Positions 1-64,000 of a DNA stretch of 64,000 nt are shown piece by piece. The notes under the pieces are model-generated. The model worked only from the letters and a program-made list of their open reading frames with translations, made no database searches and had not been told where the DNA came from. Position 1 is the stretch's first letter. Every line of letters begins with the position of its first letter. Both the position numbers and the translations under genes were made by a program. Source of the stretch: Bacteriovoracaceae bacterium (GTDB taxonomy: Bacteria; Bdellovibrionota; Bacteriovoracia; Bacteriovoracales; Bacteriovoracaceae); the NCBI GenBank assembly GCA_048270185.1, contig JBLWTJ010000001.1:288001-352000 (forward strand), read 5' to 3'.

Positions 1-351
1 TTGTCTCAGAGTGTGGGTGTTAGAGGAAAAACGAGAGAACAATTTAATAAACTAAGTAATTTATTAAAGACGAAGGCCAGCATCGGGCCACTAAGTTTTT
101 CAGGGGGCATCAAGGTTTATCTCTTTGGAGACTATTTGGCCGTGACAAAGAAATCTTGTGATATTTTATTTTCCAAAGAAGATGCGCAGATTCCTGATGC
201 TATTCCTTTTCTTTCAAAACAAGACCGAGTGAAAGACTCGCTTAAGAAATGTCCTTTAAATAATGCATCGTTGAAAAAACTTTTTCCTCATCTTGCGGCC
301 CCTGTTCATTATTCATGGCGTAAAGAGGGTAAAGTTTTAGTGTGGTTTTAA
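1..351 (+). CDS. tilS: 3' end of a CDS, probably tRNA(Ile)-lysidine synthase (partial, truncated by window edge)
   Basis: Open frame running in from the edge, directly upstream of ftsH-folP. The tilS-ftsH-folP order is widely conserved. No diagnostic motif is visible in this fragment. Confidence 0.45.
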   Translation: MSQSVGVRGKTREQFNKLSNLLKTKASIGPLSFSGGIKVYLFGDYLAVTKKSCDILFSKEDAQIPDAIPFLSKQDRVKDSLKKCPLNNASLKKLFPHLAAPVHYSWRKEGKVLVWF

Positions 352-360
352 AATACTAGG

Positions 361-388
361 CTTGACGTGGCCTAAAATGATACCATAT
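361..388 (+). promoter_or_regulatory. Possible sigma32-like promoter of ftsH
   Basis: CTTGAC-N14-TACCATAT resembles CTTGAA-N13/14-CCCCATNT. ftsH is a typical heat-shock gene. Confidence 0.3.
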
Positions 389-477
389 TTAGGAGTATAG
401 GGTTACAATAGAGCTTTATATTTTGAATACAATTGTGAACGGATACTTATTAAATAATTAAATTAAAAAGGATTTTA

Positions 478-2394
478 ATGAAAGGACAAAACAAAACTCT
501 TCTTCTTTGGATCATCTTAATCCTCATGTTTGCGGCCATTGCAAAAATCTCTTCAGAAAGTCGCCAGGTTTATAAGCCTGTTACTTATCCTGATTTTGTA
601 AGTGCTATTAAAGGTAAGCATGTTGAAAAAGTTGTTCTTAAAGGAAAAGATAAAATCTTAGGTAAGTTTAAGGACGGTTACGAGCAGGGTGCTTGGTTTG
701 AAGCAACAGGGACAACTGGAGCTGAAACTTTTAAAATTTTAGAAAGTCACGGAATCTACCCTGAGTACGAAGCTGAAGAAAAACAAAATGTTTTCACGAC
801 ATTCCTCCTACACTGGGGGCCAATGATCTTCTTATTCGTCATCGTAATATTCTTCTTAAGACAATTACAGTCTGGTGGAGGAAAGGCCATGAGCTTTGGG
901 AAGTCAAAAGCTAGAATGCTATCTCCACATGATAAGAAAGTAACTTTCTCTGATGTATCAGGTGTTGAAGAAGCAAAAGAAGAACTAGAAGAAGTTGTCG
1001 ACTTCTTAAAAGATCCAAAAAAATATACTGGACTTGGTGGAAAGATTCCTAAAGGTGTAATCCTTGTGGGTCCTCCTGGTACAGGTAAGACACTTCTTGC
1101 AAGGGCCGTTGCTGGTGAAGCAGGCGTACCATTCTTTTCGATTTCAGGATCTGATTTCGTCGAAATGTTCGTAGGTGTTGGTGCTTCACGTGTGCGTGAC
1201 CTATTTGAACAAGGTAAGAAGAACGCTCCATGTATTATCTTTATTGATGAGATCGATGCTGTCGGACGCCACCGTGGACACGGTATGGGTGGAGGACACG
1301 ATGAACGTGAGCAAACTCTAAACCAACTTCTTGTTGAAATGGATGGTTTTGAATCAAATGAAGGTGTCATCCTAATTGCGGCAACAAATAGAATTGACGT
1401 TCTTGATAAGGCCCTTCTAAGACCAGGTCGTTTTGATCGTCGTGTAACTGTTGGACCTCCAGATGTTCGTGGACGTCTAGGGATTCTTAAAGTTCATACA
1501 AAGAAGACTCCACTTGATACAAATGTTGACCTTGAAGTAATTGCTAAGGGAACTCCAGGCTTTACTGGTGCTGACCTGGCAAACCTTGTAAACGAGGCCG
1601 CTCTCTTTGCAGCTCGCTTTGGTAAGAAAGTTCTTCAAATGATCGACTTTGAACAAGCAAAAGATAAGGTTCTAATGGGACCTGAAAGAAAGTCAATGGT
1701 ACTTTCAGATCTAGAAAAGAAAGTAACTGCATACCATGAAGCAGGTCACACGCTAGTAGGAATGAATCTTCCAAAGACAGATCCTATACACAAGGTATCA
1801 ATCATGCCACGTGGTGGAGCTCTAGGTGTAACTCAAACTCTTCCAAACGAAGATATGCATAATCTAACTCTTGAGAAGGCAGAAAATTTCATTGCTTTCC
1901 TTATGGGGGGGCGTGTTGCAGAAGAAATCGTTTTCAATGAAATTTCAAACGGTGCTTCAAATGATATTGAAAGAGCAACTCAACTTGCTTCAAGCATGGT
2001 TTGTTCTTGGGGTATGAGTTCAAAGATGGGACCTCGTAATTTCCATCAACCAGGAAATTCTCCATTTGGTTCAACGGCTCCAAGTGAAGGTGTTGGATAC
2101 TCTGAAGAGACAGCTCGTGAAATCGACAATGAAATCACTCGCTTCCTTGATGAAAATTACAAGCTAGCAAAGAAGATCCTAACTGATAACCGTGATGCAC
2201 TCAATAGAATTGCTGAAGGTCTTATTGTTTGGGAAACTCTCGATGCAAAACAAATTAAGGCCCTAATCGCTGGTGAAGATATTGGTGTTCCTATAATCGA
2301 AGAATCTAAATCGAATGATACTCTCGGTGGAGCTAGTGCAACTGAGCCTAAGGCAACAATTGCAAAACCAATTGATGACCCAAAACTAGCTTAG
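478..2394 (+). CDS. ftsH: ATP-dependent zinc metalloprotease FtsH
   Basis: Two N-terminal TM segments, Walker A GPPGTGKT, Walker [28 protein letters not shown], and HEAGH zinc motif. Confidence 0.98.
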
Positions 2395-2405
2395 TTAAAT
2401 CAATA

Positions 2406-3242
2406 ATGAAAAAAATCAAATACCTAGGGGTAGCTAATGCTACCCCTAATTCTTTCTCCGACGGCCATTTAAATCTCGACCCTAATTTTCAAAAGCGAAA
2501 ACTTAATAGCTTTTTAGAAGCTTCTTATGGGCTTGATCTAGGAGCTGAAAGTACAGCTCCATTCAATGATCCTATTAGTGAGAATACTGAATGGGAGCGT
2601 TTGGAGAAGTACGTTTTAGAGAATCTCGAGACGTTAAAGAAGTTTCATACCATCTCAATTGATACTTATCGTGCAACAACGATGAAGCGCTTTATGCAAG
2701 AATATGCAGCGTTATTCCAGGAAGTTGTTTGGAATGATGTTTCTGGTGTTGTTGATGCTTCTTGCATTCACTTACTGCAGAGTTACCCTCATTTAAAATA
2801 TATTCTATGCCATAATCTGGCCCCAGAAAGGTCTCTTGCTGGACTTCATATGAAGTATGCTAAAGAAAAATTAACGTCCATAGATATCGCAAAATTCTTC
2901 AAGCTAACTTTAGAAGAGCTATCTAATAATGGTGTTGAATTAAATCGAATCATTCTTGATCCATGTTTTGGTTTTTCAAAAACTCTTGAGCAAAATCTCG
3001 AAATACTAAAAACGATTAGTGATATTTTTGAAATTCATCCTCATTGGCTTATAGGAATATCTAAGAAATCATTCTTGCAATTTTTAGTTGATAGTGAAGG
3101 AAAGTCTAAGCAGGAGAAGATCGAGCTTAGTGAAGCCTATCATTGGCGTTATTTAAAAGAGCTTGAGGATAAGTTTTCCAATGTTGTTACATGTAAGTCA
3201 CTGTATTTTCGAGTCCATGAGATTGGAAATATTACAGCCTAA
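2406..3242 (+). CDS. folP: Dihydropteroate synthase (divergent)
   Basis: NATPNSFSDG, GAEST, ISIDTY, ILDPCFGFSK, GISKKSF and RVHE motifs. Position follows ftsH. Confidence 0.85.
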   Translation: MKKIKYLGVANATPNSFSDGHLNLDPNFQKRKLNSFLEASYGLDLGAESTAPFNDPISENTEWERLEKYVLENLETLKKFHTISIDTYRATTMKRFMQEYAALFQEVVWNDVSGVVDASCIHLLQSYPHLKYILCHNLAPERSLAGLHMKYAKEKLTSIDIAKFFKLTLEELSNNGVELNRIILDPCFGFSKTLEQNLEILKTISDIFEIHPHWLIGISKKSFLQFLVDSEGKSKQEKIELSEAYHWRYLKELEDKFSNVVTCKSLYFRVHEIGNITA

Positions 3243-3296
3243 CTCGTTAAAATAAGATAAATCGACTATAAGTAAGGCTCAAATATTAGAGGGCCT

Positions 3297-4250
3297 ATGA
3301 ATCTATTTAAATTCTTATCACTTATTATTGTCTTAAATTTTACTGCACAGGCAAGCTTCATTACGTTGCCAGTTACTTCGTTGCCAGTAATGAGAAAGAT
3401 AGATTTTGATCTTAATAATATTGATAAGGCCATCTACGGTAGTCTTGATGTTAGGCCAGTTAATGCTAGTCTTAAGACTCCTATCGGTAAAAAGGCCCAT
3501 GCCACGGCCCTACTTGTTAATCGTTTCAGCTTAAATGAAGTTGTTGAAGATAAATTATTCGAACTGACAGGTGTGAATTTTGCAAAAGAGGCAAGATTAT
3601 GTGAAGGGGAGAATGACTTCTTAAGGCAAACTCAATTTGGAAAGTGTAGTGCAGTTCTTGTCGGCCCAAAACAACTTCTGACGGCCGCTCACTGTATTCG
3701 CAATATTCAGCTTGATTGTGATCGTAAAAGCTTCATCTTTGATGCACGCCAAGATCTAGGAACAGATAAGAGAACTCAATACTTTGTTAAGTCTCAAGTC
3801 TATCACTGTAGTAAGATTCTAGCCTATAATCAAAGCCGAGATGATACCTTTGACTATGCTCTGATTGAGCTTGACCGTAATGTTACAGGCGGTAGAGAGC
3901 CTGTTGAAGTTAAGAAGGATGAGCTTCAAAATGGAGATGAAGTCTATATGTTAGGGCATCCAAATGGATTCTTAGCTCAATATTCTTCAAATGGTTTTGT
4001 TCGCTCAGATGATGATCTATTTTATAATACAAATCTTGATGCCTTTGGCGGCAATAGTGGTGGACCAGTTTTCGATAAGAGTACGAATGAGCTAGTGGGA
4101 CTGCTTATTCGTGGCCATGATGATCTAAAGTGGGATACCGAAGCTCAATGTAATCGAGTTGTCTATTGTGAAGAAGATGAGTGTGATGGTGAGTCAGTCT
4201 TAAAAATTGGCCGCATTATTGACGATATCCAAAAGGCCCGTAATAATTAA
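3297..4250 (+). CDS. Secreted trypsin-like (S1/V8-type) serine protease
   Basis: Signal peptide and catalytic triad motifs LTAAHC, DYALI and GGNSGGP. Confidence 0.92.
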   Translation: MNLFKFLSLIIVLNFTAQASFITLPVTSLPVMRKIDFDLNNIDKAIYGSLDVRPVNASLKTPIGKKAHATALLVNRFSLNEVVEDKLFELTGVNFAKEARLCEGENDFLRQTQFGKCSAVLVGPKQLLTAAHCIRNIQLDCDRKSFIFDARQDLGTDKRTQYFVKSQVYHCSKILAYNQSRDDTFDYALIELDRNVTGGREPVEVKKDELQNGDEVYMLGHPNGFLAQYSSNGFVRSDDDLFYNTNLDAFGGNSGGPVFDKSTNELVGLLIRGHDDLKWDTEAQCNRVVYCEEDECDGESVLKIGRIIDDIQKARNN

Positions 4251-4253
4251 TAT

Positions 4254-4646
4254 ATGAAACTTGGCCATATCATTCTCTTTAGCTCAAATGCACATCTTAG
4301 TGCCGCTTTTCTAAGCGATGTCTTTGATCTAGAAATTGAACAAGCCTCTGACTCAATTGCTATCTTTAATGAAGATTTGCGTTTCCTAATTGTTGAGCGT
4401 CCAAAGCTTGCCCAGGTTGGAAATAATATTGTCTTTGACTTCATTGTCGATTCTTATGATGAACTGGTTGAACTTCAAAAGAAGGTCGAGTTTGTTAATT
4501 ATCGTCTTGAAAGCTCTGGTGAAAACCTACACATCTTAAATGAAGAAAAATCTCCTGAAATTCTTGAGCATGAAGGTGTGCAATTCTTCTTCCTTACAGA
4601 CCCTGACAACCGTCGCTGGAAAGTTACCCTACTTAATTCATTATAA
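4254..4646 (+). CDS. VOC (glyoxalase/bleomycin resistance) fold protein
   Basis: N-terminal LGHIIL...SAAFL.DVF and C-terminal FFLTDPDNRRW, typical of the VOC fold. Confidence 0.7.
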   Translation: MKLGHIILFSSNAHLSAAFLSDVFDLEIEQASDSIAIFNEDLRFLIVERPKLAQVGNNIVFDFIVDSYDELVELQKKVEFVNYRLESSGENLHILNEEKSPEILEHEGVQFFFLTDPDNRRWKVTLLNSL

Positions 4647-4786
4647 TTAAAATTCACTCAAATTAGCTTTTAACTTAACTTTATTTAAGTCACAAAGATG
4701 ACACCTCTTTACTTGCAAATTGGCACTAGTGCTGGTCATTTTGACAGTGGCCTTGATGGATGTCGTTGATATCGCGACATGAACAG

Positions 4787-4803
4787 TTGGCACGAATCGT
4801 GCT
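4787..4803 (+). promoter_or_regulatory. Sigma54 (-24/-12) promoter
   Basis: TTGGCACGAATCGTGCT has exact GG-N10-GC spacing and lies about 65 bp upstream of the S8 protease start. Confidence 0.7.
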
Positions 4804-4866
4804 TTATATATTAACAGATGCCGGCAGGATGCTAGCAGAACCCGAATAATTAACTCAAGGATGAGT

Positions 4867-6243
4867 ATGCGCTTTTTAGTACTTGCTTTGGCCGCTTTAA
4901 CAGCGGCCAATATTTCGGCCAACTTTATTATTAAGTATAAAGATGGATCAAGTGAAATATCGACAATCAATCCCACTTCAAAATTCTCAAGTTTTGCTCT
5001 TTCTGATGATGTTGAATACGTTGAAGAAGATACAAGACTCTTTGCTAACGCAGGCGAGTATAATGATACTTACTATAATAGTCAGTGGTATTTTCAAAAT
5101 TATCTATCAAATTCTTTCTATCATGCAAGAGAGCAGGCCGTGGCCGATGGAGCAAGAACAATTAATGTCGCTGTTATCGATACCGGAATAACTCCTCATG
5201 TTGATCTAAGCTCTTCTGTTGTCGGAGGCTATGATTTTATTTCTGAAAGCGCAAATGCACGCGACGGTAATGGCCGAGATAGCAATCCTAATGATGAAGG
5301 AGATTACTCCGATTCATCAAACTCGACATGGCATGGAACTCACGTTGCAGGAATTATAGCTGCTCGCTCTAACAATAATTATGGAATCGTTGGTGCCGCT
5401 AAGAATATAAATATAGTTCCTATTCGTGTTTTAGGAGCAACAGGTGGCCTAACCTCAGATATTGCTGATGCCGTTCGCTGGGCCGCAGGAGGTAATATTG
5501 CAGGTGTTCCTGCTAATTCTTACCCTGCACGTGTCATTAATATGTCATTAGGAGCACAGGGAAGTTGTAGTCGCTATATGCAAGAGTCAATAGACTTTGC
5601 TAAGTCACGAGGTGCTGTTGTTGTTGTTGCAACGGGAAATTCAAATGCAGATGCTTCTTATTTCACTCCTTCTAATTGTCGAGGTGTTTTAAGAGTTGGT
5701 GCAGTAACTGCAAGTCGCTCACGTTCTTCATACTCCAATTATGGTAGTATCGTCGATATTGCGGCCCCTGGAGATGGAATCATTTCAACAGTAAATAGTG
5801 GTTCAACAACCCAAGTGGCCGGCACAATAAAAAGTATGAATGGAACTTCCATGGCCGCCGGATTTATTTCGGCCACGGCCGCTATGATTTTTCAAGCTAA
5901 TCCAAGTCTATACCCTGATCAAGTTCGAAGTATTATGACTTCAACTACGGCCTCTTACTATTGCGATAAATCAGCTTGCTCACGTGGGGCCGTCGACCCA
6001 TATGAAGCAGTCGATCTTGCCTTTAGCACAACTGCCGATGCTAATTTTAGCTACAATGATCCGGTGCTTGTTGGTGGAACTGCGGCCTTAAATGGTGTTA
6101 ATACTGCCTCTAGTAGTGGGGGAGCTTGTGGGACAATAAGTGATGCTTCTAATAATGGACAGGGGGGAATGTTTGTTGGCCTTGCCCTTATCTTTGCCAT
6201 TGTATGTGCTCATCGTTTCAAATACGTTCGCGTTAATACTTAG
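4867..6243 (+). CDS. Secreted subtilisin-family (S8) serine protease with C-terminal Cys/Gly motif and TM anchor
   Basis: VAVIDTG, HGTHVAG and GTSMA motifs, signal peptide, and C-terminal GGACGTI...hydrophobic helix...HRFK. Start placed at 4867, after the AAGGA RBS. Confidence 0.92.
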   Translation: MRFLVLALAALTAANISANFIIKYKDGSSEISTINPTSKFSSFALSDDVEYVEEDTRLFANAGEYNDTYYNSQWYFQNYLSNSFYHAREQAVADGARTINVAVIDTGITPHVDLSSSVVGGYDFISESANARDGNGRDSNPNDEGDYSDSSNSTWHGTHVAGIIAARSNNNYGIVGAAKNINIVPIRVLGATGGLTSDIADAVRWAAGGNIAGVPANSYPARVINMSLGAQGSCSRYMQESIDFAKSRGAVVVVATGNSNADASYFTPSNCRGVLRVGAVTASRSRSSYSNYGSIVDIAAPGDGIISTVNSGSTTQVAGTIKSMNGTSMAAGFISATAAMIFQANPSLYPDQVRSIMTSTTASYYCDKSACSRGAVDPYEAVDLAFSTTADANFSYNDPVLVGGTAALNGVNTASSSGGACGTISDASNNGQGGMFVGLALIFAIVCAHRFKYVRVNT

Positions 6244-6857
6244 GACGCCTTTAGAATCGAGCACTCAACTTCAATACCATCATCAAGAATTCGGCAATTA
6301 TCAACTTTGTAAATCATTTCTCGACTAGTATGTCCTTCAAGCTTAATAAGTGAGTTCTTGGGAATCTCTTCATTAGTATAAAGTTTCATATTTGTAGGAT
6401 TCTTTTCAACCACACGATATCCCTTTATTACATCACTTACTTCAAAGACTTCGATAATATCTTCGCTAATCGAGCGATCACCGTTAATAATCTTGTTGAT
6501 TTGATTTATAACAACATCAAAACCTTGTTGCTTTAAGACAAAGAGATCAACGCCTTTTCTCATTGCCTCTTCAATGACTATGCTATCATTCTCATTTGTC
6601 ACAAGCATGAAGCTTATACTCTTTCCTAATGTACTAATTTCATCAAATAACTCGATACCATCCATTTGTGGCATCATGTAGTCACAGACGATATATAATC
6701 TCTCATTTTCTTCTAATCTTGTGGTACGAACTTCTTCAATGGCCTTAAAAGGATTAGTGTGGAATTTAACGTGTGAATCAAAAGTATGCTCTAGACTTGT
6801 TGCAAGAAGCTTGGCTGTTTCATAGCAATCGTCGATAACAATGATGTGCTTTTTCAT
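6240..6857 (-). CDS. Response regulator receiver protein with small C-terminal beta domain
   Basis: IVIDD, VCDYMMPQMDG (phospho-Asp), LVT and FVLK receiver motifs. Confidence 0.85.
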   Translation of the reverse strand: MKKHIIVIDDCYETAKLLATSLEHTFDSHVKFHTNPFKAIEEVRTTRLEENERLYIVCDYMMPQMDGIELFDEISTLGKSISFMLVTNENDSIVIEEAMRKGVDLFVLKQQGFDVVINQINKIINGDRSISEDIIEVFEVSDVIKGYRVVEKNPTNMKLYTNEEIPKNSLIKLEGHTSREMIYKVDNCRILDDGIEVECSILKAS

Positions 6858-6944
6858 ATAGACAGTATAATTGAGTTAATTGGGAGTCTAGGGATAAGCT
6901 ATCTAAATTTTACTTAATTACCCTAAGGAACTCCCTTATAACGA

Positions 6945-7625
6945 TTACATACTCACTTCTTGAATCTTGTATCCTTCACCGTAGACACTTCTGATGATGA
7001 AGTTTGAGTTTTTAATTTTCTTTCTAATCGAGCTAATATAAGTATCAATCATACGATCGTTTACTTTGTGATTGTCTGGAGCTATATGATTGAGGATTTT
7101 TTCTCGTCCAAGTACACTTTGTTCATTCTTTAATAAGAGATGAATAATCTTAAATTCACTTGAGGTGAAATGAATCCTTTCCCCACGAATTTTAACTTCT
7201 TGAGAGGGGATATTAAGAGCAATATCTCGATAGTTTAAAATCTCAAGAGCATTTTCATTATTCACTGATTTTAGAGTTGTGTTAATAATGCTCTTGACTT
7301 CAGAAGGCTCAAATGGCTTTGAAATAAAGTTAATACCACCAAGCTGATAGCCCGTTACACGTGTATTGACATTATTCTTTGATGAAATAAAGACAATTGG
7401 TGTGTCCTTTAATTCCTCATTCATTTTTAATTGCGAGCAAATCTCAAATCCTGATTCATTTTGTAATAAGATATCGAGGAGAATTAAGTCAGGCTTTTCC
7501 TGCCATGCAAGCGCAATGGCCTCGTCCTGATTGCTGGCATCAATTACTGTATAGTTACTCTCAAGTAGAGCGCGTAATAGATCTCTTACGTCTTGGTCAT
7601 CGTCAATGATAAGAATTTTCTTCAT
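6945..7625 (-). CDS. OmpR/PhoB-family response regulator
   Basis: ILIIDDD, DLILLD and KPF receiver motifs. Winged helix RMIDTYISSIRKKI...IRSVYGEGY. GGAG RBS lies before the MKKIL start. Confidence 0.93.
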   Translation of the reverse strand: MKKILIIDDDQDVRDLLRALLESNYTVIDASNQDEAIALAWQEKPDLILLDILLQNESGFEICSQLKMNEELKDTPIVFISSKNNVNTRVTGYQLGGINFISKPFEPSEVKSIINTTLKSVNNENALEILNYRDIALNIPSQEVKIRGERIHFTSSEFKIIHLLLKNEQSVLGREKILNHIAPDNHKVNDRMIDTYISSIRKKIKNSNFIIRSVYGEGYKIQEVSM

Positions 7626-7701
7626 GAAGATCTCCTTTATATTCATAATATAATGTATAAATATATTAAAAAATCTTCAGCTTAATAAATCTTAAAATAA
7701 A

Positions 7702-8676
7702 TTAAATTGGGCTCTTAAGCTCTTCACCTCGGCTATAACAGTCGATATTTGCATAGATTAAATCGGCCATATCCTGACGGGCCTTATTATTGGCCGAACC
7801 AATATGGGGAAGGATAAAGATATTTGAAAGAGTTCGAAGGGGAGAGTCTACTGATAAAGGCTCATTGCAAACGACATCAAGTCCAGCGCTTGCTTGTGTA
7901 TTTTCCTTAAAGAAATTATACATGGCCTTTTCATTAATAATTTCACCACGGGCCGTGTTAATAAGAAGAACATCCTTCTTCATCTGCTTAAATTCAAAAT
8001 CATTTAATAGCTCATGAGTACTAGTATTATAAGGACAGTGAATTGAAATGATATCGCTTTCTTTTAAAAGCGTTGCTAACTCAACATATGTTGCGTTAAC
8101 TTCCTTTTCAATGCTCTCTTTTCTATTAGGTCCAGTGTAGATAATTTCTTGATTAAAAGCACCTTTACACATTTTTGCAAATTGTGTTCCGATACGCCCT
8201 GCTCCAATAATCCCGTGTTTTAGGTTAAATAGTGATTTGCCAATAAATCCACATGGCTCCCACGTTAGCCATTCATTATTGACGACATTATTTCTTGCTG
8301 CTTCAATCTTTCTAGCGCTACAAAGCATCAATGCCAGGGCCAGCTCCGCTGTAGCCTCTGTTAGAACATTTGGTGTATTAGTTACTTCAATATCTAATTT
8401 TCGTGCCTTCTCAAGATCAATATTATTATAACCAACAGCATATTGGCAGATGAGCTTTAATTTAGGTAGTGACTCTAATAATTGTGCATCAATTTGATTA
8501 CTCAACATTGTTATAAGGACATCACAATCTGTGGCCCTTTCTTTTATGTCATTATTTGTTATAGTTCCTTTCTCACTGCGTTGCCAGACTTCAATCTTGT
8601 GCCCTTGTTCTTGTAGATTTTTAAAAATTTGGCCTGGTAAGTTTTCGGTGGCAAATATCTGCAGCTTTTTAGACAT
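7702..8676 (-). CDS. D-isomer-specific 2-hydroxyacid dehydrogenase (glyoxylate/hydroxypyruvate reductase-like)
   Basis: AVGYNNID, GIIGAGRIG, INTARG, LDV..EP and LPHIGSA motifs. Confidence 0.93.
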   Translation of the reverse strand: MSKKLQIFATENLPGQIFKNLQEQGHKIEVWQRSEKGTITNNDIKERATDCDVLITMLSNQIDAQLLESLPKLKLICQYAVGYNNIDLEKARKLDIEVTNTPNVLTEATAELALALMLCSARKIEAARNNVVNNEWLTWEPCGFIGKSLFNLKHGIIGAGRIGTQFAKMCKGAFNQEIIYTGPNRKESIEKEVNATYVELATLLKESDIISIHCPYNTSTHELLNDFEFKQMKKDVLLINTARGEIINEKAMYNFFKENTQASAGLDVVCNEPLSVDSPLRTLSNIFILPHIGSANNKARQDMADLIYANIDCYSRGEELKSPI

Positions 8677-8790
8677 ATTTTTCCTTATTATGTAAGACGT
8701 TGTAAGCTTAGTTCATTTTACATCTGAGCAAAGCATTTTAAAATAGAATATAGTCTTAATTTTACAAGAATAATTTCATTGGAGGAAATT

Positions 8791-10155
8791 ATGAAAACAA
8801 TATCAAAACTATTGATGCTGGCACTGGCCGCTCAAATCTCTCATGCTGCTACAATTGCTATCATTGACTCTGGAACAGATATGCTTCACGAGGTAATAGC
8901 ACCAAAGGCATGGACTAATTATGTTGAAATTCCTGGAAATAATCGCGATGAAGATCGCAATGGTTACCAAGATGATATTCATGGTTGGAACTTTGCTGAA
9001 TCAAATAACCAAGTGATCGACTACTCATACTTAGGCACTCTAAATGATGACATTGTAAGATTCTTTGAGCTGCAAGAAAAATCGATGAGAGGAACAATTA
9101 CTCAAGAAGAACTCGACTGGATGAGAAGTATTCTTAAAGAAGAGGATTTCTTAAAACGTATTCAAATTTATGGTAATTTCATGCACGGAACTCACGTGGC
9201 CGGCATTAGTGCAGTCAAGTCTGATGATGCTAAAATTATGGCCGTTAAGCTTATTCCAACAGAAGTTAAACTTCCTGGACAAAAGCTTGATGAGAGTAAT
9301 GAATATAGTGAAGAAGGTGTGATCGACTTCTTAGTTAAGAAGGCCATTGATCAATTAGCAAAAGCTCAAACTGCAACATTTACTGAAATTGCATACTATA
9401 TTGATGGACACGGTGCTCGTGTTGCCAATGGTTCTTTTGGGACTGGTTTTCCTCAGGCCAAGATGATTGTTGAAACTGTTATGAAGACTTTCTCTAAGAA
9501 AGAGCCAAAACAAGAAACAGTTGAGCACTATGCTAAATACTTTATTAATGCTCTTGTAGCTAATTCAAAGGCGATGCTTGAAGCGGCTCCAAATACTCTC
9601 TTTGTATTTGCTGCTGGTAATGATGGTTCAAATAATGATATCTATCCAACTTCACCAACAAACGTTCAAGGTGATAATGAGATTTCAGTTGCTGCAACAA
9701 TTGACTTTGATAAATTAGCTCCATTCTCTAACTATGGTGAGAAAATGGTTGATCTTGCAGCTCCTGGTGTCGGGATTCTATCAAGTGCCCCTGGAAATAA
9801 ATATGTTAAAGTTTCTGGAACATCTCAGGCCGCTCCTTACGTTGCTGGTGTTGCAGGTAAGATTCTTGATATTAACCCAGAGCTTAGTGCAAAAGAAGTT
9901 AAGACAATTCTTATGAAGACTGTTGATAGTAAGAGTTTTCTTGCTGGTAAGGTTAAATCATCTGGTATTGTAAATATTGAAAGAGCAACCACTGCAGCTA
10001 ATCTAACTCTTAATATGTCATTAAATGAAGCAATTAGTGAGTCGATTAAGATTGTTGCTGACATGGAGTCTCCACGTATGGAAAAAGCAAGAACTAAGCC
10101 AGTTTATTTTGAGGGTCTAGTAGCTCCACTACCATCACCATTTACAATTAAGTAA
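8791..10155 (+). CDS. Secreted subtilisin-family (S8) serine protease
   Basis: IAIIDSG, HGTHVAG, AAGND and GTSQAAP motifs. GGAGG RBS lies before MKTISK, followed by a signal peptide. Confidence 0.93.
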   Translation: MKTISKLLMLALAAQISHAATIAIIDSGTDMLHEVIAPKAWTNYVEIPGNNRDEDRNGYQDDIHGWNFAESNNQVIDYSYLGTLNDDIVRFFELQEKSMRGTITQEELDWMRSILKEEDFLKRIQIYGNFMHGTHVAGISAVKSDDAKIMAVKLIPTEVKLPGQKLDESNEYSEEGVIDFLVKKAIDQLAKAQTATFTEIAYYIDGHGARVANGSFGTGFPQAKMIVETVMKTFSKKEPKQETVEHYAKYFINALVANSKAMLEAAPNTLFVFAAGNDGSNNDIYPTSPTNVQGDNEISVAATIDFDKLAPFSNYGEKMVDLAAPGVGILSSAPGNKYVKVSGTSQAAPYVAGVAGKILDINPELSAKEVKTILMKTVDSKSFLAGKVKSSGIVNIERATTAANLTLNMSLNEAISESIKIVADMESPRMEKARTKPVYFEGLVAPLPSPFTIK

Positions 10156-10164
10156 GTACAAAAT

Positions 10165-10190
10165 AAAAAAGCCGCTTAAAGCGGCTTTTT
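10165..10190. terminator. Bidirectional intrinsic terminator
   Basis: AAAAAA-GCCGCT-TAA-AGCGGC-TTTTT between convergent genes. Confidence 0.85.
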
Positions 10191-10195
10191 CTTTA

Positions 10196-11764
10196 TTATA
10201 ATGTTTTTTCTAATTCTTTAACTGTTCCTCTTCTCGCTGTTCCAAATTCTGGCCTGTCTGCCATTTTCTTTAAGGCATTCTTTTTAATCCCTTTCATGTA
10301 GATGACAAGACTTAATTGGTTTTCACGTTTAGGATCATTAACTTGATTGATATATGTTTGAACCAGATCAAATCCATACATGGCCGGCTTACCCATAACC
10401 ATATTAACATCCCATTCAATACCTTTCTTATTTTCAAATGGGTTTGCTTCATAAGCATATTGAATGAGCTCTGTGCACACAAAGCGCGAGTATGAATTTC
10501 CATCAAATGAATAATCATACTTTTTTCCAAGGCTTGCAAATGCTCTCTCAAGGGCCAGCGCTTTATCTTTAACTGAAAGATTTGGTCTAATAATCACTAG
10601 ATTGTCCCATGCCATTGATGGGCCTAGCTCCATAAAGACAACCCCTGGCTTTAGACCTTCGATTGTGACAAAAGGGCGTCCTTTTTCTTCACTTTCGCGG
10701 TAGTCTTCCATATAGTCTGAAAATTGTGTGTTCATATAGCTCATAAAATCATAACACTCAAGATTTAGATCCATACATTTTTGTGCATAGACTTGAGTTG
10801 TCTCTAGATCGTTTGAAAAGTATTCTTTAAATTTAGAATGCTTTCCAATGTAGAGAAGACCGTGGGTCCAATTCCCTTTAAAAACGAGATTTGATAATTT
10901 TCCGTAGCGCTGAATGGCACCAATATCACCTGGTAGAAATTCGGCCTCAGATACTCTCTTTAGCTCTTTTTCTTGTATTCTGTGCTTCATTGGAAGTGCT
11001 ACATAGCTAAATGATTTTAAGATAAATTCTTTAATATTATAAAAGATATTGTAACTTCCAGCGTTCCAGTCAGTATGTTTCTTTAGGTACTTGAATGTAC
11101 TAAGCTCTTCGAGTGACTCTTCAACTGCATTTTCAATCATCTCAAGCTCAGCGTCTTGTTTATTGTACTTTGCATATCTTCTAACTTCATGATCAAGAAG
11201 GCTAAAGTCTTTAATTGTAGGATTTGCAATAATGCTCAAGTGGTAACGGTTAACAGAAGGGGAGCTTGATCTTCCATTTGCCTGTCCGTGTGGACGATTA
11301 GAATCATAGGATTGATAATTTGTTTTTTTAAATAATTTTTCAAATTCTTTTGAGTCGTAACCAATATCTTCAAAATCATCAGAGAAGACGGAGATGAAAT
11401 TCTCTCCACTCATCATCAAATAATTCATCAACTGAAGTGATGTATTATATTTAGCTACTTGCATTCCCATTAACTCAACGGCGCGATCGTATTTCTTCTT
11501 TCGAATATTCTTTCTTATCTTTTTTATTTCTTCGTCATTCTTATGGAGAAGTTCTTGAAGGTTTTTAAAACTATTAAGGAGGTTGATACGCTCGTAGTGC
11601 TTGACGATATAGCGCGGAGAGTAGGTAGTTTTACTGGCAATTTCCTTAGAGCTTTCAACAAAACTCATCAGTTCACGATCAAGATCTTTTTGGTATTTCA
11701 GAGCATCAAGCTCAGCTGAAAAAACCGACATTGTAAGTAGAGATAGGCATAATAAACGTTTCAT
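10196..11764 (-). CDS. Secreted permuted NlpC/P60 (YiiX/YaeF-like) cysteine hydrolase with long N-terminal extension
   Basis: LPGDI, WTHGLLYIG (His) and GKKYDYSF...FVCTELI (Cys) in circularly permuted order. Signal peptide present. Confidence 0.75.
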   Translation of the reverse strand: MKRLLCLSLLTMSVFSAELDALKYQKDLDRELMSFVESSKEIASKTTYSPRYIVKHYERINLLNSFKNLQELLHKNDEEIKKIRKNIRKKKYDRAVELMGMQVAKYNTSLQLMNYLMMSGENFISVFSDDFEDIGYDSKEFEKLFKKTNYQSYDSNRPHGQANGRSSSPSVNRYHLSIIANPTIKDFSLLDHEVRRYAKYNKQDAELEMIENAVEESLEELSTFKYLKKHTDWNAGSYNIFYNIKEFILKSFSYVALPMKHRIQEKELKRVSEAEFLPGDIGAIQRYGKLSNLVFKGNWTHGLLYIGKHSKFKEYFSNDLETTQVYAQKCMDLNLECYDFMSYMNTQFSDYMEDYRESEEKGRPFVTIEGLKPGVVFMELGPSMAWDNLVIIRPNLSVKDKALALERAFASLGKKYDYSFDGNSYSRFVCTELIQYAYEANPFENKKGIEWDVNMVMGKPAMYGFDLVQTYINQVNDPKRENQLSLVIYMKGIKKNALKKMADRPEFGTARRGTVKELEKTL

Positions 11765-11778
11765 AATGCCAATATAAC

Positions 11779-11806
11779 AAAAAAAGGGCCCTATTTTGGG
11801 CCCTTT
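11779..11806 (-). terminator. Intrinsic terminator after the acylase gene
   Basis: GGGCCC-N6-GGGCCC stem followed by a T7 tract on the minus strand. Confidence 0.75.
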
Positions 11807-11833
11807 GGTAAAGCTTACATAGATAGAAAGTTT

Positions 11834-14005
11834 TTAGTCATTAAGGATTGTATTATGGCGATATTTCCCCGAAATCCAATTACTTAGATCACTCTTGTAG
11901 CCCTTAGAAAAGCGCCTATCACTAAGTCCTCCTGGAAGTACTGTGTAGACATCATGCTTAGTATGGTCTGTTACCATTTTCCATGACGGTACAAATGAAG
12001 TAGTGCGCCCATGTGCCTCATAAACGGCCCCTTGGCTAATTGTCGATCGATTTCCTGGTATCTCCACATTATCAACATCAAAGCCTAGCCAACTTGGTAG
12101 CATCCCATCAAAAAGGATATGCTTCATTTTATAGCGGTTAGTATCTCCCCAGCGACTAGTATTTGTATCACATCCATCAAGTGCCGCTAGAATATACTTC
12201 TCCTTGTCGGCATGATCTTTAAACCAAATATGGTCAATATCGTTTGTTAGAAAAATTCGATCAAAGAGACCGTAGAAGTCTGCAATGATTGATGTCTCAT
12301 CCATGCAGTAATTAGTTACACTCTCACCAAGTAGGTGATTACTGAAGAAGGACTTTAGAAGTGTTTTGTAAAAAGATTCAAATAGAGATGCAGTTTTATT
12401 ATCCACATCATAACTACGATTCCAAGCAAGAAGTTCTTTTCCAACTGGATGAGTTTCGAATACTTTATGAAAGACATTTATGTAAAGGTCGGCCTGCCTT
12501 GAGATAGTATCACCTTGCATCTCCTTGAATAATTCCATCGAATGATCTTTGTTCTCCATTAAGAGCTCTGTGATTCGATCCTTTCGGTAAGAGGCCATCG
12601 GCGCATTGATGGCCGTAGGGAATTGCTCATCTTGAATACGATTATTTGCTGTTGCGATAATTTTTTCTGGCGGATTCATAAAGTGATAAAGCTGGGCCCC
12701 GTCATAATAGCCTTGCCAGATATTCTGCTTGAAATAACCTTCAACAGGGTAGAGGCCAGAGAAAGCTCTCTTAGGTAATATTCCAGATTGGTGATAGCCA
12801 ATATTTCCTTTGGAATCAGATATAAGCCAATTACAGCTAATGGCAACTTGAGAGACACAAGCAAAAACTTCAGAGACATCTCGTGCCTTTAGTAAATCTG
12901 TAATTGCCTTGAGTGTCTTTGCCCCACCTCTTTGGCGACAAGACCAGGCCATTGATAGATAATGTCCGTCTGGAACTTCCTCAAGTTCACTATCTACTTC
13001 TAAAAAGCCTGCATGAGTTTCACGAAGAAAGAGTGTTACATCATCTTTCTTCTTTCTTTTAATAATGTCTCGGCGTGTTTTAAATTCAAAGAGATTTGAT
13101 TCAAAACGATACTTATTACCACGGACTTCTTCTATAAAGTGATCAACCATATCCATGAATCCATAGGTAAACGAGAATGCAGTATCATCTCCTCTTCCCA
13201 TTACAAATCCAGGAACTCCTGGCATCGTAATCCCAAAGAAGTTACCAAGGGTCGAAATATTGGCCTTCATTTCATACCAAATGGCCGGGAGTCGATTACA
13301 TTCAAGATGTGGATCACAAGCGTGAATGGCATGGCCTTTTATATTTGAAACCCAATTATTTGAAGCCTGAATTTTTGGTATGTATTTCAAGAATTTATAT
13401 GATTCTGGAATAAGGGGATTATAGACTTTTACTTTCTTTACAAGGTGTAACTCGCTATCTGAAATTGTATCAAGGGCACCTTTGGCAAGAGATATAACCT
13501 TTTCAACCTGATCACTTGCTTCATCTGCATTTTGTAGCAGTTGAATGATGAGCTTTTCAAGATCTTGCTGCCCTTGGGCCAGGCCTAGGAAGCTCATGGC
13601 CTTAATTGTAAGAATTGTATCATTTATTTGCCAGGGAGCAGGAGTATGTCCTAAAAGCTTGAACTCAAAGGGTGTTCCCTCTGAAATGGCCTTATTTATC
13701 CCTTCAATATAGATTTCGAGCAATTCCTTTGTTTCTTCGTCTAATTCAGCAACTTCAAGACGTGCAAAATAGTCAATTCCAAGCTCGCGCATATACTTAT
13801 CAATAGCAAATGTTTCGTCACTATCCTTAATACACTCACATAATCGTCCTTGGGCGATGAGTCTAAGCATTTCCATCTGCATAAATCGATCTTTAGCGTG
13901 ATAGTATCCTTGGGCGTGTAGAAAATTTTTGACGTCTTGGCATGAAATCTGTCGAGTGACATTATCCAATACCGATGTATTGTAGCTTAAATTAGGTTTT
14001 TCCAT
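11834..14005 (-). CDS. Penicillin acylase family (Ntn hydrolase, S45)
   Basis: AQGYYHAKDRFMQME, ASNNW (N-terminal nucleophile Ser), DPHL, WYE and ATANN motifs. Confidence 0.9.
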   Translation of the reverse strand: MEKPNLSYNTSVLDNVTRQISCQDVKNFLHAQGYYHAKDRFMQMEMLRLIAQGRLCECIKDSDETFAIDKYMRELGIDYFARLEVAELDEETKELLEIYIEGINKAISEGTPFEFKLLGHTPAPWQINDTILTIKAMSFLGLAQGQQDLEKLIIQLLQNADEASDQVEKVISLAKGALDTISDSELHLVKKVKVYNPLIPESYKFLKYIPKIQASNNWVSNIKGHAIHACDPHLECNRLPAIWYEMKANISTLGNFFGITMPGVPGFVMGRGDDTAFSFTYGFMDMVDHFIEEVRGNKYRFESNLFEFKTRRDIIKRKKKDDVTLFLRETHAGFLEVDSELEEVPDGHYLSMAWSCRQRGGAKTLKAITDLLKARDVSEVFACVSQVAISCNWLISDSKGNIGYHQSGILPKRAFSGLYPVEGYFKQNIWQGYYDGAQLYHFMNPPEKIIATANNRIQDEQFPTAINAPMASYRKDRITELLMENKDHSMELFKEMQGDTISRQADLYINVFHKVFETHPVGKELLAWNRSYDVDNKTASLFESFYKTLLKSFFSNHLLGESVTNYCMDETSIIADFYGLFDRIFLTNDIDHIWFKDHADKEKYILAALDGCDTNTSRWGDTNRYKMKHILFDGMLPSWLGFDVDNVEIPGNRSTISQGAVYEAHGRTTSFVPSWKMVTDHTKHDVYTVLPGGLSDRRFSKGYKSDLSNWISGKYRHNTILND

Positions 14006-14091
14006 ATTATTATAATGACACGATTAGCGTTTCCTAAAAAGGGATTTTTTGCGATATAATATCTTACAATTTAAATTCAAGGATAATAAAA

Positions 14092-15423
14092 ATGACAAGT
14101 ATTGATCACTCTATCATACCTGATTTAGAGCACCGTAATTTTAGAAATGATGATTTTTGGCAGCAGATTCCTGCATGGTCAAATGTGACAAGAGGTGAGT
14201 TCTCAAACCACCTTTGGCAATTAAAGAATTCAATTCGTAAAATCAAACAAGTTAAAGAAGTACTAGGAGATCGTATCTCTAAAGAGTTCTATGAAGATCT
14301 TGAAAAAGGACAACATATTACTCCGATGAATATTCGTATTACTCCTTATGTTTTTGCTCTAATCGACTGGGATGATCCTGTAAATTGTCCACTAAGAAAG
14401 CAGTTTTTACCAATTGGTTCTCAGTTCCTAGAAGATCACCCTATGCACATGGCCGACTCTCTAAGTGAAGATGTTGATTCACCAGTGCCAATGTTAACTC
14501 ACCGCTATCCTGATAAAGTTCTCTTTTTACCACTAACAATTTGTCCTGTTTATTGTGCTTATTGTACACGCTCTCGTGTCATTGGTGGTTCAACTGAATC
14601 AGTAGAAAAAGAATCATACGGAGCAAACCAGAAACACTGGGATAATGTATTTGCTTATCTAGCAGCTCATCCAAAAGTTGAAGATGTTGTTATTTCAGGT
14701 GGTGACGCGTTTATGTTAAATGCGAAGCAGATTCAATACATCGGTGAAAATCTTTTAAAGATCCCTCACATCAGAAGAATTCGTTATGCAACTAAGGGGA
14801 TTGCAATCTTTCCTCAAAAAATTCTAACTGATGATGCGTGGATGGAGGCCCTTGTTAAAGTCAATAACCTTGCAAAAGGCTTTGGAAAGCAAATGGTTAT
14901 CCATACGCACTTTTCTTCTCCAGTTGAAATCACTAAATGGTCGCAAATGGCCATGGATAGACTCTTCAGTGAAGGTATACTTGTCCGCAATCAGGCCGTT
15001 CTACAAGAGGGCGTAAATAATCATGTTGATACAATGGTGCTATTAACTCGTAAGCTTGGTTATATGAATATCCAACCATACTACGTTTATATGCACGATA
15101 TGGTCCCTGGTTGTGAGCACTTTAGAACTACTCTTGGCGAAGGTGAAGAACTTGAAAAAGCAGTACGTGGAACAACGGCCGGATTCAATACTCCTACATT
15201 CGTTTGTGACCTTCCTGGCGGAGGTGGAAAACGCCACGTTGCCTCTTATGAATACTACGATCAAGAAAATGGGATCTCTGTTTGGCGTGCACCATATGTT
15301 AAACCAGACAAGTTATTCACATATTTTGATCCAATTCATAAATTGGCCCCTGATGCACAAGACAGGTGGAAGGATGCGGCCACACGCAAGGCCATGATCG
15401 ATGAAGCCATTTCAAAAGCATAA
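14092..15423 (+). CDS. kamA: KamA-family radical SAM/PLP aminomutase (lysine 2,3-aminomutase-like)
   Basis: LTHRYPDKVL, CPVYCAYCTR, SGGD, NQAVL.GVN, QPYY and PGGGGK (PLP Lys). Confidence 0.88.
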   Translation: MTSIDHSIIPDLEHRNFRNDDFWQQIPAWSNVTRGEFSNHLWQLKNSIRKIKQVKEVLGDRISKEFYEDLEKGQHITPMNIRITPYVFALIDWDDPVNCPLRKQFLPIGSQFLEDHPMHMADSLSEDVDSPVPMLTHRYPDKVLFLPLTICPVYCAYCTRSRVIGGSTESVEKESYGANQKHWDNVFAYLAAHPKVEDVVISGGDAFMLNAKQIQYIGENLLKIPHIRRIRYATKGIAIFPQKILTDDAWMEALVKVNNLAKGFGKQMVIHTHFSSPVEITKWSQMAMDRLFSEGILVRNQAVLQEGVNNHVDTMVLLTRKLGYMNIQPYYVYMHDMVPGCEHFRTTLGEGEELEKAVRGTTAGFNTPTFVCDLPGGGGKRHVASYEYYDQENGISVWRAPYVKPDKLFTYFDPIHKLAPDAQDRWKDAATRKAMIDEAISKA

Positions 15424-15437
15424 CTAACTGAATTTAC

Positions 15438-15471
15438 GCTTATGTGTGTCCTAAGATTGGCACACATAAGC
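15438..15471 (+). terminator. Stem-loop after kamA (probable terminator)
   Basis: GCTTATGTGTG...CACACATAAGC 11-bp inverted repeat 15 bp after the stop codon. U-tract is weak. Confidence 0.55.
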
Positions 15472-15586
15472 TATTAAAATCACAAAACACGATACAGATT
15501 TCAAATACTTAATTTCTACTTGAGTAAAATTCTCTTTATTCCGATAAAATATATATAATTTTAAGTTAATAAAAACAGAGGGATTT

Positions 15587-18500
15587 ATGCTCAGCCTAGT
15601 ACGTAAACTCATATTGCTAATGACCCTGACTTCTTTGCATGTCTTTGCGCAAGATTCAGATATCAGTAAGCTCATAAAAGAAGAGACGACAAAGCTTACG
15701 CAGATTATCTCGGCGTCAACGAAACTCGATGAAAAGGCGATTAAGAAATATATCAGCGAGAATTACGAGGGAACTAGTTCTGAGTACCAAGATCTTGTCA
15801 TCAGGGAATTAAAGAAAGTATCATCTGGGCGTCGTGCTGAAACTCTTGCAAAAATTCTCTTAACAGAAAGAAAATTTATAAAAGCAGGTGAGGCATGTTA
15901 TTCAGTTACAAATCAATGTCTTGGACAAATGGTCTGTGATTTTCCTCTTGCAAGTAATCCTGCTAGTGCATTTGAAAAATGTCTTACTCCAAAAGAGGAG
16001 AACCAAGCTTGTTCCCCTGAAGTTGATATTTGTTTAAGTGGAAGTTGTAAGAAGATCACACGCCTGACAGATATTAACACTTGTACGACTGAGAAGAATT
16101 CTTGTAAGAGAGATTCTGAATGTTGTTCAAACTCATGTGATAAAAAAACAAAAACATGTAATGCACAATTTACTTGTTCAAAATGCTTCAGCGTTGGACA
16201 GAAGCCAGGAAAAAAAGGAGAGTGTTGTGAGTCTCTCTTTAAGAACTCTCGAGGTGTATGTTCGCCAATTCTTCCGGCCTTCTCAAATATTTTTCAAATG
16301 CTTAATTGGATTATTCCTGAAGCAAATGCAGCAGAAAATAGCGCTGAACTAAAAGGGCAGGTTGAAGCAACTAAAACTAAGCTTCAGGCCTTATTAGAGT
16401 CAAATAATGTTAATTCATCAAAATCTCAAACTTATATAAACAGTATTTCAAGCTCAATTGAAACTTGTAATTCAAAACCTATTTCAACAAATTATGATCA
16501 TGGACAAAGAGATTATCCAAGAAAAGATTGTTTCGAGGCATTACAAGTAAGAATTGGTGCTGAATATAATCACCAAATCGCTGTTCAAGCAAAAGTTAAT
16601 GAAGCGACAAAATTACTTGATGATTATGAACCTATTGCTAGAGGAAATCCAAAACACCCTCAGCACACACAAGAAGCCTATGATCAATTTGAAGCGCCTT
16701 TTAAGCAGGCGATGACTAATTGTATAAACCGTCACTCAAGTCTAGGTACAAATCAAGATAGCCGATTAAGTGAAATTAATAAGTGTGTTGATGCAACTAA
16801 AGATAATATTAATGATGCTATAATTGAAGCAGACTACCTTCTAACTCTTAACGGAGGAGAGTCAACTGCTCCTGATTATAATCTTTTTAACGGTGCTCAA
16901 GCAGCTTCTCCTCTATTCAAAGATGTACAGATCTCTGATATGAGGGCCTGTCGTGTAAATCTGTTTGGAGATTATCTTGCAGCTCAGCCAAATTCATATT
17001 TTGAAATTATGATGATGATGTTTGCCATGGATTATACAACTGGTGGTAAAGATGAAGGTGACTACTTTCATATCAAGTCACAATATAATACAGAGAAACG
17101 TGCCTCTGGTAATATGACAGGAACTTCAAATCAAACTTACAATTGGAATGTTCAAACTAATGCAATGAGAGGATATGATTTAGAAAGATTTGATCCAGGA
17201 GTCGTTGGTAAGGGACGTGCCCTATGGGATGAATTTGATTATTCAGTTGGTGAAGGTGCATTAAATGAAATTACAAATTATCTAGCAAACCTGCCTGAGG
17301 AAGAAAGAAAAATATTTCTCCACCTTTACTATAATGGAAAAGTAGATGGTGCGACAAATGATAGAATTATTAATTACTATATGAAGCAAGATGATAGTTA
17401 TATAAGTAATTTTTCAGGCAATAACCCAAAGGCCGGAGCTGGACGATATAATATTCGCGATGTTGTTCGTTTTGAAGCGATTAAATATAAACATTCAATG
17501 TATAAGCTCTATTCAATACTAAAGAAGCGCAGTTTAGAAATGATGTGTCGTTGTGTTGATACAGTTGGCCCAATGGAGAAAGAAGGTTGGCTTGAGTCTG
17601 ATGTTGAAGCAAATTATCTCGCAAATTGTAATGGCCTTGGGAAGTACGATACTTTCGTCGTTGATAACGATAAGGAAGTATGTGATGAAAATGGCGCAAA
17701 TTGTAAGAAAGTAAGTGATAAAGACTATATCGATACAATAAAGCAAAAGCAGGCCGATGGGTTAGAAGAAGTAGGCGGGACAAGTGCAATTTCTGAAAAC
17801 TCTGTCGGAAAGAAAATTGTCAATAATGGTGATTATAATATTGTCGATCGCCAGAATGATTACTTTGTTAATACACTAGATCGCGTTACCTCATGTATAG
17901 GAAGTGGCGAGTGCTCTAAAACGTCTCGCTATAGCGAGTTTGTAAAACAAAATAAAGTATCTTTTACAGAAATTCGTAAAGAAACTGCTAAGGGTGATGG
18001 ACTTGATTTCTCACTTTTTCTTCGTGATATGACATTGATGAAAATAAAGGCAATCGAAGATGCTACACTTCAAAATATCAATCACGGAACAGCTCTATTT
18101 GAATACACTGTTCAATGGCTAAAAGAATATAATTTTACCTATTTAAAATATGAAGGTGAAAGATATACGAAATCTAAAAAGTGTCTCTATCCAGTATGTT
18201 TTATCTTAGAGAAATTAAAATTCCTAGGAAGCTTTATTAATAAACTTCTTGCTGCATCTGTTAATTTAAGCTCTCTTGGTTTCGTGATCGGTGGAGATTT
18301 TAATATTGATCTCGATCCACCTCGTGGACCTGAAAATATTTGTGGACCACGAACAAAGAGTAGGTGGAAGAAACTTGGTGTGACCATTGGGAAGAAGTAT
18401 AAGATTAAATGTATGAAATTTCATGCTCGTGCCAATGATGTTTGTAATAAGGTCTTTGCATCAGGATCTTGTACAAGAAACTCTTATGTTAAAAGGGAAG

Positions 18501-19813
18501 GAGGAGCAGCAATTCGTTTGATTGATCCATTTCTCCCTGATATGAGCTCTTTTTATAATACGTCATATTCATCAAAAACTAAGATTCCGTATAACTCTAC
18601 TGCAGATAGTGTACATAATTATCATGAATTAACAGATGATATTGCAAACTTCTATCGCTCACATGCTGCTGGTTACTTTATGTCGAGTTTAGTATCTGTG
18701 GATAATGGAAGTGATACTGAGAATGCAGACCGCGAACGTATGGCAAAGGACTTTGGTCAATATGCTTACCGTTTCCATTTCTTTGCACCAAAAGTGAGTA
18801 AACTTGATTACTATATTACTCCAGGTCTTATTCCATACTTTGAATTATTAATTTCAAAACTTAATAATTATATGGGGCAAAGCCTTGCGAACCTTTCAGC
18901 TTCTGCTGCCTATGCTCTGCAAATGCATAATTACTATTATAATGTAAATGAAGGCTTAAATGCTTCAACACAGATAGAGCGAAAAGAGACTCACCAAGGT
19001 ATTCCAAGTATTGTTCTAACAAATGATTTTGGTAAGTTTACAAATTGGCTCTCAGGCTTTAGTACTGCCGGAAATGGCTTTAATTCGTTACTAAGTGACG
19101 ATGGTTCAGCTAACTCGACTTTAAAGGGTAAGATTCGTGATGGTGTTGGCTCTGGGACAAATGCTATTTCACAGGTTTCAAAAGGTGTCTCAAAGCAGAT
19201 TGAACGAAATGAGCGTCGAATCGCCGATCGTAAACTTATGGCAGAAACCCTTGCTAAAAGAGGGAAAAGTGGTGACATGGATAGGCTACAAAAACTTGCT
19301 GATAAGAGAAGCAGTGAACATTCAAGTGTCCTATCTTCTCTGACTGATTCATTCATAAACTCGACTTTTGGTAAAGATAGTTCGGCAGCAAGAAGACGTG
19401 CCAGAAATGCTCAAGAAGATGAAGCGACTAAAGATAAGCTTGCTGGTCAACAAGAAGGACTTACACAAGAAGCAATCAATCCGGATGCTAATAAGTCATC
19501 TAGTAGTGCAGCTGCTAAGTCATCTTCACGAAATGGAGAAAAATCAAAAGAAGAAATTTCCGTTCTAACTTTTGATAATTTAGACGAAGCACAAGGCCTC
19601 TTTGATATGGATAATGAACAACTTGTTATGCTCGGTGATAAGAAGATGACTGCTGGCCAACTGAAAAATTATATTGCTGGCCTAAAGGATTCAGATAAGA
19701 AGCAAAATGATATTAGAAAGCAAGATGATCAATGGGAGAGGGATGGTGTTTCACTATTTCAGCTTATTTCAAAGCGCTATAAAATATCAGCATTTCCAAA
19801 AGTATTAAAATAA
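15587..19813 (+). CDS. Giant secreted Cys-rich hypothetical protein (1408 aa)
   Basis: Long ORF with RBS and signal peptide, Cys-dense N-terminal region (CC..CS..C knottin-like spacing), low-complexity charged C-terminal region, ends SLFQLISKRY... Confidence 0.85.
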   Translation: MLSLVRKLILLMTLTSLHVFAQDSDISKLIKEETTKLTQIISASTKLDEKAIKKYISENYEGTSSEYQDLVIRELKKVSSGRRAETLAKILLTERKFIKAGEACYSVTNQCLGQMVCDFPLASNPASAFEKCLTPKEENQACSPEVDICLSGSCKKITRLTDINTCTTEKNSCKRDSECCSNSCDKKTKTCNAQFTCSKCFSVGQKPGKKGECCESLFKNSRGVCSPILPAFSNIFQMLNWIIPEANAAENSAELKGQVEATKTKLQALLESNNVNSSKSQTYINSISSSIETCNSKPISTNYDHGQRDYPRKDCFEALQVRIGAEYNHQIAVQAKVNEATKLLDDYEPIARGNPKHPQHTQEAYDQFEAPFKQAMTNCINRHSSLGTNQDSRLSEINKCVDATKDNINDAIIEADYLLTLNGGESTAPDYNLFNGAQAASPLFKDVQISDMRACRVNLFGDYLAAQPNSYFEIMMMMFAMDYTTGGKDEGDYFHIKSQYNTEKRASGNMTGTSNQTYNWNVQTNAMRGYDLERFDPGVVGKGRALWDEFDYSVGEGALNEITNYLANLPEEERKIFLHLYYNGKVDGATNDRIINYYMKQDDSYISNFSGNNPKAGAGRYNIRDVVRFEAIKYKHSMYKLYSILKKRSLEMMCRCVDTVGPMEKEGWLESDVEANYLANCNGLGKYDTFVVDNDKEVCDENGANCKKVSDKDYIDTIKQKQADGLEEVGGTSAISENSVGKKIVNNGDYNIVDRQNDYFVNTLDRVTSCIGSGECSKTSRYSEFVKQNKVSFTEIRKETAKGDGLDFSLFLRDMTLMKIKAIEDATLQNINHGTALFEYTVQWLKEYNFTYLKYEGERYTKSKKCLYPVCFILEKLKFLGSFINKLLAASVNLSSLGFVIGGDFNIDLDPPRGPENICGPRTKSRWKKLGVTIGKKYKIKCMKFHARANDVCNKVFASGSCTRNSYVKREGGAAIRLIDPFLPDMSSFYNTSYSSKTKIPYNSTADSVHNYHELTDDIANFYRSHAAGYFMSSLVSVDNGSDTENADRERMAKDFGQYAYRFHFFAPKVSKLDYYITPGLIPYFELLISKLNNYMGQSLANLSASAAYALQMHNYYYNVNEGLNASTQIERKETHQGIPSIVLTNDFGKFTNWLSGFSTAGNGFNSLLSDDGSANSTLKGKIRDGVGSGTNAISQVSKGVSKQIERNERRIADRKLMAETLAKRGKSGDMDRLQKLADKRSSEHSSVLSSLTDSFINSTFGKDSSAARRRARNAQEDEATKDKLAGQQEGLTQEAINPDANKSSSSAAAKSSSRNGEKSKEEISVLTFDNLDEAQGLFDMDNEQLVMLGDKKMTAGQLKNYIAGLKDSDKKQNDIRKQDDQWERDGVSLFQLISKRYKISAFPKVLK

Positions 19814-19847
19814 AAAAAAAGGCCGGATTATTTAATGTCCGGCCTTT
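19812..19847. terminator. Bidirectional intrinsic terminator
   Basis: A9-GGCCGGA...TCCGGCC-TTT between convergent genes. Confidence 0.8.
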
Positions 19848-19856
19848 ATATTTTAT

Positions 19857-21212
19857 CTATGATCCAGCGATCATTAAATTTGAAAAGAGAATCTTTGGTG
19901 TAAAGAATGAATTATCACTTGAAGATTCGATCTTATCTGAAATTAATTCAATTTCACTAAGCATCTTAAAGAAGTTTCCACTAACTGTAACATCCTTAAA
20001 ATAGCCTTCAATTTCTCCATTATTCCAAACACGTCCACTTACTCCGAGTGAGAACTCACCACTAATTGGACGAATTCCACTGTGAAGTCCTTGTGCCGTA
20101 AGGATTTCAACATAGCGACGAGAGTTAAAATCGTCTTGCGTATTTGATCCTGCTTCAATCAAGAAGTTTGAGGTCGTTGCAGAAAGCCCTGACTTGGCCC
20201 CTCTTGTTGCACAGAAGTTATTAGTGAGGCCAAGCTCTTTTGCTGTGGCACTATTGTGTAAGAATTGGACTAGCTTACCATTTTCAAGAAGTGTATTTAC
20301 TTGCTTTTTCTTTCCTTCACCGTCAAATGGGCACACACTATATCCCTTCGTAAAGAAAGGATCATCCTTAAATGTAAGTCTACTATCAGCTACCAGTTCT
20401 CCTAGTTTATCTTTCCAAGGATTTGACTTGTTGATTGCTGCTCTTGCACTAAAAAGTAACATAAAGCTTGAAAGAATATCGTCAAATAGGTCGATTTCAA
20501 AATTGACATCGTAATTACCTGTTTTGATTTGAGAAGCATCGATGAAATTATTAGCTACTTCGAGAGAGCCATTGATGACTTTGTCATAATCAAGATTTCT
20601 AAAATCTCTCTTTGTGTCGGCCAGGTAGTGCATGGCATTTTTATCGCCTTTTTTAATGAGGGCCGACGTATATGCAGTATATGATTTTGATTGATGTGTA
20701 CAAAGAACACCTTTAGAATTTCCGATGGCAAAGTTTGAAACACCTTCAGCTATACCGTTATAAGGTGCACTTTGACAGTTTGAATCACGCTTACGTACTT
20801 CACTTTCGAGAAAGAGTGATTTTTCAATCATCTCATTTGCATCCGGAGAATATTCAACGTTAACACTTGGGTTAGCATCATCTAGTGCTGTTCCTTCTTC
20901 TATTACCTGGTATTCATCAACTTTAGAGTACTTTGAATTTGCAAGGGCATTTTCTAGTGTTATCTTAATTGCTTCATCACTTAAGTCTTCAGTGAAGCTT
21001 ATTCCAACTCTTTGCTCACTGATAACTCGAACTCCAAGAGCACCAGTATTGGCCTTTTTATACTCACTAAGTTCACCTTGCTCTGCTTTTAAAGAAAAGG
21101 CTTCTGAGCCAGAAATAATAACATCAAGGTCTTTAATGCCTATGTCGCGGGCCATATCAAGAGTACGAGCTATATATTCTTTTTGCTGTTTTGTTTTATT
21201 ATTTGTGCTCAT
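19857..21212 (-). CDS. pmbA: TldE/PmbA family protein
   Basis: FDGEG, G.L..FLH, SGEFSLG and VSGNF motifs. Coupled to tldD by a TAATG overlap. Confidence 0.9.
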   Translation of the reverse strand: MSTNNKTKQQKEYIARTLDMARDIGIKDLDVIISGSEAFSLKAEQGELSEYKKANTGALGVRVISEQRVGISFTEDLSDEAIKITLENALANSKYSKVDEYQVIEEGTALDDANPSVNVEYSPDANEMIEKSLFLESEVRKRDSNCQSAPYNGIAEGVSNFAIGNSKGVLCTHQSKSYTAYTSALIKKGDKNAMHYLADTKRDFRNLDYDKVINGSLEVANNFIDASQIKTGNYDVNFEIDLFDDILSSFMLLFSARAAINKSNPWKDKLGELVADSRLTFKDDPFFTKGYSVCPFDGEGKKKQVNTLLENGKLVQFLHNSATAKELGLTNNFCATRGAKSGLSATTSNFLIEAGSNTQDDFNSRRYVEILTAQGLHSGIRPISGEFSLGVSGRVWNNGEIEGYFKDVTVSGNFFKMLSEIELISDKIESSSDNSFFTPKILFSNLMIAGS

Positions 21213-22600
21213 TACTTACCTCCACCCACTAAAATTTCATCAACTTTTAGGGCCGGTTGACCTACTGTTGTATTGACTCCTCCTGATACTGATCCACAAA
21301 CACCAGCTGCAAAGTCTAGATTATCTGCAACCATTGAGATCTGCTTAAGAGTTTCAGGACCTGTTCCAATAAGAGTTGCACCTTTAACTGGATCACCGAT
21401 TTTTCCGTTTTTAATTTCATATCCCTCAATTACTGAGAAGTTAAATTCTCCTGTACCAGGACTAACGGAACCACCACCCATTTGTGCACAGTAAATACCA
21501 TGCTCTATTGACGAGATCATGTCTTCAAATTTATCTTTTCCTGCTTCAATATATGTATTTCTCATTCTTGAAGTTGGAGCATACTTATATGATTCACGAC
21601 GAGCAGATCCTGTTCTTTCAAAGCCAGTCTTCATGGCCCCAAGTTTATCAACCATAAAACTTGTCAGCTTCCCATCTTTAATCAGTTGAGTTTTTTGTGT
21701 CTTCATACCTTCATCATCAATATTGATCGATCCCCAGTAATTCTGATTTGTTCCATCATCAACGGCACTAACAACACTTGAAGCAATCATTTGATCCATC
21801 TTATCCCAGAAGACAGAGGCCTTCTTAGCAACAGAAGTAGTTTCAAGTAAGTGACCACAAGCTTCGTGGAAGATAACCCCACCAAATCCATTATCAATAA
21901 CAACAGGCATTTTTCCCGCTGGACATGGCTTGGCCTTAAGTTTTGTTAGTACTTCCTTGGCAAGCTTTTCTGAAATAAATTTTGGGTCTTGTCCTTCAAT
22001 GAATTCCCATCCAAGCATCGCTCCTGGTGAGTAGCCAGCACTATCTTGTATATTGCCGTCACTTGCAATACAAGCAGCTCTTAGGCGCACATAATTTCTT
22101 TCATCTGTAATATGAAGCCCTTCAGAATTAAAAATTTCAATTTCTTGAAAACGAAGATTCGTTCCAATAGGGACTTGTGTGATTTTATCACTGGCGGCTC
22201 TAGTGTATTCATCAATCTTCATAAGAAGAGGTATCTTCTGGTCAAGAGAAATATTATTTTGAAGTCCTGCTTGTACAAAGTGATTTTGAAGAGGCTTTTC
22301 ATAATTAAAGTTTGTAAGAGAATTTACTGGATCTCGTCGATCCTTTGCACTTAGAGAATTAACGATCTCTAAGAGTTCTTCTTTATTTGTTGAATTTGTA
22401 TAACCATAAAGTACTTTGGTTCCGTAGAACAGTCGGATACCAATTCCAAAATTGATTCCATTTTCTATATTATCAACTTTTGAATTCTTAATATCGATTG
22501 ATTCAAAACTTTGTCGATCGACAAAAACTTCTGCAAAGTCAGCTCCTCTTAAAAGAGCGAAGTCGATGACTTCTTTTGCAGTATTACTATCTAACATCAT
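21212..22600 (-). CDS. tldD: TldD metalloprotease
   Basis: HEACGH zinc motif, DDEG, GSARRES, SRMRNTYI and GQP. Confidence 0.93.
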   Translation of the reverse strand: MMLDSNTAKEVIDFALLRGADFAEVFVDRQSFESIDIKNSKVDNIENGINFGIGIRLFYGTKVLYGYTNSTNKEELLEIVNSLSAKDRRDPVNSLTNFNYEKPLQNHFVQAGLQNNISLDQKIPLLMKIDEYTRAASDKITQVPIGTNLRFQEIEIFNSEGLHITDERNYVRLRAACIASDGNIQDSAGYSPGAMLGWEFIEGQDPKFISEKLAKEVLTKLKAKPCPAGKMPVVIDNGFGGVIFHEACGHLLETTSVAKKASVFWDKMDQMIASSVVSAVDDGTNQNYWGSINIDDEGMKTQKTQLIKDGKLTSFMVDKLGAMKTGFERTGSARRESYKYAPTSRMRNTYIEAGKDKFEDMISSIEHGIYCAQMGGGSVSPGTGEFNFSVIEGYEIKNGKIGDPVKGATLIGTGPETLKQISMVADNLDFAAGVCGSVSGGVNTTVGQPALKVDEILVGGGK

Positions 22601-22665
22601 ATATCCTCCAAATGTTGAGATATTTTAACAAATAAATGGATTGAATAAAAGGTAATAGGAGTTAT

Positions 22666-24006
22666 TTAGGCAGCTTCTTTTACTTCTTTGAGCTTATCCT
22701 GAACACGTTTTACTGAAGGGCCGTGTCGATCACTGCGATCTCCTGCACGGCGTGATGTCATTGATTCTAGACTTTCAAGAAGATCACTATGGCGAGAAGT
22801 TATCTCATCAAATTTTTCCTTATCGAGGCGATAGAGTTCACAATAACCAATGGCGCGAACATTGGCGTTTCGCTTTGTGTCGTATAAGAGGGCACTTTCA
22901 CCAAAGAATTGTCCTTCGTGAAGAGTGGCAACGACATTTCCATCGCTAAGGATGATTTCAACGCTTCCGTGACCGATAAGATACATCTCCTGGCCCGTTT
23001 CACCGATATTGATGATCGTTTGTCCAGGACCGTAGTACTTTTGCTCCAGTGCTCCGGCCACTTCTTTTAGACAACTTGCTGAAAGTTTTTTAAATATAGG
23101 CAGATTTCTAATGAGTTTAATATTCATGTAAATTGTTAACTCACCTTGAAGGGCCTGAGGTAGTTCATTGATGATCTTGTTATCATTTTCAGTTAGGCGC
23201 TTTGTTACAAGATGGTTGTAGTAACTAAAAACATTTTGCTGAAGTCGTTCCGGAACATTATAGTGTTTCATAAAACTAATTAAGTCTTGAACTTTCTCTC
23301 TGTTTTGTTGCTTATAGCGCTCACCATCTTGAACCATCTTTGTTACCGTACCGATAACAAAACCGTAAACACCAACACCAAGAATCATGATGACCATTGT
23401 AAAAAGTCGCCCTTGATTATTTGTCGGTGTGATATCTCCATAACCAATTGTTGTCAGTGTCGTTACTGTCCAATACATGGCCGTAATATAGTGAGTGAGT
23501 CGATCTTGAACAAGTGAAGCCTCAATTGGTGCGATCATAATCCAACACAGACTAATCCAGTGAACCGCAACCATAAAGACTGTGACAAGGGCCGTGAACT
23601 TAATAAATTTCGGAACAAAAGCAAGATTTGAAACGATTTCAAAAAGTCTCGCAACTCGAACAAGTCTAAATAGTCTAAAATAAGTAAAGGCGTGTAGGCC
23701 AAGAGAGTAGCTTAAAATATCATATGGAATTGAAGCAATACAATCAATCGCCATAAGAGCATACCATTTTCTCTTATGTGACTTACTTGAAAAGCTCATA
23801 TTCTGTGCTCTTTTCTTTTTAAGTCGCCAGATTAAATCGCCAACAAATACTGATGACACAAAGAAATCCGTAAATAATTGCCAAGATTGAATTTTGGTTT
23901 GAAAGACAAATGAGAATGGAGCTTCAATAGCTGTAAAAATCACGGCAATAAAGATTATTGCATTCCAGACGATTTCTTTTTTTGTGATTTGCTTATTGTT
24001 GATCAT
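22666..24006 (-). CDS. Cyclic-nucleotide-gated potassium channel (6TM + C-linker + CNBD)
   Basis: S4-like FRLFRLVRVAR, selectivity filter TTIGYGD, and CNBD GQFFGESALL...RNANVRA. Confidence 0.93.
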   Translation of the reverse strand: MINNKQITKKEIVWNAIIFIAVIFTAIEAPFSFVFQTKIQSWQLFTDFFVSSVFVGDLIWRLKKKRAQNMSFSSKSHKRKWYALMAIDCIASIPYDILSYSLGLHAFTYFRLFRLVRVARLFEIVSNLAFVPKFIKFTALVTVFMVAVHWISLCWIMIAPIEASLVQDRLTHYITAMYWTVTTLTTIGYGDITPTNNQGRLFTMVIMILGVGVYGFVIGTVTKMVQDGERYKQQNREKVQDLISFMKHYNVPERLQQNVFSYYNHLVTKRLTENDNKIINELPQALQGELTIYMNIKLIRNLPIFKKLSASCLKEVAGALEQKYYGPGQTIINIGETGQEMYLIGHGSVEIILSDGNVVATLHEGQFFGESALLYDTKRNANVRAIGYCELYRLDKEKFDEITSRHSDLLESLESMTSRRAGDRSDRHGPSVKRVQDKLKEVKEAA

Positions 24007-24054
24007 TATTCTCTACTAATTGGACATGGCCCCATCTTCTATGTTCAATATTTT

Positions 24055-24081
24055 TAATCGGTTCATTTGTGAATTTCTTTA
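24055..24081 (-). promoter_or_regulatory. Sigma28/FliA-like promoter of the K+ channel gene
   Basis: Minus strand TAAA-N15-ACCGATTA versus consensus TAAA-N15-GCCGATAA. Confidence 0.55.
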
Positions 24082-24136
24082 ATGATTTTGCTAGGTTTTT
24101 TAATTGTTAAATTTTCGTCAACTAAACCGGTTTTCG

Positions 24137-24165
24137 TTGACCACAATTGGCCCAAATTTTAAAAT
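24137..24165 (+). promoter_or_regulatory. Sigma70-like promoter of htpX
   Basis: TTGACC-N17-TAAAAT, 35 bp upstream of the ATG. Confidence 0.55.
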
Positions 24166-24200
24166 GCAGTGGTAATTATTAATTTTTTTTTGGAGACTAA

Positions 24201-25091
24201 ATGCAACGTTTCTTTCTATTCTTTCTAACTAATATACTTGTTGTTGCAACAATTGGAGTTGTTCTTAACTTGTTAGGAATTCGTGGTTATATCACATCCC
24301 AGGGACTTAATTTTGAGGCCCTATTAATTATTTGCTCAATCTGGGGCTTTGGGGGCTCTTTTATTTCTTTGGCCCTATCCAAATTCTTTGCCAAGATGGC
24401 CTACCGAATGGAGAGAATTGAGCCTACCGATCCTGAGTTTGGTTGGGTTGCCGCAAGTGCTTATCAATATGCTCGTGCTTCAGGAATTTCAAATCCAGAA
24501 GTCTATGTATATCAATCAAATGAAGTAAATGCCTTTGCCACAGGCCCTAGTCGTAATAACTCAATGGTTGCAGTCTCGTATGGATTAATTCATTCAATGA
24601 ATCGCGACGAAGCCGAAGGTGTTATCGCCCATGAAGTGGCCCATATTGCCAATGGTGATATGGTGACAATGGCCCTTGTACAAGGTGTTGTGAATGCCTT
24701 TGTTATGGTTTTATCTCGTGTTGCGGCCTTTGCAATTTCAAATGCTATGAGAGGAGAAGATGAAGAAGGCCCTGGGATTGGCCCATTTGCCCATATGTTT
24801 CTAGTAATGGCCCTTGATATGTTATTTGGCCTTCTTGCTATGCCTGTAACAATGTGGTTCTCACGCTATCGTGAATATCGTGCTGATGCAGGAAGTGCAA
24901 GGCTTGCAGGACGAGAGAAAATGATTGCGGCCCTTGAGCGCTTAAAGACGAGTTCAATGATGATTGATAAAGGGGAGCCAAATCTTGCGGCCTTTAAAAT
25001 TTCATCTTCAGCTTCAATGGTTGAGCTTTTTAGTTCTCACCCTAGTTTAGAAAAGCGAATTCACGCTCTTCAGAGAAGTTCTAACATTTAA
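24201..25091 (+). CDS. htpX: Membrane zinc protease HtpX (M48)
   Basis: NAFATG, AHEVAHIANGDMVT, SRYREYRAD and FSSHP motifs. Confidence 0.95.
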   Translation: MQRFFLFFLTNILVVATIGVVLNLLGIRGYITSQGLNFEALLIICSIWGFGGSFISLALSKFFAKMAYRMERIEPTDPEFGWVAASAYQYARASGISNPEVYVYQSNEVNAFATGPSRNNSMVAVSYGLIHSMNRDEAEGVIAHEVAHIANGDMVTMALVQGVVNAFVMVLSRVAAFAISNAMRGEDEEGPGIGPFAHMFLVMALDMLFGLLAMPVTMWFSRYREYRADAGSARLAGREKMIAALERLKTSSMMIDKGEPNLAAFKISSSASMVELFSSHPSLEKRIHALQRSSNI

Positions 25092-25157
25092 TAACAATTA
25101 TTGTTCCTTAGCTCCTCATGTCTCATAATTAAGTGTTAACACATGAGGAGTTAAATT

Positions 25158-26459
25158 ATGAAGAAGCTAATTCTAGGAGCAACGATGCTCCTAAGCCTTT
25201 CGATCCAGGCACATTCAAGCGGATCTAATCCATCTAAAGTTCTTACTATCAATGCTAAGTCAAATTATGCAAAGACACTAAAAATCCTACATAAAGAGGG
25301 CTTTGATGTACTTGGTGTCGATATCAAAAACGAACTTATAGATGTTGCCCTTACTAAAGAAGAATTCAATGATTTCAAATCTTATAACTTCCAAGTGTTA
25401 GAGGAGAGAAATGATGCCCTGACAGCTTCAATCGATGAGCGCTATATGAACTCACAAGAGGTTGCAAGCTTTATTGAAGAGTATGCAAAGAAGTATCCGG
25501 CCATTGCAAAGAAGATCAACCTTGGTGAAACGCTAGAAGGGCGAAATATCTTTGCCATGAAGATTTCAGATAATGTTGATTTAGATGAGGCAAGCGAGCC
25601 TTCTGTTTTATTTAATGGAATGCACCACTCACGAGAAATTATGACGGTCGAAGTGACGACAGATATAATTAAAGAGCTTTTAACAAAATATGGAAAAGAC
25701 GATAAGGTTACACATTGGGTTGATAGCAATGAAATCTATGTTCTTCCTATTGTAAATATTGATGGAAACGTCAAGGTTTGGGAAGGGGAGAATATGTGGC
25801 GTAAGAATGCACGAGGTGGATACGGAGTTGATATCAACCGAAACTATCCAACAAATTGGAATGCTTGTAATGGTTCAAGTGGATGGAAGTATTCTCAAAC
25901 ATATCGTGGAAGTGAAGCGGCCAGTGAGCCAGAGACAAATGTTCTTATGAATTTTGTTTCAATGATTAAGCCAGTCTTTAATATTTCATACCACGCTTAC
26001 TCTGAACTTGTTATTTACCCTTATGGTTGTAAGGGCCAAAGAACGGCCAATAAAGAAGTTGTCGAAGGAATTGGTAAAGAGCTTGGTGCAACTCTAAACT
26101 ACGTACCGGGGACTTCATGGGAAACTCTGTATTCAGTTGATGGCTCTGATATTGATTGGATGTATCAAGAGGAACAAGTTATTCCTTATGTTATCGAAGT
26201 AAGCCCTCGTTCAGATGGTTTTCAGCCTCCATATAGTAAGCGTGATGCAACTGTTGAGCTAAATCGTAAAGGTTGGCAATTACTACTTGATAAGTTAGAT
26301 GGCCCAATGGTTCGTGGTATCAAAAAGGACGCTAAGACGATTAAAGTAATTAGTGAAAATTTTGAAACGCAGTATCGTATCAATCCAGATGGAAGCTACT
26401 TTGTCGTTCTTCCAAAGGGATCAAAGATTCAAGATTTTGAAATATCTTTTAATAAGTAA
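25158..26459 (+). CDS. Secreted M14 zinc carboxypeptidase (carboxypeptidase T-like)
   Basis: HHSRE, WRKN, GVDINRNY, SEPET, YHAYS and the catalytic Glu in VIEV. Signal peptide present. Confidence 0.92.
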   Translation: MKKLILGATMLLSLSIQAHSSGSNPSKVLTINAKSNYAKTLKILHKEGFDVLGVDIKNELIDVALTKEEFNDFKSYNFQVLEERNDALTASIDERYMNSQEVASFIEEYAKKYPAIAKKINLGETLEGRNIFAMKISDNVDLDEASEPSVLFNGMHHSREIMTVEVTTDIIKELLTKYGKDDKVTHWVDSNEIYVLPIVNIDGNVKVWEGENMWRKNARGGYGVDINRNYPTNWNACNGSSGWKYSQTYRGSEAASEPETNVLMNFVSMIKPVFNISYHAYSELVIYPYGCKGQRTANKEVVEGIGKELGATLNYVPGTSWETLYSVDGSDIDWMYQEEQVIPYVIEVSPRSDGFQPPYSKRDATVELNRKGWQLLLDKLDGPMVRGIKKDAKTIKVISENFETQYRINPDGSYFVVLPKGSKIQDFEISFNK

Positions 26460-27570
26460 AAGCTTCTAAAATATTCATCCCCTTCTTCACATTGGAAGAA
26501 GGGGCATGATTAATCACAATACCATCTGTTGGTGCAAGAATAGGGGTAATGGCCTCTTCGAGCTTATTTAATTTATCAAAGTGATAGAGACTCATGATCT
26601 TTTCACCCTTTTTAAATTTAGCACCTGGGGCCTTGTGATATTCGATAAAGCCTGTCTTTGGTGCAAAGAAGCTCTTATAATTTTCTAGCTTACAGTAAAT
26701 TGCTTCATTCTTATGTGTTGCAATTTCTTGATCTTCAACAACACCTCTTCGAACTAGGTAATTATATATATTAATAGCGTCAGTGTGGCCTGCCTTTGAG
26801 TCAATTATCTCTTCACTTCCTAGCTCAAGAGTATAAGATTCAAAGTGATTTTGGCCTCCCATTACTTGATAGTATCTAACCCAAGGATAGAAGCTTGCTT
26901 CATCCATGGCACCACCAAACTCTGGAGGGATAATAAGATTAAATGGAAAGTTTAAATCTTGCATCTTTGTTTCAAGATAATCCGCTCCATAGAGATAGCG
27001 ACAACCAACTCCTGCAGTATGAAGATCTAAGACTATATCAGCATCGCTGGCAAGTTCTTGGAGCGTGATAAAGAGATTCTTATTCTCATCAATACCGTAT
27101 TTTTCATGGGCCTTACGGTACTCAGACACTTTATTCTTAAGAAGTTCTTTGTATCCATTAATATCTTTTGCTTCTTTGATTTCTTCATCGCTAATAGCAC
27201 CGTATCCTTCTTTTTGCGAAAAAAAGTTTAGATACATACGATTCCAATTATCGCCAGTTATAGGATTGAAGCGGCCATATGTGTAAGTTCCCATCTTATT
27301 TGAAGTTGCATAAGGGTTTGCATTGGGAACAAAAGTAATTTTCGAGTTGATCTTCTTATCTTCTAAGAGATTAACTAATTTTAAGATGGCCATATTCCCT
27401 TGTAACTCAGCACCATGTACATTGGCCTGAATATAGACGATAGGAGAGTCGGGCCTAATATGCTCTGGTGTGATTTCGAAAATATTGAGCAGATACTTTG
27501 CTTGATTCGTTTCATCGATCTCAATAACTTTCTTCTTTAGCATAAGGGGCTCCATGTCTGATAATGCCAT
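26449..27570 (-). CDS. Succinylglutamate desuccinylase/aspartoacylase family protein
   Basis: HGAE, ANP, NWNR, LDLHT and TLELG motifs, plus a C-terminal biotinyl-like domain. The true start may be a few codons downstream. Confidence 0.85.
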   Translation of the reverse strand: MALSDMEPLMLKKKVIEIDETNQAKYLLNIFEITPEHIRPDSPIVYIQANVHGAELQGNMAILKLVNLLEDKKINSKITFVPNANPYATSNKMGTYTYGRFNPITGDNWNRMYLNFFSQKEGYGAISDEEIKEAKDINGYKELLKNKVSEYRKAHEKYGIDENKNLFITLQELASDADIVLDLHTAGVGCRYLYGADYLETKMQDLNFPFNLIIPPEFGGAMDEASFYPWVRYYQVMGGQNHFESYTLELGSEEIIDSKAGHTDAINIYNYLVRRGVVEDQEIATHKNEAIYCKLENYKSFFAPKTGFIEYHKAPGAKFKKGEKIMSLYHFDKLNKLEEAITPILAPTDGIVINHAPSSNVKKGMNILEAFTY

Positions 27571-27704
27571 CTATTTAAGTCAGCGACTTTTCAATATTTT
27601 TAGTCTAACTCCCTAATTATACAACAAAAGCCGTAAGTTGTTTGAATTAATCAATAATTAAATAATAATTAAGTAATTCAGGGCTTTTGGACGATAAGGA
27701 TGTG

Positions 27705-30700
27705 ATGAAAAATTTAAAGAAATATTTGATTCTTATTCTCGGGCACTTCTTCCTATTAAGTGTTGGGGCCATGGGCCTTGAAAATAGGCAGTATAGTCTT
27801 GATCCAAATAGACAGGATCTAAATTTCATCAATCTACAATACTACTATAATTCAGTGGTTCTTTTTCAAGAGTCTTTTGAGACTGCAAGAAATAATAAAA
27901 AATTATATTCGACATTATCTTTCATTGATAATGCCTATGCTGATGCAACTTCAACTTGCTTTGTTGGCGGAAATGTTTCAAGTATTTCTGGCGGTAAGTG
28001 TGAAATCAAATCAAGTATTGCATGCGAGAAAAGTTTCTGGTCGGGTGACATTAAGAAAGTTCGTTGTAATCCTTCATTGTATGGCCCTGGTCAAGATGGG
28101 CGAGGGGCCTGTGTTGATGTGAGGAATGCATCAATGAATTGTCGTAATACACCTGGTGCTCTTACTACTCCACAAGCTGTTAAGGCCATAATGGAGAGTA
28201 AGAAGAAGCGTGAAGACTTTGACCAGCTTGCTGAAGAGATTGAAAAGTATTGTCAAGAAAGGCCATCTGATAAAGTTTGTATTGATCAAAAATCAAGAAT
28301 TTCTGATATTAGAAAGGGGATGGACGAAGCTCAGGCCAATCTTGAAAAAATGCAGAAGAATCAATCTCTAGGTACTTCAAAGGCAGTCGGTATTCTTGAT
28401 CGTTGTGAAAAAGATTACCGAGCTCAAAAAGAAGAAAATCTCTTTGGTTCATTCTTTATGAGTTCACGTAATATTGGAGATTCACTACTACAAACTGCTT
28501 GTTCAAATGATCAAGCAATTGAGAGTATGACAACTAATAGTTTAAATGACCTATCTAAAGGTTTTGATAAAATCTATAAGCATACTTCTCTTTCATCAAT
28601 GTTAAATGACGGCCTAAAGATAGGAAGCGAGTTATCGATGAAGAATTATATTCTTCATAAACTTAAGTCAGTTGGTGTAAATGATTCTGAAATCGATAAG
28701 GCCGCAAATGCGATTCTAGTAAAATCTCCAGAGTTTAAGAAAATGCCATATTCAAAGATCTTGGCCGATGCTGTTAGTGAATTTAAAGATGCTAAGTCAA
28801 AAGGTAAAATTAAAGCAACAGATAAGAAGAAATTAAGAGACGGCATCAACGATTTAATGACAAATATTAATGAACAATGTGATGCCATAAAAAAGAAATT
28901 CCCATGTGTGACTTCAAGTGGTTCCGGAATGTATGGAATGGCACTTCTTCCAAAGGGTGTCGAGTTATGTGCATCAATTCAAAGAAAACCTGAATATAAA
29001 GAATATATTGCAACTGAACAGGCAAAGTACAACCAATTACTACAGAACTTCTCTGATCGAGAGCCTGACTTTGCTAAGTATGTGGCCACAAAAGAATTTA
29101 GAAGCAAGTATCATGAGCCAACGAATTCTTTTGCTAAACAATGTAATGAATCACCACGTAAAATATTTGGTAAGTATGATCCTGCTTCAAGTTTAACAAC
29201 ATCTGATATTGCTGAACTTGATAAAGAAGTTTCGCAAGACATGCTTGCAGATCTAGAGGATCTCTCTGATAAGATTCCAAATGAAAGTAAAGATGTTGAT
29301 GATCTCGAAGATGATTTTACTGATCTTTTAAAATATCGTCCATATCTCGTCGGACAGGCCCTTAAAAATAATCGCATGTATCCAAAGCTTCAAGATATGC
29401 AGGCCCAGTTTCTATGTCGTCAAATGAGAGAAATTTATGAAAATGACGAAGATTGGCGAGTTGCTAATATGGCAATGGGTGGAGCTGGTATTCTTCTAAG
29501 TGGTGCTCTAATGGCAACAGGAATAGGATCACCGTTAGGAATTGCCTTATCTGCTGCTAGTGCAACACTAGTTGTTGGAGAAGGTATTTCGGGTGTTAGA
29601 ACACTACAAGATGGTCTTGAGCAACGAGACACTGCTGATGCAAAAAGGTCTCAAAACCTCTCTGATCAAGCAGAGCATACAGCTGATATTGAACAGGCCA
29701 ATAGTAAGATTACAGAAGGTAAGGTGCAAGTCGGTCTGGCCCTAGTCGCGGCCGGTGCTGAAGGGGCGGCCATTAGGCAAGGAATTAAGACAGTAAATCA
29801 AACGAGTCAGACAACGAGACGTGCTGCACTTGAGTTGATGCCTCCTTCTAGTTCGAATAAGGCCTTATCAGTTAATGTTAATTCTCCAAGAGGGGCCAAT
29901 GTCATCATCGATAATGCTACAGGACAAATAACAGATAGTAAGAAGATTCTTGATGCAGTTGATGAAGTTGTTGATAACGCAATTGATATAACTCCTGGTG
30001 CTGTTTCTATAATGAAGGCACCAAAGCCTGTGAATCTGCCTGTTGATTACGTAAAGTATGTGGATGAACTTGATACTCCTATTGATAATGTTATTGCATG
30101 GACAAAGCATGGAGAAAGGTTTGAAACTCTAAAAAGAGGAAAGCTTTTAGATGATGGCAGTGGTGTTATTATTGCAAATAATAGCTCTGATATTGATAAA
30201 TTTATCTCTAAAGGCCTAGGTATTCAATCTGAAGAAGGACTTATCCTAAAATTTGGAGATGATATTAGCGAAGCTAAGTTCGTATCTTCTAAGATTGATG
30301 ATGCGGGTAAGGCCTATAAAGTCGATAATGCTTTTGTCTTTACACCAAATAAAGTTGTTATTGATGATGTACCTGTTAGAAGTATGAATGATCTTGATGT
30401 GGCCTATGGCCATATTTCTAACCTGCCTCCATCTAGTAAGAATACTATCTATGCAAGTATTGATAGTAAAATAGCAAATGGCCAAAGACTTAATGATAAT
30501 GAATTAATGGTACTTGCGGCCCGCAAACAAATTATTAGACCAAATAGTAGTAATACTAAAAAGGCACAACTACTTGAGCTTATTAATAAACGTGATCCAG
30601 CTTTAGTTGATGAGTTAATAAGAGGCACTAGTGCCACTTCAATTGCTCGTCGTGAAGCGATGAAAGAAGCCCTAAAGAATGGTGATAATCTTCCGGCAGT

Positions 30701-32303
30701 TGTGAAGCCAAATCTTACGGCCGTTGTACCTGCAAAAGCACCTGCTTCAAGTGTGGCAGCGACCAAGGAGATTACAGGGGATAATTTACCGAAATTTATG
30801 CTCGATGCTGCTAGGCCAAAACCTAAGCCTAAGAGTGTTTTTGGTAAGTTCTATGACTACGGAACGAATACTGTTAAGGGAATAGTTAAGGGGTTTCCTT
30901 TGTTTAGTCATTATTTTTCTGCAACGAGAGATGATGCAACTCAGGCCAAGAAGCCAGAGTTAAAGGATTCTATTGTTCATCCAGCTATTAAGATTATGCT
31001 AGATCGTAGCAACTTAAGACTTAATGTTACGTTTCGTCCAGAGGTCATTAGTGAGTGTCAGTTAATAGAGAAGAAAGCATCTGAAAAAGAAGGAAAAGTT
31101 ATTACTGATCTTAAAAATAATCAACCAGCAAATCTTCCATTATATGATGAGGCTACAGAATATACTGTTGAGTGTAAGGAAGATGGCGGTGCTTTTTTAA
31201 TTGCTAACACTAAGAGTTTCCCATTTTACAATATTATTGGTGAAGCACATTTTACGATTCCTGGCACACAGAAGTATATTAAAATTGAAGAAGATAATTT
31301 AAAACTTACTATCACATATAGTAAAGCAGTAGAGAGCTGTAAGCTTGTTGAATTAAAAGTAAATGGTGAAACTGAAATTGTTAGTTCAGATATCGAAACA
31401 ATGGCATCTGGTAGCAGTTATCAATTATACAAGAAAGATTATAAATATGTTGTTGAAGTACATTGTAAGAGTAAAGAGGTTGATTTCGCTATCGCTAAAA
31501 CGCAGAATTTCAAAGGTTTTAAAATCGATGGAGACCCAGTCATCAATGTGGATAAGAATGAAGAAGAATCTGATATTGATATTAAGTTTGATGACTTAGA
31601 GTTTACGGTTACTTTCAGTAAGAAAGTTACGAGTTGTAAACTTGTTGAAGAAGTTATAACTAAGTCAGACAAAGATGCTGACAAAGTAGAGCTTAAGCAA
31701 TTACTAACTTTTACTTCTGGCGAGTCTAAAACTGTTGATCAAAGGGATGAAGACTATACTGTGATGGTACAATGTGAGGTAGAAGGAAAAACAGCTACTG
31801 CAACTGCTAGTAATTTTGATAAATTAGTTATTACTGGAGATGGACCAAAGCATACGATTAAAAAGAAAAAGAAATATGATCAGGATATTCTCATTAAACG
31901 TGATGGTGAGAGTCTCGACTTCAATATTATTTTTAGTGAGGAAGTTACTGAATGTCGCTACTTACAAGAAACAGAAGGTGAAGATAAGAAGAAAGAATAC
32001 TATGAGATTGCAAAAGTTAAATCGGATGACGAAACAACTATCTCTCGTGAACGTTATGACTTTGTGCTTGTAATTGAATGTAAAATTCCAGAAGGTGACT
32101 TTATGGAAGCGACTGCAGATAATTTTCCTAAATTAGACGTTGTAGGTATAGCAAGACATAAGATTGCTAAATGTATCGGAGATCAATGTCCAACTGACTC
32201 GAATGCAAGGAAAAGACCTGCGCGATATAGTCCAGGGAAATTGATTGAGTTTAATATGCCGCAACCTGAGCCAGAAACACCGATAATTTTAAATACGCTA
32301 TAA
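27705..32303 (+). CDS. Giant secreted multi-domain hypothetical protein (about 1530 aa) with central hydrophobic hairpin and four C-terminal repeats
   Basis: AAGGA RBS before MKNLKKY and a signal peptide. Cys-rich N-terminus, Gly/Ala-rich hydrophobic helices and repeated two-Cys beta domains. Confidence 0.85.
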   Translation: MKNLKKYLILILGHFFLLSVGAMGLENRQYSLDPNRQDLNFINLQYYYNSVVLFQESFETARNNKKLYSTLSFIDNAYADATSTCFVGGNVSSISGGKCEIKSSIACEKSFWSGDIKKVRCNPSLYGPGQDGRGACVDVRNASMNCRNTPGALTTPQAVKAIMESKKKREDFDQLAEEIEKYCQERPSDKVCIDQKSRISDIRKGMDEAQANLEKMQKNQSLGTSKAVGILDRCEKDYRAQKEENLFGSFFMSSRNIGDSLLQTACSNDQAIESMTTNSLNDLSKGFDKIYKHTSLSSMLNDGLKIGSELSMKNYILHKLKSVGVNDSEIDKAANAILVKSPEFKKMPYSKILADAVSEFKDAKSKGKIKATDKKKLRDGINDLMTNINEQCDAIKKKFPCVTSSGSGMYGMALLPKGVELCASIQRKPEYKEYIATEQAKYNQLLQNFSDREPDFAKYVATKEFRSKYHEPTNSFAKQCNESPRKIFGKYDPASSLTTSDIAELDKEVSQDMLADLEDLSDKIPNESKDVDDLEDDFTDLLKYRPYLVGQALKNNRMYPKLQDMQAQFLCRQMREIYENDEDWRVANMAMGGAGILLSGALMATGIGSPLGIALSAASATLVVGEGISGVRTLQDGLEQRDTADAKRSQNLSDQAEHTADIEQANSKITEGKVQVGLALVAAGAEGAAIRQGIKTVNQTSQTTRRAALELMPPSSSNKALSVNVNSPRGANVIIDNATGQITDSKKILDAVDEVVDNAIDITPGAVSIMKAPKPVNLPVDYVKYVDELDTPIDNVIAWTKHGERFETLKRGKLLDDGSGVIIANNSSDIDKFISKGLGIQSEEGLILKFGDDISEAKFVSSKIDDAGKAYKVDNAFVFTPNKVVIDDVPVRSMNDLDVAYGHISNLPPSSKNTIYASIDSKIANGQRLNDNELMVLAARKQIIRPNSSNTKKAQLLELINKRDPALVDELIRGTSATSIARREAMKEALKNGDNLPAVVKPNLTAVVPAKAPASSVAATKEITGDNLPKFMLDAARPKPKPKSVFGKFYDYGTNTVKGIVKGFPLFSHYFSATRDDATQAKKPELKDSIVHPAIKIMLDRSNLRLNVTFRPEVISECQLIEKKASEKEGKVITDLKNNQPANLPLYDEATEYTVECKEDGGAFLIANTKSFPFYNIIGEAHFTIPGTQKYIKIEEDNLKLTITYSKAVESCKLVELKVNGETEIVSSDIETMASGSSYQLYKKDYKYVVEVHCKSKEVDFAIAKTQNFKGFKIDGDPVINVDKNEEESDIDIKFDDLEFTVTFSKKVTSCKLVEEVITKSDKDADKVELKQLLTFTSGESKTVDQRDEDYTVMVQCEVEGKTATATASNFDKLVITGDGPKHTIKKKKKYDQDILIKRDGESLDFNIIFSEEVTECRYLQETEGEDKKKEYYEIAKVKSDDETTISRERYDFVLVIECKIPEGDFMEATADNFPKLDVVGIARHKIAKCIGDQCPTDSNARKRPARYSPGKLIEFNMPQPEPETPIILNTL
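30987..32165 (+). repeat. Four degenerate ~95-105 aa protein repeats
   Basis: Each unit reads I.I....L...(V/I).F/Y...V..C....E ... (V/I).C......A....F.....G, with two Cys per unit. Confidence 0.75.
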
Positions 32304-32306
32304 TAT

Positions 32307-32336
32307 AAAAAGGGCCACTTTTGGCCCTTTCTTTTT
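32307..32336. terminator. Bidirectional intrinsic terminator
   Basis: AAAAAGGGCCA-CTTT-TGGCCCTTTCTTTT between convergent genes. Confidence 0.8.
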
Positions 32337-33534
32337 ATTCAATCCAATCATCACTTGTTTTAATCGTTCTTGGGGTCATGATATCGCCCTTATATTTTAC
32401 GACTTCTGCGGCCAAATTATGGCATAGGAAGAATGGCATACTTTCAGTGAAGCCATAAGCACCACATTGAGAAAAGACTAACCAATCACCATAATCACAA
32501 TCTTCTGGTAACTCGAAGATTCCAAGCTTATCAAGTGATGTGCACAGAGGCCCATGCACATGAAAGGCCTTAGTCTTATTACTGGTTCTTGCAAGCACAC
32601 GACATGGAAAAGCTTGATCTGTTAAAGCTGGACGGGCAATATGATTGATTCCACCGTCTAAGACAAGTATATCTTGACCTCTGACTCGTTTTCGATCAAT
32701 GACTTGGCTTAGATAGAGCCCACATTCACCAACGGCGTAGCGACCTAATTCCATCCAGATTTTGCTCAGTTGATACTTGTCCTTAAGTTTCATCAAGATC
32801 TTATTAATATCTTTAAAGTCTATACGTGCGCTTTCATTTTGATATGGAATGCCAAGACCTCCACCCAGATCGATGACCTGAGCTTCAATTCCCATATTTT
32901 TAGCGAGGGTGTCGATTCGCTTACAAGTGTGATCCCAAATGAGTTCTAAGCGGCTAGCTTCTAGAATATTTCCCCATTGGAAGACGTGAAAGCCAATAAC
33001 TTCTACATTTTGGTACTCACTTAAATTAACTGACTGCCAGCCTTCTTCATCAAGGCCAAAGGCCGTAATATCATCTCCACCCAGAACTGATTTTTCATTT
33101 GAATCCCATTCTAGTTGAACTCTTAGAAGACAGCGCGCTTTAATTCCAAGCTCACTTGCTTGTTCATTTAACCATTTTAATTGATAGATACTCTCGACAA
33201 CGACACAATTAATTTCGTGGTTTAATAGACTTCGAATATAACCCCTAGACTTACTTGGGCCTGTTGAGATGATGTCTTGTGGCTTCACGCCACTTGCCAC
33301 AACTTGCGATAATTCGCCTTTAGAGGCAACATCCACTCCAATCCCTAAGTTTCTAATGAGCTTAAGGATTGAAGAAAGTGGGTTGGCCTTGCAGGCATAG
33401 TAGAGCTTAATACTTTCGTCTTTATTGTCCACAATGTACTTTAGGTGCTCTTCAAGAGCGTCTAGGTCGTAGAAGTAAAAAGATGAATCAAGTCTCTTTG
33501 TTAATTTTTCTAATTCATTTTCGATATTCATCAT
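32335..33534 (-). CDS. lysA: Diaminopimelate decarboxylase
   Basis: YACKAN (PLP Lys), DVAS.GE, DLGGG, ELGRY, GPLCT and GAYG motifs. Last gene of the dap operon. Confidence 0.85.
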   Translation of the reverse strand: MMNIENELEKLTKRLDSSFYFYDLDALEEHLKYIVDNKDESIKLYYACKANPLSSILKLIRNLGIGVDVASKGELSQVVASGVKPQDIISTGPSKSRGYIRSLLNHEINCVVVESIYQLKWLNEQASELGIKARCLLRVQLEWDSNEKSVLGGDDITAFGLDEEGWQSVNLSEYQNVEVIGFHVFQWGNILEASRLELIWDHTCKRIDTLAKNMGIEAQVIDLGGGLGIPYQNESARIDFKDINKILMKLKDKYQLSKIWMELGRYAVGECGLYLSQVIDRKRVRGQDILVLDGGINHIARPALTDQAFPCRVLARTSNKTKAFHVHGPLCTSLDKLGIFELPEDCDYGDWLVFSQCGAYGFTESMPFFLCHNLAAEVVKYKGDIMTPRTIKTSDDWIE

Positions 33535-34295
33535 TATCTTAAAAACGCCTCTAGTTCTAATGAAGCATCAGATTTCTCATCGCGGTACTTAACGATCATG
33601 GCACAATTCATTGATAGGCCTTGCTCTTTTGCCCATGAAAGCTTGTCGTTAACTGGACGAGTTCCTGGAACAACGATGGCACCTTCTGGAATTGCTTCAC
33701 CTGGTTCAAGTCGTCTTTCATTTACACAGTCATAAACTGGCACACCCTTTGAAAGAATTACTCCTGGGGCGATAACTGCACGCTTTAGAACTTGGATGCC
33801 TTCTACGATAACAGCTCCGGCACCAATGAAAGCGTCATCTTCAATAATAACTGGTGCAAGACCGATTGGCTCGAGAACACCACCAATTTGAACACCTGCA
33901 CTTAAGTGGACATTCTTTCCAATTTGAGCACATGAGCCAACAAGGGCGTGTGAGTCAACCATTGTTCCTTCGTCAACGTAGGCTCCAATATTGATATAAG
34001 CAGGTGGCATAATGATAACTCCGCTTGCGACATAGGCTCCACGACGAACACTTGAGCCACCTGGGACCATACGTACGCCACGGTCTACTGTGAATTTCTG
34101 TGCTGGAATATTGTGTTTATCAACGAAGCCAGGCCATCCAAATTCATCTTGTTCAACATTCTTTCCTGCTTTAAAAACTTCAAGAATCATCTGCTTTACT
34201 TCGGTATTTGCCTGCCAAACACCATCAATCTTAGATGCTGATCTTAGTGTTCCGCTTTCTAATCCAATTAAAATTTCTTCGACTGTTTTCGTCAT
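33534..34295 (-). CDS. dapD: Tetrahydrodipicolinate N-succinyltransferase
   Basis: [27 protein letters not shown] and IGGVLEP hexapeptide motifs. Confidence 0.95.
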
Positions 34296-35191
34296 TATGC
34301 TTTACTCCATTTTAAAATTTTCTCATTCATATTTCTTACGATACTTTCGCTTTTCATGTCTTTAATTGAAAGAGGAGGTCTTAGGGCCGCTGAGCCAATT
34401 ACTCCTTGCTCCTTCATAAGCCATTTTACTGGAACAGGATTTGAAGCAACAAACATTGAATTACTTGCTTCAACCCACATATTCTTTTCTTCATCACTTA
34501 ACTCATTAGTTAAACAAGCTTTTGTGTAGGCGTGAGTTTGAGTCGGCCATGCATTTGAGGCCACAGAAACAAGACCTTTTGCTCCAAGAGGTGTAAATTC
34601 TGGAAGAAGGGCATCGTCACCGCTGTAAACTCGTCCTTGTGGCCCTGCAGCTTCAACGTACTTTGCAAAGCACTCTGGTGAACCGCTAGCTTCTTTAATG
34701 GCCCAAAAGGCCTTGTGCTTACTAAGTCTTTTAACCGCTTCATAAGAGAGGCTTGCTCCTGCTCGACCTGGCACATTGTAGAGCATAACAGGCTTATTTG
34801 AGACATCCATGAGGGTTTTAAACCACTCGTACTGACCTTCATCACCAGGCTTTGCATAAAGCGGTGTTACGAAAAGATAAGCATCGATAGCAAGCCCATC
34901 TAAGTATGAAACCCATTCACAAGTATCTGTTAAGTTGATGCCACCAACACCGCACATGATAGGTGATTTAAGGCCTAGATCGAGAACGAAATTTAAAATA
35001 TTCTTTCTTTCTTCTAGGTTTAGATTTAGCGCCTCACCAGTTGAGCCAAGAATTAAAATTCCGTTTCCGGCCTCATCTTGATCTCTTAGAATTCTCTCTA
35101 GCGAATCGAGGTCTATGGTTAGGTCTTCGTTTAAAGGTGTAACAACGGCAGTCCACAGGGGAGTTGAGTTGATAAAATCATGATTAGACAT
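34295..35191 (-). CDS. dapA: 4-hydroxy-tetrahydrodipicolinate synthase
   Basis: TAVVTP, GSTGE, LYNVPGR, IKEASG, SGDD and NPVPVK motifs. Confidence 0.95.
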
Positions 35192-35206
35192 ATATTCTCC
35201 TTAAAT

Positions 35207-35905
35207 TTAAATTTCTTCTCTAATAACTTGAATCGCAATATCACTAAAGTCGTGCAGTCCAGGGCTAAGTCCTTTAACACGACGACATGCCCATAGAGCA
35301 CCACTGGCAAAGATGCGACGATCTTTTGCTTCATGCTTTAAAGTGATTAATTCATTTGGTGTATCGATCGTTAGCTCATGAACTCCGATAACATCACCAA
35401 TTCTTTCACTTGTTATTTGTGTTGTCTCGTCATGGCCAAGCCATTCATTCCAGGAAAGGGCAGTTCCACTAGGAGCATCAAGTTTCTTAGTATGGTGAAT
35501 TTCATTAATATGATACTTGATATCTCCTTGGTTAAAGAGAGTGTACGCCTTTGAGGCAATATTAATCATCTCCTTGGCCAAGTTCATGCCTAGACTAAAA
35601 TTAGTGGCCTTGATCCATGCAGCATTTGATGACTTAATTTCTTCTCTCATTTCATTAGTCCATTCAAAACCAGTAGAACCACAAACTACGCAGATTCCTG
35701 AGGTTTTTAATAATTCATAATATGAGTCAAGAAAGACATCACCATTTAGAAAAGAGAGGACGAGATCAAATCCATTAAGAACATCTTTCTTTAAGGGATT
35801 TTTAGAATCAAAAACCGTTAATTCAATATCTGAATTTTCAGCTAATTCACAAAGTTCAATGACCTTTGATCCTGTTTTTCCTTTTCCAAGAAGCGCAATT
35901 TTCAT
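35207..35905 (-). CDS. dapB: 4-hydroxy-tetrahydrodipicolinate reductase
   Basis: G.GKTG, GSTG, NFSLG, EIHHTKKLDAPSGTA and FASGAL motifs. Confidence 0.93.
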   Translation of the reverse strand: MKIALLGKGKTGSKVIELCELAENSDIELTVFDSKNPLKKDVLNGFDLVLSFLNGDVFLDSYYELLKTSGICVVCGSTGFEWTNEMREEIKSSNAAWIKATNFSLGMNLAKEMINIASKAYTLFNQGDIKYHINEIHHTKKLDAPSGTALSWNEWLGHDETTQITSERIGDVIGVHELTIDTPNELITLKHEAKDRRIFASGALWACRRVKGLSPGLHDFSDIAIQVIREEI

Positions 35906-37281
35906 TAAATAAATTCCTTATGTAATTTTTGAATCACTTCATCAGCATCATTTGCATCCACTAAGAAGCAGAAATTATGCTTACTTGCTCCCAGACAGAT
36001 CATGCGAACATTTGTCCCAGTAATTGAATTAAAAATTCTTTTTGCAATATCTGGTGTGTGATTAATATCATTTCCGATAAGACTTACTAGTGTAAGGCCC
36101 TTTTCTACTTTTACAGAACATAACTCAGATAAACGATCAATCATCTTATTATTTAGAAGTGCTGAATCATCAATTGTTAGTGCAACTGAAATTTCAGATG
36201 TCGTGATTGAGTCAATACTCACTTTGAAATCATTAAATATTTTAAAAATCTCATATAAGAAACCATGCGCTTGTAGCATCTTTGGTGTTGATAATGTCAC
36301 AAGCGATTGTTCACGTCTTAAGGCCATGGCACGGATCATTGGAGCAGAGTTTGTTTCGTTCTTAATCCATGTTCCTGGCTCATCAGGCTCGTAACTTGAG
36401 CCCACAAAGACCTTGATTCCAGCTCTTAATGCCGGAGTCAAGGTCGTTGGGTGAAGTATCTTAGCACCAAAAGTTGCAAGTTCTGCAGCTTCAGAGAATG
36501 TAATTTCATTTAATAATTTTGCTTCTTTTACGATTCTTGGATCTGTCGTGGCTATACCTGCAACATCTGTCCATATTTGAAGTGTATCAGCACCCATTCC
36601 TTCTGCAATAAGGGCCGCTGAATAATCTGATCCACCGCGACCTAGTGTTGTCGTTAATCCTTCTTCAGTTGAGCCAATGAAGCCTTGTGATACATAGACA
36701 ATGTCGCCGTATTTAGCGTTGATTAAGTATTGCTGGGATTGTTTTGAAATTTCTTCAATATTAGGCGTTGCTTGCATAAAGCGATCATCAGTCTTTAAAA
36801 CATTTCTGATATCAAAGAATTCAACTTTCTTATCAGTGTTGGCCTCTTGGTGTATTTTGCCAAGAACTTCGCTGAAAATAAGTGATGAGAGTCTTTCTCC
36901 AAGGCTTACAAGTGAGTCATAGGCCCTATCGGAACACTCTCTTAAAAGGAGCATACCTTGGGCGATCATATTTATTTCACCAAGTAGTTCTGCTACATCA
37001 TTTCTTAATGCTTCCGAGGCATTCATATCATTTAGTATTGAATGATGTTTCTTTGTGATCTCTTCAATTAGTGAATGGACCTCTTCTTTTTTATCTTCAC
37101 CCAATGGAGCAATCTTTGAGATATCTACAAGTAGATTTGTGACTCCATATACGGCCGAGACAATAACCATATTAGCATTCTTGCTTACGCTAATTTGTGC
37201 ACTTCTTATCATGGCCTCAAGATTGGCCATTGATGAACCACCAAATTTCGCAACAATAACTTCATTTGTTGAGTTTTCCAT
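35905..37281 (-). CDS. lysC: Lysine-sensitive aspartokinase (AK III type)
   Basis: KFGGSS, TTLGRGGSDYSA, FGAKILHP and two ACT domains. Lies downstream of a lysine riboswitch. Confidence 0.95.
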   Translation of the reverse strand: MENSTNEVIVAKFGGSSMANLEAMIRSAQISVSKNANMVIVSAVYGVTNLLVDISKIAPLGEDKKEEVHSLIEEITKKHHSILNDMNASEALRNDVAELLGEINMIAQGMLLLRECSDRAYDSLVSLGERLSSLIFSEVLGKIHQEANTDKKVEFFDIRNVLKTDDRFMQATPNIEEISKQSQQYLINAKYGDIVYVSQGFIGSTEEGLTTTLGRGGSDYSAALIAEGMGADTLQIWTDVAGIATTDPRIVKEAKLLNEITFSEAAELATFGAKILHPTTLTPALRAGIKVFVGSSYEPDEPGTWIKNETNSAPMIRAMALRREQSLVTLSTPKMLQAHGFLYEIFKIFNDFKVSIDSITTSEISVALTIDDSALLNNKMIDRLSELCSVKVEKGLTLVSLIGNDINHTPDIAKRIFNSITGTNVRMICLGASKHNFCFLVDANDADEVIQKLHKEFI

Positions 37282-37395
37282 AAAACCTTTTTCCGTTTAA
37301 AAAAATTAAGACAATTGTATGAGGCGCAGATGATAAATGCAAAAAAAGATTGGCCGACGAATTCACTATGAAATAGGGCATGGCCTTGCATTTAC

Positions 37396-37591
37396 CTGAA
37401 GCGCTCCATCAATAATCTTAATACTTTCTTAAGTTAAAATTATTAATGACAATCCTAAGGCTTCTCCCTTAGTGACCAACAAAGCTCGCTGCACAAACAG
37501 GCTTTGTTTCGGCAAGGCTTCCATGGTGCTGACTGATAACGGATAAGTTGTGCGTCCTCGTCAACATTTACTAAGCAATGCTCCTCTTCAG
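37396..37591 (-). ncRNA. Lysine riboswitch (L-box)
   Basis: Minus strand: CUGAAGAGGAGC...AGUA...GCCGAA...GUUGG...AUUGUC...UGGAGCGCUUCAG. P1 CUGAAG/CUUCAG closes the aptamer. It sits upstream of lysC and is followed by a hairpin at 37334-37394. Confidence 0.88.
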
Positions 37592-37597
37592 TTAATA

Positions 37598-37638
37598 ATA
37601 GTAGTGTATAGACACATTGATGTCTATACTTTTATAAT
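37598..37638. promoter_or_regulatory. Overlapping divergent sigma70 promoters (lys operon / asd)
   Basis: Minus strand TAGACA-N17-TACTAT and plus strand TAGACA-N18-TATAAT. The two -35 boxes form a palindrome. Confidence 0.65.
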
Positions 37639-37676
37639 TTGTAGCGTAATTTTAATTTCAAAAATCCGGAGTAAAG

Positions 37677-38774
37677 ATGAAGAAAGTAGGAATAGTCGGT
37701 TGGCGTGGAATGGTTGGTTCTGTTCTACTTGAAAGAATGGAAATCGAAGGGGATTTTGCAAAAATCGATCCGTACTTCTTCTCGACTTCACAGGCCGGAC
37801 AAGCTGGTCCACTTATTTATAATGCAACACATACGCTACGAGATGCTAATAGTGTTGAAGAGCTAGCTGATATGGATATTATTATTTCATGTCAGGGTGG
37901 AGATTATACAAAAGACATTCGCCCAAAACTAGAAAGTGTTAATTGGCAAGGTTATTGGATTGATGCTGCTTCAGCTAAGCGCATGGATGATGATTCACTA
38001 ATTATCCTTGATCCAGTCAATAAGAATATTATTGATGAAGCACTAAACAAAGGTATCAAAAACTTTGTGGGTGGAAATTGTACTGTAAGCTTAATGCTTA
38101 TGGGAATCGGTGGCCTCTTTCAGGAAGGTTTAGTTGAATGGATGAGCTCAATGTCTTATCAGGCCGCTTCTGGTGGCGGAGCTAGGCATATGAAAGAGCT
38201 TCTAACTCAAATGAACATTATTGGAAAAATGGCCGAACCGCTAATGGAAGGGCCAATTCTCCAATTAGATTCAACGATTTCAAATCTTCTAAAAAGCGGT
38301 GATCTAAATAGTGATTGCTTTGGAACACCACTTGCGCTTAACCTCATTCCATGGATTGATACTCTTGTTGAAGAAGGACAAACTCGTGAGGAATGGAAGG
38401 CCTTTAGTGAAACAAATAAAATTCTTGGAAGACAAGATAATCCAATTGCCATTGACGGTACTTGCGTTCGTGTTGGGGCCCTTCGTTCACATTCTCAAGC
38501 ACTGACAATTAAGCTTAATAAGTCAGTTGATATTAGAACAATTGAAGACATGATTAAAAACTTCTCTGAGTTTACTGAATTTGTTGAGAACACACCTGAA
38601 GCGACACGTGAGAAATTAAACCCTCGCTACGTTTCAGGAACTCTTAAAACAACAGTTGGTCGCGTTCGTAAAATGAAAATGGGCGATGATTTCTTAAATA
38701 TCTTCACTTCTGGAGATCAGCTTCTATGGGGAGCGGCCGAGCCACTTAGAAGAATGTTAAATATTGTGTTATAA
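37677..38774 (+). CDS. asd: Aspartate-semialdehyde dehydrogenase
   Basis: VGWRGMVGSVL, WIDAAS, GGNCTVSLM, YQAASGGG and GDQLLWGAAEP motifs. Confidence 0.97.
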   Translation: MKKVGIVGWRGMVGSVLLERMEIEGDFAKIDPYFFSTSQAGQAGPLIYNATHTLRDANSVEELADMDIIISCQGGDYTKDIRPKLESVNWQGYWIDAASAKRMDDDSLIILDPVNKNIIDEALNKGIKNFVGGNCTVSLMLMGIGGLFQEGLVEWMSSMSYQAASGGGARHMKELLTQMNIIGKMAEPLMEGPILQLDSTISNLLKSGDLNSDCFGTPLALNLIPWIDTLVEEGQTREEWKAFSETNKILGRQDNPIAIDGTCVRVGALRSHSQALTIKLNKSVDIRTIEDMIKNFSEFTEFVENTPEATREKLNPRYVSGTLKTTVGRVRKMKMGDDFLNIFTSGDQLLWGAAEPLRRMLNIVL

Positions 38775-38783
38775 AAGATATAT

Positions 38784-39533
38784 ATGGAATTAGATTATAA
38801 GAAATTAGTAAATGACTTTTATGAGAATGGCTTCTGTATTGTTGAGGGGCTATTCGATCACAATGATATAGAGAAGATAAAGCGCTCTTTTGATAATCTC
38901 TACCAAGCATCGACAACAATTAATGATACACAAATGCTTAAACTTGCTCAATTTGTCTTTGATAAGGAAGCTCTCAATCGCATCGTTTGGTGCGGAGGTT
39001 ATGACGAACATCTCTTAGATGTTGGTGCAGATGCGCGAATTACAAAAATTGTGGCAAGTATCTTAGATTCTGATGAAATGGTTCAATTGATTAATCAGGC
39101 CCACTTCAAGCTGCCTGGTCAAATTGTCGAGTTTAAATGGCATCAAGATAGTGAACACCGTCGCTACGGAACAGATATGTGGGAAGATGTGGATGGACGT
39201 GGAAGCTATGTGCAATCTGTTATGGCCATTGATGATATGAACTCCCTAAATGGGCCACTTAAGTTTATTCCAAAATCACATCGACAAGGACACTTAAACT
39301 ATAAGGAAGATCCAAGTATTATTGAAGATTTACTGGCAAAGATTCCACCAATCGACTTAAAGCTTAAGGCCGGAGATGTTGCCTTCTTTGGCCCATATAC
39401 ATTTCACTCTTCAAGCTTAAATAAAACAGATTCACCAAGACGTGTTCTTATTAATGGTTACGCACAGCCAGGAGCTAATAAGCGCGAGTACCCAGGGGCC
39501 GGACTTGGCCGAAATATAAAAGTCGAAATTTAA
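38784..39533 (+). CDS. Fe(II)/2-oxoglutarate dioxygenase, phytanoyl-CoA hydroxylase (PhyH) family
   Basis: FYENGF, WHQD (HxD), NGPL.FIPKSH, GDV.FF...FH.S..N and R. Confidence 0.88.
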   Translation: MELDYKKLVNDFYENGFCIVEGLFDHNDIEKIKRSFDNLYQASTTINDTQMLKLAQFVFDKEALNRIVWCGGYDEHLLDVGADARITKIVASILDSDEMVQLINQAHFKLPGQIVEFKWHQDSEHRRYGTDMWEDVDGRGSYVQSVMAIDDMNSLNGPLKFIPKSHRQGHLNYKEDPSIIEDLLAKIPPIDLKLKAGDVAFFGPYTFHSSSLNKTDSPRRVLINGYAQPGANKREYPGAGLGRNIKVEI

Positions 39534-39590
39534 GATCAATTCATAAGATTTTTATACTGACTTCGCTATACTCAGAGCAAAGGAGTCATT

Positions 39591-39773
39591 ATGAAATTAC
39601 AGTACTTGGCCATTGCCGTTATTGTCACATGGGTTCTTACGGTAACATATCTTGTAACTAGTAATACGCCGCCTGAACGTGGGCCAGCTTCTAATCCTAT
39701 ACAAGATTCTGAGGCCCTTGAACACGATATTCAAAAGCCTCAAGAGTTTCAGCCAGGCTACGACTTAAGGTAG
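39591..39773 (+). CDS. Small single-TM protein with RGPAS motif
   Basis: AAGGAG RBS, N-terminal hydrophobic helix and ERGPAS. Confidence 0.6.
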   Translation: MKLQYLAIAVIVTWVLTVTYLVTSNTPPERGPASNPIQDSEALEHDIQKPQEFQPGYDLR

Positions 39774-41122
39774 CGACTGAAGTATTGGTCTAATTTGTGC
39801 TTAACTTTTGGTGCTAGCCAAATGGTAGCAATCATATTCGGCACCGCCATCAGCGCAAAACCAATATCCATTGCATTAACCATATCATCTGGTGCAGAGA
39901 TTGCTCCCATTAGAACAGTACCGGCATAGAATAGGGCAAAGGTAAGTCTCGCACCAATAATCGGAATTCCCCCAAAGAGAAAATCCCAACACTTCTCACA
40001 GTAGTTTGAAGAGCCAATAACTGTTGAAAGAGCAAAGAGAATGATAGAAATTCCTAATAAGTGTGAGCCCATCATTCCAAAGTTTTTAACAAAGGCCATT
40101 TGGGTAATAAGTACACCATTACTTCCTTGTAACTCACTTGGACTAAGAGAGCTAAGAATTACAATTGAAGTCATGGTACAAACGATAATTGTATCAATAA
40201 ATGGTCCAACCATGGCCACTAGACCTTCTGCAATTGGCTCACTTGTTTTAGCATTTCCGTGTGCCATTGGTGCAGAACCTACACCTGCTTCATTTGAATA
40301 AGTTGCTCTTTTAATCCCTGTTTTAAAAATATGAAGTACAGCAAGTCCTTCAGCACCACCAATGGCAGCTCGTCCATTAAAAGCCTCTTTAAATATTAGG
40401 GCAAATACATCTGCAACATTAGCAAGATTCATAAAGATGATAACAAGGGCACTGCCTACGTAGAGAATACACATGGCCGGAACAAGTTTTGATGTCGCTT
40501 CACCAATGCGCTTAACTCCACCCATAAGGATATAGACAAGGAGACCCGCTGAAATAAGACCAGTTATATAGGTTGGTATTTCATAATTAGACTCAATAAA
40601 TGTCGCCATTTGATTAGTATTGAAAACTCCAAGTGATCCAATTAAACCTGCAAGTGCAAAGAAGTAAGCAAGAAAGTGCATATACTTAGGTAGACCCTCT
40701 AAGATGGTATACATTGGCCCACCTTGAATTTCTCCGTGGTGGTCTTTTCTTCTAAACATGACGGCAAGAGTACATTCAAAGAATTTTGTATTCATCCCAA
40801 GAAGAGCACCTACCCACATCCAAAAGATTGCCCCTGGGCCCCCCTGTGAAATCGCAACTGCAACACCGGCGACATTTCCCATCCCGACTGTTGAGGAGAG
40901 TGCATTTGTCAGTGCCTTAAAGTGAGAAATCTGACCTTGAGATTCGTCATCATGCTTGTGATGAAATTTACCTGAAATAAGTTTGAAGGCATGAATAAAG
41001 CCTCTTAGAGTCTTAAAACGTGAGATGGCAACTAAGTAGAGTCCGCCGCCAAGCAAGAGAATGATTAGGGGTAATCCCCACACAATTTCAACCGTTTCAG
41101 CAAGAAATGCGGAAAGACTCAT
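39758..41122 (-). CDS. Sodium:alanine/glycine symporter family (AlsT/AGCS)
   Basis: GMGNVAGVA, GGPGAIFWMW, GGPMY, SNEAGVGS and FIDTIIVCT motifs. Start placed at MSLSAF after AAGGA. Confidence 0.93.
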   Translation of the reverse strand: MSLSAFLAETVEIVWGLPLIILLLGGGLYLVAISRFKTLRGFIHAFKLISGKFHHKHDDESQGQISHFKALTNALSSTVGMGNVAGVAVAISQGGPGAIFWMWVGALLGMNTKFFECTLAVMFRRKDHHGEIQGGPMYTILEGLPKYMHFLAYFFALAGLIGSLGVFNTNQMATFIESNYEIPTYITGLISAGLLVYILMGGVKRIGEATSKLVPAMCILYVGSALVIIFMNLANVADVFALIFKEAFNGRAAIGGAEGLAVLHIFKTGIKRATYSNEAGVGSAPMAHGNAKTSEPIAEGLVAMVGPFIDTIIVCTMTSIVILSSLSPSELQGSNGVLITQMAFVKNFGMMGSHLLGISIILFALSTVIGSSNYCEKCWDFLFGGIPIIGARLTFALFYAGTVLMGAISAPDDMVNAMDIGFALMAVPNMIATIWLAPKVKHKLDQYFSRYLKS

Positions 41123-41163
41123 GATAATCCTTTGAAAATAGTAATAATTCAAATTTTTCCATA

Positions 41164-41180
41164 TTGGCACTCATGTTGCA
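41164..41180 (+). promoter_or_regulatory. Sigma54 (-24/-12) promoter
   Basis: TTGGCACTCATGTTGCA matches TGGCAC-N5-TTGCA exactly, 36 bp upstream of the GTG start. Confidence 0.82.
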
Positions 41181-41216
41181 ACTAATATCAATAAGAAGCA
41201 ATGAGAGAGGTATAAG

Positions 41217-44200
41217 GTGTTAAAATCCAGATTTTTACTAGCTATTCTTTTTACACTGTCGATTTTATCGACAGGTATTCACGCAAAAGATCTTCATAGC
41301 GGACCAATCTATGGGCCAGGTGATGAAGAGATCAGTAGCGAAGAAGCTCTAGTATCTGTTAAATGGCCACTTAAGTTCCTTCGCCATGATATCAATGAAG
41401 TTCTCATGGCCGATGGTGGATCATTTAAAGAAATCTCTAAGATTGACCTCGATCCAATTAACCGCACTCTCCATTTTGATGCCACTATTATCATGCCAGA
41501 TTCGATGCTTCTTTCGATGGAAGATAAGGCCGGAGATAAATTATTAAATGAACACAAACTCTCACTTGTTCTAGGATTTCCTCAATATGTAAGAGGACAG
41601 TACATAGAATTAACGATTAGAAAATTTGTTCTTGATGATGTGGATTACTCAGGTGGGATGCATATTATTACAAATGTAGCGGCAGCTCTTTTAAAGAATA
41701 GAAGTCTTATTAACTACTTTATGAATGATGATAAGGCCCCAACAGATTATTCTGATGAAGACCTATCTAAAATGATTAAAGAGTTATTTGATAACGAAGA
41801 TATCGTGATGAAAGATAATCGCATTAGACTGCGTTTTAACTTCACAAAGCTTACAGGGCTGACTCGTTATAAAGAAGTTGAAGATCTTCAAATTTGGTAT
41901 ATTGGCCCAAAGAAGGCCAAAGGGACAAAGCAGGGAGCAACATTTGTTATCGAAGCAGGGATTAAGAACCCTTCAATCAGTTATATTAAGTCAGTAAAAG
42001 ATGAAGGTAAGCTTGCTTCGCAAGAACTGCAAGAACTTAGAGCACAAGAATATATCACTTACGGATATAATAAAGACGTAGACGCTCGTTTAGAGAAAAT
42101 GCAATCAAGACTTCTTGAGGAAAGTGGTATCTTCACTTGGAATGAGAGAGAGCAATTCATTATTAAATATATGCTTCAGACGGCCGTATCAAAGGCCCGT
42201 AAAGCTCTTGATAAGAAAGACCTATACTTTATCGATGAGCCTCAAAAGGCCAATATTGAGTTCTTTAAAGCAGCTGAAGAATTTTTAAGAGTATCAGTTG
42301 CTGACTTAAAGCTGCGTCACGTGGTTGATATGCAAAATCGAAATGGTGGTGTTGTCGGTAGCAATATGCCATTTGTTAATGCTCGTATTTCACAAAATGC
42401 CATTTCTCAATTCACAAATTACTTTCGCGACTTCAAATTAATCGATAAAGAACCACTCTTTAAAGAACTAAATTTTGTTCTGGCCCCACATCTACCAGGT
42501 GTTGTTCTTAAAGGACGCGTAAATCTTGAAATGAACTCACTATTTGAGATGGGACTAGAAGGTGAAGGAATTGATTTCAATAACCCAGATATCAGACTAG
42601 ATAGCAAGACTTATGGAGATTCTGTACCATTTGAAATCTCACTCTATACTTATATGCGAGATAATGGAGTACTAGAGCTTGATATTAAAGATGCCGTTCT
42701 TGGTGAAGGACAGGCAAGAGTTCACCTAACACCAAAGACAGATAAGGGCTACTTCCTTGAAGAGTTCACGAAGCTTACAATTGCCAATATCCTAAAGACT
42801 TATCTTATTAGTGATCCTCTTGCGACAAAAGAAGACGAAACTCAAGATGATCCAGCACAGATTAAGCAAGAGTTAATTGAAAAGCTACAAAAGCTAAAAG
42901 AGAGCTTTAAAATGGCCGACAAGGTTGAGACTGTAGATGAAATTATCGCAGTTAAGAAGCTTGATCTTTCAAGCCCATTCATTTCGATCCCAGAAGAGAT
43001 GACGGAAGATAATCTTGTTGAATTCTTTAATAATATTCTTGGTATGGATAGAGAAACGGGAAGACTTCAAGTTAATCTTGATCCAACAATCTTTAGCGAA
43101 AAGATCCTCTATGCTAAGAATGACGTTCAAGTATGGAATATTGAGCCACTATTCGACAAGCTAATGGATAAGACTTATATCGATCTAGCAGTTGGAAATG
43201 GTGTAAGAACGAAGAAATACCTTGATAAGATTTATAACAGAATTGAAAAGCAAGATAGTCTAAATTTTGCTGGAACAAGCGGGAATATCGATAATGAAGG
43301 GCCTACAGATTACTCAATCAATATTGAACTTCGCCAATTTGAGTCAATGGTTAACTCAATCCTATCGGCTTCTATTGCTCCTCAAGTAAATGCAGCGAAA
43401 GAGCAGTTTAAGAGTTTAGAAGAAGGAAGCGTTAATATCCTTGAAGACCTTGTTCTTAAATCACAAAGTGATAATGAGCTATATCTTAAGATTTCACTAA
43501 ATCAAATGACAAAGAAGAAGCGCTGGTTTGGTGCCCGTATGTGGAACGGAATGTTTAACCGTGAAGACAAGAACTATATTATTGAAAATAACAGATCATC
43601 AATCATGGCAAAAATTAAACTACATGCAGTTGATCTAAAAGATTATAAGAAAGACCTTCTTGAGAAGAATCGAAATGAGATTTTCCTAGGTAACACTCTC
43701 CTTAAGATTGAACTTGAGTCAATCGGACGTACACTTAAGAATCCAGGAATCTTTGGTTCAGTTCTTAACTTCCTAATTGGGGACGTAAACCTTAAAAATG
43801 GAATCGTTGGTGCAAACCTTAAGAAGCTTGTCTTAAAGATTGCAGGACCTATGCTTAACCCAACAGATAGTGAAAATGGAAATGTAACACTTGCTGGTTT
43901 TGCCCTTAATAACTACCTAAAGGTATTTACAACTAAGAAAGATATCCTACTACAACTTAACCCAAGACTTGCAGGACCTGTATGGGATCTACTTCTAGTA
44001 AAAGATCAAAATTTTAAAGGAAGAAAAATTGGTGTGGGGATTAACCACCAAGAAAAGAAGATCAACTTTGACTTTAAGATGGTCTTTAACCCATCAACAG
44101 TTGATAAGCACGAGCTATACCTAATTATGGAAGAAGCTAAGAATATTTCTCTCGCAGTTAAAAAAGGTGAAATTAGCTCTACGGCAGACCTTATTAAGGT

Positions 44201-44621
44201 ATACGACAGACTTTACTACAATAGTGATATCACAAAGCTATCTCTTGTTCACAGACTTAAGAAAGTAATCAATAGCTACGATGCACTAGCACTATTAAAA
44301 GAGGACGATGCTAATCGAGACAATTATTCAACAACTGGTGCAGAGCTTATGCAAATTGCATCTGCTGCCAAGGTTATCAGCGATGCCCTTAGGGAAGTAA
44401 GCGAGCTTTCTCATGAGCAGGCCATTGCAAGCTATGCTTCAAACGCCATGAGAATTCACGATGATCTCGAAGAGAATTATATTGGGCCATTTAAGACTCT
44501 CTATCTTAAGAGATACCAGGCCAATAATAAGAAGATCATTGATGGCGACATCACTGACTGGACTCTCTACATCCTTCCAGACGCACTTTTTGCACAGAAG
44601 GCCTACGAGTTCTTAAACTAG
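41217..44621 (+). CDS. Large secreted hypothetical protein (1134 aa) with three degenerate internal repeats
   Basis: Long ORF with GAGG RBS and signal peptide. No recognisable catalytic motif and no Cys. Confidence 0.85.
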   Translation: MLKSRFLLAILFTLSILSTGIHAKDLHSGPIYGPGDEEISSEEALVSVKWPLKFLRHDINEVLMADGGSFKEISKIDLDPINRTLHFDATIIMPDSMLLSMEDKAGDKLLNEHKLSLVLGFPQYVRGQYIELTIRKFVLDDVDYSGGMHIITNVAAALLKNRSLINYFMNDDKAPTDYSDEDLSKMIKELFDNEDIVMKDNRIRLRFNFTKLTGLTRYKEVEDLQIWYIGPKKAKGTKQGATFVIEAGIKNPSISYIKSVKDEGKLASQELQELRAQEYITYGYNKDVDARLEKMQSRLLEESGIFTWNEREQFIIKYMLQTAVSKARKALDKKDLYFIDEPQKANIEFFKAAEEFLRVSVADLKLRHVVDMQNRNGGVVGSNMPFVNARISQNAISQFTNYFRDFKLIDKEPLFKELNFVLAPHLPGVVLKGRVNLEMNSLFEMGLEGEGIDFNNPDIRLDSKTYGDSVPFEISLYTYMRDNGVLELDIKDAVLGEGQARVHLTPKTDKGYFLEEFTKLTIANILKTYLISDPLATKEDETQDDPAQIKQELIEKLQKLKESFKMADKVETVDEIIAVKKLDLSSPFISIPEEMTEDNLVEFFNNILGMDRETGRLQVNLDPTIFSEKILYAKNDVQVWNIEPLFDKLMDKTYIDLAVGNGVRTKKYLDKIYNRIEKQDSLNFAGTSGNIDNEGPTDYSINIELRQFESMVNSILSASIAPQVNAAKEQFKSLEEGSVNILEDLVLKSQSDNELYLKISLNQMTKKKRWFGARMWNGMFNREDKNYIIENNRSSIMAKIKLHAVDLKDYKKDLLEKNRNEIFLGNTLLKIELESIGRTLKNPGIFGSVLNFLIGDVNLKNGIVGANLKKLVLKIAGPMLNPTDSENGNVTLAGFALNNYLKVFTTKKDILLQLNPRLAGPVWDLLLVKDQNFKGRKIGVGINHQEKKINFDFKMVFNPSTVDKHELYLIMEEAKNISLAVKKGEISSTADLIKVYDRLYYNSDITKLSLVHRLKKVINSYDALALLKEDDANRDNYSTTGAELMQIASAAKVISDALREVSELSHEQAIASYASNAMRIHDDLEENYIGPFKTLYLKRYQANNKKIIDGDITDWTLYILPDALFAQKAYEFLN

Positions 44622-44634
44622 AAAATCCTTGGGC

Positions 44635-45426
44635 CTACTTCATTGTCGAAGGGCCAAGAATATAATTTAATCCTAAGAATAAACTTGAACGATAGCCTCT
44701 TTTTGTTAAGGGGCTATCTTCCACCGCACTCGAATACTTCGTATAAGAATAGAAAGCATTAAGGGCATATTTATCAGCAACAGGGTAGTTAAAGATTAAT
44801 CGTCCACCATACTTATGAGTCGCATTTGGTGTAAACTCTGGGCGATCGGCGCGCGCTTCTTCTGGAGAGACACCAAAGTAATAACGAGACCAATTCTTTG
44901 TATGCTGAGCATAGAAAAGACCTGGCACAATACTAAGCTTTTTGTTCTTCCAAATATTAAATTGAAATGCCTTAGAAACCCCAAAAGAATATTTGATACC
45001 TTCTGAATGACCACTAATGTCTCGCTCAACTGAAAGGTTTGAAATGAAGTACTTACCAGGAATCATGAGAGTTAGGCCCAGATCAAGTGAGCGCTTGCGT
45101 CTAGTTAGGCCTTGATTATATTCACCATCATCGGGATCAACACTATTAAAGTCAGGCTTTAATGTAAGGCGTGTTAAAGGAAGTAGACGAAAACTTGCGG
45201 CCACACCACGAAATGAAAATCTCTTATAATTATAATTAATTGAAGGAACAACTGGGATATCGAAAGTATCGCCTTCTTTGTAGAGAGATGTTGAAAAACT
45301 TGATCCAAATCCAATCTGATTGGTTGGCGTGGGCCTTTTCGCTCTTTGTTTTTCTAAATTTTCTAATTGCTCAGTTCTGCCATTAGCAAAAACAAAGGGC
45401 CCATTTAACAGGGCCCCTATAAGCAT
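44635..45426 (-). CDS. MipA/OmpV family outer-membrane protein
   Basis: YK...VVP, RDISGHSEG, YFGVSPEEA, SSAVEDSPL and terminal LGLNY beta-strand. Start placed at the TAATG overlap with the upstream gene. Confidence 0.85.
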   Translation of the reverse strand: MLIGALLNGPFVFANGRTEQLENLEKQRAKRPTPTNQIGFGSSFSTSLYKEGDTFDIPVVPSINYNYKRFSFRGVAASFRLLPLTRLTLKPDFNSVDPDDGEYNQGLTRRKRSLDLGLTLMIPGKYFISNLSVERDISGHSEGIKYSFGVSKAFQFNIWKNKKLSIVPGLFYAQHTKNWSRYYFGVSPEEARADRPEFTPNATHKYGGRLIFNYPVADKYALNAFYSYTKYSSAVEDSPLTKRGYRSSLFLGLNYILGPSTMK

Positions 45427-46550
45427 TATTTTGAAAAGTACTTTTTGATTACTTGGCAAACATATTCGCATTCTTCTTCCGTGATATAAGCGTAACAAGG
45501 TAGGTTTAAAACGGCCTTACTAATGTAGTCCGCATTTCCATTATCAATTTTTCCAACTGAATATGCTGGAGCAGCTTCTTGCATACTCATTGCACCTGGA
45601 TAAATTGTTCCAAAACCAATATTTGCTTCTTTAAGAGCTTCCCCAAGTCCTTCTCTAAGCTCAGGATCAATTAGAGCAACTGAACAGTAACCATTCTCTT
45701 CAACATGTGAAGGAACTGACTGAAGCTTCAGCGGAAGTCCTTGTAGGTTTTCTTTATAGTAATTTACGGCCGCACGACGTGAATCAAGGCGTGCATCAAT
45801 ATGGTCTAGTGACATATTTAGAAATAGTGACTCGTATGCACCAATTCTTGAGTTCCAACCAATGAGGCCATGAGAATAGTGGCTTGTACGTCCATGATTA
45901 ATAAGCGTACGACAAGTATTAATTAGATTTTCATCAGTTGAGAAGATCGCACCAGCGTCTCCTGAAGCACCTAGAACCTTTGCAGGGTAGAAGCTAGTCG
46001 TTGAAATCTTCGCACTTCCAAGAATCGACTTTCCGTTAATTCTTGTTCCAAAGCACTGGGCCCCGTCTTCAATTAACATAACGCCAGCATCTTCTGCGAT
46101 CTTTCTAATTTCCATTGTATCTGGACATGCCCAACCATATAGGTGAACAAGGATGGCCGCTTTTGGCTTAAATTTCTCAATAGCTTCCTTAAAAGTTTCT
46201 TTATCCCAGTGAAGTGTTTCACGGTTTACATCAATTGTTGCAGGATTTGCACCAACGTTAACAACTGCTTCAAATGTTGCCCAAAAAGTCATATCTGGAA
46301 CAAGAACAGTATCGTTCTTCTCAACACCACTTGCACGTAGTGCAATTTGGATGGCATCAGTACCGTTGGCACAGCCAACAACGTGCTTTGCTTCGGCCTT
46401 GGCCTGTAGCTTTTCTTCGAGCATATTGACCTGAGGTCCGCCGATAAATTGTGTGTTATCAAATAATGTTTCGACACCTTTTAAAAATTCATCTCTGAAT
46501 CCATCTTCGAAACGATTTAGGGTAATAAATGGTACGCCGTTTACAGACAT
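45426..46550 (-). CDS. DegT/DnrJ/EryC1/StrS family PLP-dependent sugar aminotransferase
   Basis: ANGTDAI, VHLYG, IEDGAQ, SFYPAKVLG and G.NSR motifs. Confidence 0.93.
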   Translation of the reverse strand: MSVNGVPFITLNRFEDGFRDEFLKGVETLFDNTQFIGGPQVNMLEEKLQAKAEAKHVVGCANGTDAIQIALRASGVEKNDTVLVPDMTFWATFEAVVNVGANPATIDVNRETLHWDKETFKEAIEKFKPKAAILVHLYGWACPDTMEIRKIAEDAGVMLIEDGAQCFGTRINGKSILGSAKISTTSFYPAKVLGASGDAGAIFSTDENLINTCRTLINHGRTSHYSHGLIGWNSRIGAYESLFLNMSLDHIDARLDSRRAAVNYYKENLQGLPLKLQSVPSHVEENGYCSVALIDPELREGLGEALKEANIGFGTIYPGAMSMQEAAPAYSVGKIDNGNADYISKAVLNLPCYAYITEEECEYVCQVIKKYFSK

Positions 46551-46744
46551 AATTCCTCGCTTGAGTAAGTGATTTTAGACCATTATATGGGAAATGAGAT
46601 GACTTAGAAATGGAAATTTTACCTACAAATAGGCGAGTAGTTTACTCAATAAATTTCAGGCTACACTATATATAGTTTTGACACCCCAGTTTATTTTTCA
46701 ATAGCGTTCATTCCTGAATAAATTTCTGTTATTTTGGACGCATT

Positions 46745-47710
46745 ATGATGAAAAATAGCCTAAAAACACTCGCTTCAATACTTCTAATTTCTCAATCATT
46801 TGCTTCACAGGCAATCTCAATGGATGCTACAAGCTTTCGTGAGACCATTGAAGGAGTCATTTCACTCTATGATAGTGAATTACCAGCTAATCGCAATATT
46901 GATATTTCATGGGAATCTGAGACTCTAAACGCTTCCGTTGGGCTTGGAAAGAATGGTGTGACAAATTTTAGTTTCCACGGTGGTTTTGCGAGAGAAAATA
47001 ATCTCAATCAAGATGCCTATGCCGTGGTTGTTTGCCATGAAGTCGGCCATATTGTTGGAGGTTATCCGAAGGTGATGCCAACTCAGAAGTACACAAGTGA
47101 GGCCCAGTCAGATTACTTTGCTGCCAATGACTGCTTAAAGAAATTCTTTGCTAGTAAGCCAATCAATTTAGCTCAAATAGATCTTTCCAATATTGATGAA
47201 AAGAAGATCGCCGATTGCCGAGAAGATCAATTATGTCTTAGAGGTCTTGCGGCCATTCGTGATGTATCTGTGATTTATCCGGGCTCAAGTATTAATGCAA
47301 AAGAAAATAAGGTTGCAGAGTTTACTAACTTCAACTCATACCCATCAAATCAATGTCGTGTCGATACACTAGTGGCAGGCCTAATGAGGCATCCAAGGCC
47401 TACTTGTTGGTTTAAGGGTTATCAGAAAGATCGTTATGAGTATGAGCCTGAGTACGAATATGAAGAAGCGCAGATCGTTGCTGAGATCACTACGATTACA
47501 CCGACATTCTATGGTTGCCACCTTACGACAAAATACCCTGACTACTGGCGTACAGGCTACTTTTCGTCATTGACTGAAAGTGATTTAATGACAATTGGGG
47601 CCACGATGGTAGGGGATTGTTCAAAGTATAAAGTAGGCGGGACTCTAAGTGGTGTTCTGACACTCTTTAAAAAGGCATTGTATTTAAATATTGAAGCGAG
47701 AGATATGTAG
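46745..47710 (+). CDS. Secreted putative zinc metallopeptidase (HEXXH)
   Basis: Signal peptide, LNA, VVCHEVGH and SEAQSDY (third ligand Glu, M48-like arrangement). Confidence 0.65.
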   Translation: MMKNSLKTLASILLISQSFASQAISMDATSFRETIEGVISLYDSELPANRNIDISWESETLNASVGLGKNGVTNFSFHGGFARENNLNQDAYAVVVCHEVGHIVGGYPKVMPTQKYTSEAQSDYFAANDCLKKFFASKPINLAQIDLSNIDEKKIADCREDQLCLRGLAAIRDVSVIYPGSSINAKENKVAEFTNFNSYPSNQCRVDTLVAGLMRHPRPTCWFKGYQKDRYEYEPEYEYEEAQIVAEITTITPTFYGCHLTTKYPDYWRTGYFSSLTESDLMTIGATMVGDCSKYKVGGTLSGVLTLFKKALYLNIEARDM

Positions 47711-47803
47711 TCATACCCGATTTTTTTACTTTTTTTTAAGTTTTATTTGCGCACCTTGCCCTCAATAATAATGAAATAATTCATTTAAAAACTTGGGGGC
47801 CAT

Positions 47804-48319
47804 ATGAAATATTTCATTTGTATTTTATTACTTTTTTCTGCGCACGCATCACGTTCAAAATTTGGAACATCATCAAAAATAAGCTTTCGCTGTCAAGTTG
47901 ATATCTTCAATAAGCTAGTTGATCCAACAACATATAAGGCCTATGCAGGTGACTTAGTTAATTCAGTCATGCACGAGCAATATAATAATGTCACAGACCG
48001 TGATCTTAAAAAGCTTGTGGAATTAGATAATGGTAAGAGCTTATTTTCAAATGCATTAATTGGTGGTGCTGGCTATCTTAGATGGTCAGTCATTGAAACA
48101 AATGATGATGGCATCGTCGTTGATCTCGAAAATATCAAGTCACCAATCACGGCCCGTACCATTTACAGTAACCGTGCTCATGATCACGCAAGAAATATGA
48201 AATCAATCGGAGAGTCAGATTCATATCTGTATCGAATTGAATGTTCTAAAGTCGATACAGACGGTAAGGATGTGAAAAAACCGACAATGAATAAAGGTGT
48301 CGCAACATATCCAAACTAG
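47804..48319 (+). CDS. Secreted hypothetical protein
   Basis: GGGGG RBS, signal peptide and two mature Cys. Confidence 0.7.
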   Translation: MKYFICILLLFSAHASRSKFGTSSKISFRCQVDIFNKLVDPTTYKAYAGDLVNSVMHEQYNNVTDRDLKKLVELDNGKSLFSNALIGGAGYLRWSVIETNDDGIVVDLENIKSPITARTIYSNRAHDHARNMKSIGESDSYLYRIECSKVDTDGKDVKKPTMNKGVATYPN

Positions 48320-48336
48320 TGTAAAATAGACCTTAT

Positions 48337-49665
48337 ATGGTCGATGATTTAAATGAGAATAATGTTTATGACTGCATCGTTATTGGTGCAGGGATTGCAG
48401 GCTTAACAGCAGCCTACGAGCTACATAAAGCAGGTCTAAGAGTACTTATCCTTGAGTCCAAGGACTACGTTGGTGGCCGTATCCAAACCATAAGCACAGA
48501 TCAAAAGCATGTTGATACAGGAGCGCAATTCTTTAGCTCTGAGTACCATACAATCCTATCTCTTATTAAAGATTTAAATTTGGAAAATTCGCTAGGGGAG
48601 ACATCCCCAAAAGCGGCCAGCTTAAAAGATAGGAAGCTTCGAATACTTAATAAGAATAATCCTCTGTCCCTTTGGCTAAGTGGTCTTTTTGGTTTCATGG
48701 ACTTTATGAAATTAGGATTATCAATTTTTAAATTACAATCAAAATTAAAGAAAATTCGTCTTGAACGAATAAGTGATTGGCATGAATTTGATAATGAAGA
48801 TGCTGCAAGTTGGTCATTAAAAAACCTTAATAAAAATATCTTGGATTATCTTATCGAGCCTTTTATTTCAGGGTTTACTTACACATCTCCTGAGAAATCT
48901 TCGGCCATGTTAGCGGCGAGAACCCTTGGGCACCTGAGTGCTAATACGGATCTTTTGGCCTTAGAAAATGGCCTCTATATGATAATTGATGCCTTAGCAA
49001 AGAAGCTTGAAATCATTAAAAGCTGTGAAGTTCTTGAGATATCTGAAGGCAAAATATTAACAAATAAAGGGGAGTTTCACGCAGGGAAAATCGTGTGTAC
49101 AACCCCTAGTAAAACCGCCAAAAAATTGGCCTATATGCCCTATCAAAATTTAGAAATTTTTGACCTCAATTATTCGGCCACCATGCATTTATCCTACCTA
49201 ATTGATAAGGATTTGATTCCAAATAAAGATGGGATTTATGGCATGATGATAAGTCATCTGGAGAGTTCGTTAATTAATGTCGTATCTTTTGAAAGTTTTA
49301 AGCATCCAGGACTTGTCACAGATCCTTCAAAAGAATTGATCAATATTATGCTTACAAATTCAGGTGCTATGAAATTATGGGATTTATCTGATGATGAGAT
49401 CCATGATGAAATAATTCGAGAGCTCAAAATCGTTTTTAAGCTTCCTGAAATAAAAGTCCATGCAAAGACCTTAGTAAAATGGGATAAGGCCATACCGTTA
49501 TTTCATCAAGGACATGTTAAAGCGATATGCAAGTATCGTGATGAATTAAGTGCAGATGATACGTTATTCTTTGCAGGAGATTATCTGGGAACGCCGTGTT
49601 CGGAAGGTGCTGCCGAGTCGGCCAAATTCATTGCCGATGTCATCACATCTAAAAGATCATCATAA
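48337..49665 (+). CDS. FAD-dependent oxidoreductase (flavin amine oxidase / HemY-like)
   Basis: IGAGIAGL, ES...VGGR, DTGAQF and FFAGDY...EGAAESA motifs. Confidence 0.85.
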   Translation: MVDDLNENNVYDCIVIGAGIAGLTAAYELHKAGLRVLILESKDYVGGRIQTISTDQKHVDTGAQFFSSEYHTILSLIKDLNLENSLGETSPKAASLKDRKLRILNKNNPLSLWLSGLFGFMDFMKLGLSIFKLQSKLKKIRLERISDWHEFDNEDAASWSLKNLNKNILDYLIEPFISGFTYTSPEKSSAMLAARTLGHLSANTDLLALENGLYMIIDALAKKLEIIKSCEVLEISEGKILTNKGEFHAGKIVCTTPSKTAKKLAYMPYQNLEIFDLNYSATMHLSYLIDKDLIPNKDGIYGMMISHLESSLINVVSFESFKHPGLVTDPSKELINIMLTNSGAMKLWDLSDDEIHDEIIRELKIVFKLPEIKVHAKTLVKWDKAIPLFHQGHVKAICKYRDELSADDTLFFAGDYLGTPCSEGAAESAKFIADVITSKRSS

Positions 49666-49739
49666 GGGTTAATATTGCCTTATATGTCACATGGGATATT
49701 TAGGCTAAAATAAGAAGATATTGATTTCATATACGCCTT

Positions 49740-49767
49740 ACCCCATATAACGAATATTATATGGGGT
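49740..49767. other. Perfect 11-6-11 palindrome (dif-like site or hairpin)
   Basis: ACCCCATATAA-CGAATA-TTATATGGGGT in an intergenic region. Confidence 0.6.
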
Positions 49768-49829
49768 GATTTGTTTTCCCCCTCTATCACATATCCCAGA
49801 TCATTTAATTCAAATTATCGACTAATTGC

Positions 49830-50321
49830 TTAGCCAATAATTCGAATCACTGGGTCCATAAATTTCGAATTCTTTGAAATTCGTCCAGGTACTGCAAAGA
49901 AGAAAATCATCATAAGATAATTCACTATTGGTAGTATCATTAAAACGACTGCAATAAACACATAACGAAATTTCAAGCTTCCAAAAATATCTCTTAGTCT
50001 CTTTAAATGAAAAAGAATAATTCGATAGACATAAAGAATTGAAATCATCAAAAGCCATACTGAACATAAGAGATTCCCCATCGGAGATGGCCTTATCCCT
50101 GCACGAAGGGTTTCATTAAATAATAGATCGACATTTAAGCTTAAAGTTCCAAAGTCAAACAGGCCATATGCTATTGAGTAAACCTTGAAAGTATCTGTTC
50201 CATAGATAAAAAATAGCCCAGATAAACTTAGAATAAAGAGCAATACGTTTGTAAGTACAAAACCTTGAAGTAGAAAATTAGAGCGACTTGATACACCCTT
50301 CCAGCTGCTGAATAATTTCAT
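49830..50321 (-). CDS. DUF805-like membrane protein
   Basis: FSSWKG.SSRSNF at the N-terminus, KRLRDI, several TM helices and PG near the C-terminus. Confidence 0.65.
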   Translation of the reverse strand: MKLFSSWKGVSSRSNFLLQGFVLTNVLLFILSLSGLFFIYGTDTFKVYSIAYGLFDFGTLSLNVDLLFNETLRAGIRPSPMGNLLCSVWLLMISILYVYRIILFHLKRLRDIFGSLKFRYVFIAVVLMILPIVNYLMMIFFFAVPGRISKNSKFMDPVIRIIG

Positions 50322-50479
50322 CGAATACTCTCCTAAATATTTATCTTCAAGAACTATACTATGAAATCACAAGAGCATTCATTCATTTTATATACACACC
50401 CTATAGATTATACAACATATTATATTTGCACAGGGTTTCCTGATATATTCAAAAAAACTTATATTATGAGGAGCCAGTT

Positions 50480-50917
50480 ATGATCAAAATATTATTTGCA
50501 ATAATCGCTTTAAACTTCTCTGTAATGGCCTCAGAAGAGTTAGTCCTTGAAGGTCAGTCTGGATATTTGCCTAAAGGTGAAGTTGAATTTGAACTAATAG
50601 ATGAATCATGTGGATTAGTCCTTGTAGATGGTAAGCACTTTGGAGCCTTCTTAGGTGATCAGCAATACTATTTCACAGATGTAAAGACAATAACTCCACA
50701 ACAAAATCCAAACTTAAAGAGCCCTGTATATATAGGTTCATTTGAAATTGAAGCCAACGATGATTCAAGGCCAGTAAAAACTGTAAAAATCATGGTTAGA
50801 ACTTACGGCAATACACTTGATCCAATCAGAAATATTAATGCTTTTCGAATAGAGCTTTTCGATAAACATAAGAAGTCTTTGGCGGCAGCTCTTTGCGTTG
50901 ATGTAAGCAAGAAGTAA
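50480..50917 (+). CDS. Secreted hypothetical protein
   Basis: GAGGAG RBS, signal peptide and two Cys. Confidence 0.75.
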   Translation: MIKILFAIIALNFSVMASEELVLEGQSGYLPKGEVEFELIDESCGLVLVDGKHFGAFLGDQQYYFTDVKTITPQQNPNLKSPVYIGSFEIEANDDSRPVKTVKIMVRTYGNTLDPIRNINAFRIELFDKHKKSLAAALCVDVSKK

Positions 50918-50922
50918 AAAGC

Positions 50923-51483
50923 CTAGGCAATAAGTCCAATTTTTCGCTCAACACTCTTGTCGTGTAGAAAGAACTTAACTTGCTGCTTATAGAAATCACA
51001 AATAGTTTTTTCCATTTCACTATAGACCTGCTTTTCTAAGTAGGTCTCATACTCTCCTGCTTTAATCTGCATGTCTGTCTTATCTTGGATATATTTAAAG
51101 TAAATCGTGTCTTCAACTTTCTTATAACTAATATCAAATTTAATATTTTCAGCAGGCTGAAGTGTCTTATTAGCGTCGATATGAAGTCGTAAGAGAATTG
51201 AAAAAACCCAGTAACCATTATCAGCAAGTTTTACGGCACCGTGAGGAGTGTACGAAATATCCTCGTCAATTGGTGTATAGAGCTCTTCCTCGCCTTCTAA
51301 TAGCTCAGGATCAACATGGATCGTTTGCACAAGCTTAATAAGATCGTATTCATTTTCTTTTAGGCCTAAGTACTTCTTAAAACCATGGAATAAGACACTT
51401 GCAAATGTCGTGGCATCTTCATGGGCCTTAAAGAAGAGTTCTCGTGATTTCTTATATTCATTACATAGATTGAGGTATGACAT
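50923..51483 (-). CDS. Hypothetical cytoplasmic protein
   Basis: ORF of about 186 aa ending in RKIGL. Start uncertain (51483 or 51510). Confidence 0.65.
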   Translation of the reverse strand: MSYLNLCNEYKKSRELFFKAHEDATTFASVLFHGFKKYLGLKENEYDLIKLVQTIHVDPELLEGEEELYTPIDEDISYTPHGAVKLADNGYWVFSILLRLHIDANKTLQPAENIKFDISYKKVEDTIYFKYIQDKTDMQIKAGEYETYLEKQVYSEMEKTICDFYKQQVKFFLHDKSVERKIGLIA

Positions 51484-51571
51484 AAGGAATAGTTCGGAAT
51501 ACTTACACAAATCAAAAGTTATGATTTCTAAAATAAATCTTTAAGTAGCACAGGTGACGAATAAGAAATTG

Positions 51572-52006
51572 CTATGCAAAAGTGATTGCTAAAACAAAAA
51601 TCAAGATCAAACCAATGACAATCGCTTCAAAGACGTACGTCTTGTTTGTTTCCGGTGCTTTAAACTCACCTGTTAAGCGAAAGTGTGAATCATTAATGTT
51701 ATTTATCACGTATTGAATTTTTCCAAGAGGTGTAAGTCCTGTGAAGTCATAGAGAACTTCTCGATTCTCACAAATGGCCGTGTAAGGAACTCCACGAACA
51801 CCAAAGTTGTCCGCAATCTCAGGACTCTCCATGGTATTGACTTCATAAACATTTATATCGGGATTATTTTCACTTAAGGCCTCAAAGACAGGGGCCATTG
51901 TTTTGCATGGGCCACAAGTATCAGAGTAAAACTTGATAACGAATACACCTTTTTCACTAGATGCAATCGATTCAAAGTTTTCGTTATTCATTTTTTTAAT
52001 ATTCAT
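51572..52006 (-). CDS. Thioredoxin family protein with C-terminal TM anchor
   Basis: KFYSDTCGPCK, cis-Pro GVRGVP and hydrophobic C-terminal tail. Confidence 0.85.
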   Translation of the reverse strand: MNIKKMNNENFESIASSEKGVFVIKFYSDTCGPCKTMAPVFEALSENNPDINVYEVNTMESPEIADNFGVRGVPYTAICENREVLYDFTGLTPLGKIQYVINNINDSHFRLTGEFKAPETNKTYVFEAIVIGLILIFVLAITFA

Positions 52007-53019
52007 TCGACTTCCTTATCTTCCTTATCTCCCTGATCTTCACCAAGATAATTCACAATATTTGCAATCTCATTAATCTTCTCTTTACGGCGCTTGTTAT
52101 AGAGAAAGGTCATACGAGGGTCTGAGTGCCTGGCATAAGTCGCTTGATCCTCAAGGCTTGCGCCATTCTCATAGAGGTTTCCAATCCCTGTAGCACGAGA
52201 TGAGTGCGGTGAGATTCTGTGTTTGATTCCTGCAAGCTTAGCATATTTTTGAAAGATCTGGTCAATTGTGTTTCGGTTTAAAGGCCCAAGCTCATGTGAC
52301 TTTCGACCTGATGTAAAGAGAGGCTCACTCTGCGCAAACTCACGCCTTAAACTAAAGACTTCAATGTAGAATTTAATATCGTTAAAAGTCTCATCAGAGA
52401 GATAGACCTTTTGCTTCTTTCCACCCTTACTTTTTACATGCAGGTAATTGCCAATATTATCGCTGGCGAAGTCCCCTACTTTAAGGCCAATAATTTCAGA
52501 CTTTCTCAGTAAGGTATGGAACATGACTTTTAGAATCGTTAAGTGAAGCACGCCACTTAGATTATAGCTGCCATCCTTATTATGGAGAGTGACACTCTCA
52601 AACATATCCACAACCTCAGAGGCCGAAAGATCATTGGTCTTAACTTCCATAACGACCTTAGGCCTAAAGACACCTGTGGCCGGATTCTTATAGCAAAGCT
52701 CCTTTTCCACTAGGAAATCAAAGAAGCGCTTAATAGAAGAAAGATGCCTTGCTACTGTCGCATCCTTAAGCTCTTCATTCTTTAAAAGATGGTCACGGTA
52801 GGCCGAGATATGGCGTTGGGAAACGTCTGATAGGTTTGAGAAGGTCTCAAATCCCTTTAAAAACGTTAGAAACTTCTTTAGGTCTCTCTTATAAGCATCT
52901 CTGGTATGGATGGAATTGGACTTAGTTAAGAAGTCCTCAAAGATATCATTAATGCGCGCACTTGAACGCCTAGGGCCTACGGCACGAGATCCATTTCTGG
53001 CGTAGCTTACTTCAACCAT
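52003..53019 (-). CDS. XerC/XerD-like tyrosine recombinase
   Basis: N-terminal SAM-like domain (HTRDAYKRDL...ATVARHLSSIKRFFDFL). Catalytic R (LRKSE), K (KGGK), HxxR (HSSR), H (RHSD) and Y (FLY) are all present. Confidence 0.93.
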   Translation of the reverse strand: MVEVSYARNGSRAVGPRRSSARINDIFEDFLTKSNSIHTRDAYKRDLKKFLTFLKGFETFSNLSDVSQRHISAYRDHLLKNEELKDATVARHLSSIKRFFDFLVEKELCYKNPATGVFRPKVVMEVKTNDLSASEVVDMFESVTLHNKDGSYNLSGVLHLTILKVMFHTLLRKSEIIGLKVGDFASDNIGNYLHVKSKGGKKQKVYLSDETFNDIKFYIEVFSLRREFAQSEPLFTSGRKSHELGPLNRNTIDQIFQKYAKLAGIKHRISPHSSRATGIGNLYENGASLEDQATYARHSDPRMTFLYNKRRKEKINEIANIVNYLGEDQGDKEDKEVE

Positions 53020-53630
53020 TACTGGAAAGCCTTTGTGTCACTTGTGTGCTTTAAGCTCTTAGACCATGAATCAAGGGCATCTAATAAGTTCTCCTTAGGC
53101 GAGATAACCCAAGTATTAATCTGTGTGATTTCGGACTTTGTGAATGCCTCTAATAAGTCCTCTTCATCAAACATGAATTCAAAGTGGAGGCGCTTAAAGA
53201 TATGGCGCCCTTTTAAGACACGGGCCTGATAGTGATCAGCTTGCCCAATACGCCCATGTTTCTTATTTGATATAAGTAATTCCGTATCGGCGATAATTTG
53301 ATCAAAGAGATTTCTAAGCTTTGTAAGAAGCCTCTTTTTGCGAATTAACTCCTTATCATAGTTTTCAACTAGGGCCTTGAGGATGGTTCCAAGCCCTGGC
53401 TTCTTACGTGTTATCTTTGAGGCCACAAGATCATAGGCCCATGATAGATACTTATTCTTAATCATAAGGGTCTTATGGATAACATTATCATCTATGTGTT
53501 TACTTGCGTATTCACTCACAGAGCTTCCCTGAGAGAGAATAATCATATCGTATTCGTCGTACTTAGGTGCTTCAATTAATGGTGTGGATGCTTGAGATGT
53601 CCTTCCAGACAGTGATCTAAGCTGTGTCAT
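53019..53630 (-). CDS. Hypothetical protein translationally coupled to the recombinase
   Basis: AGGAG RBS before MTQLRS and a TAATG overlap with the recombinase start. Confidence 0.75.
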   Translation of the reverse strand: MTQLRSLSGRTSQASTPLIEAPKYDEYDMIILSQGSSVSEYASKHIDDNVIHKTLMIKNKYLSWAYDLVASKITRKKPGLGTILKALVENYDKELIRKKRLLTKLRNLFDQIIADTELLISNKKHGRIGQADHYQARVLKGRHIFKRLHFEFMFDEEDLLEAFTKSEITQINTWVISPKENLLDALDSWSKSLKHTSDTKAFQ

Positions 53631-53711
53631 AACCGCTCCTTGGTTATATATTATTTTATCAAACACATGGGTCATTTATCAATTTTTCCCCACGTAAGAT
53701 TTTAAAAATTA

Positions 53712-53745
53712 ATATCTAGGCATAACTCCAATTATGCCTAGATAT
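53712..53745. other. Palindromic dif-like recombinase site / operator
   Basis: ATATCTAGGCATAA-CTCCAA-TTATGCCTAGATAT has 14-bp arms and a 6-bp spacer. The CATAA-N6-TTATG core matches bacterial dif. Confidence 0.65.
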
Positions 53746-53795
53746 ATTATATGTTAGTTATAAAATGAAAACATGTCATGTTTTTAAGAGTGAAA

Positions 53796-54311
53796 TTAAG
53801 CGGACATATCTAAGTCATTTACTTCAATTTCATTTAGTGATTGTTTCTCATAGGCATCAAAAGTCATTTCAATACTTTTTTCACTTAATCGATCAAGTCT
53901 TGGATGAAGAAAGGCTGTCAGGCCAATACTTGCTAAGTATGAAACCACAAAGAGTTCGACAGAAATTCCATTAGCGATATAGCCCATGAAGCCTAAGATA
54001 ATCACGGCCTGAGCAAAGGCCCATGATGAAACCCAGCCAGTAAAGACTTCATTGCGATAGACTTCATAAGAGCGGCCATATTTAAGAGTTTTAGTAACGA
54101 TTCTTTCGTCATTGAATAAAATAAAAAAGTAAACAAGTGAAAGAGACGCTGGAGCAAGACTTAGGATTTGAAAATTTGCTGTGATATCGGGATTATTTCC
54201 ACCTTCGATAATTCCACCGACAACCATGTAGAAGAGAAATGTTTGGGTAATTAGCATCGAGGCATATACAAGCTTAGTCATAAATTTCACGTGTCCAATA
54301 TTTCCATTCAT
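53796..54311 (-). CDS. Hypothetical membrane protein (about 4 TM)
   Basis: GGGGGAG RBS and four hydrophobic segments. Confidence 0.75.
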   Translation of the reverse strand: MNGNIGHVKFMTKLVYASMLITQTFLFYMVVGGIIEGGNNPDITANFQILSLAPASLSLVYFFILFNDERIVTKTLKYGRSYEVYRNEVFTGWVSSWAFAQAVIILGFMGYIANGISVELFVVSYLASIGLTAFLHPRLDRLSEKSIEMTFDAYEKQSLNEIEVNDLDMSA

Positions 54312-54477
54312 TCGTCTCTCCCCCGCCTTTATTGTTTCGTGTTCATCAACAATTATTAGGGAGAGTCTAGGTTATCTCCTAGTAAAATGATTATTCATTA
54401 ATTCCAGTGACTTATCTCTGCAATCTTTAGTTGATCAAAGATAGTGGATATTACCTTTTAAAAACAAATACTTAGCT

Positions 54478-54504
54478 TAAGAAAACCTTAACAATTTCCG
54501 ATAA
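54478..54504 (+). promoter_or_regulatory. Sigma28/FliA-like promoter
   Basis: TAAG-N15-TCCGATAA about 125 bp upstream of the BspA-like gene. Confidence 0.5.
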
Positions 54505-54629
54505 TTAAGCTGAGGTCAATAAAATATAATGCCTCATATAATTGCTACTTTATAAGTTAGCTCTCCCTTTAAATTATTGATATAGGGCCAAGTTAACTTT
54601 CTTTCGATTACCGGGGATATGATTTGAGA

Positions 54630-56723
54630 ATGACGAGGATATTACTTTTAATTTCAACATTATTTCTAATTACTGCTTGCGGAAAGAAGGCTTCAACTAA
54701 TGCAACGATCAGCATCGTTTCGGGCCTTTCAAGTGTAACGACTCTCTTTGCCGGTGGCGCTCATCTCTTTGCCACAAATTCTGATACTGGTGTTAAGCGA
54801 TCGATTGAGTTAACTGATACGACAATGGATATCGAATTTGATAACGGGACTTGGGATTTATCTTTCTATGCGTGGGATGATCCGAATATGGGAAGTATGC
54901 CATATTGTAATAAGATGACAGGTGTTGTTCTTGATGGAGCGGCAATTGAGCTAAGTGTTTCGATGCTTCAAGATGCTTCTTGTCAGCTAACAAGTAATAT
55001 CAATCTTCACTCTCCAGTTATGGGTGCAACAATTCCAATTGTTATGCCGGCCTCATCGATTAAGGTACATCTTCTAAATTACGATTCAGCTCCAAAGCAT
55101 AGTTTTGGAATGAAGCCGGGCCTAAATTTTTCAAGTCACAATATCTGCGTTGGTGACACTGGACTTACAGTAAACGATCCTCTAGATGTTGGAACTTATC
55201 TTCAAAATATTCCAGAAGAAAATGCTCCTTTCTACATTGAGGTCTTTGACGGTGTAGCCGATTGTTCTGGCTCAACAACTCGTGAATACTTCTCTCCAAC
55301 AGGTATATATACCGTAGCCGGCGACCTTACGGCAGATCTTTACCAGATTCCGCTTACTGACTTTATCTTTACTGTAAAAGTTCTTGTTGGGGGAAATTCA
55401 TTTGTCGCTCCAGTTAAGTCTGGTGGGACATATAACTTCACGATTGATTATGGTGATGGCTCAGCAAGTGAGACTATCGTCTCAGATGCTCCAGCGGGAC
55501 ATACTTACTCTGCGACAGGACAGCATCTCGTTCGAATCTCTGGGGAAATGAGTGGAGTTGAAGTTGCAGATAATGCAAATATGTATGTTGAGAATGTTAT
55601 GAACCTTGGGGACACCAAAACTCAGGATTATTCTGGTGCATTTCATGGACTATCCAATTCGGGAGTAAATCTTAATAGTATAGCAGGCGGATTCACTTCC
55701 TCAGCAACAGATATGTCAATATTTCTCCGCTTTCTTGGCCTTCTGACAAGGGTCGATTTGTCTAGTTTTGATACTTCAAATGTGACTTCAATGAGCGGCA
55801 TGTTTGCATCATCAAACGCTATCACACACTTAAACCTTAAAAACTTTAACACTAGTAAAGTTACAGACATGACTTCGATGTTCAATTATTGTCAATCACT
55901 AGAAGAAATAAACGTAAGCTCATTTGATACTACAAATGTAACAAATATGACCAATATGTTTAAGGATACGGTTAGCCTGACAAGCCTGGATCTTAGTTCC
56001 TTTAAAACACCAAATTTAACGTCAATGCATTACATGTTTAGAAATACAACTAGTTTAACTGATTTAGACATTAGTAACTTTGAAACTTCCAGTGTTACAA
56101 GTATGCTTGGTGCATTTGAGCAAGCAACAAGTCTAACAAGCCTAGACTTAAGTCACTTCGATACTTCAAGTCTTACAAATATGAGTGGTATGTTTTCCGG
56201 AGCGACTAATTTAACGAATCTGAATATAAGCAGCTTTGATACATCTAATGTGACAATTATGACTAGTTTGTTTGCTGGTACATCTTCATTAACAAGCCTT
56301 GATCTTAGTCATTTCAATACTTCAAATGTTACAACAATGGCGTCTATGTTCAAAGATATGACTAATTTAACAAGCTTGAATGTTAGTAGCTTTGATACTT
56401 CATTAGTAACAAATATGGCTTATATGTTTTCAGGGGCACAAAGCTTAACATTTCTAAATACACCTTTTGATACAACTAATGTAACTAATATGGCCTATAT
56501 GTTTAGCGATATGACTTCCTTAAATGCAATCGATTTTTCTTCATTTGATTACTCAAGCGTTACGGATATGTCATACTTTCTAAGTGGATCTCCTGTTACT
56601 ACAATCCAAGATTCCGGAACAAATTATAATGCTCCAGTTCTTATGAGTTCAACTTCGCTAATAGACAGTGGAACATGTACATATGATTATACATATCCAA
56701 CGCTGACATTTTCCTGTCCTTAG
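54630..56723 (+). CDS. BspA/DUF285-type surface lipoprotein with PKD-like domain and 26-residue repeats
   Basis: Lipobox LITAC, IDYGDG...HTY (PKD-like), and repeats LT.LDLSSFDTSNVT.M..MF. Confidence 0.88.
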   Translation: MTRILLLISTLFLITACGKKASTNATISIVSGLSSVTTLFAGGAHLFATNSDTGVKRSIELTDTTMDIEFDNGTWDLSFYAWDDPNMGSMPYCNKMTGVVLDGAAIELSVSMLQDASCQLTSNINLHSPVMGATIPIVMPASSIKVHLLNYDSAPKHSFGMKPGLNFSSHNICVGDTGLTVNDPLDVGTYLQNIPEENAPFYIEVFDGVADCSGSTTREYFSPTGIYTVAGDLTADLYQIPLTDFIFTVKVLVGGNSFVAPVKSGGTYNFTIDYGDGSASETIVSDAPAGHTYSATGQHLVRISGEMSGVEVADNANMYVENVMNLGDTKTQDYSGAFHGLSNSGVNLNSIAGGFTSSATDMSIFLRFLGLLTRVDLSSFDTSNVTSMSGMFASSNAITHLNLKNFNTSKVTDMTSMFNYCQSLEEINVSSFDTTNVTNMTNMFKDTVSLTSLDLSSFKTPNLTSMHYMFRNTTSLTDLDISNFETSSVTSMLGAFEQATSLTSLDLSHFDTSSLTNMSGMFSGATNLTNLNISSFDTSNVTIMTSLFAGTSSLTSLDLSHFNTSNVTTMASMFKDMTNLTSLNVSSFDTSLVTNMAYMFSGAQSLTFLNTPFDTTNVTNMAYMFSDMTSLNAIDFSSFDYSSVTDMSYFLSGSPVTTIQDSGTNYNAPVLMSSTSLIDSGTCTYDYTYPTLTFSCP
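55740..56580 (+). repeat. About 11 tandem 26-aa (78-bp) surface-protein repeats
   Basis: Periodic F(D/N)TS.VT.M..MF motif in translation. Confidence 0.88.
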
Positions 56724-56732
56724 GCGTGCCTA

Positions 56733-57281
56733 TCAAACATCCTGATCACTCGGAATCGACAAAACCTGCGACTCAAAGGGATCACTGATATTGATAAAGT
56801 AGTAGCACTTATTATTATCAAGCATAAATCCATGAGGTGATTTTTCAGACATCTGAATACGCCATCCTGATGCTAATATCGGCACATCAACTTTAAAGAG
56901 ATTTTCTTCTAGGTCATAGTAGAAATTCACAAGTGTCACCTTGAGGTAGCGTTGATCGCGGGAGAGTTCACTAACATGGGCAATACTGAAAGAATAGATC
57001 GTTCCCATGGGCTGCACCCCCTTTAAAAGGGCCGAATGCTCTGGGATAGCATGGTAGTAGAAGGCCCGCTCAAAATCCTTAATACACTTAAAAGATGTAG
57101 AATTGCGCTGTCCTATATTATCAAGATTCTCCTTGGCCTTAATGCCGCGCTCGTGCCACTGGTCAGATAAAGCTGCTGACTTTGAAGATGGATTACGTGC
57201 TTCTTTGGACTTGTCATTACTTGAACAAGAGAACGCACTGAAAATAAAAATCGTAAATAGAATGAAGAGGGCCTTAAGCAT
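56733..57281 (-). CDS. Hypothetical lipoprotein
   Basis: Lipobox-like AFSC followed by ARNPSS. Confidence 0.7.
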   Translation of the reverse strand: MLKALFILFTIFIFSAFSCSSNDKSKEARNPSSKSAALSDQWHERGIKAKENLDNIGQRNSTSFKCIKDFERAFYYHAIPEHSALLKGVQPMGTIYSFSIAHVSELSRDQRYLKVTLVNFYYDLEENLFKVDVPILASGWRIQMSEKSPHGFMLDNNKCYYFINISDPFESQVLSIPSDQDV

Positions 57282-57342
57282 AGAAGACTTCTCGGTGAGA
57301 AATTCTATCTTCTGGACTGGCTTAGGCCCTTCTTAAGAAAAC

Positions 57343-57726
57343 TTAATAAACTGAGCTAAAACATGAAAGCTCAAATGAGCGAGTGTAATTATCGCTTAAG
57401 CGAGTAAGTACAAGCTCAACTGGTAAGTAACTTGTCGCCTTACCAATGAATTCAGTTGGAATATTAATTAATTCTCTAATTGGCCCTTCCTTTGTTTCAT
57501 AAGTATGAACTTCATCATTCACACCAACAAAGAAGAGATCTTTTAAAATTCTGTGCTCATCAGGAAGATGCACACCATTAGTTGCAAAGTAAGTTGAATC
57601 ATCACCATTTAAATTGATAACAAAACCGTTTGTTGAATAAGAATCTGCTTCAGAACATTGAATATACTGACGTGCGCTTACAGACACAGAAAGTAGAAGT
57701 CCTAGAACGACTAAGATATTTCTCAT
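57343..57726 (-). CDS. Small secreted hypothetical protein
   Basis: GGGGGA RBS, signal peptide, and an N-terminal and C-terminal Cys pair. Confidence 0.75.
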   Translation of the reverse strand: MRNILVVLGLLLSVSVSARQYIQCSEADSYSTNGFVINLNGDDSTYFATNGVHLPDEHRILKDLFFVGVNDEVHTYETKEGPIRELINIPTEFIGKATSYLPVELVLTRLSDNYTRSFELSCFSSVY

Positions 57727-57794
57727 ATAAATTCCCCCTATCGAATTTAAAATTAAAAAATCCTATGAGGGAGAGTTTGATATGTCAAACTAAA

Positions 57795-59411
57795 TTATAA
57801 TTCTTTGGTCAGATCCCACAACTTGGCACGACGTGAAATATACTTATTATCCTTATCGAGATGATCATTGAGATAGAGGTCTGTCACTAAGGCCTTAATT
57901 GCATCCTTAACATTGTCCGCGTAGTAGTCATTGTACTCGTCCTTATCAAGTCTTTTAGCTCTAAGACTATCAATCGTTTTAGGAAGCTCATTTTCAAGGT
58001 TCTTAAGTGTTAATTCAAGATCTCTTACTACATAGGCATCATAGATTGCCGAAGCAATGAAGCGCCCCTCAGGAAGTTTACGATATTCTTCGCTACTTTT
58101 TAAATCCTTGTCATTATCAACATCATTAAGCATTTTGTTAACCTTTGTAATCTTAGGGTCTTCTTCGTCAATTCCGACTTTAATCATCGATGCAATATGA
58201 TGCCCAATAGGATTAAAATAAGAAGAATTAGTCATGGCAATATAAGCATGGCCCACTTGATTTTCAGGATTTTCATTATTAAATTCAGTTACAGCGGCTC
58301 GAAAATTCTTAGATAAATAGGCCTTACCAGTATAGTCTCGTAGAACTTCAAGGTAGTCTTCTGTAATACCGCCAATATGTTCAGTATCACATGCACGACA
58401 AGCGGCCTTAACACGTTCCTCTTCCTTCTTATCATCTTCACTAGGATCATCATAAGATAGACAACAATCCTCACAAGGATAAGCATATTCAACTCCGTGA
58501 TAATGAACATGCCCTAAATTGTGAATTTGCTCATGAAAGAGTGTTTTTCTTAGTTCTTGCTTTCGCTGCTTAACTTCATCTTTTGATAGACCGCTTGCTG
58601 GGTCTCCAGGATTAACAGAGATATAGGGATGAGAAACTTTTCCATCTAAGATCTTTTCAGAGTCAGGGCCTGCAGATGCATGCGCATATACACCAGTCCA
58701 TGACAGATAGTCTGTTTCAGAACAAACAACTGTAACATTGTTTTTACTCAAGAGACTTTCTAGATCATGGGCCAAAGTCTTTGCACCATTACCTTTCAGA
58801 TTTTTAAGACATGAGATTCCAGTAAAGATTGACTCTTTTAGGAATTCTGGAAAATTCGCTCCCCAATTATTTATACATTGAGGGTCAATTTCATAACCGA
58901 AGCTTGTTGGAATAAAGCCACCTACAGCATTAGCAGCAATCGAAGACATCAGAATTGAAAACTTATCAATAGACTCTGTTCCAAATGAATATTCCTTATG
59001 AGTACAGTCACTATTTTGAATCAAGTCATAATGGTTCTTATATTCGATTTCATATTTCCCATCGTGATCCTTATCTATCTGGATCTTTACTTGTACTTTT
59101 TGTTTATCTCGTATTGATAACTTATGAGTTTCAATGCGATCAAATTTTTTATCACTATTTGTATCAACATAGATTCTCTTAATGGTTCCAGGAATTTTAT
59201 ACTTTGTAATTCTCTCAAAATATCCATCAACATTGCGATCTTCATGCAATTCAAAAAGCGTCTTATGCTCTTTATCAAGATAGACTTCAATTCGATCAGC
59301 TTTACCATCCTTATTGATATCGATATTTTTACGAAATAACTTACGTGGAGACTCTCCAAAAGAAGAGAGGGCAAAGCTTGAGATGAGAAATAATGGAATG
59401 AACGATTTCAT
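57795..59411 (-). CDS. Secreted protein with Ca-binding Dx(N/D)xDG repeats and HEXXH zinc motif
   Basis: DINKDG, DRNVDG, DTNSDK and DKDHDG repeats, FHEQIHNLGH, and a Cys cluster. Confidence 0.7.
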   Translation of the reverse strand: MKSFIPLFLISSFALSSFGESPRKLFRKNIDINKDGKADRIEVYLDKEHKTLFELHEDRNVDGYFERITKYKIPGTIKRIYVDTNSDKKFDRIETHKLSIRDKQKVQVKIQIDKDHDGKYEIEYKNHYDLIQNSDCTHKEYSFGTESIDKFSILMSSIAANAVGGFIPTSFGYEIDPQCINNWGANFPEFLKESIFTGISCLKNLKGNGAKTLAHDLESLLSKNNVTVVCSETDYLSWTGVYAHASAGPDSEKILDGKVSHPYISVNPGDPASGLSKDEVKQRKQELRKTLFHEQIHNLGHVHYHGVEYAYPCEDCCLSYDDPSEDDKKEEERVKAACRACDTEHIGGITEDYLEVLRDYTGKAYLSKNFRAAVTEFNNENPENQVGHAYIAMTNSSYFNPIGHHIASMIKVGIDEEDPKITKVNKMLNDVDNDKDLKSSEEYRKLPEGRFIASAIYDAYVVRDLELTLKNLENELPKTIDSLRAKRLDKDEYNDYYADNVKDAIKALVTDLYLNDHLDKDNKYISRRAKLWDLTKEL

Positions 59412-59517
59412 TTCAATAGTTTAGCATAATTATTATACCTAGAAGCTTGGGCAGAAATGTTCAAACAATGGAATTTCAGAAGCTTATGCTATAATTTTCT
59501 TAAAGGATAGGAATATA

Positions 59518-60192
59518 GTGTACTTACTTTTAGAAGAAGAGATCCATAACTTAAATTTTTCTCATTATGAATATGAGAAGAAGTATCTTTTCACAAAATC
59601 TCAGTGGCAATATATTCAGTCAGTCTTTGACCATCAATTCCTTGAGGCCCCAGAATTTAGTGCAAATCGAGTTCACTCACTCTACTTTGATACCATCTCC
59701 CTCGAATCGGCCATGCAAGTTGATTCCGGAGAAGAAAGGAAGGAGAAATTTCGTATCCGCTATTATACGACACAAAATAAGCTATCTCCTACTGCATTTG
59801 AAGAAATAAAAATCAAGCGCAATCAAAAGCGTAGCAAGAAAAGAAAGGAGATGGTCATTACTCAAGAGGCCATCAATCAGCTTAGACAAAACGATTATCC
59901 ACTCGAAGATATTTTTAAGAGACTTTTGCCCATTGTGGATCTTAGTTATTCAAGAAAGCGCTTCATTTCAAAGGACGGGCAAATTAAGGCCAATATCGAC
60001 TATGATTTAAGTATTGATTGGACCTCGACATTATTCCCACCAAATAAGGCACAATTTTTTAATAACGATTTAATTATTATTGAGTTAAAATCTAATAATC
60101 TTAGAGTTATTGAAGAGTTTACAAAGAGAAATCCTGAATTTCATGAGTCGAGCTTCTCTAAGTATTACTATTGGGCCCAAAGAATAAGATAG
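59518..60192 (+). CDS. VTC-domain (polyphosphate polymerase, CYTH/TTM-like) protein
   Basis: YEKKY (ExK), SLYFDT, RKEKFRIRYY, EIKIK, YSRK, IELKS and FSKY motifs. Confidence 0.8.
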   Translation: MYLLLEEEIHNLNFSHYEYEKKYLFTKSQWQYIQSVFDHQFLEAPEFSANRVHSLYFDTISLESAMQVDSGEERKEKFRIRYYTTQNKLSPTAFEEIKIKRNQKRSKKRKEMVITQEAINQLRQNDYPLEDIFKRLLPIVDLSYSRKRFISKDGQIKANIDYDLSIDWTSTLFPPNKAQFFNNDLIIIELKSNNLRVIEEFTKRNPEFHESSFSKYYYWAQRIR

Positions 60193-60198
60193 GTTACT

Positions 60199-60870
60199 AT
60201 GGAAGAACAATTACAAAAATTACTACAACTTGATCAAGTAAAAGTACAAAGCATTTTGTCTTATATCGTCGCACTTATTTACAGTTTATATGGAACTATG
60301 TGCTTAGTTGTGATTTTTAAGAAGTTTAAGAAACGTGCTGCTATTATAGATGAAACCTTCATTAACACGATTTACTTTCTGGCCATTGGCTCGACAGCGA
60401 TCTTTATTTCACTACAAAACTCTCTGGCCCTTTCTATCGGTCTAATCGGATCTCTATCAATAATTAGATTTAGAACCCCAATAAAAGACCCTCTACAAAT
60501 GGCCCTAATTTTCTTAACGATTGCAATTTCTCTGCTCTCAGTTATTGGAAATATTTTCTTTATTCTAGTCTTTATCGGCTTTGTTGTGATGGCGCTCTTT
60601 CTTAATGGAGAAAATTCAATCTTTAACTTCTTTAAAAATAATAATCTTCACTCAGGAAAAGTTGTCGTCTCAATTGATAAGACAAAGAATATCAAGGATT
60701 TCTTTGGTGAAGAACAAGCAAAGTTTCTCCAAGTTGAATCCATTGATTCAGGCTTTGAAGAATTGAGTGTTGTGACATTTAAGTTCTCTAACCTTGAACT
60801 TACGACAATTGAAGATCTTAAATCTCAATTTGAAGATAAGGCCAAGAATGTTTCATTCTATATGTATTAA
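60199..60870 (+). CDS. DUF4956 family membrane protein
   Basis: SLALSIGLIGSLSIIRFRTPIKDP signature. Usual neighbour of VTC-domain genes. Confidence 0.85.
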   Translation: MEEQLQKLLQLDQVKVQSILSYIVALIYSLYGTMCLVVIFKKFKKRAAIIDETFINTIYFLAIGSTAIFISLQNSLALSIGLIGSLSIIRFRTPIKDPLQMALIFLTIAISLLSVIGNIFFILVFIGFVVMALFLNGENSIFNFFKNNNLHSGKVVVSIDKTKNIKDFFGEEQAKFLQVESIDSGFEELSVVTFKFSNLELTTIEDLKSQFEDKAKNVSFYMY

Positions 60871-61851
60871 TTATTTTAAAAGATCTTTAATCATTCGGTA
60901 AACAAGCTCCACTTGTGGGCCCGTGCTTAATTGGTAATCAAATCCAGTGTATCCCCACCAGTCCCAACAACCATTTGGATTAGAACCTAATTTTGAAGAT
61001 CTTATCGCCTGAGGAAAGAGAACCACGACATCATAAAGATCAGCAGCTTGAGTAATCTGAGTCTCAGTCATAAAACTCGTCCCAATATCTGAAATAGTCT
61101 GAGCACAACCATGAAAGGCCACATGAAGTGAACACCTCTTACCTTTTGCACATCGGGCCGGAATATAGAGATAGGCCAATTCTCCCATCATCGGGTTTAA
61201 AAGATAGAAACTTCTTCGATAATCATCTTGCGATATTTTCTTAAATTTACCTTTTCTCGTTAAACGATGGGCCTTCTTGTCAGGGTATAACCACTTCATT
61301 GACTCAATTGCACCACTATATGAGCAATTTCCAATATAAGGACTTACTGAACTTTCACAATCCACACCATTTTTTTGTGTCGGATAAGTGTGGCCTGCAG
61401 AAATATCATTTACATACTTAACATCATTAACACCTAAGCGCCCATAGAGGTCATTTAACTCATTTGAGACATATGGAGAAACAACGCTATCTTCCTTACC
61501 AGAAAAGATAAAGACACGATCATCTGAAAGGTTTGAAGGAGTTGGCAAAATACCAAAAGAACTTACCCAGCGAATTGCGGCATTTGATCTGGCCCCTTGT
61601 CCAAAAACACCAGCACCCTTCATGCAAATATTCATCGCGATAAGAGCATCTCCCCCAGCACAACCATAAGGTCCAGCTGCAAAAATCGCAGCACCTTCGA
61701 CTAATTCACTATGAATAATATGGAATTGATGGGCGAAATAACCACCAGAAGAAATACCAGAGACAGTAATTTTCTTTTCAAGCTTTAGCTCAAAATTTTG
61801 GCCCCAAGTATTTAGGCCCAGAAATAATATGATAATTACTTTTTTAATCAT
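60871..61851 (-). CDS. Secreted poly(3-hydroxybutyrate) depolymerase-like esterase
   Basis: VSGISSGG lipase box, G.ED.VV, AGHTYP, LHVAFHGC.Q and NPNGCWDWWGY motifs. Confidence 0.85.
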   Translation of the reverse strand: MIKKVIIILFLGLNTWGQNFELKLEKKITVSGISSGGYFAHQFHIIHSELVEGAAIFAAGPYGCAGGDALIAMNICMKGAGVFGQGARSNAAIRWVSSFGILPTPSNLSDDRVFIFSGKEDSVVSPYVSNELNDLYGRLGVNDVKYVNDISAGHTYPTQKNGVDCESSVSPYIGNCSYSGAIESMKWLYPDKKAHRLTRKGKFKKISQDDYRRSFYLLNPMMGELAYLYIPARCAKGKRCSLHVAFHGCAQTISDIGTSFMTETQITQAADLYDVVVLFPQAIRSSKLGSNPNGCWDWWGYTGFDYQLSTGPQVELVYRMIKDLLK

Positions 61852-62048
61852 AACTCTTGGTTGTGTTCACAAGCAATGCCAGTGATTTCTACTTCTAGCG
61901 TATTGGTTAATATTATCTTTAAACTTTCAGGAGTCTAGAAGTACGCGAGTGAAATGTCTTAGGAATTGTAATTTTTTCTCTGATAATATTTAGTAAATAC
62001 CGTTATTTAGATAACTTAGATAAATTTTACGCAAACGATCCTTTGCCT

Positions 62049-63413
62049 CTAGCGTCTGGTAAAAGTGAGTTTTATTTTCTTATCACTACTAAAGACAAAC
62101 TTCTGTTTTGGCGCTATCTGGTCGAAATCACATGCTGGAGAAATTTTAAAATGAGTTAAAAGATAGTGTGCAATAAGTTTAATCTCAACAGTTGCCATCT
62201 CTCGCCCCAGGCACATTCGTGTACCCATACCGTAAGGTATATATGCTTTACGTTGCTCGCTAGATAATTCTACAAATCGTTCAGGCCTAAATCCTTTGTG
62301 ATCATCACCCCAGACTTGTGAGTTACTTAGAATATCACCTAGGAGAGCGAAGACAATACTACCTTTTTTAATTGAAACTTCACCGGTACTGACAGAATTT
62401 ATTGAAGTATCTTGGCATGCTTCACGAAATAACATAGGAAAGGCCGGCCTAAGCCTTAAGGTCTCACTTAGATAGCGATCGAGTAACTCACAATCAAGGA
62501 TTGCCTTTGTGTTATTAGAGTCAATTTCACTAAGCTTCTGATAAAGTTCTTCTTGCTTTTGCTCTCCTTGCTGACAGATGAAGTATAAAAGCCACGTCAA
62601 AGAAACAGCAGTTGATTCAAATGAAGCACCAACAAGCCCGTAAACATGACCTATAATTTCTTCGTCATTAAGCCCTAATGCTTTTAAGTGGGGAATTAAA
62701 GGGGCAGATTCCCCCGTGTGATTTTGAATTATATTACGGACAAATTCCTTACCTTCTTTTGTGAATTTTCTAAATTTAATATTAGAAATCGTAGGAATGT
62801 ATTTATATAAAGGGCCAAACTGCATACGCTTTGTTAGTTCTTCAATAAGAAATTTTTGGAAGTAAAAGAATTTATCAATACTAACACTAGAATCATAAAA
62901 TTCTTTTTTTGAAAGTTGGAATTGATGCCCAATAAAGAACTCACTTGTCATCGATAAGGCAATTTTCCCCATCAATGTTTCAAGATCATCAGTTGTCGTC
63001 TTATCATCCATCATCTCAACGTATAACTTCATCTTAGAATGAACTATCGGGTGTAATTTCTCAAGATTTGCAGGCGTAAAGAATGAGCTTAACTCCCCTC
63101 TTAGCTTTTGCCATTGTGGACCATCGGCATCAAGTATTGAAGCACGACCTTTATTAATGGCCTTAACCTCATTTAGGGTGCTACCTTTTAAGAAAATATC
63201 GCGATCTTTAACAATAACCTGCTTATAGAGTTCTAAATTTGAAATAACAACAATATTTTTTGTAAGAAGTTTAAAACCATAAGCATCTCCAAGATTCTTA
63301 CTAAATTGGCTCAATTGAGCGTATAGACATCTTTTCAAATCGATTAAATGTAGACTTCCAATAAGTGGAAATGAATTTAGCTTAGGTAGAGTCATGAATA
63401 AAATTATCCTCAA
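62049..63413 (-). CDS. Cytochrome P450
   Basis: ETLR (ExxR), FRPERF and heme motif PYGMGTRMCLG. Start may be the MTLPKL Met. Confidence 0.93.
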   Translation of the reverse strand: MRIILFMTLPKLNSFPLIGSLHLIDLKRCLYAQLSQFSKNLGDAYGFKLLTKNIVVISNLELYKQVIVKDRDIFLKGSTLNEVKAINKGRASILDADGPQWQKLRGELSSFFTPANLEKLHPIVHSKMKLYVEMMDDKTTTDDLETLMGKIALSMTSEFFIGHQFQLSKKEFYDSSVSIDKFFYFQKFLIEELTKRMQFGPLYKYIPTISNIKFRKFTKEGKEFVRNIIQNHTGESAPLIPHLKALGLNDEEIIGHVYGLVGASFESTAVSLTWLLYFICQQGEQKQEELYQKLSEIDSNNTKAILDCELLDRYLSETLRLRPAFPMLFREACQDTSINSVSTGEVSIKKGSIVFALLGDILSNSQVWGDDHKGFRPERFVELSSEQRKAYIPYGMGTRMCLGREMATVEIKLIAHYLLTHFKISPACDFDQIAPKQKFVFSSDKKIKLTFTRR

Positions 63414-63466
63414 TGAGCTTTAATTGTTTCTTGATTAAATCAATATATCTTATATAATTTTAACAT

Positions 63467-64000
63467 ATGAAATTTAAGTTTCTCTACCTTATCGACAAGT
63501 ATGTTGGTAATCTGTTGCTTTTTCTAATAAAAATTCTAGTTCCAGCAACAAGTTCGAACTCACATGCACAAAGAGGTAGGGCCATTATTAAAATCGGTGA
63601 AATTGGCGCTCTGGCCATTCTCTTTAAAGACTGCCAAATCAAAGCTGATGATTCATTCATTGTCCTCGAAGAACAAGTAGAATTCCTAAAGTCTCAAGGG
63701 ATTCACGATGATCGAATCTTTTATTGTAACAAGAAAAGTATGGGATCAATGGCCTCTTCAATCTTGAAAATGATCAGTGAAATTAGAAGCAAACAATTTT
63801 ATGAAGTAGTTAACCTCGATCCAGTTGTTAACTTCTCTAAGATTATTTCGGCCCTAATAAAGGCCCCTATAAAAAAGTCACTTAAACTCGATTTGGCCGA
63901 TACAAAGCATATATCTAGTTACTATTTGAATTTCTTTGAACATACAGCTCCGTATAAGACAGATACAAAGAGAGAAAATATTATTCTCATAAACGCCAAT
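63467..64000 (+). CDS. Probable glycosyltransferase family 9 (heptosyltransferase-like), partial; not in the ORF track
   Basis: Read by hand: MKFKFLYLIDKYVG...IIKIGEIGALAIL...YEVVNLD...IILINAN, open to the window end. Confidence 0.55.
   Translation, partial: MKFKFLYLIDKYVGNLLLFLIKILVPATSSNSHAQRGRAIIKIGEIGALAILFKDCQIKADDSFIVLEEQVEFLKSQGIHDDRIFYCNKKSMGSMASSILKMISEIRSKQFYEVVNLDPVVNFSKIISALIKAPIKKSLKLDLADTKHISSYYLNFFEHTAPYKTDTKRENIILINAN

Follow-up and report, generated by a model that had tools for sequence, protein, structure and literature searches.

A Xer-like tyrosine recombinase, its partner protein and a symmetric dif-like site at the replication terminus of a Bacteriovoracaceae genome: a possible captured auxiliary resolution module

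The window analyzed here is a 64,000-nucleotide stretch of a Bacteriovoracaceae genome (positions 288001-352000 of contig C1 of the genome designated G000). On its reverse strand, a short gene for a protein of no known family and a tyrosine recombinase gene form a two-gene unit behind a palindrome that is surrounded by smaller conserved boxes. The features that we discuss, all but the last of them in the window, are the following.

52003-53019, reverse strand: tyrosine recombinase, 338 aa, with intact catalytic residues and in a clade of its own outside the family's Xer clade
53019-53630, reverse strand: partner gene, 203 aa, no known family, product predicted to be mostly helical and basic
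53653-53682, reverse strand: promoter-like site of the two-gene unit, 10 of 12 consensus matches and an extended -10, a consensus match only
53684-53694, reverse strand: accessory box C, CG(T/C)GGGGAAAA, G-rich, between the core site and the partner gene
53712-53745, no strand: the module's core site, two perfectly inverted 14-bp arms separated by a 6-bp spacer, with an 11-6-11 Xer-type core
53749-53757, no strand: accessory box B, a CAT(G)-type half box adjoining a core arm
53769-53783, no strand: accessory box A, a 7-1-7 palindrome containing CATG, 23 bp from the core, a candidate partner-binding site
49740-49767, no strand: likely main chromosomal dif, a perfect 11-6-11 palindrome whose outer arms are unlike those of the core site
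41466-57776, no strand: terminus zone of about 17 kb in which the heptamer GGAGAGT occurs 6:6 in the two orientations, midpoint about 49620
C1:383151-384104 of G000, outside the window: likely recombinase of the 49740 site, 46 kb from 49740-49767

The initial annotation had described an intact recombinase coupled to a 203-aa orphan protein behind a symmetric dif-like palindrome some 80 bp upstream. Coordinates, domains and catalytic residues bear this out: the arms are perfect, and the partner reading frame starts 82 bp from the palindrome behind a ribosome-binding sequence. The partner stop and the recombinase start overlap by one base (TAATG, 53017-53021). The accessory boxes and the second dif-like palindrome, 4 kb away, had been overlooked.

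The core-binding (PF02899) and catalytic (PF00589) domains of the recombinase both score above cut-off. Its R172, K198, H272, R275, H298 and Y307 make up the R-K-H-R-H-Y set, whose catalytic roles are established for tyrosine recombinases, and are invariant across 11 homologues. Tested for membership among simple Xer-like tyrosine recombinases that have no arm-binding domain, the predicted protein fell within that class. It stays below the cut-offs of the named models, scoring 126 against 329.6 for XerD, 114 against 335 for XerC and 44 bits against 265 for the integron integrase IntI, with 109 against 220 bits for archaeal XerA and 64 against 267 bits for XerS, whose site has an 11-bp centre and not the 6-bp spacer found here. 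Named records with an 86-88% identical protein are from Halobacteriovorax. In quick trees built from family and metagenome sequences only, with external Xer references absent, the recombinase and two metagenome proteins (about 43% identical) fall outside the clade of host recombinases with SH-aLRT support of 96-98 and long branches. Six sequences were missing from the first of these trees, and the five host recombinases among them were included in the later one.

The partner matched neither a Pfam, NCBIfam or PADLOC family nor any solved structure; one weak, unnamed PHROG match (E 0.004) was found, and the best Atlas score, 0.77, is uninformative. Among 1.84 billion representative sequences there were five hits, three of them at 26-28% identity. 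Enlarging the alignment from 5 to 11 sequences raised the confidence of the structural model from pLDDT 58 to 75.6. The latter monomer model begins disordered, continues with an extended stretch and then has long helices, among them residues 59-72 and 80-124. Foldseek with the partner model returned nothing at E 0.001, and a wide fold search gave helical-bundle ties only, for example Escherichia coli Tus (Z 7.6, rmsd 2.9, 86 aligned), which we treat as noise. By eye, residues 50-95 of the model resemble a ribbon-helix-helix, a fold that would suit CATG boxes. It was not confirmed by Pfam, profile or fold matches, and a six-sequence profile, a weak test, gave it a probability of 0.1%.

Perfect 14-6-14 palindromes are rare in this genome, with five on the five large contigs, and 53712-53745 is the only one with an ATAA-N6-TTAT core. 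About 0.0006 would be expected per 64 kb from base composition alone, a figure to be read against a real background that terminators raise. The site is non-coding, single-copy and at the replication terminus, and its perfectly symmetric arms set it apart from the asymmetric sites used by two paralogues of the XerC/XerD type. Box A is present at fixed spacing in all seven genomes that carry the unit and occurs once in the G000 genome, as does box C, which likewise keeps its spacing in 7/7 carriers. At box B, CAT is found in all seven and the fuller ACATGT in five, G000 having a degenerate version. Boxes and core together span about 100 bp, and the boxes stay conserved among carriers at which synonymous sites are saturated. 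No comparable boxes accompany the likely main dif on its variable side, and an Rfam search of 49000-55000 gave no match. The promoter-like site is recognizable in the five close carriers and not in G165 or G166. From the arrangement of palindrome and promoter, autoregulation of the unit is plausible.

GC skew and motif polarity, the checks suggested at the outset, identify this region as the replication terminus. The cumulative GC skew turns on a plateau at C1 320-342 kb, and dnaA sits at its minimum, C4:176,969. Outside the zone (C1 outside 329-346 kb, C2 and C3), all 334 copies of GGAGAGT are on the leading strand and the lagging strand has none. The stretch at 41466-57776, which contains both palindromes, is the only one on the five large contigs in which both orientations occur. 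G000 also encodes an FtsK with a gamma domain. We considered the partner as a reader of GGAGAGT and rejected this, because the motif is polarized also in genomes that lack the unit. Close genomes differ strongly in which genes surround dif and in what order, and elements have inserted at dif in G173, G167, G169 and G171; the terminus is an insertion hot spot in the genus.

The search for xerC/xerD genes and a canonical dif brought to light the second dif-like palindrome at 49740-49767, and found no XerD-like match at E 1e-60 in the 81 genomes of the order covered by the XerD search (the XerC model was scored for selected proteins). The 49740 site has the same inner ATAA-N6-TTAT core as 53712-53745 and lies about 120 bp from the midpoint of the mixed-orientation zone. 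At up to three mismatches it occurs in 36/121 family genomes and 19/69 genera, mostly once per genome, against four genomes for the control. Within the genus it is missing from a single genome of 13, one that is 73% complete. In G003 the 49740-type site stands at 49.9% of a 3.44-Mb contig, inside that genome's own mixed zone; in G169 it and a hybrid copy with the same spacer bound an 8.6-kb insertion, and in G173 and G167 integrase genes abut it. The recombinase at C1:383 kb, 36% identical to that of the window, is present in 13/13 genomes of the genus. Matches to the window recombinase protein at E 1e-30 are found in 97/121 family genomes and lie 15-52 kb from a 49740-type site in 14/14 cases where both share a contig. 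These positions and distributions suggest that the 49740 site and the C1:383-kb recombinase form the main, XerL-like single-recombinase system. G000 encodes a further Xer-like gene, at C1:123 kb, without several catalytic residues. For Bdellovibrio bacteriovorus the predicted dif is asymmetric (PMC3025954, PMC2731167; sections available), and the accessible part of the PMC3025954 supplement has no Bacteriovorax row.

Compared with this pair, the window unit is narrowly distributed. Its recombinase clade occurs in 7/237 family genomes, all in this genus, of which they make up 7/13, and in 0/224 elsewhere in the family. The partner profile finds 6/401 genomes of the phylum, in one genus, a seventh copy (G165) having been read from its locus; the suggestion that palindrome, partner and recombinase might be conserved in Bdellovibrionota thus does not hold. 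Within these limits the association is strict. The 24-bp core pattern lies upstream of the partner gene, at the same place and with 0-1 mismatch, in all seven carriers, where site, partner and recombinase occur together, and the core site is absent from all six genomes of the genus that lack the two genes. The reading of the locus as a self-contained single-recombinase unit with a dedicated partner is upheld by this co-occurrence. Three of the six genomes without the unit are 99% complete. Outside the genus the 24-bp pattern appears in 19 genomes at 1-2 mismatches, while the reversed control is higher, at 26. Each carrier has one core site, so the sister copy is its sole resident substrate.

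Both genes are under purifying selection: among the five close carriers, dN is 0.01-0.11 against dS of 0.37-1.5 for the recombinase, and 0.03-0.16 against at least 0.55 for the partner. Carrier proteins fall into two subgroups, which share about 60% identity in the recombinase and about 50% in the partner. The unit is conserved and probably functional. Its site lies 3.4-15.7 kb from dif in 7/7 carriers and inside the mixed-orientation zone in 6/6 that could be assessed, and its genes point toward dif in all seven. Relative to asd, G000 and G166 have the unit on different sides of dif, which means that closeness to dif either survived a move or followed it. Divergence of the unit mostly tracks that of the surrounding DNA (from G000, the regional background), with signs of local exchange in G170, whose copy is 91.9% identical to that of G106 (84.2% for the region) and about 82% identical to those of G015 and G169 (87% for the region). 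G173, nested among carriers, shows a clean absence of the unit together with a dif that has four arm changes, which indicates that the unit is not needed for the rescue of a damaged dif.

A different second recombinase is widespread elsewhere in the family. First seen in G003, it is 24% identical to that of the window, has a near-palindrome just upstream, and occurs in 64/120 family genomes and 40/69 genera, with 0/13 in this genus (from extra searches run without an internal positive control). Near-palindromes lie upstream in 8/11 assessed loci, a count that leaves out L198, and there is no partner gene. The G003-type recombinase is 9-45 kb from dif in 18/18 same-contig cases and 4-55 kb from the host recombinase in 25/25. 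These distances draw on 54 of the 64 positions, and assembly fragmentation biases them toward short values, but the megabase contigs agree. A second recombinase-plus-site near the terminus is therefore common in the family, a slot that the window unit, though not orthologous, may fill in this genus. Neither the window unit nor the G003-type recombinase was found in three 99% complete genomes of the genus, and 6/13 of its genomes are negative for both, so that a second system is dispensable.

We give an even chance to the explanation that the unit is a resolvase module that was captured and has been retained for auxiliary resolution at the terminus. It would be a helper-assisted second system that recombines the sister copies of its own site and so unlinks chromosomes at the terminus. 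By analogy with the enzyme family, four recombinase monomers would assemble on two 11-6-11 cores and exchange strands across the 6-bp spacer. The anatomy of the locus, like that of helpers acting at cer/psi and rst, suggests that the partner may bind the CATG boxes or the recombinase and thereby license or orient the reaction; it may also repress the unit's promoter. The phylogeny points to a capture from the resolution system of a mobile replicon. Retention could be explained by position, inasmuch as dimers can be resolved at a recombinase site that lies within the zone of dif activity. The loxP site has a 13-8-13 layout. In the sections available of two studies, Cre-loxP inserted at the dif position of E. 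coli can take over from XerCD-dif within ter (PMC2680272, PMC2731167), and it is because a foreign symmetric-site recombinase at the terminus can do this that we favor auxiliary resolution; Cre-loxP is engineered and has no helper, unlike the window unit. Several considerations count against it. A second system is dispensable in the genus, G173 has a damaged dif and yet no unit, and the ribbon-helix-helix resemblance of the partner found no confirmation. Position alone may need no function at an insertion hot spot. Accessory boxes, moreover, generally limit recombination to sites that share one supercoiled molecule (PMC6744903, PMC5357621; sections available), a restriction more in keeping with a plasmid than with a chromosome dimer.

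A bolder extension of auxiliary resolution, which we regard as rather improbable, is that the family runs two independent single-recombinase terminus systems, the second slot being filled by non-orthologous captured modules. The one in the window would then be the first chromosomal Xer-type system with its own helper of a new family and its own boxes, unlinking sisters without FtsK activation during filamentous multi-chromosome growth.

The accessory DNA that confines TnpS/TnpT/rst and cer/psi to one molecule also keeps alive the possible, though doubtful, explanation that the unit functions in resolution or attachment for a mobile element (a plasmid, a satellite or a Xer-exploiting element), still serves mobility and lies near dif merely because elements land there. 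It would either recombine with a counterpart site on DNA that is entering or being excised, or spread itself. Its patchy presence, its occurrence on both sides of dif, the local exchange in G170 and a recombinase clade outside the host Xer clade all agree with this. So do a core spacer with at most one change in 7/7 carriers, in contrast to the drifting spacer of dif, and the combination of helper and accessory boxes, which is a plasmid and transposon design. A circumstantial point is that the longest contig has the same length, 4,672 bp, for the distant partner P0024 and the distant recombinase P0015. However, the flanks of the seven carriers contain no second cognate or hybrid site, and no cargo, replication, transfer or neighboring gene is shared among them, so the view of the palindrome as the site of a present-day integrated element finds no support. 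Searches of 72,556 plasmid records and of viral contigs gave no match to the partner and no close match to the recombinase; metagenome and viral scans gave no locus of the recombinase's clade, and divergence from G000 follows the regional background. In four DNA runs, available as contigs only, no joint was found at either palindrome and no piece spanned the whole stretch. The two palindromes were also considered as an attL/attR pair, which was rejected. Nor do they form the dif and hybrid dif with the same spacer that flank an IMEX: their arms and spacers differ and they enclose ordinary genes.

A role as the cell's main chromosome dimer resolution system, which had been one of the initial proposals, is very improbable. 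The terminus position, a gene beside its site as in xerS/difSL and the lack of a canonical XerD in the 81 genomes speak for it, but the unit is absent from 6/13 genomes of its own genus and from all 224 other family genomes searched. The main role fits the 49740 site and the C1:383-kb recombinase, because they are far more widely conserved (12/13 and 13/13 in the genus); moreover, it is the 49740-type site that lies at the polarity-switch midpoint, near the middle of the G003 contig, and that the inserted element duplicated in G169. The site might instead be a binding platform where docking organizes or pauses the terminus, or represses the unit's own promoter, without any crossover. This we judge unlikely: a single site directly upstream of a promoter-like sequence and a basic partner whose modeled fold has no match would suit it, whereas the invariance of the six catalytic residues, the fixed 6-bp spacer and the dif-like inner arms argue for recombination. 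The strong differences in gene order and content around dif could suggest that the recombinase is an integron-like or dif-module shuffler behind gene turnover at the terminus. We find little room for this, since G173 is equally shuffled without the unit, and since 12 terminus regions searched at up to six mismatches contain no repeated copies of either palindrome at gene boundaries except the hybrid dif of G169 and three weak matches. An integron was rejected on the low IntI score and on the lack of an attC array. It is scarcely credible that the palindrome does no more than terminate the upstream gene. The palindrome does pass a terminator scan on both strands, with a folding z of -4.6, but in G106 its stem lacks a following T run, and genomes without the genes also lack the site. 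Two arm changes, in G015 and G165, affect both sides, the spacer hardly varies, and arms, spacer and boxes are kept while the upstream gene varies between carriers, all of which argues that the palindrome is not just a terminator.

Known systems, as described in the accessible sections of the papers cited, share parts of this design. XerS/difSL of streptococci and lactococci and XerH/difH likewise have one recombinase gene beside its own terminus site (PMC5357621). The window unit differs from XerS/difSL in its 6-bp instead of 11-bp centre, fully symmetric arms, partner and accessory boxes (PMC5357621), and from both in that it accompanies a further single-recombinase pair as an additional system. 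XerL/dif of Legionellales is a lineage-specific single recombinase with a palindromic terminus site that homology searches missed (PMC9765430). That site is used by an integrating element (PMC9765430); by description, the system is most like the 49740 site with the C1:383-kb recombinase. XerL is a sole and order-wide system (PMC9765430), whereas the window unit is optional, limited to part of one genus and equipped with a partner.

TnpS/TnpT/rst of Tn4651-type transposons has a recombinase, a helper and core and accessory inverted repeats (PMC7157771). The unit matches this layout with its partner as a candidate helper, but its two genes overlap in tandem and are co-transcribed, whereas those of the Tn3-family system diverge from the site. 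No transposase or terminal repeat was seen near the unit, the position is at a chromosomal terminus, and the partner is without a Pfam match. The cer and psi sites with ArgR/ArcA/PepA combine a Xer-type core with flanking accessory sequences, as the unit does, but they depend on host XerCD and host helpers over about 180 bp, while the unit encodes its enzyme and a candidate helper and has its boxes within about 100 bp (PMC5357621). XafT of TLC-phi is comparable in that it is the small product of a gene near dif and could make Xer-type recombination independent of FtsK (PMC6744903). It has an HTH and a DUF3653 domain, acts on host XerD and needs no flanking DNA (PMC6744903); the partner, by comparison, has no such domain match and stands beside its own recombinase and boxes. 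The literature covered, which includes few subscription papers, gave no description of XerC, KOPS or the heptamer in Halobacteriovorax or Bacteriovorax.

Together with its enzyme, the symmetric 11-6-11 site might serve as an orthogonal tool for recombination. For the predatory lineage itself, our analyses provide testable parts of chromosome resolution: a symmetric main dif, a likely single recombinase for it, a strictly polarized heptamer and a second system. The partner, if its proposed role is true, would add a helper of unknown family that may control a tyrosine recombinase. Should the second system work as proposed, it would show that Xer replacement can proceed through the capture of recombinase-plus-site modules at the terminus.

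The perfect 11-6-11 palindrome at window positions 49740-49767 and the recombinase gene at G000:C1:383151-384104 (contig C1 of the source genome, G000) are, for a large part of the family, the likely main dif site and the single recombinase that serves it. The arms of this dif are symmetric, and its spacer drifts between genomes. Our literature searches found no published account of this pairing of site and recombinase. Of 12 genomes, 8 have a TTT(T)CCC(C) run (window 49774-49782 in G000) located 3-5 bp past one end of the 34-bp view of dif. The reverse complement of this run resembles box C (53684-53694), one of the accessory boxes of the module formed by the recombinase at 52003-53019, its partner gene and their core site, but the two differ in spacing and orientation.

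The heptamer GGAGAGT shows strict strand polarity in the G000 genome (334:0 outside the mixed zone, against an expectation of about 67 lagging-strand copies) and increases in density toward the terminus, a polarity resembling that of KOPS. Enrichment in both orientations is confined to a single 17-kb zone with dif at its centre (window 41466-57776), and an equivalent mixed zone was detected in G003, G015, G077, G106, G166, G169, and G170. Within this zone, the gene at 54624-56723 encodes a DUF285 repeat surface protein and varies between strains in assembled contigs; one from run X1 has a joint skipping 54372-56739. Also near the terminus, short Rhs C-terminal ORFs alternate with small genes in arrays (L043, G015:C6:568.8-578.9 kb; L103 in G166; L126 in G173); the one in G015 extends to within about 1 kb of the module site.

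Several further recombinase genes lack a partner gene and are immediately preceded by an 11-6-11 palindrome of their own, either perfect or nearly so:

Partnerless recombinase-plus-palindrome loci: genomes G096, G118, G167, G017, G007, and G032 (for L114, L115, L167, L183, L184, and L013)

A third recombinase type, represented by L195 (G003:C1:1686280-1687300) and L196-L206, is terminus-linked and present in 64 of the 120 family genomes; directly upstream of it lies a near-palindrome that resembles loxP arms. The Xer-like gene L116:5331-6326 (G000:C1:123 kb) lacks several catalytic residues and is possibly a XerC/D relic with a binding role; it is flanked by transaldolase-side genes on one side and rnc/era/der-like genes on the other.

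A small contig holds a pair of adjoining large genes with a tyrosine-recombinase fold (G000:C13:187-3059), likely a mobile element. Elements with an integrase and a similar gene layout start directly beside dif at L125 (G173), L129 (G167), and L131 (G171). In G169, an 8.6-kb element (L112-L113, C1:674405-683044) has dif at one boundary and a hybrid dif with an identical spacer at the other, and carries a replication-protein-like HTH gene. This element is a candidate for one that exploits the single-recombinase dif.
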